This document shows, piece by piece, positions 1 through 10,919 of a DNA stretch of 10,919 bases. Location: IMG/VR virus record IMGVR_UViG_2558860161_000005; one strand, given 5' to 3'. Positions within the stretch are counted from its first letter, which is position 1. The number at the start of each line of letters is the position of its first letter. The translations under genes were made by a program, and so were the position numbers. The notes below the pieces were generated by a model. It was given only the letters and a program-made list of their open reading frames with translations, had not been told where the DNA came from and did not search any database. The DNA is from a virus (taxonomy: Duplodnaviria; Heunggongvirae; Uroviricota; Caudoviricetes).

Positions 1-154
1 CCGCCATGAACACCCCTAAAAAAAGGGCATTTATATATCCAAATATTAATATCAAAACATCAACTTTTTCCATATACCTTGCTGTGAAGATGATGGGCAT
101 ACATGATGCGAACAACCAGAACGCAACAAACAAAAACTGCAATGCGTTTTTCAT
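1..154 (-). CDS. 5'-partial gene: ATG at 154-152, 51 codons to the window edge and continuing beyond; predicted small hydrophobic membrane protein, identity unknown
   Basis: Revcomp of 1-154 reads MKNALQFLFVAFWLFASCMPIIFTARYMEKVDVLILIFGYINALFLGVFMA... with no stop before the window edge. Strong SD GGAGG 4 nt upstream of the ATG (plus-strand cctcc at 159-163). Not in the ORF track because it runs off the window. Confidence 0.4.
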   Translation of the reverse strand, partial: MKNALQFLFVAFWLFASCMPIIFTARYMEKVDVLILIFGYINALFLGVFMA

Positions 155-408
155 TATTCCTCCTACAATCAATGTGCAATTACATTTAAACACACCTCAA
201 TTTGGCCGGACATATAAATATCTAAACCAGAAAAAATCACTTACATAGCGTTACAAACTCTTTAGTCTAAAGGTTCATCGTAAAACATTCCCCATACTTA
301 TCAGTCCGTTCCGCGCCAGGTAGCTCATTGCCTTATCTGGCAACCTGTAATCAGGTTTCCGCTTTTTCAGTTGGCTGGTCGTTTAACCGACATAGTTAAC
401 CCATTAAT

Positions 409-696
409 CTAGTTGCCGGATGTTGGTGGATTTTCGCGTTTTAGTTGTTCATAAAAGTGCACAGCTTTAACCAATTCTTCTGATGTAACCGGGACTGGTG
501 AGGCAGTGAATAAGGCCTGAATTTGATAGTTCGGCCTGTCGTTACAATCCTCTTTTTTCGGTACATATTTCCAGTCACCAGACCACTACTTCCCCTGAAA
601 GTCCGTAACGCCTTTTTTCACGTAGCGATATCGCCATGTCACTGGTTTTGCTTGCCCCGCCGTTTCATGCCCTTCCTGATAATTAATCTCGCTCAT
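409..696 (-). pseudogene. Unassigned 95-codon reading frame interrupted by an in-frame TAG (plus 586-588); possible nonsense-mutated prophage gene
   Basis: Revcomp from ATG at 696-694: MSEINYQEGHETAGQAKPVTWRYRYVKKGVTDFQGK-TAG-WSGDWKYVPKKEDCNDRPNYQIQALFTASPVPVTSEELVKAVHFYEQLKRENPPTSGN, stop at 411-409. The frame stays open and protein-like across the TAG. I do not recognise the family. Confidence 0.25.
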
Positions 697-758
697 TCAT
701 CGCCCCACTCATCACAATATGCTTCGACCGGAGTTTTTCCCGCTTCATAGTCATCACG

Positions 759-884
759 CTAGGATTCGACATCAGCAGCACTTCCACCGCGTAACTCACC
801 ATAGTCCATTAATAGTTCATCCCGCTCTTCAAAACTGATGTTATATTTAGCTGAACAAAAATCAGCCACTTTGTTCTTCCTCAT
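759..884 (-). CDS. Hypothetical 41-aa ORF (MRKNKVADFCSAKYNISFEERDELLMDYGELRGGSAADVES); may be a gene remnant
   Basis: ATG at 884-882, stop TAG at 761-759, weak SD. Below the ORF-track length threshold; found by manual translation. Confidence 0.15.
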   Translation of the reverse strand: MRKNKVADFCSAKYNISFEERDELLMDYGELRGGSAADVES

Positions 885-933
885 CGTCTTTTATTTCGTG
901 GTATGAGTAATTGCAGTAGTTAAAGAAAATTTC

Positions 934-1044
934 TTATGCTCCGTCATGAATTTCATCAGGTGTTGCGTCATCGTCCACTTCGAATACATCCTCAAAATCT
1001 CCACCAGCTATTCCCGTTTCAATAATAATTTTGAACTTTCGCAT
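934..1044 (-). CDS. Hypothetical 36-aa acidic ORF (MRKFKIIIETGIAGGDFEDVFEVDDDATPDEIHDGA)
   Basis: ATG at 1044-1042, stop TAA at 936-934. Upstream on the - strand: AGGAGG, then a perfect hairpin GCCGCCC-GAAA-GGGCGG (plus 1053-1070), then 7 nt to the ATG. Confidence 0.2.
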   Translation of the reverse strand: MRKFKIIIETGIAGGDFEDVFEVDDDATPDEIHDGA

Positions 1045-1535
1045 TTCACTACCGCCCTTTCGGGCGGCCTCCTGATGTTCTGAGGGTGCAGAAATCCATC
1101 CGGTTAAGGATTAAGTTTTATTTACAGAACTGAATTTAATTATTCAGATATACGTATCTGTAACCTTACGAATCTACTCACTGGATGCCTCTTTCATAAA
1201 AATAATCCAGTGGGTTTTATCGTTTTTTCCCTGTTCGTTGACAGATAACAGGCTTTCTATCTGTCAGTGCCAGAATCTGGCTTACCGGTATTTGCGTTTC
1301 ATTCCATTAAAAAATCAGAACGCCGTGCGGCCTCAACACCCGAAAAGCTTCTTTAAATCTCTGTCGCAAATCATCACGCCAGGCATCTTTATTCAGCCGT
1401 CCATATTTCTTTCCCATCCAGGCGTTATCACCAACACGCTCAAGATGCGGAGGGTCTAATACAACCATCGAAAAAGATGCGTCTGCAAATGATAATGCAC
1501 GAAAATCTGCGATAATGTCAGGGCTGATAATCAAG

Positions 1536-1544
1536 CGTCTCCCA
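1536..1544. repeat. Left copy of the 9-bp IS1 target-site duplication (cgtctccca)
   Basis: Identical 9-mer at 1536-1544 and 2313-2321, directly flanking the IS1 ends. Confidence 0.9.
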
Positions 1545-1599
1545 GGTGATGCTGCCAACTTACTGATTTAGTGTATGATGGTGTTTTTGAGGTGCTCCA

Positions 1600-1875
1600 G
1601 TGGCTTCTGTTTCTATCAGCTGTCCCTCCTGTTCAGCTACTGACGGGGTGGTGCGTAACGGCAAAAGCACCGCCGGACATCAGCGCTATCTCTGCTCTCA
1701 CTGCCGTAAAACATGGCAACTGCAGTTCACTTACACCGCTTCTCAACCCGGTACGCACCAGAAAATCATTGATATGGCCATGAATGGCGTTGGATGCCGG
1801 GCAACAGCCCGCATTATGGGCGTTGGCCTCAACACGATTTTACGTCACTTAAAAAACTCAGGCCGCAGTCGGTAA
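1600..1875 (+). CDS. insA: IS1 InsA (91 aa)
   Basis: Translation [43 protein letters not shown]... matches IS1 InsA as I recall it; zinc-finger CxxC motifs present. Confidence 0.9.
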
Positions 1876-2297
1876 CCTCGCGCATACAGCCGGGCAGTGA
1901 CGTCATCGTCTGCGCGGAAATGGACGAACAGTGGGGCTATGTCGGGGCTAAATCGCGCCAGCGCTGGCTGTTTTACGCGTATGACAGGCTCCGGAAGACG
2001 GTTGTTGCGCACGTATTCGGTGAACGCACTATGGCGACGCTGGGGCGTCTTATGAGCCTGCTGTCACCCTTTGACGTGGTGATATGGATGACGGATGGCT
2101 GGCCGCTGTATGAATCCCGCCTGAAGGGAAAGCTGCACGTAATCAGCAAGCGATATACGCAGCGAATTGAGCGGCATAACCTGAATCTGAGGCAGCACCT
2201 GGCACGGCTGGGACGGAAGTCGCTGTCGTTCTCAAAATCGGTGGAGCTGCATGACAAAGTCATCGGGCATTATCTGAACATAAAACACTATCAATAA
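1794..2297 (+). CDS. insB: IS1 InsB (167 aa; the transposase is made as an InsAB' fusion by -1 frameshift)
   Basis: ATG at 1794; translation [25 protein letters not shown]...HYQ matches IS1 InsB as I recall it; overlaps insA in the -1 frame downstream of the A6C motif. Confidence 0.9.
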
Positions 2298-2312
2298 GTT
2301 GGAGTCATTACC

Positions 2313-2321
2313 CGTCTCCCA
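2313..2321. repeat. Right copy of the 9-bp IS1 target-site duplication (cgtctccca)
   Basis: Identical to 1536-1544. Confidence 0.9.
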
Positions 2322-2436
2322 TTGCGTAATGTGTATCCTTCTTTTCTGATATCGCTGAATATCGCCCGTTTGTCAGACTTATCGAACCAGAACATGCGGC
2401 TGCCACAGCACATATCAAGAATGGTTGCCGGTGCAC

Positions 2437-2859
2437 TCACTGCGCCACGTCCTGAAAATTACCCTGATAGAAAGCCAGTATGCGCTGCATAACTTCGCTC
2501 TTCCGGCACTCGCGACAGATTATGTTTAGGCGACTGTCGTAGCGACGTATTTCTCCGTCAGGTGATGACCAGATAAGGTCCGGATCAACCACAGCAGGTT
2601 TCTTCACCTTTGCCCTCGAGAGTTTTTTGCGGGCGTTTTGCCAGTCCTTACGCGCCTGTTCAGAGGGGAATAACCCGTAGCCGGAGTTGTATACATCGCC
2701 ACTGGCTACCAGCTCTCTGGCAAGAACGCTCATCAGATATCTAGTCGCACCTGTTTTAGCTTCCAGTTGCCGTAACGTCTCACGGCCGCTCTGGCGCACG
2801 AGTTCCACCACCTGCCATTTAATTTTTTCCCGCTCTTCTTGTGTAAAAACTTTTGCCAC
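2437..2859 (-). CDS. Hypothetical 140-aa prophage early protein, basic, possible DNA-binding; function unknown
   Basis: ORF with GTG start at 2859-2857 preceded by GGGGG SD; translation MAKVFTQEEREKIKWQVVELVRQSGRETLRQLEAKTGATRYLMSVLARELV... It lies between the replication initiator and the methyltransferase, and its stop overlaps the alternative GTG start of the methyltransferase. Confidence 0.55.
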   Translation of the reverse strand: MAKVFTQEEREKIKWQVVELVRQSGRETLRQLEAKTGATRYLMSVLARELVASGDVYNSGYGLFPSEQARKDWQNARKKLSRAKVKKPAVVDPDLIWSSPDGEIRRYDSRLNIICRECRKSEVMQRILAFYQGNFQDVAQ

Positions 2860-2899
2860 CAGTCCCCCTTAAAATTACCTCATGACCTGAAATCAACAC

Positions 2900-3865
2900 T
2901 TATCCTCTGAAACCAGGCGGAATTTCTGTATCCGGTTCAGAAATATGATTAACACAACGCTGTACAGGTGAACGTCCCAGGCGGATGACCAGTTCGTCCC
3001 ATTTTTCGCGGAGCTTTGACGGGCTCATGATGTTTTTTACCCAGAATGGATCTCGCTGAACCCGACCAAACATTTCGCAAATTTGTCTGTGGCTTCTGCC
3101 ATCCAGCATCCGCATTGTGCGCACGTCATTGGCCCAGGCAGTCCAGTTAGGCTCTTTTGGTCGCATGATCTCGCCATCATCACTGGCTGCCTGTTCGTAG
3201 AGACCCACGATCCGCCCCCAGATCCACTGCGCACACGCCAAATCCTCCCTGCTACCCCACTGGCGTTTTTTCGCACTAAACACAACCGCGTCGGAGTTCC
3301 GGGTTAAAGAATCCTGTTCAGTCGTCTGCGGGTCCGGTTGCGAAGCTTCCGGACGAAAAGTGTTTTTATTCTCTGTAGTAATCTCTGTTGTATTCTCTGT
3401 AAGATCATCAGGCCATTTTGACCCGATGACATTGGGTCGTTTTGAACCAATGGAGCGTTTCATTTTGACCTCTTCCATCGTGTCATTTTGACCTGATGGA
3501 GCGGCGCATTTTGAACCGATGGATTCGCTCAATTTGCCACCATCTAAAAGCTCGCTCCCATAGTTGATCGTGTAGAAATTGGTCATATCGCGCTTTGATT
3601 TATTGAGCTTTTCACAACGCAAAAGCCCCAGCGTTTTCAGACTTGCAAACGCGCGCTTTAACGTTGACTCTGACCAGAATGGGAACTGTTCCAGCCATTG
3701 TTCCGTTGTGTTATAAATCCAGCGAACACCATCACATTCCATGCCGGAGTTGGTATCTCTCAACCAGTAGTGCAGTTGTTGCAAAACAATGGCTTCGTTT
3801 AAGCCAATTTTCATTGCCAGCTGCGTGTTTATAACCAGTGGGCGTTCAGCAAAAAGAAGGCTCAT
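2900..3865 (-). CDS. Phage replication initiator (lambda O-like role), about 322 aa from ATG 3865; contains the origin iterons
   Basis: Track ORF 2900..3919 begins at a TTG; the likely start is ATG 3865-3863 (MSLLFAERPLVINTQLAMKIGLNEAIVLQQLHYWL...), typical of a phage replication-initiator N-terminus. The central region is coded by iteron DNA (SIGSK repeats) and an AT-rich repeat (TENTTEITTEN). Family assignment is from memory. Confidence 0.7.
   Translation of the reverse strand: MSLLFAERPLVINTQLAMKIGLNEAIVLQQLHYWLRDTNSGMECDGVRWIYNTTEQWLEQFPFWSESTLKRAFASLKTLGLLRCEKLNKSKRDMTNFYTINYGSELLDGGKLSESIGSKCAAPSGQNDTMEEVKMKRSIGSKRPNVIGSKWPDDLTENTTEITTENKNTFRPEASQPDPQTTEQDSLTRNSDAVVFSAKKRQWGSREDLACAQWIWGRIVGLYEQAASDDGEIMRPKEPNWTAWANDVRTMRMLDGRSHRQICEMFGRVQRDPFWVKNIMSPSKLREKWDELVIRLGRSPVQRCVNHISEPDTEIPPGFRG
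3355..3541. other. Putative lambda-style replication origin: 5-6 iterons with a 23-24 bp period (3414-3541) plus an adjacent AT-rich tract with three attctctgt-like repeats (about 3355-3400), inside the initiator gene
   Basis: Direct repeats with core ttttga(a/c)c at 3416, 3440, 3463, 3486, 3509 and a degenerate copy near 3532, each followed by (c/t)gatgg-like sequence; ccatc/gatgg dyads flank the cores. The arrangement parallels ori-lambda within gene O. Confidence 0.6.
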
Positions 3866-4367
3866 AATTCCATCCAGCTTTTTGTTGGTATTGCTGTCGA
3901 TACGCAAGCTTGAAAGCAATTGCTTTTTCTATAAGTTCGTCAGTTTCACGATCCACTACGGCAGGATCAGCAAAAAGCAGTCCGGACTCCACCACATCGC
4001 CATATTCTTTGTTTAACCCGGCGATCATGCACGTGATGCTTTTTCCGTCAGTAATTTCACGATACAACCTGAAATCACTAATCCGGATAGCCTCCATAAT
4101 CGCAGGCACTAGCGCCGTGAACTTTTCACGCTTATCCCTGGTGTCGATAGCCTTCCAGCGTTCGAATATCTTCACTCGATTAACACCAAGCGCTCGCTGA
4201 TCAACCGCGCCACCTTCATCTGTGACACGCTGAACATCGATGTTCGGGCGCTCTTTCAAAGCCCAGAATGCTTCAGTGATTAATATCGTCGCCTGCTCCT
4301 GTGTCATTCCTGGTCGACATATCCAGGCATCCAGAGCCTCACGAACCTGTTCAGGAGTGATTTTCAT
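3846..4367 (-). CDS. 173-aa early-operon protein in the cII/YdaT position; possibly a YdaT-like regulator
   Basis: ATG at 4367-4365; translation MKITPEQVREALDAWICRPGMTQEQATILITEAFWALKERPN...; overlaps the dicC stop by 17 nt and the initiator start by 20 nt, suggesting translational coupling. Family assignment is tentative. Confidence 0.6.
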   Translation of the reverse strand: MKITPEQVREALDAWICRPGMTQEQATILITEAFWALKERPNIDVQRVTDEGGAVDQRALGVNRVKIFERWKAIDTRDKREKFTALVPAIMEAIRISDFRLYREITDGKSITCMIAGLNKEYGDVVESGLLFADPAVVDRETDELIEKAIAFKLAYRQQYQQKAGWNYEPSFC

Positions 4368-4581
4368 TGTTCAACCACCCCGCCCGCTTCGTCTTACGAT
4401 ATTCATCATAAACTTTGGGATCATACTGAAGCTCCCCGCCAGATGCCTCCTGTAGACGCATCGCGCGACCTTCGGGAACTAAATCCCCTTTCCAGCTATA
4501 AAGCGAAGCCAAACGAATACCTGCTGCTTGTGCAAGTTTTGTTTTTGAACCGAAATACAAAAGAGCGTCAGTTTTAAGCAT
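4351..4581 (-). CDS. dicC: DicC, Cro-like regulator of the Qin-type immunity region (76 aa)
   Basis: ATG at 4581-4579 with SD AGGTG 7 nt upstream; translation MLKTDALLYFGSKTKLAQAAGIRLASLYSWKGDLVPEGRAMRLQEASGGELQYDPKVYDEYRKTKRAGWLNNENHS; the 76-aa length and divergent arrangement with dicA match E. coli Qin dicC as I recall it. Confidence 0.85.
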   Translation of the reverse strand: MLKTDALLYFGSKTKLAQAAGIRLASLYSWKGDLVPEGRAMRLQEASGGELQYDPKVYDEYRKTKRAGWLNNENHS

Positions 4582-4595
4582 TTAAAACACCTTTA

Positions 4596-4662
4596 TTGTT
4601 AGTCATAACTAACAAGATAGATGTTAACAAAAACATAGTCAATACGATTTAGCATTAGCTAA
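4596..4662. promoter_or_regulatory. dicC-dicA divergent promoter/operator region with two palindromic putative DicA operators
   Basis: Perfect palindrome ttgttagt-cata-actaacaa at 4596-4615 and imperfect palindrome ttagc-atta-gctaa at 4649-4662, immediately upstream of the dicA ATG (4665). Confidence 0.55.
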
Positions 4663-4664
4663 CT

Positions 4665-5072
4665 ATGGAAACAAAAAATTTAACTATCGGCGAACGCATC
4701 AGGTATCGTCGGAAAAACCTCAAACACACCCAAAGGTCTCTTGCTAAAGCCCTGAAAATCTCCCATGTGTCTGTATCACAATGGGAACGGGGTGATAGTG
4801 AACCTACAGGGAAGAACCTTTTTGCCCTCAGCAAAGTATTGCAATGCTCACCAACATGGATTCTATTTGGCGATGAAGACAAGCAACCAACACCACCTGT
4901 TGAGAAGCCAGTTGCCTTATCCCCCAAAGAACTAGAGCTCCTTGAGCTGTTTAATGCACTGCCAGAATCAGAACAGGATACCCAGCTCGCCGAAATGCGA
5001 GCTCGAGTAAAAAACTTCAATAAACTCTTTGAAGAATTACTAAAAGCCCGTCAGCGGACAAATAAAAGATAA
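4665..5072 (+). CDS. dicA: DicA, HTH (XRE-family) repressor of the dicB operon (135 aa)
   Basis: ATG at 4665, stop TAA at 5070-5072; translation METKNLTIGERIRYRRKNLKHTQRSLAKALKISHVSVSQWERGDSEP... matches E. coli DicA as I recall it (135 aa). Confidence 0.9.
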   Translation: METKNLTIGERIRYRRKNLKHTQRSLAKALKISHVSVSQWERGDSEPTGKNLFALSKVLQCSPTWILFGDEDKQPTPPVEKPVALSPKELELLELFNALPESEQDTQLAEMRARVKNFNKLFEELLKARQRTNKR

Positions 5073-5106
5073 CATCATCAATGAGTTATCTTTTACCACA
5101 TCAATT

Positions 5107-5161
5107 ATGTTAGCTATAGCATACAAAATCACTTGACCGATATGTTAGTCATGGCTAATCT
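5107..5161 (+). promoter_or_regulatory. Putative dicB-operon promoter overlapped by DicA operator-like sites
   Basis: -35 TTGACC at 5133-5138, 17-nt spacer, -10 TAATCT at 5156-5161. Operator-like atgttagctatagcatacaa at 5107-5126 (palindromic core gctatagc) and ttagtcatggctaa at 5145-5158, sharing the TGTTAG half-site with the intergenic operators. Confidence 0.5.
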
Positions 5162-5238
5162 TGTTTGCATCAACACACCGCACGGTGTTCTCAGCAAACA
5201 GTTCCGCTACCCCAGCGTTAAGGGGAAATGAGGTCCGC

Positions 5239-5394
5239 ATGGATACTATCGATCTTGGCAACAACGAATCTCTGGTGTACGGCGTGTTTCCAAACCAGGA
5301 CGGTACGTTCACCGCGATGACGTATACCAAAAGCAAAACGTTTAAAACCGAAAATGGTGCCCGTCGCTGGCTGGAAAGAAACTCAGGTGAGTGA
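5239..5394 (+). CDS. ydfA: YdfA (51 aa), dicB-operon small protein of unknown function
   Basis: ATG at 5239 with SD GAGG 7 nt upstream; translation MDTIDLGNNESLVYGVFPNQDGTFTAMTYTKSKTFKTENGARRWLERNSGE. The track ORF 5161..5394 is the same frame extended to an upstream alternative start. Confidence 0.8.
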   Translation: MDTIDLGNNESLVYGVFPNQDGTFTAMTYTKSKTFKTENGARRWLERNSGE

Positions 5395-5395
5395 T

Positions 5396-5524
5396 ATGGA
5401 TTTCGACACAATCATGGAAAAAGCTTACGAAGAATACTTCGAAGGTCTTGCCGACGGCGAAGAAGCTCTCAGCTTCAACGAATTTAAACAGGCGCTTTCC
5501 AGTTCGGCAAAATCTAACGGCTGA
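5396..5524 (+). CDS. ydfB: YdfB (42 aa), dicB-operon small acidic protein
   Basis: ATG at 5396, one base after the ydfA stop; translation MDFDTIMEKAYEEYFEGLADGEEALSFNEFKQALSSSAKSNG, stop TGA at 5522-5524. Below the track threshold; found manually. Confidence 0.7.
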   Translation: MDFDTIMEKAYEEYFEGLADGEEALSFNEFKQALSSSAKSNG

Positions 5525-5553
5525 TAAGCGAAACAGCACCGCGAGGAATCAGT

Positions 5554-5772
5554 ATGCAGAAACGAGAACCCGTCATCATCGCGCCAGACTATACCGATGA
5601 TGAACTTTATGAGTGGATGCGCCAGAAAATTAATGCAGCGCAGGATCTGAAATGGGCCAATGAAGCCAGGGCTAAGCAGGCTGAAAATCTGTCCGCTCTG
5701 GAGCAGGATATCACCAATCTGGAAAAAGCAGCGGCATTAAGCATTGCCAGAATGATTACATACCCGCGTTAA
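5554..5772 (+). CDS. ydfC: YdfC (72 aa), dicB-operon protein of unknown function
   Basis: ATG at 5554 with SD GAGG (5543-5546); translation MQKREPVIIAPDYTDDELYEWMRQKINAAQDLKWANEARAKQAENLSALEQDITNLEKAAALSIARMITYPR. Confidence 0.8.
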   Translation: MQKREPVIIAPDYTDDELYEWMRQKINAAQDLKWANEARAKQAENLSALEQDITNLEKAAALSIARMITYPR

Positions 5773-6112
5773 TAGCTAACCAACGAAGCTAAGGTTGGTA
5801 ATTAAGGAGTTCTCCACGGGTGAGGTGGAGTGCGTGCGCCGGACACGGGTGAGCATCCGGCACTGACAGTTTACTGAAAGGATATTTCCCTGAAAAGTCA
5901 GACCATAACGCGAAAGCGCACGGCGAGGTAGCTGGTTCATAGATAGCCTGTCGTTAAATTTTCGTCGACCGTGCGCTTCCGGTTGTGGCAACCCGCGAAA
6001 TGGTGCGGCGGTAAGTATGGCGGGGTTATTTCTTCCCCGTTGAGGACACCGGGTTGTCAGGTTGACCATACGCTTAAGTGACAACCCCGCTGCAACGCCC
6101 TCTGTTATCAAT

Positions 6113-6170
6113 TTTCTGGTGACGTTTGGCGGTATCAGTTTTACTCCGTGACTGCTCTGCCGCCCTTTTT
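6113..6170 (+). ncRNA. dicF: DicF small RNA (53-nt core 6113-6165 plus U-tail), antisense inhibitor of ftsZ translation processed from the dicB-operon transcript
   Basis: Sequence tttctggtgacgtttggcggtatcagttttactccgtgactgctctgccgccc followed by ttttt matches DicF as I recall it; it lies between ydfC and dicB as in Qin. Exact ends are approximate. Confidence 0.8.
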
Positions 6171-6339
6171 AAAGTGAATTTTGTGATGTGGTGAATGCGG
6201 CTGAGCGCACGCGGAACAGTTAAAACCAAAAACAGTGTTATGGGTGGATTCTCTGTATCCGGCGTTAATTGTTAACTGGTTAACGTCACCTGGAGGTACC
6301 AGGCACTGCATCACAAAATTCATTGTTGAGGACGCGATA

Positions 6340-6528
6340 ATGAAAACGTTATTACCAAACGTTAATACGTCTGAAGGTTGTTTTGAAATTGGTGTCACTA
6401 TCAGTAACCCAGTATTTACTGAAGATGCCATTAACAAGAGAAAACAAGAACGGGAGCTATTAAATAAAATATGCATTGTTTCAATGCTGGCTCGTTTACG
6501 TCTGATGCCAAAAGGATGTGCACAATGA
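6340..6528 (+). CDS. dicB: DicB (62 aa), MinC-dependent cell-division inhibitor
   Basis: ATG at 6340 with SD GAGG (6327-6330); translation MKTLLPNVNTSEGCFEIGVTISNPVFTEDAINKRKQERELLNKICIVSMLARLRLMPKGCAQ. The track ORF 6235..6528 carries a spurious N-terminal extension. Confidence 0.85.
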   Translation: MKTLLPNVNTSEGCFEIGVTISNPVFTEDAINKRKQERELLNKICIVSMLARLRLMPKGCAQ

Positions 6529-6716
6529 ATTCAGCATTTGTGCTTGTTCTGACAGTTTTTCTTGTTTCCGGAGAGCCAGTTGATATTGCAGTCAGTGTTC
6601 ACAGGACAATGCAGGAGTGTATGACTGCAGCAACCGAACAGAAAATTCCCGGTAACTGTTACCCGGTCGATAAAGTTATTCACCAGGATAATATCGAAAT
6701 CCCGGCAGGTCTTTAA
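6525..6716 (+). CDS. ydfD: YdfD (63 aa), small membrane protein reported to cause lysis when overexpressed
   Basis: ATG at 6525 overlaps the dicB stop (ATGA); SD AGGA 9 nt upstream; translation MNSAFVLVLTVFLVSGEPVDIAVSVHRTMQECMTAATEQKIPGNCYPVDKVIHQDNIEIPAGL with a hydrophobic N-terminus. Confidence 0.8.
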   Translation: MNSAFVLVLTVFLVSGEPVDIAVSVHRTMQECMTAATEQKIPGNCYPVDKVIHQDNIEIPAGL

Positions 6717-6808
6717 AACAGTTCCGTAATAAATATCCGGTTTCATTCTTATATGCCAGCAATGGCAGGGATTTGTTCATCCTTAAATCTGTCATGAGGT
6801 TAAAACAA

Positions 6809-9280
6809 ATGAGTAAAGTCTTTATTTGCGCCGCTATTCCTGACGAACTGGCAACAAGGGAAGAAGGCGCTGTGGCTGTAGCCACAGCCATTGAAGCTGG
6901 CGACGAACGCCGTGCTCGAGCAAAATTTCACTGGCAATTCCTGGAACATTATCCGGCTGCTCAGGACTGCGCTTATAAATTTATTGTCTGCGAGGATAAA
7001 CCTGGCATACCCCGCCCTGCCCTCGATTCATGGGATGCTGAATATATGCAGGAAAACCGCTGGGATGAGGAGTCTGCTTCTTTTGTCCCGGTTGAGACTG
7101 AATCCGATCCGATGAACGTCACTTTTGACAAGCTGGCCCCTGAAGTACAGAACGCTGTCATGGTTAAGTTCGACACATGTGAAAACATCACCGTTGATAT
7201 GGTTATTAGCGCACAGGAATTGTTGCAGGAAGACATGGCAACATTCGACGGACATATCGTTGAAGCGTTGATGAAAATGCCAGAAGTTAACGCCATGTAT
7301 CCGGAGCTTAAGTTGCACGCCATTGGGTGGGTTAAGCATAAATGTATTCCTGGTGCTAAATGGCCCGAAATTCAGGCAGAGATGCGCATCTGGAAAAAAC
7401 GTCGCGAAGGTGAACGCAAGGAAACCGGAAAATACACGTCTGTTGTTGATCTCGCCCGCGCCAGAGCCAATCAACAGTACACTGAAAATTCAACAGGAAA
7501 AATCAGCCCGGTCATTGCTGCCATTCATCGCGAATACAAGCAGACATGGAAAACACTGGATGACGAACTGGCCTACGCTCTCTGGCCTGGTGATGTGGAT
7601 GCCGGAAACATTGACGGCAGCATCCATCGCCGGGCAAAAAATGAAGTTATCGACAACGACCGCGAAGACTGGAAGCGTATCTCGGCATCAATGCGCAAAC
7701 AGCCTGATGCCCTTCGCTACGACCGCCAAACTATTTTTGGCCTTGTCCGTGAGCGTCCGATCGACATTCACAAAGATCCCGTAGCACTGAACAAATATAT
7801 CTGCGAATACCTGACGACAAAGGGCGTGTTTGAGAATGAAGAAACAGACCTGGGCACTGTTGATGTTCTCCAGTCATCAGAAACACAAACTGATGCAGTG
7901 GAAACTGAGGTATCTGATATCCCAAAAAATGAAACCGCGCCGGAAGCTGAACCATCTGTAGAGCGTGAGGGGCCGTTCTATTTCCTCTTCGCAGATAAGG
8001 ACGGAGAAAAATACGGTCGCGCAAACAAACTTTCTGGTCTGGATAAGGCACTGGCTGCTGGCGCCACTGAAATCACAAAAGAAGAATATTTTGCCCGAAA
8101 AAATGGCACATACACGGGCTTACCGCAAAATGTAGATACCGCTGAAGATTCAGAACAACCAGAGCCGATAAAAGTTACCGCTGACGAAGTAAACAAAATT
8201 ATGCAGGCAGCCAATATCATCCAGCCTGACGCCGATAAGTTGCTTGCTGCATCACGTGGTGAATTTGTTGAAGGGATTAGTGACCCGAATGATCCGAAAT
8301 GGGTTAAGGGGATCCAGACCCGCGATTCTGTGAACCAGAACCAGCATGAATCGGAACGGAACTACCAAAAAGCGGAACAAAACAGCCCAAATGCGTTACA
8401 AAACGAGCCAGAAACGAAACAGCCTGAATCAGTGGCGCAACAGGAAGTGGAAAAAGTCTGCACCGCCTGCGGTCAGACCGGCGGCGGCAACTGCCCTGAT
8501 TGTGGCGCGGTAATGGGCGACGCAACATACCAGGAAACATTCGATGAAGAGTATCAGGTTGAAGTTCAGGAAGATGATCCGGAGGAAATGGAAGGCGCTG
8601 AACATCCACACAAGGAGAACACTGGCGGCAATCAGCATCACGATAGCGATAATGAAACTGGCGAGACGGCAGATCACTCAATTAAGGTGAACGGTCATCA
8701 AGAAATCACATCCACCAGCAGGACGTGTGACCATCTAATGATCGACCTTGAAACCATGGGAAAAAATCCTGATGCCCCGATCATCTCAATAGGTGCAATA
8801 TTTTTCGATCCGCAAACCGGAGATATGGGACCGGAATTTAGTAAGACTATCGATCTGGAAACTGCTGGCGGAGTCATTGATCGGGACACCATTAAATGGT
8901 GGCTTAAGCAATCACGCGAAGCGCAATCTGCCATTATGACCGATGAAATCCCGTTAGATGATGCACTGTTACAATTGCGGGAATTTATCGACGAAAACTC
9001 CGGTGAATTTTTTGTTCAGGTCTGGGGAAATGGAGCCAACTTCGACAACACGATTTTGCGCCGTTCATACGAACGGCAGGGGATCCCCTGCCCGTGGCGT
9101 TACTACAACGATCGCGATGTACGCACAATCGTTGAGCTGGGGAAAGCCATAGACTTCGATGCCAGAACGGCTATTCCATTCGAAGGTGAGCGCCATAATG
9201 CACTTGATGACGCCCGTTACCAGGCAAAATACGTTTCAGTTATCTGGCAAAAACTGATCCCGAGTCAGGCTGATTCTTAA
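6809..9280 (+). CDS. Full-length YdfE-like protein (about 823 aa): N-terminal domain of unknown function, acidic linker with a Cys4 zinc ribbon, C-terminal DnaQ-like DEDDh 3'-5' exonuclease domain
   Basis: Likely start ATG 6809 (SD GAGG 6797-6800); the track ORF begins at TTG 6773, and ATG 6794 is an alternative. Exonuclease motifs: D-L-E from 8744, WGNGANFD, HNALDDARY. Zinc ribbon CTACGQTGGGNCPDCG at about 8459-8506. The N-terminus MSKVFICAAIPDELATREEG... is what I recall for the K-12 ydfE pseudogene product, which is truncated there. Confidence 0.8.
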   Translation: MSKVFICAAIPDELATREEGAVAVATAIEAGDERRARAKFHWQFLEHYPAAQDCAYKFIVCEDKPGIPRPALDSWDAEYMQENRWDEESASFVPVETESDPMNVTFDKLAPEVQNAVMVKFDTCENITVDMVISAQELLQEDMATFDGHIVEALMKMPEVNAMYPELKLHAIGWVKHKCIPGAKWPEIQAEMRIWKKRREGERKETGKYTSVVDLARARANQQYTENSTGKISPVIAAIHREYKQTWKTLDDELAYALWPGDVDAGNIDGSIHRRAKNEVIDNDREDWKRISASMRKQPDALRYDRQTIFGLVRERPIDIHKDPVALNKYICEYLTTKGVFENEETDLGTVDVLQSSETQTDAVETEVSDIPKNETAPEAEPSVEREGPFYFLFADKDGEKYGRANKLSGLDKALAAGATEITKEEYFARKNGTYTGLPQNVDTAEDSEQPEPIKVTADEVNKIMQAANIIQPDADKLLAASRGEFVEGISDPNDPKWVKGIQTRDSVNQNQHESERNYQKAEQNSPNALQNEPETKQPESVAQQEVEKVCTACGQTGGGNCPDCGAVMGDATYQETFDEEYQVEVQEDDPEEMEGAEHPHKENTGGNQHHDSDNETGETADHSIKVNGHQEITSTSRTCDHLMIDLETMGKNPDAPIISIGAIFFDPQTGDMGPEFSKTIDLETAGGVIDRDTIKWWLKQSREAQSAIMTDEIPLDDALLQLREFIDENSGEFFVQVWGNGANFDNTILRRSYERQGIPCPWRYYNDRDVRTIVELGKAIDFDARTAIPFEGERHNALDDARYQAKYVSVIWQKLIPSQADS

Positions 9281-9352
9281 TGTTCAACTGTCGCCGGTTG
9301 TGACTGGTATTCTGCAACCGGCGCTCGTCTGATGTAAGAGATAAAGAAATCG

Positions 9353-9604
9353 ATGAGCGAAGTAATCATGATTGTCTCTCCCGGCAAATGGGTATCCGAA
9401 GAGCAGTTAATTGCGCTGAAAGGAATAAAAAAAGGTACGTTAAAAAAGGCCCGGGAAAAATCGTTTATGGAAGGAAGGGAATATAAGCATGTCGCTCATG
9501 ACGGTATGCCATGGGATAACAGTCCATGCTTTTACAACCTGGAAGAAATTGATCGCTGGATTGAGCGCCAGGCATCAGCAAGACCAAGACGTCATCTTAC
9601 TTGA
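9353..9604 (+). CDS. Excisionase-like small DNA-binding protein (83 aa), immediately upstream of int
   Basis: ORF MSEVIMIVSPGKWVSEEQLIALKGIKKGTLKKAREKSFMEGREYKHVAHDGMPWDNSPCFYNLEEIDRWIERQASARPRRHLT; basic; position and size typical of a lambdoid xis; an alternative start is ATG 9368. Confidence 0.65.
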   Translation: MSEVIMIVSPGKWVSEEQLIALKGIKKGTLKKAREKSFMEGREYKHVAHDGMPWDNSPCFYNLEEIDRWIERQASARPRRHLT

Positions 9605-9623
9605 CTAAAAGCCACACTAACTA

Positions 9624-10919
9624 ATGAGAGAAGTTGAAATGAAATATCCGACAGGCGTGGAAAACCATGGAGGGAAATTACGTATCTGGTTTGTTTATAA
9701 AGGCGTAAGAGTCAGGGAAAACCTGGGGGTTCCTGACACAGCAAAAAACAGGCGCGTTGCAGGTGAGCTACGCGCCTCTGTTTGTTACGCAATAAAAACT
9801 GGTGTTTTCGACTATGCAAAACAGTTTCCCTCCTCACGCAATCTGGAAAAATTTGGTGAGACTCGACAAGATTTAACCATAAAAGAACTGGCTGAAAAAT
9901 TTCTGGCACTGAAAGAAACTGAAGTCGCAAAAACATCACTCAACACATACCGTGCCGTCATCAAAAATATCCTGAGCATAATCGGTGAAAAAAATCTTGC
10001 CTCATCGATTAATAAAGAAAAATTACTGGAGGTTCGTAAAGAGCTACTGACTGGATACCAGATCCCCAAAAGTAACTATATTGTTACACAACCAGGGAGA
10101 TCGGCTGTAACTGTAAATAATTACATGACAAATCTTAACGCCGTGTTCCAGTTTGGTGTTGATAACGGTTACCTGGCAGATAACCCGTTTAAGGGGATCT
10201 CGCCATTAAAGGAATCAAGAACCATTCCGGATCCTCTTTCGCGGGAGGAATTCATCCGTCTTATCGATGCGTGCAGAAATCAGCAAGCCAAAAATTTATG
10301 GTGTGTTTCTGTTTATACTGGCGTTCGCCCTGGTGAGCTGTGTGCACTTGGATGGGAGGACATAGATCTGAAAAATGGAACAATGATGATCAGGAGAAAT
10401 TTAGCAAAAGACCGTTTCACGGTACCAAAAACACAGGCGGGAACCAATCGGGTCATTCATCTTATTAAGCCAGCAATCGACGCTCTCCGGAGTCAGATGA
10501 CATTAACGAGACTGAGCAAAGAGCATATCATTGATGTTCACCTCAGAGAGTATGGCAGAACAGAAAAACATAAATGCACCTTTGTTTTTCAACCTGAAGT
10601 GTCAGCGAGAGTAAAAAATTATGGTGACCATTTTACCGTTGACTCAATAAGGCAGATGTGGGACGCAGCGATAAAACGTGCCGGACTCCGCCATCGAAAA
10701 TCATATCAGTCGAGACATACTTATGCCTGCTGGTCGCTGACAGCTGGTGCTAATCCGGCATTTATAGCAAACCAGATGGGCCATGCAGATGCGCAAATGG
10801 TATTTCAGGTATACGGAAAATGGATGTCTGAAAACAATAATGCACAGGTAGCTTTGTTAAATACACAGTTAAGCGAGTTTGCCCCAACCATGCCCCATAA
10901 CGAAGCAATGAAAAATTAA
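9624..10919 (+). CDS. Phage tyrosine integrase (lambda-Int family); probable counterpart of Qin intQ, here apparently intact
   Basis: 431-aa ORF from ATG 9624 (the second ATG at 9639 has the better SD). N-terminal arm-type DNA-binding-like region; C-terminal catalytic region with SRHTYACW (His-x-x-Arg) and a C-terminal Tyr in GHADAQMVFQVYGKW. The stop TAA is the last three bases of the window. Confidence 0.85.
   Translation: MREVEMKYPTGVENHGGKLRIWFVYKGVRVRENLGVPDTAKNRRVAGELRASVCYAIKTGVFDYAKQFPSSRNLEKFGETRQDLTIKELAEKFLALKETEVAKTSLNTYRAVIKNILSIIGEKNLASSINKEKLLEVRKELLTGYQIPKSNYIVTQPGRSAVTVNNYMTNLNAVFQFGVDNGYLADNPFKGISPLKESRTIPDPLSREEFIRLIDACRNQQAKNLWCVSVYTGVRPGELCALGWEDIDLKNGTMMIRRNLAKDRFTVPKTQAGTNRVIHLIKPAIDALRSQMTLTRLSKEHIIDVHLREYGRTEKHKCTFVFQPEVSARVKNYGDHFTVDSIRQMWDAAIKRAGLRHRKSYQSRHTYACWSLTAGANPAFIANQMGHADAQMVFQVYGKWMSENNNAQVALLNTQLSEFAPTMPHNEAMKN

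Follow-up and report, generated by a model that had tools for sequence, protein, structure and literature searches.

Two old point lesions and an IS1A insertion in a probable methyltransferase pseudogene of a Qin-type cryptic prophage

The window analyzed here, i.e., the whole 10,919-nt stretch of DNA, contains on its minus strand a small gene that the initial annotation described as a phage DNA methyltransferase gene split by IS1 and carrying, in addition, an in-frame TAA codon. The question raised by this locus is whether the gene is a decayed remnant and, if so, which lesions it carries and in what order they arose, or whether one of its shorter frames still encodes a protein in its own right. 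Very probably, the locus represents a 162-codon class I SAM-dependent methyltransferase gene of a Qin-type prophage that acquired two point lesions and, afterwards, a copy of IS1A; judging from their sequences, the truncated products are likely to be non-functional.

The IS1A insertion and the interrupted frame

The locus comprises the following features, listed from the 5′ end of the gene (i.e., from right to left in the window):

2322-2440, minus strand: 5′ part of the methyltransferase pseudogene (codons 1 to 43, together with the right duplication copy)
2422-2399, minus strand: SAM-binding motif I, ILDMCCGS (codons 7 to 14)
2313-2321: target-site duplication, right copy, CGTCTCCCA (exact 9-mer abutting IS1A)
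1545-2312, plus strand: IS1A (100% identity to annotated IS1A elements)
1545-1567 and 2290-2312: terminal inverted repeats of IS1A (end sequences read directly)
1600-1875, plus strand: insA (ORF listing)
1794-2297, plus strand: ORF of the insB′ frame (ORF listing)
1600-2297, plus strand: InsAB′ transposase frame, which maps to the joined CDS annotated by PGAP with "programmed frameshift" in another strain (L002)
1851-1857, plus strand: A6C programmed -1 frameshift site of IS1A, within TAAAAAACT at 1850-1858
1536-1544: target-site duplication, left copy, CGTCTCCCA (exact 9-mer abutting IS1A)
1174-1535, minus strand: 3′ part of the same pseudogene, which resumes at codon 44 beyond the left duplication copy
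1456-1445, minus strand: DPPH motif IV (codons 70 to 73)
1307-1309, minus strand: TAA, nonsense codon at the position of K119 in homologues (homologue alignments)
1223-1228, minus strand: A6 run with a 1-nt insertion, T6 on the plus strand (DNA alignment)
1219-1217, minus strand: TAA stop created by the frameshift (three-frame translation)
1176-1174, minus strand: TAG, ancestral stop (three-frame translation and DNA alignment)

The segment 1545-2312 is an intact 768-bp IS1A, 100% identical over 768 bp to annotated IS1A copies; copies identical to it are found on thousands of enterobacterial plasmids, annotated as "IS1-like element IS1A family transposase." Its ends are imperfect inverted repeats of ~23 bp, GGTGATGCTGCCAACTTACTGAT and, reverse-complemented, GGTAATGACTCCAACTTATTGAT. 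Duplication of 9 bp of the target is a typical signature of IS1. The 9-mer CGTCTCCCA occurs in two copies only when both strands of the whole window are scanned, and the empty sites of E. coli A38, CFSAN064036, and other strains have it only once; the exact recurrence of a given 9-mer at the other end has a chance of 4^-9, or ~4e-6. In length and identity, inverted repeats, the insA/insB′ -1 frameshift, and the flanking duplication, the element is a member of the IS1 family, and the initial reading of these two 9-mers as the mark of a true IS1 transposition is borne out.

In silico removal of 1545-2321 yields one continuous minus-strand ORF that starts from a GTG at 2440, so that the frame does run uninterrupted across the insertion site, as had been proposed. 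The joined frame reads VSAPATILDMCCGS...VVLDPPH...GVLIF, a stop, WNETQIPVSQILALTDRKPVICQRTGKKR (which begins with WNETQ and ends with QRTGKKR), and a second stop. The GTG start codon (2440-2438) overlaps the stop codon of the upstream DUF977 gene as GTGA, and PGAP puts the CDS start at the same GTG in L003 and L004. IS1A sits within codons 40 to 43, and the 5′ fragment now present (ORF 2291-2440) consists of 43 native residues followed by VMTPTY and a stop contributed by the IS1 end. Both motif I and DPPH are kept as in the homologues in the protein alignment.

The nonsense codon and the shifted A-run

The TAA at 1309-1307 is a real nonsense codon. In the protein alignment, the lysine at this position (K119) is invariant in all 57 intact homologues, as are F118, W120, E122, T123, and Q124. 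The DNA alignment covers six diverged homologues, of which four are intact; codon 119 reads AAA in five of the six (the intact E. coli allele L010, the Stx2c phage L009, the Klebsiella prophages L008 and L005, and the Cronobacter phage JK004 [L007]) and AAG in the sixth, the Salmonella phage Oslo (L006); the genes of L005 and Oslo are broken elsewhere. Five AAA codons and one AAG indicate that the change was a single transversion, AAA to TAA. This is the change that the initial annotation had suggested, and the reading IFKWN that it gave for related methyltransferases agrees with the homologue alignment.

A 357-nt CDS that ends at this TAA has been annotated both by PGAP and by the depositors of phage PhiR42_1, which might mean that a 118-aa protein naturally ends at the TAA and that the frame beyond it is open by chance or belongs to a separate small gene. 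However, the intact homologues all read through this point, the invariant Lys being followed by an invariant or nearly invariant W-N-E-T-Q; the 29 codons over which the frame was noted to stay open past the TAA are 80 to 100% identical to those of intact homologues; and the profile match of the restored protein reaches residue 161. Among the best 120 clusters, 118 are at least 156 aa long and none ends at position 118; the two shortened ones are P0023 (133 aa), called on the frameshifted allele with M16 as its start, and P0018 (155 aa), which has a different frameshift at the same A-run. A natural stop after codon 118 is refuted by this comparison and has hardly any probability left.

The initial count of two hits, IS1 and TAA, was correct as to both lesions but missed a third one, a +1 insertion in an A-run. 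In the DNA alignment, the window has GGGAAAAAACG where the homologues have GG(G/C/A)AAGAACG (GGGAAGAACG or GGCAAGAACG), i.e., one extra A; in the homologues, the run is interrupted (GGGAAGAAC or GGCAAGAAC). The insertion shifts the frame after QRTGK, past codon 146. Intact homologues continue after QRTGK with (N/S/G/A)DKTHWIIF(V/M)K and end ~15 codons on; the frame-corrected tail of the window, NDKTHWIIFMKEASSE followed by a stop, lies in the +1 frame and matches this ending. The extra A means that the stop at 1219-1217 is a product of the frameshift and not the ancestral end of the gene, which comprised 162 codons and ended at the TAG at 1176-1174. The gene span in the initial annotation was thus right in its locus and wrong in its 3′ end at 1217, the remnant extending from 2440 down to 1174. 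There is no uninterrupted frame of ~160 codons: IS1 lies in codons 40 to 43, TAA is at codon 119, and the +1 shift follows codon 146. In E. coli CFSAN064036 and A38, PGAP independently lists a pseudogene, [quoted passage not shown] whose span maps to 1174..2395 of the window. The locus is best annotated as a single IS1-interrupted pseudogene, 1174-2440, with three lesions; the label of a 118-aa "class I SAM-dependent methyltransferase," used in many RefSeq records, is inapt here.

Stop and A-run together could, in principle, be a recoding signal, with programmed readthrough plus ribosomal or transcriptional slippage producing low levels of full-length enzyme from the uninterrupted allele. An A6 homopolymer is a slippage-prone sequence, the P0018 allele is shifted the opposite way at the same run, and the TAA allele is widespread (~9% of complete E. 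coli genomes). However, neither signal is conserved beyond one nearly identical allele lineage, and the diverged homologues all have a sense codon, an unshifted frame, and an interrupted run. Elsewhere in the family, genes are broken at sites unrelated to these two, by a TGG-to-TGA change in the Klebsiella prophage phi5.1 (L005) and by a 1-nt deletion in phage Oslo, as random decay would produce. The window allele has lost five invariant residues (see below), and the IS1 copy makes the recoding question moot for the window. The stop in the window, a TAA with a T after it, is in the context that terminates translation most efficiently in E. coli. Programmed recoding is rejected, the stop and the shift being absent from the diverged homologues, and must be regarded as extremely improbable.

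Prophage setting and order of events

The window represents the early/replication region of a Qin-type cryptic lambdoid prophage, as it carries dicC-dicA, ydfABC, DicF, dicB-ydfD, and an integrase gene next to rspB. Its genes, with coordinates mapped from the PGAP annotation of the near-identical A38 locus and DicF taken from Rfam, are as follows:

~275-696: pseudogene of a hypothetical gene, with a frameshift and a stop, downstream of the methyltransferase (PGAP)
862-1044: DUF7167 pseudogene with an internal stop, downstream of the methyltransferase (PGAP)
2437-2859: DUF977 gene, upstream of the methyltransferase pseudogene
2900-3865: O-like replication gene
3846-4367: ydaT-like gene
4351-4581: dicC
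4665-5072: dicA
5239-5772: ydfA, ydfB, and ydfC
6114-6165: DicF RNA (RF00039, 76.7 bits)
6340-6528: dicB
6525-6716: ydfD
6809-9280: exonuclease
9353-9604: excisionase
9639-10919: integrase

In A38, rspB and rspA come next after the integrase. The description of the locus as part of a decaying prophage is well supported by the Qin-type gene content and by the two other pseudogenes that directly follow the methyltransferase remnant. A truncated ISEsa1 transposase gene is found further downstream in related strains.

A search of other strains found the uninterrupted locus, e.g., in E. coli A38, which provides an isogenic empty site: compared with the window without 1545-2321, it has 2 differences in 10,142 bp, at window positions 178 and 4345, and it shares with the window both the TAA and the A6 run. 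At least 40 complete E. coli genomes contain the joined 574-nt sequence at 100% identity, with TAA and A6. The exact 61-mer centered on the TAA is found in ~473 of the 5,426 complete E. coli genomes, including those of strains W and ATCC 8739; its AAA version has no full-length exact match in these genomes, the best matches being TAA carriers at 98.4%. The exact A6 61-mer is found in 89 complete E. coli genomes and its A5 version gives no full-length exact match in them, with the proviso that such counts do not separate A6 from A5 in sub-alleles with nearby SNPs. Phage PhiR42_1 (L004), a more diverged sub-allele, has both TAA and A6. Since both point lesions are common to many genomes, including that of the IS1-less A38, they predate the IS1 insertion; they are old and have become fixed in this lineage of alleles. 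The IS1 junction of the window is absent from the 5,426 complete E. coli genomes in a megablast search with 1150-2500, which detected IS1 in this region in two E. coli strains, at other sites; the exact left junction (a 40-mer) has no match in GTDB species representatives or JGI metagenome contigs. Among the collections searched, the IS1 insertion is recent and private to the lineage of the sequenced strain.

The absence of the exact junction from all three collections could also be a sign of an artefact, given that IS1 is a multicopy repeat open to misplacement by assemblers and that homopolymer runs, such as the one with the extra A, are prone to sequencing errors. A mis-join, however, would not yield two perfect copies of a 9-bp sequence that the empty site contains only once, and the TAA and A6 are identical in many independently sequenced complete genomes, which makes an assembly or sequencing origin of the insertion or of the point lesions barely credible.

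The stepwise decay of this gene would have begun with two point lesions in an ancestor, the AAA-to-TAA change at Lys119 and a 1-nt expansion of the A-run after codon 146. Much later, and only in the lineage of the sequenced strain, an active IS1A would have transposed into codons 40 to 43; the staggered 9-bp cut at the target would then have been repaired into the CGTCTCCCA duplication. This insertion would have had no functional cost because the gene was already dead and lay in a block of dead genes. All this amounts to routine decay of a cryptic E. coli prophage, with a pseudogene that is already flagged in RefSeq, and involves no new biology. Still, the private IS1 junction can be used as a strain marker, and the nested lesions, an old nonsense codon and frameshift followed by a recent IS1, make a textbook example of stepwise prophage decay. 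A literature search on the Qin methyltransferase, phage PhiR42_1, and comparable IS1 cases returned nothing specific. Nothing was found to contradict the stepwise explanation.

Constraint, truncated product, and enzyme family

If the gene has long been inactive, its allele might be expected to show relaxed selection, as the initial annotation proposed, and a signal in the expected direction is present, albeit a modest one in terms of dN/dS. The window allele is altered at five more sites that are invariant in the 57 homologues (C39R, D40N, P58S, F69L, and G102R), of which F69L affects the residue directly before DPPH. A three-taxon split of pairwise Nei-Gojobori counts assigns ~16 non-synonymous changes to the window branch, compared with 4.5 to 5.5 on the two intact E. 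coli-type branches. Pairwise dN/dS is 0.10 to 0.12 between the window allele and the intact alleles versus 0.067 between the intact alleles, a measure too insensitive to reveal strong relaxation; in comparisons with the Klebsiella and Cronobacter homologues, dS is saturated. Such low pairwise values imply that most of the divergence of the window allele accrued under purifying selection.

In an AlphaFold model of the intact E. coli homologue P0001 (pLDDT 66, i.e., moderate, and better in the C-terminal half), strand β5 spans residues 110 to 119; next come a helix and two strands, at 138 to 143 and 150 to 156. According to this model, the TAA is predicted to remove the last two core strands, the terminal β-hairpin of the class I fold; through the frameshift alone, the last strand would be lost. 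These predictions bear on the possibility that the 118-aa N-terminal stub, which keeps motif I and DPPH, has a function of its own, so that IS1 would be the real knock-out. The stub allele is common and called as a CDS in many genomes (e.g., WP_001310834.1), and the pairwise dN/dS values are still low. However, hitch-hiking accounts for its frequency, as the cryptic prophage that carries it is widespread and vertically inherited; the last two core strands of the modeled intact homologue are missing from the stub, which is also substituted at the five invariant sites, including the one before DPPH; and in other strains, this region has been disrupted or deleted by independent IS1 events. A separate function of the stub is therefore very unlikely, and its listing by PGAP as an ordinary CDS reflects how PGAP annotates and does not speak for a function.

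The assignment of the restored, frame-corrected protein to a methyltransferase family relies on its match to PHROG 954, "DNA methyltransferase," over residues 5 to 161 with an E value of 9.2e-82, so that the joined frame does have the similarity, here a full-length one, that was initially claimed for it. The family is large (7,030 homologues at an E value of ≤1e-10, typically of 157 to 167 aa). The Pfam Methyltransf_11 profile gives weak support (21.7 bits against a cut-off of 21.2), and the N6_N4_Mtase profile scores 14.9 bits, below its gathering cut-off of 26.7; sequence searches of NCBIfam and PDB gave no significant match, the best PDB entry being 2zie with an E value of 0.12. Foldseek comparison of the P0001 model (pLDDT 66) with PDB returned generic class I matches at a TM score of ~0.4, led by the tRNA m2G enzyme Trm11, with M.TaqI and TTHA0409 lower. 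A motif I followed ~60 residues on by DPPH is the mark of class I methyltransferases that target exocyclic amino groups, the (D/N/S)PP(Y/F/H) enzymes. By analogy, the intact enzyme would be expected to methylate an exocyclic amino group of a nucleic-acid base. As regards the "DNA methyltransferase" of the initial annotation, the methyltransferase part stands; DNA as the putative substrate comes from database naming (the PHROG description and the annotations of depositors) and from the DPPH motif.

It has some appeal, but is unlikely, that this methyltransferase family is recurrently selected against in lysogens, or that the 118-aa stub retains a residual role. If the former were true, methylation could expose host or prophage DNA to methylation-dependent restriction, and this would explain why the gene was knocked out independently in the E. 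coli Qin lineage (TAA, A-run shift, and IS1 hits), in the Klebsiella prophage phi5.1 (TGA), and in Salmonella phage Oslo (frameshift).

The restored gene can be compared with the intact members of PHROG 954, such as QBP07693.1 (160 aa) from Klebsiella phage ST846-OXA48phi9.2, the E. coli cluster P0001 (162 aa), and the "putative methylase" of Pectobacterium phage ZF40. The 120 best-scoring clusters show 72 to 89% protein identity along the whole length. The order of motifs is the same, namely ILDMCCGS, DPPH, FKWNETQ (with K119 being a stop in the window), and DKTHWIIF, and the gene is located downstream of the DUF977 gene in L010, L011, and L005, just as in the window. The intact members are uninterrupted, whereas the window copy has the nonsense codon, the frameshift, IS1, and the five substitutions at invariant sites. 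N6-adenine and N4-cytosine DNA methyltransferases and m2G RNA methyltransferases (Trm11) similarly have a Rossmann-type fold with motif I followed by DPPH; unlike them, the protein in question is only ~160 aa long and has no recognizable target-recognition domain. The closest counterparts are the PGAP pseudogenes AOY91_RS11525 of A38 and C6668_RS04505 of CFSAN064036, which have the same sequence, including TAA and A6, at loci that lack IS1. As for the inserted element, its size, sequence, repeats, frames, and duplication are all those of known IS1A, with no difference found; among the collections searched, the insertion site alone is new.

Point lesions of the methyltransferase gene and the A-run

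A near-identical allele of the methyltransferase gene, found on an ENA metagenome contig (L012:398-799; protein cluster P0023), carries GAA (Glu) at the position of the TAA codon of the window, where intact homologues have AAA, and retains the A6 frameshift. The GAA codon could be a secondary TAA-to-GAA change or the product of an independent AAA-to-GAA change. Given this combination of GAA with A6, either of the two point lesions, TAA or A6, could be the earlier one.

The frame is also shifted at the same A-run, in the opposite direction, in the E. coli-type allele represented by cluster P0018 (155 aa; 82 member sequences from Logan assemblies), which has the C-terminal end ...QRTGKTIKPTGLFL. 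Because the two shifts are opposite, the A-run looks, from the sequences compared, like a recurrent slippage hotspot; alternatively, the shift in P0018 may reflect a recurrent sequencing error.

Broken and longer homologues and their annotation

Methyltransferase homologues in two other phages have been broken independently, at positions other than those affected in the window:

L005:989-1471, Klebsiella phage ST16-OXA48phi5.1: TGG-to-TGA change within ENAWMGKKY; annotated as two CDSs
L006:1004-1480, Salmonella phage vB_SosS_Oslo: 1-nt deletion in an A-run after RLNK

For vB_SosS_Oslo, a sequencing error at the homopolymer may account for the deletion.

A substantial share of the family (P0008, P0014, P0016, and other clusters) consists of proteins of ∼248 to 255 aa, compared to ∼160 aa; the additional ∼90 residues point to a further domain or to a fusion. 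The NCBI annotation pipeline PGAP treats identical sequences differently between RefSeq genomes (hits H106 to H116; L003:4495-4851): in some genomes, the 118-aa stub that ends at the TAA codon is listed as a normal CDS under the name “class I SAM-dependent methyltransferase” (WP_001310834.1, for example), whereas in others the whole methyltransferase locus, with the same sequence, is marked as a pseudogene.

Other IS1 copies and the prophage context

The prophage segment is a repeated target of IS1, as two further E. coli strains carry this element in the same segment at sites that differ from that in the window:

L002:2501-3494, strain 17MR471: adjoins window position 1321; a deletion has removed the sequence left of IS1
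L003:2412-3269, strain SCPM-O-B-12142: at about window positions 81-95

Directly downstream of the methyltransferase gene are two more pseudogenes, as called by PGAP at the near-identical locus of E. coli strain A38; the list also includes a small RNA:

275-696, minus strand: pseudogene of a hypothetical gene, both frameshifted and interrupted by an internal stop
862-1044, minus strand: DUF7167 pseudogene with an internal stop
6114-6165, plus strand: DicF antisense sRNA, upstream of dicB (RF00039, 76.7 bits)

The dicC-dicA immunity region of the window is identical in A38 and aligns with that of PhiR42_1 up to window position 4940, where the fetched PhiR42_1 locus (L004) ends. Window positions 4489-4991 do not align with the corresponding region of strain CFSAN064036 (L001:8564-9060), a mismatch that reflects the common mosaic swapping of immunity modules. 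The location of DicF upstream of dicB is as expected of a Qin-type prophage.

Follow-up and report, generated by a model that had tools for sequence, protein, structure and literature searches.

The window analysed here, the whole stretch of 10,919 nucleotides from a Caudoviricetes record (IMG/VR IMGVR_UViG_2558860161_000005), encodes a replication initiator on its minus strand, and most of the features described below lie within that gene (Table 1). The assignment, already made in the initial annotation, holds: the protein matches PHROG 391, "replication initiation O-like", at 5.5e-91, its C-terminal domain shares homology with the C-domain of lambda O, the part that interacts with P, and phages that are 97–99.8% identical at the DNA level carry the gene under the labels "DNA replication protein O", "replication initiation O-like" or "Primosomal protein I". 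Parts of the protein are also matched by PHROGs named "DnaD-like helicase loader" or "replisome organizer". A candidate pR-like promoter precedes the cro, cII-like and initiator genes, and transcription from it would cross the origin proposed below. Downstream of the initiator come DUF977/LygF and then a methyltransferase gene, next but one to the initiator, which had been described as not intact and which is indeed split by IS1 (1545–2312, with a 9-bp target duplication). Wholly inside the initiator open reading frame, between the parts that encode the predicted DNA-binding N-domain and the C-domain, lie in gene order six 23-bp iterons (codons 108–154 of 321), three 12-bp units (codons 155–167) and a GTCCGG-N11-CCGGAC dyad (about codons 171–178).

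Table 1. Features of the initiator gene and its surroundings, in gene order
Feature	Position	Strand	Description
Candidate pR-like promoter	4614..4642	-	consensus scan 9/12; consensus match only
Replication initiator gene	2900..3865	-	321 aa, ATG at 3865; from ORF and translation
N-terminal domain, aa 1-107	3545..3865	-	predicted iteron-binding winged helix
Iteron 6	3522..3544	-	GATGGTGGCAAATTGAGCGAATC; promoter-proximal, degenerate in this window, 15/23 to consensus
Iteron 5	3499..3521	-	CATCGGTTCAAAATGCGCCGCTC; left half-site good, right half degenerate
Iteron 4	3476..3498	-	CATCAGGTCAAAATGACACGATG; palindromic, 16/23
Iteron 3	3453..3475	-	GAAGAGGTCAAAATGAAACGCTC; core conserved, arms degenerate
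Iteron 2	3430..3452	-	CATTGGTTCAAAACGACCCAATG; palindromic, 16/23
Iteron 1	3406..3428	-	CATCGGGTCAAAATGGCCTGATG; adjoins 12-mer tract; palindromic, 16/23
GATC	3403..3406	.	from sequence; at iteron/tract junction
12-mer tract	3360..3402	-	predicted unwinding element; ACAGAGAATACA, ACAGAGATTACT, ACAGAGAATAAA, then A-run
Dyad GTCCGG-N11-CCGGAC	3332..3354	.	just beyond tract
C-terminal helical domain, aa 204-297	2975..3256	-	homologous to lambda O C-domain; AF2 helices 206-296
DnaT-like tail, last 20 residues	2903..2962	-	QRCVNHISEPDTEIPPGFRG; near copy of host DnaT C-terminus

The pattern TTTTGAMC starts exactly at 3416, 3440, 3463, 3486 and 3509, the positions at which the initial annotation had placed the iteron cores. 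It occurs seven times in the window against 1.5 expected, a count reached in none of 200 shuffles, and five of the seven matches are clustered within 94 bp. The constant 23–24-bp period claimed for these cores is borne out by Tandem Repeats Finder, which returns a period-23 array at 3440–3523, and by a repeat search, which gives spacings of 23, 23, 23 and 24 bp. A degenerate copy suspected near 3532 proves to be a sixth unit, and in relatives this unit is a good palindromic iteron (GATGAAGTCAAAGTGACCAAATC). A lambda-type origin would have at least four direct repeats spaced about two helical turns apart; there are six here, at 23–24 bp. The core of the iterons is GGTCAAAATG and the 23-bp consensus is CATCGGGTCAAAATGACCCGATC, with which the units agree, in gene order from 3544 to 3406, at 15, 19, 20, 16, 18 and 20 of 23 positions. 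Dyads had likewise been reported within the iterons; iterons 1, 2 and 4, counted from the tract side, are self-complementary at 16 of 23 positions, against a mean of 5.5 (sd 2.9) across all 23-mers of the initiator gene. The longer pattern CATTTTGACCNGATG, searched window-wide with three mismatches, is not significant (6 matches vs 1.6 expected, with 2 of 200 shuffles reaching 6), and the statistical case for the array is the 8-mer count together with its clustering.

Five base pairs past iteron 1, on the promoter-distal side, begins the tract of 12-mers, which the repeat search places at 3367–3402 and Tandem Repeats Finder at 3370–3401 (period 12), and which encodes the peptide TENT-TEIT-TENK. 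It had been described as an AT-rich tract with three repeats. The three repeats are there, and the G+C content of 32.5% is the lowest of any 40-bp stretch in the 2800–4100 profile; by nearest-neighbour energy the tract is also the least stable 36–48-bp stretch of the gene (z = 2.2–2.4). Its A+T content of 67% is moderate, and the window has several intergenic stretches of lower stability. The label "AT-rich tract" undersells what is a sequence-specific conserved element. Its codon use is ACA in 25 of 25 and GAG in 25 of 25 cases, with the middle base of codon 3 free. The tract recurs in the initiator genes of phages that infect Gram-negative and Gram-positive hosts from many phyla, including the DnaD-like-annotated initiator genes of Bacillus and Staphylococcus phages; it adjoins at least 70 different iteron seeds and is found only within replication-initiator genes. 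A GATC no more than 14 nt ahead of the tract occurs at 22 of 94 distinct loci, against a background of about 4%. Since the dyad that follows the tract was missed in the initial annotation, the bounds given there (3355–3541) enclose the repeats but fall short of the full feature, which runs from about 3327 to 3544. In relatives the dyad is longer, GTCnGGTTGC-N3-GCAACCnGAC (10-N3-10). Across 26 distinct versions 88% of cells are paired, the outer three pairs being fixed by the search pattern itself, and pair 9-15 co-varies, being GC in 21, CG in 3 and UA in 2 versions and unpaired in none. An RNA element was rejected as an explanation, as the only Rfam match in the window is DicF at 6114–6165.

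Several lines of evidence indicate that these elements are maintained as DNA and in concert with the protein. Diversity by codon position, measured on 10 colinear relatives, is 0.112, 0.059 and 0.435 at positions 1, 2 and 3 of the N-domain, 0.087, 0.063 and 0.164 in the iteron cores (p = 7e-5 at the third position) and 0.000, 0.149 and 0.036 in the 12-mer tract (p = 2e-6); the relatives used here and in the co-variation test share phylogeny, so these p-values overstate independence. The successive drop in third-codon diversity from N-domain to cores to tract argues that selection acts on the DNA. It had been proposed that homologous initiator genes without the repeats would speak against the interpretation as an origin, and the homologues carry them, as seen at 24 loci found by protein similarity and among 87 N-domain homologues. 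An array of 22–24-bp iterons directly follows the N-domain in homologues from Citrobacter, Raoultella, Enterobacter, Trabulsiella, Morganella, Moraxella, Bacillus and others, and the overall layout persists in relatives from Enterobacteria to Bacillus. Furthermore, among the 87 N-domain homologues the iteron core changes in step with the predicted recognition helix, SESTLKR being paired with GGTCAAAATGAC, SSDTVKR with GGGCAAATTGCC, TAKTIQR with GGACAATTTGTCC, SKSTLRR with TGTTCAAAATGAACA and SIPTIRR with GTGATCAA. An unrelated N-domain, in the O gene of a Stx phage, comes with unrelated iterons but with the same 12-mer tract.

From N- to C-terminus, the initiator protein comprises a winged-helix-like domain and a disordered linker (both predicted), a lambda-O-like C-domain and a DnaT-like tail. 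The AF2 model draws on a shallow alignment (13 sequences, 70–100% identical) and is poor overall (mean pLDDT 51.8); we used from it the order of secondary-structure elements in the N-domain (H14-19, H22-37, E47-49, H54-60, H66-78, E82-86, E96-101; pLDDT about 60–80) and the disorder of residues 109–203 (pLDDT 25–30), the linker in which the origin is encoded. The best Foldseek matches of the N-domain are weak and point to the iteron-binding N-domains of plasmid Rep/initiator proteins (5kbj, 4pql, 4pt7; TM about 0.55, E = 4e-3); all Foldseek matches have E > 1e-3 and are taken as a lead, not as proof. Pfam gave no true match to the whole protein or to residues 1–107 up to E ≤ 10, Phage_rep_O (PF04492) included, a model against which lambda O itself scores 5.7e-36. 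Sub-threshold Pfam matches of the whole protein and of each domain to Slx4, YLR146W-A and Sigma70_r4_2 were dismissed as not real. The family of the N-domain, which has no Pfam model, is large: 10,269 clusters at 50% identity reach E ≤ 1e-3. Residues 148–295 align by BLASTP with residues 135–270 of lambda O (34% identity, E = 5e-26), and hhalign supports the homology of the C-domains with a probability of 99.5%; by the same two methods, similarity of the N-domain to the lambda origin-binding domain was undetected.

The tail is identical at 14 of 20 positions (70%) to residues 160–179 of E. coli DnaT and is co-terminal with them, each protein ending in IPPGFRG within a shared SEPD(T/S)(E/Q)IPPGFRG. 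The N-domain, linker and three-helix C-domain of DnaT have no detectable relation to the initiator, as BLASTP aligns the last 20 residues only. Some phage records annotate the gene as DnaT (primosomal protein I), but we reject orthology of the initiator to DnaT given that NCBIfam NF002770, the sole NCBIfam match, scores 16.3 bits against a cut-off of 201 and spans profile positions 160–179 only. A PDB sequence search returned the DnaT tail and a spurious YteR match, nothing more. According to a 2026 preprimosome paper, the DnaT C-domain docks on PriA, its linker binds PriB and its N-domain possibly recruits DnaB/DnaC; in the sections examined there is nothing on the last 20 residues, and we found no described role for the DnaT C-terminal tail in the searchable literature. 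A phmmer search that used lambda P, DnaC and a DnaB-like phage protein as queries found no P, DnaB or DnaC gene in the 3 kb downstream of the initiator, and the stretch from cro to Q in HannyBb and in mEp460_ev081 likewise contains no P-, DnaB- or DnaC-type gene. Presence of the DnaT-like tail is associated with absence of a phage-encoded loader/helicase (1/26 vs 19/46, Fisher p = 7e-4), which suggests a testable route by which phages may borrow the helicase-loading machinery of the host.

The earlier suggestion that the replication module is structurally intact is well supported. The origin differs from those of PhiR42_1, HannyBb and mEp460_ev081 by 1, 5 and 5 nucleotides, the sole PhiR42_1 difference lying outside the elements, and the initiator protein, encoded by a full-length reading frame, differs by 1, 3 and 7 residues. 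In HannyBb and mEp460_ev081, both complete free phages, the near-identical module is the only recognisable replication function between cro and Q. Of 5426 complete E. coli genomes, 1996 contain this origin sequence, and in them RefSeq names the gene "hypothetical protein". A plasmid database holds 84 records with this N-domain, mostly non-mobilizable and many of about 40–45 kb; the single record inspected turned out to be the genome of a lambdoid phage, circular and lacking a replicon type, and it is therefore no independent proof of replicon function.

Based on this combined sequence evidence, it is highly probable that the segment 3327–3544 serves as the vegetative replication origin of an E. 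coli lambdoid prophage of the Qin/mEp460 type, situated in the gene of its own initiator in the manner of ori-lambda. One could instead suppose that it is an origin by descent that is dead in this copy, the relic of a decaying Qin-type prophage. The Qin element of E. coli K-12 is a defective prophage, the window contains the Qin-typical DicF RNA, IS1 has entered a nearby gene and iteron 6 is degenerate. We nevertheless regard decay as unlikely, given that the origin is that of PhiR42_1 bar one base and so close to those of the two free phages, that the initiator reading frame is of full length with 1–7 substitutions, and that the degenerate iteron 6 has the same sequence in PhiR42_1, HannyBb and mEp460_ev081, bar one base in HannyBb.

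It is quite improbable, in our estimate, that the iterons serve autoregulation of the early operon, exclusion/incompatibility, packaging or partition while replication starts elsewhere. Plasmid iteron arrays do also act in copy control and incompatibility, and lambda ori fragments are reported to inhibit the replication of homologous phages (PMC3349717). Against this, iterons, unstable tract and dyad occur here in the fixed order, orientation and position of mapped origins, and the same tract stands behind its many iteron seeds in replication-initiator genes and nowhere else. Such extra roles may coexist with origin function. It is scarcely credible that the repeats are a mere repetitive peptide, a SIGSK-type low-complexity linker arisen by slippage with no function as DNA. 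The region does encode a predicted disordered, repeat-containing linker, and the initial annotation had described the iterons as SIGSK repeats in the protein. SIGSK, SIGSK and VIGSK are present in the translation, but because 23 is not a multiple of three the remaining iterons fall in other reading frames; the units are spread over three frames and encode unlike peptides (SIGSK, SGQND, EVKMK), and the DNA core is still kept. Moreover, diversity at the third codon position is 2.7 times lower in the cores than in the folded N-domain, codon periodicity is absent from the spacers and the units are dyad-symmetric. On the codon-position diversity and the three-frame cores we reject the protein-repeat explanation.

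If the segment is the vegetative origin, dimers of the initiator's N-terminal winged-helix domain would bind the dyad-symmetric iterons (core GGTCAAAATG) and build an O-some-like complex, the adjoining tract (ACAGAGAnTACn x3), the least stable part of the gene, would open, and the C-terminal domain with the DnaT-like tail would directly recruit the helicase-loading machinery of the host. The anatomy of the module, its conservation and integrity, selection at the DNA level, co-variation of iteron and protein, and the C-domain homology with lambda O are established here; in the searchable literature we found no experiment on binding, unwinding or replication by this type of initiator. An origin within a lambdoid O-like gene is expected biology, and the finding itself is thus ordinary. 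Two side features, the tract and the tail, are less expected. Tentatively, and with more doubt than confidence, we read them together: the tract as a cross-phylum, sequence-specific origin element and the tail as a short mimicry motif that would connect the origin complex to the host restart primosome in place of a phage-encoded loader. The tract may then be (A)CAGAGAnTACn in 2–5 tandem 12-bp copies, its DNA sequence kept constant in phages of Proteobacteria, Bacillota and other groups. The helicase-recruiting domains found beside it are several and unrelated; as it stays constant next to differing iterons and recruiting domains, it would be read by something common to all of these systems. 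By analogy with DnaA and DnaA-trios, or with plasmid Rep proteins and strands of the unwinding element, this may be a surface that the winged-helix initiators have in common and that acts on single-stranded DNA; a host helicase or primase, or an R-loop, may also be the reader. We found neither reading described in the searchable literature, a scope that leaves out older subscription papers on lambdoid origins, and text searches with the 12-mer string and the peptide TEITTE returned noise or nothing. With a signature of domain, iterons, tract and dyad, a replication module that is very common would become annotated and origins could be predicted straight from sequence. As a compact cross-phylum DNA motif that marks phage origins, the tract offers a handle on how iteron-type initiators open DNA and on the sequence needs of opening.

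Among plasmids, the RepA_N group has iterons in the middle of the rep gene and a C-domain that engages host primosome proteins. RepA_N-type initiators (4pql, 4pt7, 5kbj), whose winged helix was solved on DNA ("Rep-DNA complex"), match the N-domain structure best, though weakly, over about 100 residues, at about 17% identity and from a modest-confidence model; they are plasmid and not phage proteins. Among the DnaD-like "replisome organiser" phage initiators, G38P of SPP1 is reported to bind repeats in its own gene beside an AT-rich region (oriL; PMC5737612), and SPP1 has its own helicase loader and helicase. The O-like gene of Stx2_14040 (LC567818) matches the 12-mer tract over 40 bp bar one base (97.5%), at the corresponding place in the gene and likewise directly after an iteron array, whereas its N-domain and iterons (GGTTTTCCC type) are unrelated to those described here and downstream of its module come genes that bear the annotations "DNA helicase" and "replication protein". 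As for the ori-lambda architecture proposed in the initial annotation, the DNA-binding domain is of another family than in lambda O (not Pfam Phage_rep_O), the iteron sequence differs, the tract is not the A-rich run of lambda, no P gene is adjacent and the initiator bears an extra C-terminal tail. The three-part layout of the lambda origin, however, is matched at the corresponding place in the initiator gene. Lambda and the Stx phages P27 and 933W also have their origin within the initiator gene, where the N- and C-domains meet, the annotated lambda iterons being at O codons 116–144. Common to this module and the lambda type are four to six dyad-symmetric iterons, which are spaced at 20–24 bp and have CAAAA(C/T)G at the centre, and, on the promoter-distal side, a purine-rich tract of low stability and then a GTC...GAC palindrome. 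The dyad is the counterpart of the lambda palindrome right of the AT-rich region, and in both the gene, with its homologous C-domain, belongs to the pR operon, in which it follows cro and a cII-like gene.

The repeats inside the initiator gene very probably constitute a replication origin, and the initial annotation, which had proposed a lambda-style origin of iterons plus an AT-rich repeat tract at this place, proved correct as a whole: the origin is the expected one for a lambdoid replication module that is very common yet uncharacterised. How the helicase is recruited and how the 12-mer tract is read are steps that we infer. A 1.2-kb query (2800-4000) matches Escherichia phage PhiR42_1 at 99.8% identity, the free phage HannyBb at 98.3% and mEp460_ev081 at 96.9%; with PhiR42_1 the identity over 7.7 kb is 99.3%. 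The genes are arranged as in a Qin-type lambdoid prophage, and the presence of the DicF gene places the element in the Qin/dicB type. Within 3300-3560 one base separates the window from PhiR42_1 and five bases separate it from each of HannyBb and mEp460_ev081, with one, three and seven initiator residues differing, respectively, which bears out the proposal that the replication module is intact. The neighbouring methyltransferase is indeed not intact, as its small SAM-dependent methyltransferase gene, uninterrupted in PhiR42_1, is split by IS1.

Features of the prophage and of its putative origin, by position in the window
Feature	Position	Strand	Details
Integrase, excisionase and exonuclease VIII genes	right side of window		
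DicF small RNA gene	6114-6165	+	Rfam RF00039, 76.7 bits, full length
cI-like repressor gene	4665-5072	+	
Putative pR-like promoter	4642-4614	-	
Cro-like gene	4351-4581	-	
cII/YdaT-like gene	3846-4367	-	
Initiator gene	2900-3865	-	321 aa
N-domain of initiator	3545-3865		aa 1-107
GATC	3403-3406		iteron/tract junction
Dyad	3332-3354		GTCCGG-N11-CCGGAC
DnaT-like tail of initiator	2903-2962		aa 302-321
DUF977/LygF gene	2437-2859	-	'Ren-like exclusion protein'
IS1	1545-2312		9-bp target duplication CGTCTCCCA at 1536-1544 and 2313-2321

The core TTTTGAMC occurs seven times in the window against 1.5 expected, a number that none of 200 shuffles reaches. Its starts at 3416, 3440, 3463, 3486 and 3509 are those first annotated, and a repeat search yields start spacings of 23, 23, 23 and 24 bp, in keeping with the proposed 23-24-bp period; Tandem Repeats Finder, applied as the initial annotation had suggested, returns one period-23 and one period-12 array. 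Read along the gene, the array comprises six units of 23 bp (consensus CATCGGGTCAAAATGACCCGATC). Self-complementarity extends to 16 of 23 positions in units 1, 2 and 4, compared with a mean of 5.5 (sd 2.9) over every 23-mer of the gene; in units 3 and 5 the core is preserved but the arms are degenerate, and unit 6 (3544-3522) is the degenerate copy suspected near 3532, its counterpart in relatives being a good palindrome.

The predicted AT-rich tract was likewise recovered, as three 12-bp units (ACAGAGAATACA, ACAGAGATTACT and ACAGAGAATAAA) that start 5 bp past iteron unit 1 and form the least stable stretch of the initiator gene. Just beyond the tract lies a dyad that the initial annotation had missed. 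In relatives it reads GTCnGGTTGC-N3-GCAACCnGAC (10-N3-10, position 4 being a conserved mismatch), and one of its base pairs co-varies (GC 21, CG 3, UA 2); since these sequences were picked by a GTC...GAC pattern, the outer pairs carry no evidential weight. A GATC stands exactly where iterons and tract meet, and 22 of 94 distinct loci have a GATC in the last 14 nt ahead of the tract, compared with a background of ~4%. In the window and in related modules, methyltransferase genes are found a short way downstream of the initiator (Dam-type in two relatives), which together with the junction GATC hints at Dam/SeqA control of the origin.

The origin repeats act at the level of DNA rather than of peptide. 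With a period of 23 bp the units fall into all three frames, so that one DNA core is translated as SIGSK, the reading given in the initial annotation, or as SGQND or EVKMK. Among ten colinear relatives (N-domain protein identity down to ~73%), pairwise diversity at codon positions 1/2/3 is 0.112/0.059/0.435 in the folded N-domain, which has the usual coding signature and serves as the reference for third positions. The corresponding values are 0.087/0.063/0.164 in the iteron cores (third positions, p = 7e-5), 0.243/0.192/0.205 in the iteron spacers (third positions, p = 1e-4, two-sided), which lack codon periodicity in the same ten relatives, and 0.000/0.149/0.036 in the 12-mer tract (p = 2e-6). 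Codon use in the tract runs counter to selection on the peptide: in loci found by protein similarity alone, ACA and GAG are each fixed (25/25), and any of the four bases can stand in the middle of the third codon (encoding I, N, S or T), the opposite of the pattern expected from such selection. The AlphaFold model, poor overall, predicts a winged-helix-like N-domain (aa 10-105) and a helical C-domain (206-296), and it predicts no structure for aa 109-203 (pLDDT 25-30), exactly the segment encoding iterons, tract and dyad.

The initial annotation had regarded homologues without the repeats as evidence against an origin. An N-domain search with one genome per species gave 24 loci, from Escherichia, Citrobacter, Raoultella, Enterobacter, Izhakiella, Trabulsiella, Morganella, Moraxella, Bacillus, Peribacillus and a metagenome-assembled Hyphomicrobiales genome, and in all except a few distant ones the N-domain is directly followed by a 22-24-bp repeat array and then by 1-4 ACAGAGAnTAC units. 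Across 87 N-domain homologues the iteron core varies together with the predicted recognition helix (SESTLKR with GGTCAAAATGAC, SSDTVKR with GGGCAAATTGCC, TAKTIQR with GGACAATTTGTCC, SIDTVKR with GTGCAAAATGC, SKSTLRR with TGTTCAAAATGAACA and SIPTIRR with GTGATCAA). Klebsiella phages have only the N-domain and iterons in common with the window (78% DNA identity), the likeness stopping at the tract, whereas an O-like gene of Stx phages has the same tract and an unrelated N-domain and iterons; this modular pattern would be expected if the N-domain reads the iterons. The N-domain family, for which Pfam has no model, comprises 10,269 clusters at 50% identity (E <= 1e-3). Of 5426 complete E. coli genomes, 1996 contain the origin sequence; RefSeq calls the gene under it a 'hypothetical protein' in the eight matches listed. 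Distant relatives of 400-880 aa (loci L027-L029; proteins P0125, P0128-P0131 and others) carry two tandem N-domain copies, with no iteron array visible within the first 260 nt past the first copy, and may represent a separate initiator type built with two winged-helix domains.

At least 120 IMG/VR contigs contain the tract pattern ACAGAGAnTACnACAGAGAnTAC, which, among the matches listed, falls in phase 0 of the longest ORF at 118 of 120 loci. At least four copies of a 10-mer occupy the 170 nt upstream at 100 of 116 listed loci versus 0 of 114 control stretches, and at least 70 distinct iteron seeds precede the tract. The 47-bp tract matches 91 phage-database records at 82-100% identity; nearly all of the matches listed lie in annotated replication-initiator genes (O-like, DnaD-like, 'primosomal protein I'), a few being unannotated or otherwise named. 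Present as 2-5 copies in tandem, the 12-bp unit (A)CAGAGAnTACn (loci L032-L151, database matches H26-H85) is conserved at the DNA level in initiator genes, placed directly behind an iteron array, and spans phages of Gram-negative and Gram-positive hosts, including Acinetobacter, Bacillus, Klebsiella, Staphylococcus, Erwinia, Burkholderia, Pseudomonas, Vibrio and Geobacillus. A text search, with older subscription literature outside its reach, found no published description of the motif. The only inspected match outside an initiator-like gene (L050, a giant-virus metagenome contig) is in a different reading frame, inside an NRDY protein repeat of low complexity, and is probably unrelated, arising by chance.

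Over its last 20 residues the initiator shares 70% identity with the C-terminus of E. coli DnaT, and both proteins terminate in IPPGFRG (tail end SEPDTEIPPGFRG). In a set of 72 loci, each having a complete initiator and 2.5 kb or more of downstream sequence, a DnaC-, DnaB- or P-like gene follows 1 of 26 initiators with a P-x-GF(R/K)G tail and 19 of 46 without (Fisher p = 7e-4, for loci that are not independent and loaders detected by three query proteins only). That tail and loader almost never occur together suggests that the tail mimics a host primosome protein and stands in for a phage helicase loader; the accessible part of the DnaT literature contains no statement on the binding partner of the DnaT tail.

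Where lambda has P, the window has the DUF977/LygF gene, which is probably not an obligatory replication partner, since mEp460_4F5 and Klebsiella phage ST147-VIM1phi7.2 lack it in their related modules. The initiator is followed by no P, DnaB-like or DnaC-like gene, whether in the window or in HannyBb and mEp460_ev081, both complete phages. Lambda O matches Pfam Phage_rep_O at 5.7e-36, whereas the window initiator does not; its C-domain and the lambda O C-domain are homologous (34% identity, E = 5e-26; hhalign probability 99.5%), while none of the sequence tests applied detects homology of the N-domain, so that in terms of protein family the window initiator is only half a lambda O. The annotated lambda iterons, spaced 20, 24 and 23 bp apart within O codons 116-144, are followed by an AT-rich run and then by a GTCAGAG...CTCTGAC palindrome, and in lambda and Stx phages O dimers bind such iterons and unwinding occurs at the AT-rich tract (PMC7466680). 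The window has these elements in the same order at initiator codons 108-178, with its dyad matching the palindrome in position, as the claim of an ori-lambda architecture implied. Judged by this architecture, including the published roles of O, iterons and tract, the origin is of the lambda type.

Follow-up and report, generated by a model that had tools for sequence, protein, structure and literature searches.

The 10,919-nucleotide stretch of DNA analysed here (the window) is very probably the early region, comprising immunity, left arm and replication genes, of an mEp460-like Qin-type lambdoid prophage that targets the 5' end of ydfJ and is free of the two deletions found in K-12. A preliminary description of this DNA had noted at positions 4351-10919 a structurally more complete Qin-type left arm than that of K-12, and had proposed that the element may retain excision or replication competence; the observation is confirmed and the interpretation supported. 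The interval extends from the dicC stop codon (minus strand) to the int stop codon, and every gene listed for it below is an uninterrupted ORF.

Direct alignment of Qin of K-12 MG1655 (Kim; a cryptic prophage of 20.5 kb, b1544-b1579) to the window gave matches only at 4088-7575 (3,488 bp, gap-free, 99.2% identical) and at 9760-10919 (1,160 bp, 98.8% identical). Between the two matches lies the following segment:

7576-9759, plus strand: segment missing from K-12 Qin, 2,184 bp, holding exo from codon 256 to 823, xis in full and int codons 1-40

In the K-12 annotation, a 704-bp IS2 remnant (IS2E, partial, insD7 pseudogene) occupies the place of this segment. K-12 ydfE keeps only codons 1-255, its match ending at window position 7575, and K-12 intQ is without its first 40 codons, including part of the arm-binding domain, with codons 41-426 being 98.8% identical to the window. 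To the left of 4088, K-12 retains nothing, neither the remainder of ydaT nor the iteron-bearing O-like initiator nor DUF977. This second, separate deletion amounts to 4,829 bp and runs from about codon 94 of ydaT through the O-like initiator and origin, DUF977 and the nin-like genes. Relative to strain 2022CK-00450, K-12 is colinear except for these missing 4,829-bp and 2,184-bp segments, and the colinearity extends for another 10.4 kb at 99.8%. The MG1655 alignment bears out what the preliminary description stated of K-12 (ydfE truncated and then IS2, intQ disrupted, replication genes absent after dicC), and from dicC to intQ the window does not share the K-12 truncations.

The order dicC-dicA-ydfABC-dicF-dicB-ydfD-ydfE-int is collinear in the window and K-12 Qin, which places the window among the Qin-type lambdoid prophages, with the same lineage and locus type as K-12 Qin. 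Identity is 99.2% over dicC-dicA-ydfABC-dicF-dicB-ydfD and ydfE codons 1-255, and DicA, DicB and YdfD are identical; the window carries an IS1 copy that K-12 Qin lacks. Judged by sequence, the window is of the same lineage as K-12 Qin (99-99.8% identical where K-12 DNA remains), without the two K-12 deletions. Conversely, K-12 Qin is confirmed as a twice-deleted derivative of an mEp460-like phage, the exact losses being 2,184 bp and 4,829 bp. Qin of K-12 does not excise, for which inactive intQ is held responsible (PMC3105296).

The immunity region and the first part of the dicB operon contain the following features:

4351..4581, minus strand: dicC, Cro-like regulator of 76 aa (Pfam P22_Cro, 1.8e-11), first gene of the rightward PR-like operon
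4582..4664, unstranded: dicA-dicC intergenic control region, 83 bp, with palindromic operator-like repeats at 4586-4625
4665..5072, plus strand: dicA, C2/CI-like repressor of 135 aa (HTH_3, 1.3e-16; Phage_CI_repr, 7.5e-6)
5239-5394, 5396-5524 and 5554-5772, plus strand: ydfA, ydfB and ydfC, first genes of the dicB PL-like operon
6114..6165, plus strand: DicF small RNA (Rfam RF00039, 76.7 bits against a gathering score of 48, E 6.2e-16, full length 1-52)
6340..6528, plus strand: dicB, cell-division inhibitor of 62 aa (Pfam DicB, 1.9e-40), identical to K-12 DicB
6525..6716, plus strand: ydfD, 63 aa (Pfam DUF1482, 3.9e-26), identical to K-12 YdfD

A divergent HTH repressor and a Cro-like gene flank a short operator-like region, as in P22-type (C2/Cro) immunity. 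DicA matches K-12 DicA and the cI of phage PhiR42_1 at 135 of 135 residues, and DicC differs from K-12 DicC at a single residue (W69R). The inverted repeat between the two genes (18-nt arms, 83% complementary) forms putative DicA operators, as we infer from the K-12 literature (PMC10448788). The coordinates of ydfABC were carried over from DNA annotated by PGAP, with 3 mismatches to the window in 10,142 bp; these genes align to K-12 free of gaps, and ydfC matches phrog_1744 (1.6e-39). Scans of 4351-10919 for promoters (5 promoter-like sites, 9.8 expected) and terminators (13 terminator-like sites against 7.3±2.7) were uninformative.

Beyond ydfD, the same strand carries three further genes:

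6809..9280, plus strand: exo, full-length YdfE-type exonuclease of 823 aa, with a unique N-terminus, a RecE-like middle and a C-terminal DEDDh 3'-5' exonuclease domain
9353..9604, plus strand: xis, excisionase of 83 aa (Pfam DUF1233 putative excisionase, 1.6e-31, profile positions 1-69 of 70)
9639..10919, plus strand: int, tyrosine integrase of 426 aa (Arm-DNA-bind_2, 5.5e-24; Phage_integrase, 3.8e-18)

All three are open and uninterrupted in the window, in keeping with the earlier statement that they are full-length. That they offer intact versions of genes fragmentary in K-12 is also correct, but such versions were already available in sequenced phages and thousands of genomes.

Xis matches phrog_539 (excisionase) at positions 1-79 of 80 and is identical at 83 of 83 residues to the Xis of mEp460_ev081 and PhiR42_1, making it a full-length member of its family. 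For int, an alternative ATG upstream at 9624 would give 431 aa. The arm-type DNA-binding domain of a heterobivalent integrase is present at the N-terminus (PF12167 Arm-DNA-bind_2, aa 4-67), and the protein is recognisable as a tyrosine recombinase, aligning to Tn1549 Int (6emy) with E 3.9e-9. Its catalytic set consists of R230, K264, Y356-x-x-R359, H382 and Y392, conserved with the integrases of mEp460, VT1-Sakai and Stx phages; Y356, which replaces the first His of HxxR, is shared by these same integrases and is a family-wide feature. With R230, K264, R359, H382 and Y392 in place, Int shows no inactivating substitution at its catalytic residues. It is identical to mEp460_ev081 Int at 424 of 426 residues (2 differ), and the final 262 nt of the gene, whose 3' end doubles as part of the int-side att arm, are identical at 261 positions to mEp460. 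Substitutions in int are mostly synonymous (pN/pS of 0.10-0.29, from small counts). More distantly, the integrases of Stx-converting phages (VT1-Sakai Int at yehV; the "IntR" type) are 61-62% identical over the full length and have the same catalytic set, but they use other attachment sites and stand beside other modules.

The exonuclease is covered by phrog_2082 over aa 1-822 of 823, and its C-terminus (aa 642-813) is the Rv2179c-like domain PF16473 (2.5e-67). We rejected the label "exonuclease VIII" for this protein: the NF007259 (ExoVIII) model scores 283.8 bits, far under its curated NCBIfam cutoff of 1269, and over aa 246-625 only, and the domain content is DEDDh PF16473, not the RecE nuclease. 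The likeness to RecE (exonuclease VIII of the Rac prophage) lies in this middle part, where aa 246-625 match RecE model positions 271-602, and in short DNA stretches 86-92% identical to recE of Rac; RecE has its own nuclease domain, whereas exo ends in the DEDDh Rv2179c-like 3'-5' domain. Domain and family searches found no RecT-like partner. The pN/pS of exo is 0.31-0.35 (small counts).

On the other side of the immunity region, the minus strand holds the replication module:

3846..4367, minus strand: ydaT-type (CII-like) gene, 173 aa (Pfam YdaT_toxin, 5.5e-5; phrog_163 CII-like activator, 1.2e-40)
2900..3865, minus strand: O-like replication initiator, 321 aa from the annotated start (phrog_391 "replication initiation O-like", 5.6e-91, full length)
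3359..3544, unstranded: lambda-type origin inside the initiator gene, with iterons at 3406-3544 beside an AT-rich stretch at 3359-3405
2437..2859, minus strand: DUF977/Ren-like gene, 140 aa (Pfam DUF977, 5.1e-29; phrog_142 "Ren-like exclusion protein"), downstream of the initiator

K-12 ydfX is a 5' fragment of the ydaT-type gene, the K-12 match starting at 4088. The initiator has no Pfam or NCBIfam match and is identified by PHROGs only; it differs by 1 aa from that of PhiR42_1 and by 7 aa from that of mEp460, with a pN/pS of 0.09 (small counts). As the preliminary description held, the ORF is full-length and contains an origin. Repeat search found 5-6 iterons of 23-24 bp (TRF period 23) with the core TCATTTTGAMC, and this array with its AT-rich neighbour is the arrangement of a lambda-type replication module. 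Over a 221-bp alignment of the origin, PhiR42_1 is identical and mEp460 differs at 2 columns, one of which is within the iteron array. The DUF977 protein is identical to that of PhiR42_1. No P- or DnaC-type helicase loader was detected beside the initiator with Pfam or PHROGs, the next gene being the DUF977/"Ren-like" one, and this loader-less arrangement is common to mEp460. Compared with lambda, the window has the same outline, namely an arm-binding tyrosine integrase and a small excisionase ending the PL operon beside attP, and an initiator gene with an internal iteron origin and, after it, an AT-rich region. The families are nevertheless different, with an Arm-DNA-bind_2 Int, a DUF1233 Xis, attB in ydfJ with an 11-bp core, no P-type loader and P22-like (C2/Cro) immunity.

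The window itself ends at the int stop codon; the attachment site was read from the two nearest genomes, A38 and 2022CK-00450 (2-3 mismatches). The att core is 11 bp, GAAATCCATAA, and lies 38-48 bp past the int stop codon in both genomes and again at ydfJ. An 18-bp core, suggested by BLAST overlap, was rejected upon direct inspection. The core is present at attL and attR of K-12, 2022CK-00450 and A38, and the mEp460 attP maps to both ends of K-12 Qin; the att arms of 2022CK-00450 are identical to this attP at 310 of 311 and 311 of 311 positions. The in-silico empty site is intact in 2,009 genomes (up to 100% identical). The 11-bp core is exactly where an empty site departs from an occupied one, and each of the two states is common within the species. 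The preliminary description had suggested looking for core repeats and a tRNA or other target beyond the window end; judged from these relatives, the integration target is most probably the 5' end of ydfJ and not a tRNA, in agreement with the literature on the Qin site (PMC6379469). A tRNA target was dropped, since a scan of the window with ARAGORN yielded no tRNA and the relatives have their attachment site within ydfJ.

From these parts, a course of events can be proposed. DicA, the C2-like repressor identical to that of K-12, would keep two divergent promoters shut. Its inactivation, brought about in K-12 by the antirepressor Rem (whose gene lies outside the window), would allow transcription of the PL-like dicB operon through ydfABC, DicF, dicB, ydfD, exo, xis and int. 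Int, as an arm-binding tyrosine recombinase, together with Xis would then recombine attL with attR at the 11-bp GAAATCCATAA, yielding a circle and restoring ydfJ. Meanwhile, the PR-like operon (dicC, ydaT, O-like, DUF977) would provide the initiator, which would bind the 5-6 iterons in its own gene beside the AT-rich stretch, as at lambda ori. Excision and replication competence is likely, as far as can be read from sequence, and the modules are presumed to be expressed and active in the source strain. This competence is plausible because Xis (83/83) and Int (424/426) are practically those of the functional mEp460_ev081 and the origin is 1 base off in the iterons. The functional status of mEp460_ev081, a temperate phage with dicB, dicF, dicAC and rem, rests on PMC10448788, according to which Qin-type induction goes through Rem. 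Literature searches on PhiR42_1/ECOR13 induction and on mEp460_ev081 isolation found nothing directly relevant.

The intact arm is already known and ordinary: the same proteins are in RefSeq, in sequenced viable phages and in about 30-40% of complete E. coli genomes. Of 5,426 complete E. coli genomes, 2,351 carry both xis and int, 1,599 carry the entire arm, and 2,724 have the 2,184-bp segment (7576-9759) at 80% coverage or more. The practical value of the finding is therefore small. Still, in this 30-40% of genomes, natural isolates have a dicB operon that runs on into a full exonuclease, xis and int, which is relevant to studies of DicB, DicF and Rem regulation. Among phages, mEp460 (mEp460_ev081, LR597641), PhiR42_1, Tritos and HannyBb share with the window the exo family, the O-like/ori/DUF977 module, and the attP core and arms; their Int is 99.1-99.5% identical in aa and their Xis is identical. 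Of these, PhiR42_1, deposited as a phage genome from ECOR13, matches all of 4351-10919 at 99.2% identity, shares the defective methyltransferase described below and carries a transposase in its nin region. In mEp460, immunity specificity differs (DicA 62/135 and DicC 24/76 residues relative to the window) and the exonuclease is more divergent (92 aa differences). All four phages carry full morphogenesis genes, none of which is visible in the window.

In contrast to the left arm, the nin-like region adjoining the replication genes is decaying, with three pseudogenes and an insertion sequence:

1545..2312, plus strand: IS1, 768 bp, with a 9-bp target duplication CGTCTCCCA at 1536-1544 and 2313-2321

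Its length and target duplication are those of IS1, and it is 100% identical to the IS1A copies of the 2022CK-00450 genome. The insertion disrupts an already defective SAM-methyltransferase gene (minus strand, fragments at about 1174-1544 and 2313-2440), which has in-frame stop codons independent of IS1. The preliminary description considered only the methyltransferase to be visibly broken. This falls short, as two further pseudogenes lie in 1-1544, at about 275-696 and 862-1044 (PGAP, on DNA 100% identical to the window); all of this decay is outside 4351-10919. Located on the path of the PR-like transcript, with the replication genes on one side and the Q antiterminator on the other, the IS1 may be polar on late-gene activation. 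Relative to the four phages it is private to the window; its junction is covered in none of 5,426 complete E. coli genomes, and GTDB species representatives contain no exact match. Whole-window matches at 100% coverage were obtained to 2022CK-00450 and two other records. For 2022CK-00450, inspected directly, this is an artefact of joined pieces: the IS1 piece maps to another IS1 copy, in rspB, and the methyltransferase is without IS1. The two other records have the same span and piece count, and the same artefact is presumed.

The rest of the prophage differs between the two nearest genomes. A38 (2 mismatches in 10,142 positions) has a complete-looking 47.6-kb prophage between two att cores, encoding terminase, portal, protease and capsid together with tail fibres, pin and a full set of tail proteins, whereas 2022CK-00450 (3 mismatches in 10,142) has a 24.5-kb cryptic prophage that has lost all head and tail morphogenesis genes and, by position, cos. 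It is accordingly possible, though we hold it somewhat improbable, that the source genome holds all head, tail and lysis genes and thus a fully viable, inducible mEp460-like temperate prophage, a live phage instead of a more complete cryptic prophage. The A38 prophage points in this direction, as does PhiR42_1 with its near-identity over the arm, its defective methyltransferase and its nin-region transposase. However, 2022CK-00450 is about equally close to the window, and the private IS1 may be polar on the way from the replication genes to Q. In addition, 2022CK-00450 and the two other 100%-identity records have 38 matching places each (mostly IS1), against 2 in A38; given its extra IS1, the source may resemble these three IS1-rich records more than A38.

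The ORFs could also be intact in an element that is grounded, with xis and int unexpressed or att unusable, such that the window is recently immobilised DNA whose decay is still to come. We consider this unlikely. It would fit the distal position of xis and int in a long operon under tight DicA repression in K-12 (PMC10448788), the pseudogenes and accumulating IS elements elsewhere in the element, and the mutated intQ' in most Qin matches examined by PMC6379469. Nevertheless, a functional phage has essentially the same recombination proteins and att arms, the int substitutions are mostly synonymous, and neither core is damaged in the nearest genomes. The clean empty site in 2,009 genomes is, moreover, consistent with ongoing integration and excision or with repeated acquisition.

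Residence of the arm outside the Qin (ydfJ) locus in the source, in another lambdoid prophage or a free phage genome, is very improbable: ydfC-dicB-ydfD-exo does occur at 92-97% identity in prophages elsewhere (e.g., ompW prophages of Stx-producing E. coli, with different integrases) and matching places number up to 10 per genome, with a median of 2, but the ydfJ site is dictated by this particular int, every inspected genome with a match of at least 99.9% has the arm adjoining rspB/ynfP at ydfJ, and IS1 insertion is more typical of chromosomal residence.

For the early region of a ydfJ-targeting prophage that we favour, one further role can be imagined, which we regard as improbable. With int, xis, both att sites, a DicA/Rem switch and its own origin, an excision-competent Qin-type element could act as a reversible ydfJ switch ("active lysogeny"). 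Were this the case, excision would rejoin the first 28 codons and promoter region, beside rspB, to the body of ydfJ, and the element might replicate as a circle for some time before reintegrating.

Alignment of MG1655 1,628,000-1,658,000, with its annotation, against the window gave only two matches: window 4088-7575 at 99.2% (28 mismatches, 0 gaps) and window 9760-10919 at 98.8%. In this alignment, window 7576-9759 has no counterpart in K-12, which carries a 704-bp IS2E remnant (insD7 pseudogene) there instead, and nothing was found in K-12 for the window left of 4088. Since K-12 is without window 7576-9759, its ydfE retains codons 1-255 out of 823, xis is lost, and intQ is missing its first 40 codons, the greater part of the arm-binding domain. 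When K-12 is compared with strain 2022CK-00450, which together with strain A38 is nearest to the window, a clean 4,829-bp deletion appears in K-12; it starts at ydaT codon ~94 and ends right next to ydfW, and K-12 ydfX is the 5' stump of the ydaT-type gene. The alignment agrees with the K-12 state given in the preliminary description (ydfE truncated, an IS2 copy, intQ disrupted, replication genes absent). The IS2-linked truncation was confined, among the genomes inspected, to K-12 and one K-12 laboratory derivative. Excision of K-12 Qin has been reported as undetectable and blamed on the inactive intQ (PMC3105296).

The window was mapped using a six-frame ORF list, Pfam, NCBIfam, PHROG and Rfam scans, and the PGAP annotation of near-identical complete-genome DNA, all of which were concordant.

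Gene map of the window (coordinates, strand, feature)
1-1544, decayed nin-like genes
1545-2312, plus, IS1 with 9-bp target duplication CGTCTCCCA, within a SAM-methyltransferase gene
2437-2859, minus, DUF977 / "Ren-like"
2900-3865, minus, O-like initiator
3846-4367, minus, YdaT / CII-like
4351-4581, minus, dicC
4665-5072, plus, dicA
5239-5772, plus, ydfA, ydfB, ydfC
6114-6165, plus, DicF (Rfam, 76.7 bits)
6340-6528, plus, dicB
6525-6716, plus, ydfD
6809-9280, plus, 823-aa exonuclease
9353-9604, plus, xis
9639-10919, plus, int

As had been proposed, int, xis, the YdfE-like exonuclease gene, and the initiator with its origin are full-length, with open reading frames that do not share the K-12 truncations. 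DicC residue 69 (window 4375-4377), in the C-terminal tail, is Trp here and in A38 and 2022CK-00450, and Arg in K-12, PhiR42_1, and mEp460.

Int contains Arm-DNA-bind_2 and Phage_integrase domains (Pfam) and aligns with Tn1549 Int (6emy; E 3.9e-9). Checking its catalytic residues for inactivating substitutions, we found R230, K264, R359, H382, and the nucleophile Y392 in place and invariant when Int was aligned with its counterparts from mEp460_ev081, VT1-Sakai, and an Stx2 phage. Most tyrosine recombinases have His at the first position of the HxxR motif. In Int, Tyr replaces this His (Y356-x-x-R359, window 10704-10715), as it does in the mEp460, VT1-Sakai, and Stx2 phage Ints. Because Tyr is present in all compared Ints, Tyr356 is a family trait rather than damage and is, judging from these sequences, compatible with activity. 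Only T75A and H301Y separate Int from that of mEp460_ev081, Xis is identical (83/83) to those of mEp460_ev081 and PhiR42_1, and int pN/pS is 0.10-0.29, with mostly synonymous substitutions (small counts). mEp460_ev081 is reportedly a functional temperate phage with dicB, dicF, dicAC, and rem (PMC10448788).

The mEp460 attP region matches both ends of K-12 Qin, with a common att core of 11 bp, GAAATCCATAA, identified by inspection. Over 10,142 positions, 2022CK-00450 has 3 differences from the window and A38 has 2. In both strains the core lies 38-48 bp past the int stop codon (the exact end of the window), with a second copy at ydfJ; in 2022CK-00450, the two att arms match mEp460 attP at 310/311 and 311/311 positions. 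A virtual empty site, joined from the K-12 flanks, is uninterrupted in 2,009 of 5,426 complete E. coli genomes (up to 100% identity) and is annotated as intact ydfJ adjoining rspB. Therefore, the target is the 5' end of ydfJ, in agreement with a published account (PMC6379469). Of the att repeats and "tRNA or other target" suggested for inspection, the repeats were found in 2022CK-00450, A38, and K-12 and the target is ydfJ; a tRNA is ruled out by this core position and by ARAGORN, which found no tRNA in the window. Since both cores are kept in K-12, providing Int and Xis in trans should excise its Qin, a testable prediction for the Int and Xis described here. The K-12 attL core (4278-4288 of L002, a K-12 sequence piece) contains the annotated start ATG (minus strand, 4284-4286) of the truncated ydfJ.

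By homology, DicA would shut the divergent promoters, and derepression would occur through Rem or DicA loss (PMC10448788). Transcription of the dicB operon would then continue into exo, xis, and int, Int and Xis would recombine attL with attR at the core, restoring ydfJ, and the dicC operon would yield the initiator, allowing the internal origin to fire. The intact xis and int could plausibly restore the excision step missing in K-12 Qin. Altogether, the observation of a more complete arm is confirmed and its interpretation supported; the finding itself is unremarkable and was known before.

In natural isolates, the intact arm is frequent. At a threshold of at least 80% query coverage, the segment missing from K-12 (7576-9759) occurs in 2,724 of the 5,426 genomes, xis plus int in 2,351, the whole of 4351-10919 in 1,599, and the whole window in 265. 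Four deposited phage genomes (mEp460_ev081, Tritos, HannyBb, and PhiR42_1) carry the arm at 95-99% identity, PhiR42_1 covering 100% of 4351-10919 at 99.2%. A survey found Qin-site prophages of 11-97 kb in 48% of 638 genomes (PMC6379469).

The methyltransferase, left as fragments on either side of IS1 (1174-1544 and 2313-2440), is not the sole visibly broken gene, contrary to what had been stated: where DNA matches window 1-1544 at 100%, its PGAP annotation also has minus-strand pseudogenes at ~275-696 (hypothetical protein; frameshift and internal stop) and ~862-1044 (DUF7167 protein; internal stop). All three nin-region pseudogenes are common to A38 and 2022CK-00450, and the methyltransferase was already dead before IS1, with in-frame nonsense codons common to PhiR42_1, A38, and 2022CK-00450. 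The IS1 junction was found in 0 of the 5,426 genomes and 0 GTDB species representatives; the insertion is private to the window's source. Since it lies on the PR-like transcript path, with the replication genes on one side and the Q antiterminator on the other, it may be polar. In A38 (NZ_CP028738.1, 2364925-2412541) the prophage spans 47.6 kb and looks complete, carrying terminase, portal, protease, and capsid genes, a full tail set, tail fibres, and pin, whereas 2022CK-00450 has a 24.5-kb cryptic version in which an IS1 deleted the pin-to-ynfO stretch, including, by position, nohA and cos. This comparison indicates that late-region decay is recent and lineage-specific.

Inside the initiator gene, 5-6 iterons recur every 23-24 bp (3406-3544; core TCATTTTGAMC), and an AT-rich stretch (3359-3405) comes after the array. 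This region is identical to that of PhiR42_1 and differs from mEp460 by one base inside the array. PHROG 391 ("replication initiation O-like") aligns with the entire protein, whereas Pfam and NCBIfam gave no match. The Pfam and PHROG scans found no P- or DnaC-type helicase loader beside it, the DUF977 / "Ren-like" gene following instead; the reportedly functional mEp460 has the same pair, also without a loader. This arrangement is of mild residual interest.

Of similar interest is the exonuclease, a chimera of three parts. Residues 1-257 belong to the unknown-function family phrog_5943. Similarity to RecE, in its non-catalytic part, extends over residues 246-625 (NF007259 positions 271-602; 283.8 bits, cutoff 1269), and residues 642-813 form a 3'-5' exonuclease domain of the Rv2179c-like DEDDh type, in which DLE, NFD, and H-x4-D motifs are visible. 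The arm has no RecT/Bet-like partner, and, on the basis of this domain composition, the usual annotation as "exodeoxyribonuclease VIII" looks wrong.

Follow-up and report, generated by a model that had tools for sequence, protein, structure and literature searches.

The four palindromes that bracket dicA belong to the immunity switch of the Qin prophage, as its previously described repressor-binding sites; the identification is correct, not new. We consider it very probable that they serve as operators in a P22-type lambdoid immunity switch of a Qin-like prophage. Closest to it among known systems is the dicC-dicA-dicBp region of the K-12 Qin prophage, with its operators Oc, Om and Oa and the dicBp operators (Bejar et al. 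1986, 1988; Yun et al. 2012; Ragunathan et al. 2023). Because the switch was worked out between 1986 and 2024, confirming it provides no new biology. What is added here is a map of each site in the coordinates of the window and of K-12, evidence for selection on all four strong sites and for their joint switching of specificity with the repressor (rather than for Oc alone), an exact positional match to the operators of P22, and the decay of the middle operator in the Qin lineage. It is here that control is exerted to hold DicF, DicB and YdfD silent in most E. coli; derepression of the region leads to filamentation and phage resistance.

Identity of the region

The window, i.e., the whole stretch of 10,919 nucleotides that was analysed, is a Qin-like E. 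coli prophage, identical to K-12 MG1655 at the four sites (S1 to S4) and at the TTGACC-N17-TAATCT promoter. Across the 660 bp that separate the starts of dicC and ydfA, only two differences with K-12 are present, none of them in the sites or the promoter. S1 corresponds to K-12 positions 1647865–1647884 and is identical. The immunity region of the 48.7-kb phage PhiR42_1 is also identical to that of the window. The proposal made from the sequence alone, that DicA silences dicC and the operon encoding DicF, DicB and YdfD, is the published Qin model, transferred to a region with the same sites and promoter as K-12.

The gene order dicC, dicA, ydfA, ydfB, ydfC, dicF, dicB, ydfD is shared with K-12 Qin, which is more decayed. 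The window prophage retains genes for O-like replication, a full-length YdaT-like protein, a RecE-like exonuclease, an integrase and an excisionase. Gene annotation was transferred from a 99.9% identical E. coli record, in which the coordinate minus 1201 is the window coordinate. The features of the region are as follows.

4351–4581, minus strand: dicC, Cro-like repressor of 76 amino acids (annotation in the 99.9% identical record; Pfam P22_Cro, E=1.8e-11)
4596–4615, no strand: S1, the published Oc, OR1-like; perfect palindrome TTGTTAGT-CATA-ACTAACAA, matrix score 22.4
4614–4642, minus strand: dicCp, PR-like promoter; TTGACT at 4642–4637, 17-bp spacer, TATCTT at 4619–4614 (consensus scan)
4621–4640, no strand: degenerate middle site, probably the published Om, OR2-like; ATGTTAAC-AAAA-ACATAGTC
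4646–4665, no strand: S2, probably the published Oa, OR3-like; GATTTAGC-ATTA-GCTAACTA, abutting the dicA ATG, matrix score 18.3
4650–4655, plus strand: putative -10 (TAGCAT) of the PRM-like dicA maintenance promoter, at the position of TAAGAT in P22 PRM
4665–5072, plus strand: dicA, short CI/C2-like repressor of 135 amino acids (annotation; Pfam HTH_3, E=1.3e-16)
5107–5126, no strand: S3, OL2-like auxiliary operator; ATGTTAGC-TATA-GCATACAA, at about -62 to -43 of dicBp, matrix score 14.6
5133–5161, plus strand: dicBp, PL-like promoter; TTGACC at 5133–5138, 17-bp spacer, TAATCT at 5156–5161
5142–5161, no strand: S4, OL1-like operator; ATGTTAGT-CATG-GCTAATCT, covering the dicBp spacer and -10, matrix score 17.2
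5169–5238, plus strand: structured 5' leader of the dicB operon, belonging to the transcription unit and not to the operators
5239–5394, plus strand: ydfA, first gene of the repressed operon (annotation; Pfam DUF1391)
6114–6165, plus strand: DicF small RNA (Rfam RF00039, 76.7 bits, E=6e-16)
6340–6528, plus strand: dicB, cell-division inhibitor (transferred annotation, record 7541–7729)
6525–6716, plus strand: ydfD, lysis protein (transferred annotation, record 7726–7917)

Four dyads of one specificity

The four sites are 8-4-8 dyads of a single specificity, with S1 and S2 located between dicC and dicA, and S3 and S4 downstream of dicA. Each operator would measure 18–20 bp, (T)TGTTAGY-N4-RCTAACA(A), a helix-turn-helix dimer reading the two half-sites across the 4-bp spacer. 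The sequence-only reading had four operator-like palindromes bracketing dicA, and all are present where it placed them; the perfect 8-4-8 palindrome of S1 can be read directly in the sequence. It also gave them a common TGTTAG(T/C) half-site, which does not apply to S2, in which the half-sites are ATTTAGC and AGTTAGC and only TTAGC is in common.

The half-site TGTTAGY by itself occurs four times, with 2.3 occurrences expected, and is not significant (42 of 200 shuffles reach four). The dyad TTAGY-N4-RCTAA, allowing zero or one mismatch, matches the window exactly three times, at S1, S2 and S4. A half-site matrix trained solely on Citrobacter and Serratia sites was run on the 10.9-kb window and ranked S1, S2, S4 and S3, in that order, as the top four 20-mers, the next one scoring 10.1. 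In the shuffled sequences, matches of at least 14.6 occur at a mean of 0.036, and none of 500 shuffles yields four. A motif search for further copies had been suggested as a check; the matrix scan finds no fifth copy in the window. When spacers of 0–10 bp and single half-sites were scanned, nothing stood out besides the four sites and the Om remnant.

The dicC side

S1 is identical to the Oc sequence 5'-TTGTTAGTCATAACTAACAA-3' cloned in pHL1105 (PMC3441716). DicA binds Oc in vivo and in crude-extract mobility shift assays (EMSA), with a single A-to-C change abolishing the binding; S1 is the only site for which direct DicA binding has been demonstrated (PMC3441716). From Oc, DicA represses dicC and activates dicA (PMC3441716). 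The former was part of the earlier model; the latter it had missed. A high-copy Oc clone is toxic by titration (PMC3441716), and a titration effect is reported independently in the Reg-Seq preprint. The same preprint locates the DicA site at -8 to +12 of dicCp, which would put the start of dicCp at around 4607, within S1. The dicC start was mapped by 5'RACE, and Oc was said to overlap the -10 (PMC3441716). Combining the promoter scan with the Reg-Seq placement, S1 overlaps both the -10 and the start of dicCp. Variation of S1 among E. coli alleles is almost confined to the Y/R and spacer positions.

The dicA side

The core of S2 (4649–4662) is TTAGC-ATTA-GCTAA, and its arms are symmetric at six of eight positions across the 20-mer. 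It is nearly invariant in 30 unique E. coli alleles, with a single variable core position, in two of them. In every relative, S2 is found at offset -16, and its specificity class switches along with that of the other sites. The middle site is exactly halfway between S1 and S2 (25 + 25 bp), and only its left half-site scores (5.7). Good middle sites are present at the corresponding offset in the related loci L009 and L011 and apparently, as judged by eye, in L097. The position suggests that 4621–4640 is Om, and S2 is probably Oa. Cloned singly, Om and Oa did not show DicA binding in vivo (data not shown in PMC3441716). If Oa is S2, binding of DicA to it may need cooperativity or a high DicA concentration, or the site may chiefly serve DicC.

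A consensus dicA promoter was not found in PMC3441716. In P22, the annotated 5' nucleotide of the PRM transcript is 4 nt before the c2 ATG; by analogy, dicA transcription may start near 4661, giving an almost leaderless mRNA. DicA residues 7–71 match the N-terminal domain of P22 C2 (E=8e-20) and the structures 1ADR and 2R1J (E about 1e-19). An S24 peptidase domain is not present in DicA: Pfam shows helix-turn-helix families only, and the C-terminal domain of C2 is absent in the alignment. This agrees with PMC10448788.

The dicBp side

S4, with core TTAGT-CATG-GCTAA (5145–5158), covers the spacer and the entire -10 of dicBp, as the sequence-only reading had it. S3 had likewise been assigned to the promoter, but ends 6 bp upstream of the -35. 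The position of S4 is conserved, and its class switches with the repressor allele. The arms of S3 are symmetric at five of eight positions; the right arm is degenerate (TTGTATGC), and the left arm is the best half-site of the window, scoring 11.6. In L003, L004, L005 and L009, a site is likewise found at the S3 position, 35–36 bp upstream of S4. Published descriptions give three operators per side; in the window sequence, the third of each set is degenerate, which leaves two strong sites per side: 4621–4640 keeps one recognisable half-site, and the half-site and spacer scan of the window reveals no OL3-like site of comparable score.

The -10 of dicBp, TAATCT, is weak, with three of six matches to TATAAT, and dicBp was therefore missed by the consensus promoter scan. 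No variation of the -35 is seen in 40 unique alleles, and the offsets of the hexamers are kept in L004, L005, L009 and L010. Deletion of dicA increases dicBp-lacZ expression 22-fold, and deletion of dicC has no effect (PMC10448788). Transcription would start at about 5168–5169. From the transcript sizes in PMC10448788, an RNase III cut at 813/814 and a 190-nt product would place the start at about 5163, while the 1,146-nt ydfABC-dicF transcript would begin inside dicA; these sizes are mutually inconsistent and were not used.

The leader that follows is nearly invariant among E. coli alleles, and per-sequence folds contain two hairpins that are kept in relatives despite base changes. It matches nothing in Rfam and does not resemble the HK022 PL/PR put region.

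Constraint and operator classes

Constraint was assessed among unique E. coli alleles, 30 for the upstream and 40 for the downstream region. Core positions are variable in 7 of 48 cases, compared with 16 of 32 for Y/R plus spacer positions (Fisher p=9e-4) and, at other intergenic positions, 40 of 99 (p=1.4e-3), p-values that overstate independence, as the alleles are related to each other. A scan of viral contigs returned only alleles 93–100% identical and served the constraint test, not deep divergence. A scan of genome contigs with a single protein gave six loci, and the divergent relatives were taken from a phage collection.

All relatives have sites at -66 and -16 relative to the ATG, and at +42 to +112 past the stop codon. 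At these conserved offsets, four mutually exclusive operator classes are found in eight loci, the operator specificity co-varying with the repressor allele.

Class TTAGY: window, Citrobacter, Serratia
Class TTAGR: PPompW, BUCT709, Klebsiella phage (in which the two PL sites have TTAAG in one arm)
Class TTGAG: mEp460_ev081
Class YTAAC-N4-GTTAR (inverted TAAC type): phiES15

In mEp460_ev081, the leader is 95% identical from about 5165 onwards, the operators are unrelated and the repressor is 57% identical. This natural swap indicates that the sites travel with the repressor gene and not with the operon.

A probable two-repressor switch

By ChIP-seq, the strongest DicC peaks flank dicA on either side, with the palindrome TT(A/C/T)G...C(G/A/T)AA (PMC11430063). 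DicC probably recognises the same sites as DicA, making the region a bistable DicA/DicC switch with two repressors. The earlier view of the sites as DicA operators stands; their probable use by DicC had been missed. Bistability depends on dicC (PMC10448788). Comparison of the DicC recognition helix with the operator class revealed no clear covariation in six sequences. The papers on gSELEX and on genetic interactions give no information on DicA at the level of sites.

In the proposed mechanism, S1 extends over the last part of the -10 and the start site of dicCp, where bound DicA would block transcription of dicC and stimulate that of dicA. DicA bound to S4, in the spacer and -10 of dicBp, would exclude RNA polymerase and keep ydfABC-dicF-dicB-ydfD silent, S3, 35 bp upstream, presumably being an auxiliary site resembling P22 OL2. 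S2 borders directly on the dicA start codon and lies across the likely dicA promoter; here DicC, and perhaps excess DicA, may shut off dicA, as happens at OR3. The occupants of S2 and S3, the start sites of dicA and dicBp and any cooperativity between sites are what we infer in this scheme.

It is unlikely that S1 and S4 are the only working operators and that S2 and S3 are decaying relics of a three-operator ancestor, kept by descent. The lack of DicA binding to Oa or Om singly (PMC3441716), the degenerate right arm of S3 and the clear decay of the middle site in the Qin lineage point in this direction. However, the TTAGC-N4-GCTAA core of S2 is perfect and nearly invariant, S3 contains the best half-site in its left arm and the DicC ChIP signal is present on both sides of dicA. 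In addition, in relatives whose repressors are only 52–63% identical, S2 and S3 follow S1 and S4 in their specificity class, a pattern that drift would not maintain.

Still less probable, in our judgement, is that the sites are mainly DicC targets, DicA acting chiefly via S1 and repressing dicBp through another determinant. The fit of the DicC motif to the sites, the location of its strongest peaks and the demonstration of direct DicA binding at S1 only are compatible with this, but dicBp is derepressed by deletion of dicA and not of dicC, and S4, 88% identical to S1 over 16 nt, is placed over the -10. Moreover, in both P22 (as annotated in its record) and lambda, the two repressors use all operators in common. 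Chance palindromes in AT-rich intergenic DNA, or targets of nucleoid proteins (H-NS/Cnu, Fis), can be dismissed almost completely, and for S1 this has already been refuted. The TGTTAGY count is not significant, DicA binding at the dicA promoter is influenced by Cnu-H-NS and a further binding activity is present in crude extracts; yet four such dyads never arise in 500 shuffles, the core positions are constrained, the specificity follows the repressor allele and a single-base change in S1 abolishes DicA binding.

Possible recognition code and DNA loop

The relatives also suggest, tentatively, a simple recognition code for the P22 C2-like helix-turn-helix family; we regard this as possible but doubtful. 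Ser-Val at DicA residues 36–37 of the recognition helix (SHVSVSQ) goes with a pyrimidine as the innermost base of the half-site (TTAGY). Thr-Ile (A/SHVTISQ in PPompW, BUCT709 and the Klebsiella phage) or Ala-Ile (SNVAISQ in P22) goes with a purine or a TTAAG core (TTAGR/TTAAG). If it is residues 36–37 that determine the immunity specificity, DicA should be re-targeted by exchanging them. In a second reading, a DNA loop around dicA, mediated by DicA, may bridge the OR-like and OL-like pairs, which lie only about 0.5 kb apart, despite the missing CI-type C-terminal domain.

Comparison with P22, lambda and Gifsy

According to Pfam, dicA and dicC are a divergent pair of a Cro/C1-type helix-turn-helix repressor and a small Cro-like gene, as in the P22-type switch. 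The DNA-binding domain of P22 C2 is about 59% identical to DicA residues 7–71. P22 operators are 18-bp dyads with a 4-bp spacer, like those of the window, reading ATTTAAG-N4-CTTAAAT where the window has TGTTAGY-N4-RCTAACA. The positions of OR1 and OR3, and of OL2 and OL1, correspond to those of S1 and S2, and of S3 and S4. OR2 and OR3 are centred at -34.5 and -9.5 relative to the repressor ATG, as are 4621–4640 and S2, and both OR3 and S2 end in AACTATG. The PR -35 (AGTCAA on the plus strand) is common to both. The PL -35 context, CACTTGACC, and its 6-bp gap to the operator core are the same in dicBp; OL1 is within the PL spacer and -10, like S4 in dicBp, and OL2 and OL1 are spaced by 35 bp, as are S3 and S4.

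P22 differs in its half-site (TTAAG, instead of TTAGY) and recognition helix (SNVAISQ, instead of SHVSVSQ). C2 has 216 amino acids and DicA 135, lacking the C-terminal peptidase/oligomerisation domain. In the window, OR has a degenerate middle site and OL a degenerate third one, and there is no homologue of gene 24 or N after the leader.

Lambda shares with the window the divergent repressor and cro genes, the common operators over PR, PRM and PL, the positive autoregulation by the repressor and a bistability dependent on the Cro-like protein (PMC10448788). Lambda CI has no significant sequence match to DicA, for which the matches listed are P22 C2, 434 Cro and one other. Lambda operators are unrelated in sequence to those of the window, and OL and OR are 2.4 kb apart, compared with about 0.5 kb here. 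RecA-dependent cleavage, as in lambda, is absent for DicA, which is instead relieved by the Qin antirepressor Rem (PMC10448788). In this respect, DicA may be compared with GfoR and GfhR of Gifsy, which are likewise non-cleavable and controlled by antirepressors, an analogy of function only.

Operator sites flanking dicA

Four dyads of 8-4-8 architecture bracket dicA, two on the dicC side (S1 and S2) and two on the ydfA side (S3 and S4), where the sequence-only reading had placed four palindromic sites; inspection of the sequence and a script both confirm them. The features of the region are as follows (genes from the annotation of the best match).

4351-4581, minus strand: dicC
4596-4615: S1, TTGTTAGT-CATA-ACTAACAA, a perfect palindrome
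4649-4662 (20-mer 4646-4665): S2, core TTAGC-ATTA-GCTAA
4665-5072: dicA
5107-5126: S3, ATGTTAGC-TATA-GCATACAA, five of eight arm positions symmetric
5133-5161: dicBp, promoter of the dicB operon, TTGACC (5133-5138), 17 bp, TAATCT (5156-5161)
5145-5158 (20-mer 5142-5161): S4, core TTAGT-CATG-GCTAA
5239-5394: ydfA
6114-6165: DicF (Rfam match)

A TGTTAG(T/C) half-site had also been proposed as common to all four, which does not hold for S2, whose arms (ATTTAGC and AGTTAGC) lack TGTTAGY. Alone, this half-site is within chance in the window (four matches against 2.3 expected). The dyad TTAGY-N4-RCTAA, with no or one mismatch, occurs three times in the window, only at S1, S2 and S4; what stands out is the dyad arrangement and not the half-site count. 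A half-site matrix was derived solely from the sites of one Citrobacter and one Serratia relative; when all 20-mers of the window were ranked with it, S1 (22.4), S2 (18.3), S4 (17.2) and S3 (14.6) came out on top, the next scoring 10.1. Shuffled sequences contained on average 0.036 matches of this quality, and none of 500 contained four. The motif search suggested in the sequence-only reading, done with the matrix, with other spacers and with single half-sites, revealed no further operator copies in the window and added only a degenerate element at 4621-4640. That there are four such sites is confirmed and far exceeds chance expectation.

Identity of the region and published evidence

The 1.4 kb surrounding the sites share 99.9% identity with E. 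coli chromosomes on which dicC, dicA, ydfA, ydfB and ydfC are annotated; in the best match the annotated order is a YdaT-family gene, dicC, dicA, ydfA, ydfB, ydfC, dicB, ydfD, exonuclease, excisionase and integrase. Over the 660 bp that separate the starts of dicC and ydfA, only positions 4832 and 5236 differ from K-12 MG1655, both outside the operator sites and promoter, so experiments on K-12 Qin apply directly to the window.

The operator Oc, cloned by Yun et al. 2012 as 5'-TTGTTAGTCATAACTAACAA, matches S1 exactly. It conferred DicA-dependent repression in vivo and a DicA-dependent shift in crude extracts, and one A-to-C change abolished binding; in high copy, clones of the dicA-dicC promoter region were obtained only with Oc mutations (PMC3441716). 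The same work mapped the dicC start, described Oc as overlapping the dicC -10 and found that dicA transcription requires DicA, while Om and Oa, the other two operators predicted in the dicA-dicC region, showed no DicA binding as single clones (data not shown; PMC3441716). A Reg-Seq preprint reports the same titration effect and a DicA site at -8 to +12 of dicCp, the dicC promoter. Ragunathan et al. 2023 observed 22-fold derepression of dicBp-lacZ upon dicA deletion, spontaneous dicC-dependent switching in about 1% of cells and relief of repression via the antirepressor Rem, not RecA, and cite three operator sequences per intergenic region (PMC10448788). DicC ChIP-seq (2024 preprint) gave peaks flanking dicA on both sides and a palindromic motif, TT(A/C/T)G in one half and C(G/A/T)AA in the other (PMC11430063).

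With S1 being the published Oc and dicBp derepressed 22-fold without dicA, the regulation proposed from sequence, DicA repressing dicC and the dicB operon, is the accepted model, to be extended by the Cro-like DicC, which uses the same sites. The first descriptions of the system date from 1986, with refinements until 2024; our additions are modest: a site-by-site map, comparative support for all four sites, a decayed middle operator and a tentative link to the recognition helix.

The Escherichia phage PhiR42_1 (PV340562.1), a 48.7-kb genome from E. coli ECOR13, encodes a 100% identical DicA; its S1, S2 and S4 are identical to those of the window and S3 is near-identical. The prophage in the window still has a RecE-like exonuclease, an excisionase and an integrase (6773-10919), and an O-like replication gene is also kept. 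Given PhiR42_1 and this gene content, the immunity type occurs in elements more complete than K-12 Qin. A 2.5-kb contig labelled Collinsella sp. MAG (JAIIUG010000151.1), with a 99% identical DicA and all four operators, is most likely misbinned E. coli prophage DNA.

Promoters and the middle operator

On the minus strand, dicCp reads TTGACT-17-TATCTT (4642-4614); combined with the Reg-Seq site, the dicC start then falls within S1, at 4607. By position, Oa, adjoining dicA, should be S2, and Om the element at 4621-4640 (ATGTTAAC-AAAA-ACATAGTC). Since Oa reportedly did not bind when cloned singly, DicA occupancy of S2 is not established. The middle element lies at the exact midpoint of S1 and S2, at the offset of P22 OR2, and only its left half-site is recognisable; the 50 bp between S1 and S2 equal two 25-bp operator steps. 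At the same offset the site is better preserved in the O157 prophage PPompW and in phiES15, and by eye in a Klebsiella phage; an OR2-like site seems to have been lost in the Qin lineage.

A perfect 11-bp inverted repeat (TAAAAGATAAC ... GTTATCTTTTA, 11-nt loop, 5063-5095) spans the dicA stop codon. It could be a weak terminator (GAUAAC/GUUAUC stem, then UUUU) shielding dicBp from dicA read-through; neither the Citrobacter nor the Serratia loci conserve it.

Leader of the dicB operon

The 5' leader (5169-5238) is conserved and structured, beginning with the motif CATCAA, followed by:

5175-5188: hairpin 1, ACACCG-CA-CGGTGT
single-stranded box, nearly invariant: CAGCAAACAGTTCCGC
5210-5225: hairpin 2, CCCC-AGCGTTAA-GGGG

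Both hairpins are preserved despite base changes in Citrobacter, Serratia, phiES15 and BUCT709. Hairpin 2 of BUCT709 (GCCCG-GAAAGA-CGGGC) resembles lambda boxB, and P22 nutL occupies the equivalent position. The leader matches no Rfam family and does not resemble the HK022 put region, and no N-like arginine-rich protein is encoded downstream. A role in antitermination or RNA processing is possible.

Constraint and concerted changes of specificity

Eighty viral-contig loci (DicA 93-100% identical) and a few others yielded 30 unique alleles for the upstream and 40 for the downstream side. In the 20-mers of the four sites, variation affects 7 of 48 core positions (TGTTAG/CTAACA), against 16 of 32 outer, Y/R and spacer positions (Fisher p=9e-4) and 40 of 99 positions elsewhere in the intergenic DNA (p=1.4e-3), these p-values being indicative only as the alleles are related. 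Common S1 variants affect the outer base 4596, Y 4603, R 4608 and spacer positions 4604 and 4607.

Relatives with DicA-like repressors 73% to 52% identical keep the dyad offsets, with core starts near -66 and -16 relative to the ATG and a further two sites +42 to +112 past the stop codon, and fall into mutually exclusive half-site classes.

TTAGY: window, Citrobacter (L004), Serratia (L005)
TTAGR-N4-YCTAA: O157 prophage PPompW (L009), phage BUCT709 (L010), Klebsiella phage (L097; TTAAG in one arm of both PL sites)
TTGAG-N4-CTCAA: mEp460_ev081 (L096)
inverted YTAAC-N4-GTTAR: phiES15 (L011)

mEp460_ev081 matches the window at about 95% identity across the leader (from about 5165) and into the beginning of ydfA, while its operators are unrelated, its repressor is 57% identical, and repressor and cro belong to another specificity class. 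The sites are thus tied to the repressor gene and not to the controlled operon, which is the expectation for immunity-specific operators. The mosaic junction lies at about 5161-5165, directly after the dicBp -10.

The recognition helix (DicA residues 33-39) is SHVSVSQ with TTAGY operators (window, L004, L005), A/SHVTISQ with TTAGR/TTAAG operators (L009, L010, L097) and SNVAISQ in P22, with TTAAG. Tentatively, in this small sample of partly related sequences, residues 36-37 may set the Y/R preference at the innermost half-site position.

Proposed regulation

DicA dimers would read two TGTTAGY half-sites over a 4-bp spacer. At S1, as shown in the literature, DicA blocks the dicCp -10 and start and stimulates dicA. 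Repression of dicBp is likewise published, and S4 is its probable site, where DicA would cover the spacer and -10. S3, at about -62 to -43, the expected position of the RNA polymerase alpha subunits, probably reinforces S4. S2, over the likely dicA promoter and start, would be a natural place for shut-off of dicA by DicC, perhaps also by excess DicA, in view of the OR3 analogy, the DicC repression of dicA and the ChIP peak.

Chance palindromes or nucleoid-protein sites are excluded by the shuffles, the core constraint and the published point mutant. One rival view takes S2 and S3 for relics, but the concerted specificity switches across relatives argue that both are functional. The sites could also be mainly DicC targets, but the way dicBp responds to deletion of dicA and of dicC speaks against this, as does S4 being 88% identical to S1.

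Comparison with phage P22

Residues 7-71 of DicA match the solved DNA-binding domain of P22 C2 (E about 1e-19). The peptidase and oligomerisation domain of C2/CI is absent from DicA, hence induction via Rem or DicA instability, not RecA, as in the literature. The P22 maintenance transcript starts 4 nt upstream of the ATG, and by analogy the dicA mRNA is suggested to be nearly leaderless, starting near 4661, the -10 being TAGCAT (4650-4655). P22 OR1, OR2 and OR3 are centred 57.5, 34.5 and 9.5 bp upstream of the c2 ATG (annotated record), and S1, the 4621-4640 remnant and S2 59.5, 34.5 and 9.5 bp upstream of the dicA ATG; OR3 and S2 share the ending AACTATG. P22 PL consists of CACTTGACC, 6 bp, the OL1 core and the -10 TAAATT, and dicBp of CACTTGACC, 6 bp, the S4 core and the -10 TAATCT; the OL2-OL1 distance of 35 bp is exactly the S3-S4 spacing. 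On a positional basis, S1, S2, S4 and S3 are the counterparts of OR1, OR3, OL1 and OL2, with dicCp PR-like and dicBp PL-like.

Follow-up and report, generated by a model that had tools for sequence, protein, structure and literature searches.

Organization of the dicBF region

The window (the whole stretch of DNA that was analysed, 10,919 nucleotides) carries the dicBF operon of an E. coli lambdoid prophage of the Qin type, organized as ydfABC-dicF-dicB-ydfD. DicF, a small RNA, and DicB are textbook prophage-encoded inhibitors of cell division, and this locus bears on how the toxic dicB gene may be restrained post-transcriptionally. Strain A38 matches the segment from 5554 to 6528 at 100% identity and K-12 derivatives at 98.9%, and a match is present in 4658 of 5426 complete E. 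coli genomes; window positions convert to MG1655 coordinates with a fixed offset of 1,643,269. The Rfam DicF family (RF00039) matches at 6114–6165 with 76.7 bits. Intact exonuclease, excisionase and integrase genes are present downstream in the window copy, unlike in K-12. The genes and signals of the region are as follows:

4665–5072, + strand: dicA
listed between dicA and ydfC, + strand: ydfA and ydfB
5554–5772, + strand: ydfC
6113–6165, + strand: DicF small RNA, 53 nt, placed by alignment with MG1655 (K-12 annotation 1649382–1649434)
6128–6163, + strand: DicF terminator hairpin identified by folding, followed by a U-tract at 6166–6170
6328–6332, + strand: dicB Shine-Dalgarno (SD) sequence, GAGGA
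6340–6528, + strand: dicB coding sequence, from the ATG at 6340 to the end of the stop codon
listed after dicB, + strand: ydfD

A preliminary description of this DNA, made from the letters of the window, had reported a GC-rich structured leader around dicF. This holds upstream of dicF, where positions 5815–6110 are 55% GC, but not for the dicF-dicB part, which is 44% GC against 46% for the whole window. The entire 5770–6345 stretch folds with a z-score of -4.1 relative to shuffled sequences. The dicB SD, previously given as 6327–6330, required the minor correction to the coordinates listed above.

A long-range helix between dicF and dicB

The spacer between dicF and dicB contains the 14-bp inverted repeat noted in the preliminary description, with TGAATTTTGTGATG at 6175–6188 and CATCACAAAATTCA at 6309–6322 and 120 nt between the arms. 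In RNA this grows to 21 contiguous base pairs, including G.U pairs at 6174, 6189 and 6190, with a duplex energy of -27.3 kcal/mol. A short pairing immediately outside the arms is also predicted:

6173–6193, + strand: left arm of the helix, with a putative RNase III cut after 6184 that would give the 3′ end of 72-nt DicF
6304–6324, + strand: right arm, ending 3 nt before the dicB SD, with an expected partner cut at 6314/6315 (2-nt stagger)
6166–6172, + strand: U-tract plus AA, a possible extension of the helix by pairing with 6326–6332 (UUGAGGA, which includes the dicB SD), with G6325 bulged

First-order Markov simulation of the window gives an expectation of 0.017 perfect inverted 14-mers within 200 nt per 10.9-kb sequence, and 1% of the simulations contained one. 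The ensemble of the 5770–6345 RNA recovers the helix with pair probabilities above 0.97 throughout, except for the outermost pair A6173–U6324 (0.82), and the module at 6166–6332 folds with a z-score of -5.4, with none of 200 dinucleotide shuffles folding as well. Pairing of the U-tract with 6326–6332 is part of the minimum free energy structure of 6166–6332 and might extend the helix to 28 pairs with one bulge; three of these seven additional pairs are G.U, and their probability of 0.26–0.55 varies with the transcript boundaries used.

The helix is well conserved. A search of viral contigs for a conserved 22-mer recovered more than 120 loci containing 60 distinct module sequences, and a DicB-based search of genome contigs found six near-identical loci. 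In the alignment of the 60 distinct homologues, 97.8% of the cells in the 21-bp helix are paired, and changes occur on both sides at 6 of the 21 pairs. Clean compensatory changes are present at 6175/6322 (U-A to C-G) and at 6186/6311 (A-U to G-C), both within a single lineage (L094, L106 and L040), and many sequences switch between G.U and G-C at 6174/6323, 6189/6308 and 6190/6307. Independent compensatory events are few because the aligned sequences are closely related. Departures from pairing consist of a one-base bulge tolerated in the right arm of Rac-type copies, a single A.C mismatch at 6178/6319 in four distinct variants (10 loci), and a single C.A mismatch at 6189/6308 in three variants. 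When the whole structure is considered, none of 500 shuffles matches the observed values on any measure, sliding the partner strand by 1–3 columns reduces pairing from 92% to 29–46%, and RNAalifold independently predicts the same helices. The inverted repeat between dicF and dicB is thus a real, conserved RNA helix with compensatory changes at at least two positions.

The enclosed STnc100-like domain

The 120 nt between the repeats had been treated as simply an enclosed stretch. They instead form most of a conserved structured domain of the STnc100 family, of which the long duplex is the extended closing stem. The predicted elements of this domain are:

6185–6314, + strand: STnc100-like domain, assigned by Rfam score, reciprocal model search and covariation
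6185–6193 / 6304–6312, + strand: inner closing stem
6197–6212, + strand: P2
6213–6260, + strand: P3, variable
6261–6268 / 6280–6287, + strand: P4
6289–6293 / 6299–6303, + strand: P5
6217–6223 (CAGUUAA) / 6272–6278 (UUAACUG, in the P4 loop), + strand: putative pseudoknot

A sensitive Rfam scan matches 6177–6317 to STnc100 (RF02076) with 31.3 bits (E = 4.9e-5), below the gathering score of 47; related copies in a Rac-type prophage and on a phage-plasmid score 37.4 and 40.4 bits, respectively. In these matches the cmscan alignments span the closing stem, P2, P4 and P5. Neither the window nor 10 loci give an STnc100 match at the gathering level. R1, a covariance model derived from dicF-linked modules alone, finds canonical STnc100 copies with 38–63 bits (E values from 1e-8 to 5e-15), and since the STnc100 model also matches the module, the homology is reciprocal. 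A protein-coding reading of the enclosed region was considered and rejected: the central indels are not multiples of three and module lengths range from 152 to 178 nt, and because the length differences among variants do not preserve a frame the region is non-coding.

In the alignment with STnc100 the closing stem is shared, the junction GGUGAAU is invariant, P2 is rich in GC and P3 varies in length. P4 shows clear compensatory changes such as GGCGUUAA/UUAACGUC, GACUGUAA/UUGCAGUC and GGAUUCAG/CUGAAUUC, and is followed by an invariant UCACC and then the P5 hairpin (CCNGG-AGGCA-CCNGG), in which the AGGCA loop is invariant. Covariation is seen in the closing stem and P4 of the 60-homologue alignment, and P5 covaries across subfamilies.

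There is good evidence from the aligned sequences for a pseudoknot in the STnc100-like domain. In every subfamily the strand following P2 can pair with the P4 loop, and approximately eight unrelated pairs of sequences maintain this complementarity; elsewhere these include AUCAGCA/UGCUGAU, CUGGUG/CACCGG, CUGGCU/AGCCAG, AGCCA/UGGCU, ACUGAUUAG/UUAAUCAGU and UAAUGACUG/UGGUCAUUG. The strands form a mean of 6.3 contiguous pairs with their own partners as opposed to 4.5 with mismatched partners. The pseudoknot is absent from the STnc100 consensus line printed by cmscan. Judged by model scores and covariation, the dicF-dicB spacer holds a conserved multi-hairpin domain with a pseudoknot, which belongs to the STnc100 family at a score below threshold.

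Genomic contexts of the module

A weak E. coli match spanning exactly 6160–6324 corresponds to a Rac-type prophage, in which the module has 80% identity and ends 19 nt before kilR, the Rac division inhibitor gene. In the collected loci the module is followed by a start codon within 15–27 nt, that of dicB in 90 loci and of kilR in 21. Other downstream neighbours are an isrK-C4-antirepressor (ant) RNA train (seven loci), a small zinc-finger-like open reading frame (four loci) and small membrane proteins (two plasmid loci), and the leader downstream of the module differs between these gene classes. The same cassette therefore precedes both prophage division inhibitors, dicB and kilR.

In the collected loci the module is always preceded by ...TTTTAAAG, which is the U-tract of the terminator of DicF or of a DicF-like RNA. 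The AU-rich outer 12–13 pairs of the helix are found only in copies located directly after a DicF-type terminator. Members of the family also occur in tandem arrays, with four copies in one locus (L134), and part of the module lies among tRNA genes on a 90-kb phage-plasmid. Some modules are truncated, suggesting that recombination breakpoints lie nearby.

RNase III and RNase E processing

DicF is cut from a polycistronic transcript, with RNase E giving the 53-nt form its 5′ end (PMC10448788). A 190-nt form has a 5′ end produced when RNase III cleaves between transcript positions 813 and 814 (PMC10448788), and a 72-nt form has an alternative 3′ end arising from RNase III processing of the full-length mRNA (PMC5069750, PMC9438474). 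The RNase III sites of dicBF were described by Faubladier, Cam and Bouché in 1990, as summarised in later accounts (PMC5069750, PMC9438474, PMC10448788, PMC2777011), and a review lists the dicA-dicF-dicB intergenic regions among RNase III substrates. That processing of this intergenic region depends on RNase III is shown in the literature.

The 3′ end of 72-nt DicF, calculated from that length and the annotated DicF 5′ end (6113 + 72 - 1) and not from a printed coordinate, is at 6184, within the left arm and with 12 helix pairs below it and 9 above. RNA-seq provides a second position: at NC_000913.3 coordinate 1649470 there are no reads in two wild-type replicates and 26 in an rnc mutant, a low-resolution signal that corresponds to window position 6201, just inside the helix, and that its authors mark as a previously known site. 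The preliminary suggestion that the long duplex could be an RNase III processing site is supported by these two positions together with the conservation of the helix, and this is essentially the processing site known since 1990.

The properties of the helix agree with those of RNase III substrates, which need approximately 20–22 bp, or two helical turns (PMC6212723); the helix has 21 contiguous pairs. An in vivo rule calls for intact pairing at the two positions between staggered cuts, at least one of them G-C or C-G (PMC6212723), and for a cut after 6184, given that inferred position, the intervening pairs are G6183–C6314 and U6184–A6313. The basal duplex remaining after such a cut has an energy of only -6.9 kcal/mol and should fall apart. 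Most likely, then, the 21-bp helix contains the RNase III cut long known to trim DicF; we infer the exact positions of cleavage and the cut on the second strand.

The 190-nt species maps elsewhere, to a second structure that the preliminary description had not singled out:

5903–5926 / 5965–5988, + strand: long interrupted stem, containing the putative RNase III cut at 5975/5976 (5′ end of 190-nt DicF)

The comparison with mapped processing sites accordingly favours the long-range helix for one end (6184) and this stem for the other. The 813/814 cut converts by arithmetic to 5975/5976, which puts the first nucleotide of the 190-nt species at 5976, on the right arm of the stem. In the same numbering the dicBp start is at 5163, just downstream of a TTGACC...CTAATC promoter-like pair, and the quoted 1,608-nt transcript would end at 6770, beside a terminator-like hairpin at 6754–6767; because these two positions fall at promoter-like and terminator-like sites, the arithmetic is self-consistent. 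A 1,146-nt species (PMC10448788) would end at ~6308 in the right arm of the long-range helix if it also starts at 5163. This does not match a simple staggered partner of 6184 and counts against the explanation that we favour below.

The 5903–5988 stem folds with a z-score of -3.6, and none of 200 shuffles is as good. Its arms are kept in 62 variants while the apex (5929–5962) is exchanged as a whole from one lineage to the next, a pattern expected where the arms of a stem are important; the 62 variants show no compensatory changes.

Roles of the helix and the enclosed domain

We consider it probable that the long-range helix is an extended STnc100-type closing stem that is cut by RNase III on read-through transcripts. 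Upon read-through of the DicF terminator, 6173–6193 would pair with 6304–6324 through 21 bp, or perhaps 28, to form the closing stem of a pseudoknotted STnc100-family domain that follows the DicF terminator and precedes the dicB ribosome-binding site. The AU-rich outer 12–13 pairs would lengthen a closing stem of 8–9 bp to approximately the two turns that RNase III needs. RNase III would then cut the left arm after 6184 to give 72-nt DicF, and probably also the right arm near 6314/6315 by its usual 2-nt staggered double cut. Cleavage would detach the downstream message from DicF and the ydfABC RNA upstream; a double cut would excise a domain of ~130 nt and leave a dicB-ydfD mRNA with a 5′ end ~25 nt before the AUG and with its SD away from any stable helix.

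A different emphasis, to which we give clearly less credence, is that the helix serves mainly to close a functional RNA, either an Hfq-associated trans-acting small RNA like STnc100 and PasD or a protein- or ligand-binding domain, with dicB a bystander and RNase III cleavage merely releasing that RNA from the operon. Canonical STnc100 is a stand-alone unit with an 8-bp closing stem and its own terminator, and STnc100 and PasD are reported as prophage small RNAs with targets, for which Hfq association or base pairing in trans has been claimed. The tandem arrays and the location among phage-plasmid tRNA genes also fit a self-contained RNA, as do the invariance of GGUGAAU, UCACC and AGGCA and the covariation of the pseudoknot. 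However, a consensus scan finds no promoter-like site on the + strand near the module. The RNA-seq coverage at 6201, present in the rnc mutant and absent from the wild type, is the opposite of what a stable excised product would give; expression is very low, and the lack of wild-type reads is a weak argument that, under those conditions, no stable excised RNA accumulates.

The preliminary description had also raised the possibility that the duplex is a translational gate for dicB. In this case the helix and the pairing of the U-tract (6166–6172) with UUGAGGA (6326–6332) would close the dicB SD on read-through transcripts, and toxic DicB would be made only after RNase III cleavage or opening of the helix. 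Such a gate would be a compatible consequence of RNase III cleavage at the extended closing stem, and we hold it as a tentative addition that is on balance unlikely. In its favour, 3 nt separate the right arm from the SD, the minimum free energy structure of 6166–6332 pairs the SD with the U-tract, and a start codon always follows the module closely; as precedents, RNase III unmasks a ribosome-binding site in the lambda N leader and in adhE. The computed mean unpaired probability of the SD is 0.05–0.28 in uncut RNA, where its partner depends on the transcript boundaries, versus 0.79 in an mRNA starting at 6315. Against a gate, the U-tract pairing is weak, given its three G.U pairs and its probability, the SD partner shifts with the transcript boundaries, and in the kilR class the helix extension falls short of the SD. 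Furthermore, a local hairpin predicted in the cut mRNA (6321–6328 / 6335–6342) buries the AUG, and a literature search found no report on DicB translation in rnc mutants. The SD-accessibility calculations were rejected as support for the gate, being too dependent on transcript boundaries. Any effect of cleavage on dicB translation or stability is putative: cleavage may activate dicB, repress it or only uncouple it.

Farther upstream, the preliminary description had reported a 9-bp stem formed by GGGTTGTCA and TGACAACCC, and these sequences are present:

6051–6059 / 6079–6087, + strand: 9-bp hairpin, with four apical pairs at 6062–6065 / 6074–6077

This hairpin is only weakly significant (z-score of -2.3, with 6 of 200 shuffles as good). 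Its sequence hardly varies among 62 variants: six carry an A.C mismatch at 6052/6086, and none shows a compensatory change. As the 5903–5988 stem is also nearly invariant, covariation neither supports nor refutes either upstream stem. The hairpin could be a processing determinant, for example a guide placing the RNase E cut at 6112/6113, but we find this improbable. Its near-invariance and its position 25 nt upstream of the RNase E-made DicF 5′ end are in keeping with such a role, and stem-loops reportedly guide RNase E cuts in at least some other small RNAs derived from 3′ untranslated regions. However, it lacks compensatory changes, a competing pairing (6020–6026 / 6084–6090) uses the same bases, a stem of nine pairs falls short of what RNase III needs, and none of the mapped processing sites is within 6051–6087. 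The 9-bp stem is thus real but unremarkable, and at most could help to position the RNase E cut.

It is extremely improbable that the dicF-dicB repeats are chance matches or DNA-level palindromes acting as a protein-binding or recombination site: although the arms are perfectly palindromic in DNA and the truncated modules suggest breakpoints nearby, few such repeats are expected by chance (0.017 per window), substitutions keep RNA pairing through G.U pairs, whose counterparts on the other strand or in a DNA cruciform would be mismatched A.C, a bulge in the right arm is tolerated, and the structure sits within a covarying RNA fold, and because several of its positions are G.U the helix is meaningful only in + strand RNA, which excludes the palindrome.

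Returning to the extended closing stem cut by RNase III, its wider setting invites a more speculative proposal. The STnc100/PasD superfamily, including the dicF-dicB and kilR-leader copies, could conceivably be a modular pseudoknotted cassette and not an ordinary base-pairing small RNA, acting either as tRNA-like processing 'punctuation' or in protein- or ligand-sensing control of a downstream toxic gene. Invariant junction nucleotides and a variable peripheral stem may be features of such a cassette, with lambdoid phages and phage-plasmids as its users. If so, a third RNA element of the dicBF operon would have gone unrecognised so far.

Three results are added for this locus: the assignment of the spacer to the STnc100 family with a covarying pseudoknot, the extension of the closing stem into an RNase III substrate, and the occurrence of the cassette before both dicB and kilR. 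Two known RNase III events can be assigned to specific conserved helices, and a widespread and poorly understood prophage RNA family is tied to a defined cis context. The pseudoknot refines the structural model of the STnc100 family, and concrete mutations can now be named for testing RNase III control of DicB and KilR production.

Comparison with known systems

In the leader of the lambda N gene (pL operon) an RNase III helix likewise directly precedes the SD of a gene in the early left operon of a lambdoid phage, and by analogy dicB would share with it a cleavage that removes upstream RNA and possibly alters translation. The dicBF region differs in having no N or nutL, and its helix closes a 110-nt multi-hairpin domain and not a simple hairpin.

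The RNase III sites of dicBF described in 1990 belong to this same locus, and by arithmetic their ends fall in the 21-bp helix (6184) and in the 5903–5988 stem (5976). The enclosed conserved domain and a link to STnc100, kilR or other contexts are absent from the later accounts of dicBF, the 1990 original aside. CJnc190 of Campylobacter (PMC8687705) and ManS of Salmonella (PMC11745405) are likewise RNAs freed by RNase III cleavage in a long stem; by comparison, release and stability of the enclosed domain are putative here, and the data point at 6201 does not favour a stable product.

The architecture of the window domain is shared with STnc100, a likewise prophage-borne small RNA of Salmonella and E. 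coli, and its relative PasD. The closing stem is GCAUGGUG/CACCAUGC in the window and GAUGYGGUG/CACYGCAUC in STnc100, and the two have in common the GGUGAAU junction, the covarying P4 and the 3′ part UCACC-NGGAGGCACCN-GGCACC. Canonical STnc100 stands alone, with an 8-bp closing stem and its own AGCCCCTCTCCGGAGGGGCTTTT-type terminator (model positions ~170–206), whereas the window domain is without a terminator of its own: the window scan finds no terminator-like site after the right arm, and the dicB SD and ATG are located where the STnc100 terminator would be. The window copy is further distinguished by a closing stem that is longer than that of STnc100 by ~13 AU-rich pairs, and by being embedded in an operon, directly after the terminator of DicF.

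Pairing around the DicF terminator and dicB

In the global minimum free energy structure, an upstream segment at window 6005–6026 (GCGGCGGUAAGUAUGGCGGGGU) pairs with 6143–6163. The latter is the 3′ strand of the stem in the DicF terminator, whose own 5′ strand is displaced as the partner. This predicted pairing is a candidate antiterminator alternative that could decide read-through into dicB and the preceding module, an STnc100-like domain with an extended closing stem. Within the module, the P5 hairpin (6289–6303; CCUGGAGGYACCAGG) is invariant in all family members and includes a perfect SD-like GGAGG ~40 nt 5′ of the real dicB SD. A further small hairpin is present upstream:

Window 5775–5799: small hairpin directly after the ydfC stop codon

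It has two differences from K-12, C5780T and G5797A, each exchanging a Watson-Crick and a wobble pair such that the hairpin pairing is preserved.

Module organization in related loci

The combination of DicF-like RNA and module is also found in a Rac-type prophage (L008):

L008 2952–3006: DicF-like terminator RNA, strain KKa019

This RNA scores 34.4 bits, under the gathering score of 48, and is followed by the module and then kilR, the Rac division inhibitor gene, so that the unit is common to the early-left operons of Qin and Rac. Three viral contigs (L039, L049, and L061) contain only the 3′ half of the module, starting at ATCCGRCGTTAATTG; this covers P4, P5, and the right arm and is fused to unrelated 5′ sequence. 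The left arm is absent in these contigs, and the long-range helix cannot form. Recombination or deletion 5′ of dicB appears to have produced these truncated modules.

Tandem and multi-RNA arrangements are present in other loci:

L134 2305–3367 (- strand): four tandem STnc100-family copies, ~1.06 kb
L096 578–1057: train of four co-oriented structured RNAs
L063 4732–5165 (- strand): train of four co-oriented structured RNAs

The pseudoknot sequence pair differs in each of the four L134 copies. Both trains are ordered DicF, STnc100-like module, IsrK, and C4 antisense RNA, with an antirepressor-like ORF downstream.

A 90-kb phage-plasmid (NZ_CP086513.1; L009) has three STnc100-like modules:

L009 2252–2428: STnc100-like module, a weak copy (21.9 bits, E = 0.0015)
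L009 2981–3142: STnc100-like module
L009 4657–4771: STnc100-like module

The modules are dispersed among Asn, Thr, Ser, and Ile tRNA genes, with small ORFs directly 3′ of the modules; both features recur in L088. The arrangement of modules and tRNA genes resembles tRNA-style punctuation of a polycistronic transcript.

Prophage gene content

The Qin-like prophage in the window contains the following genes:

Window 1794–2297: IS1 transposase, located 5′ of the immunity region
Window 6773–9280: intact 835-aa exonuclease
Window 9353–9604: intact excisionase
Window 9624–10919: intact integrase

In K-12, by contrast, the exonuclease, excisionase, and integrase genes are pseudogenes or are disrupted by IS2.
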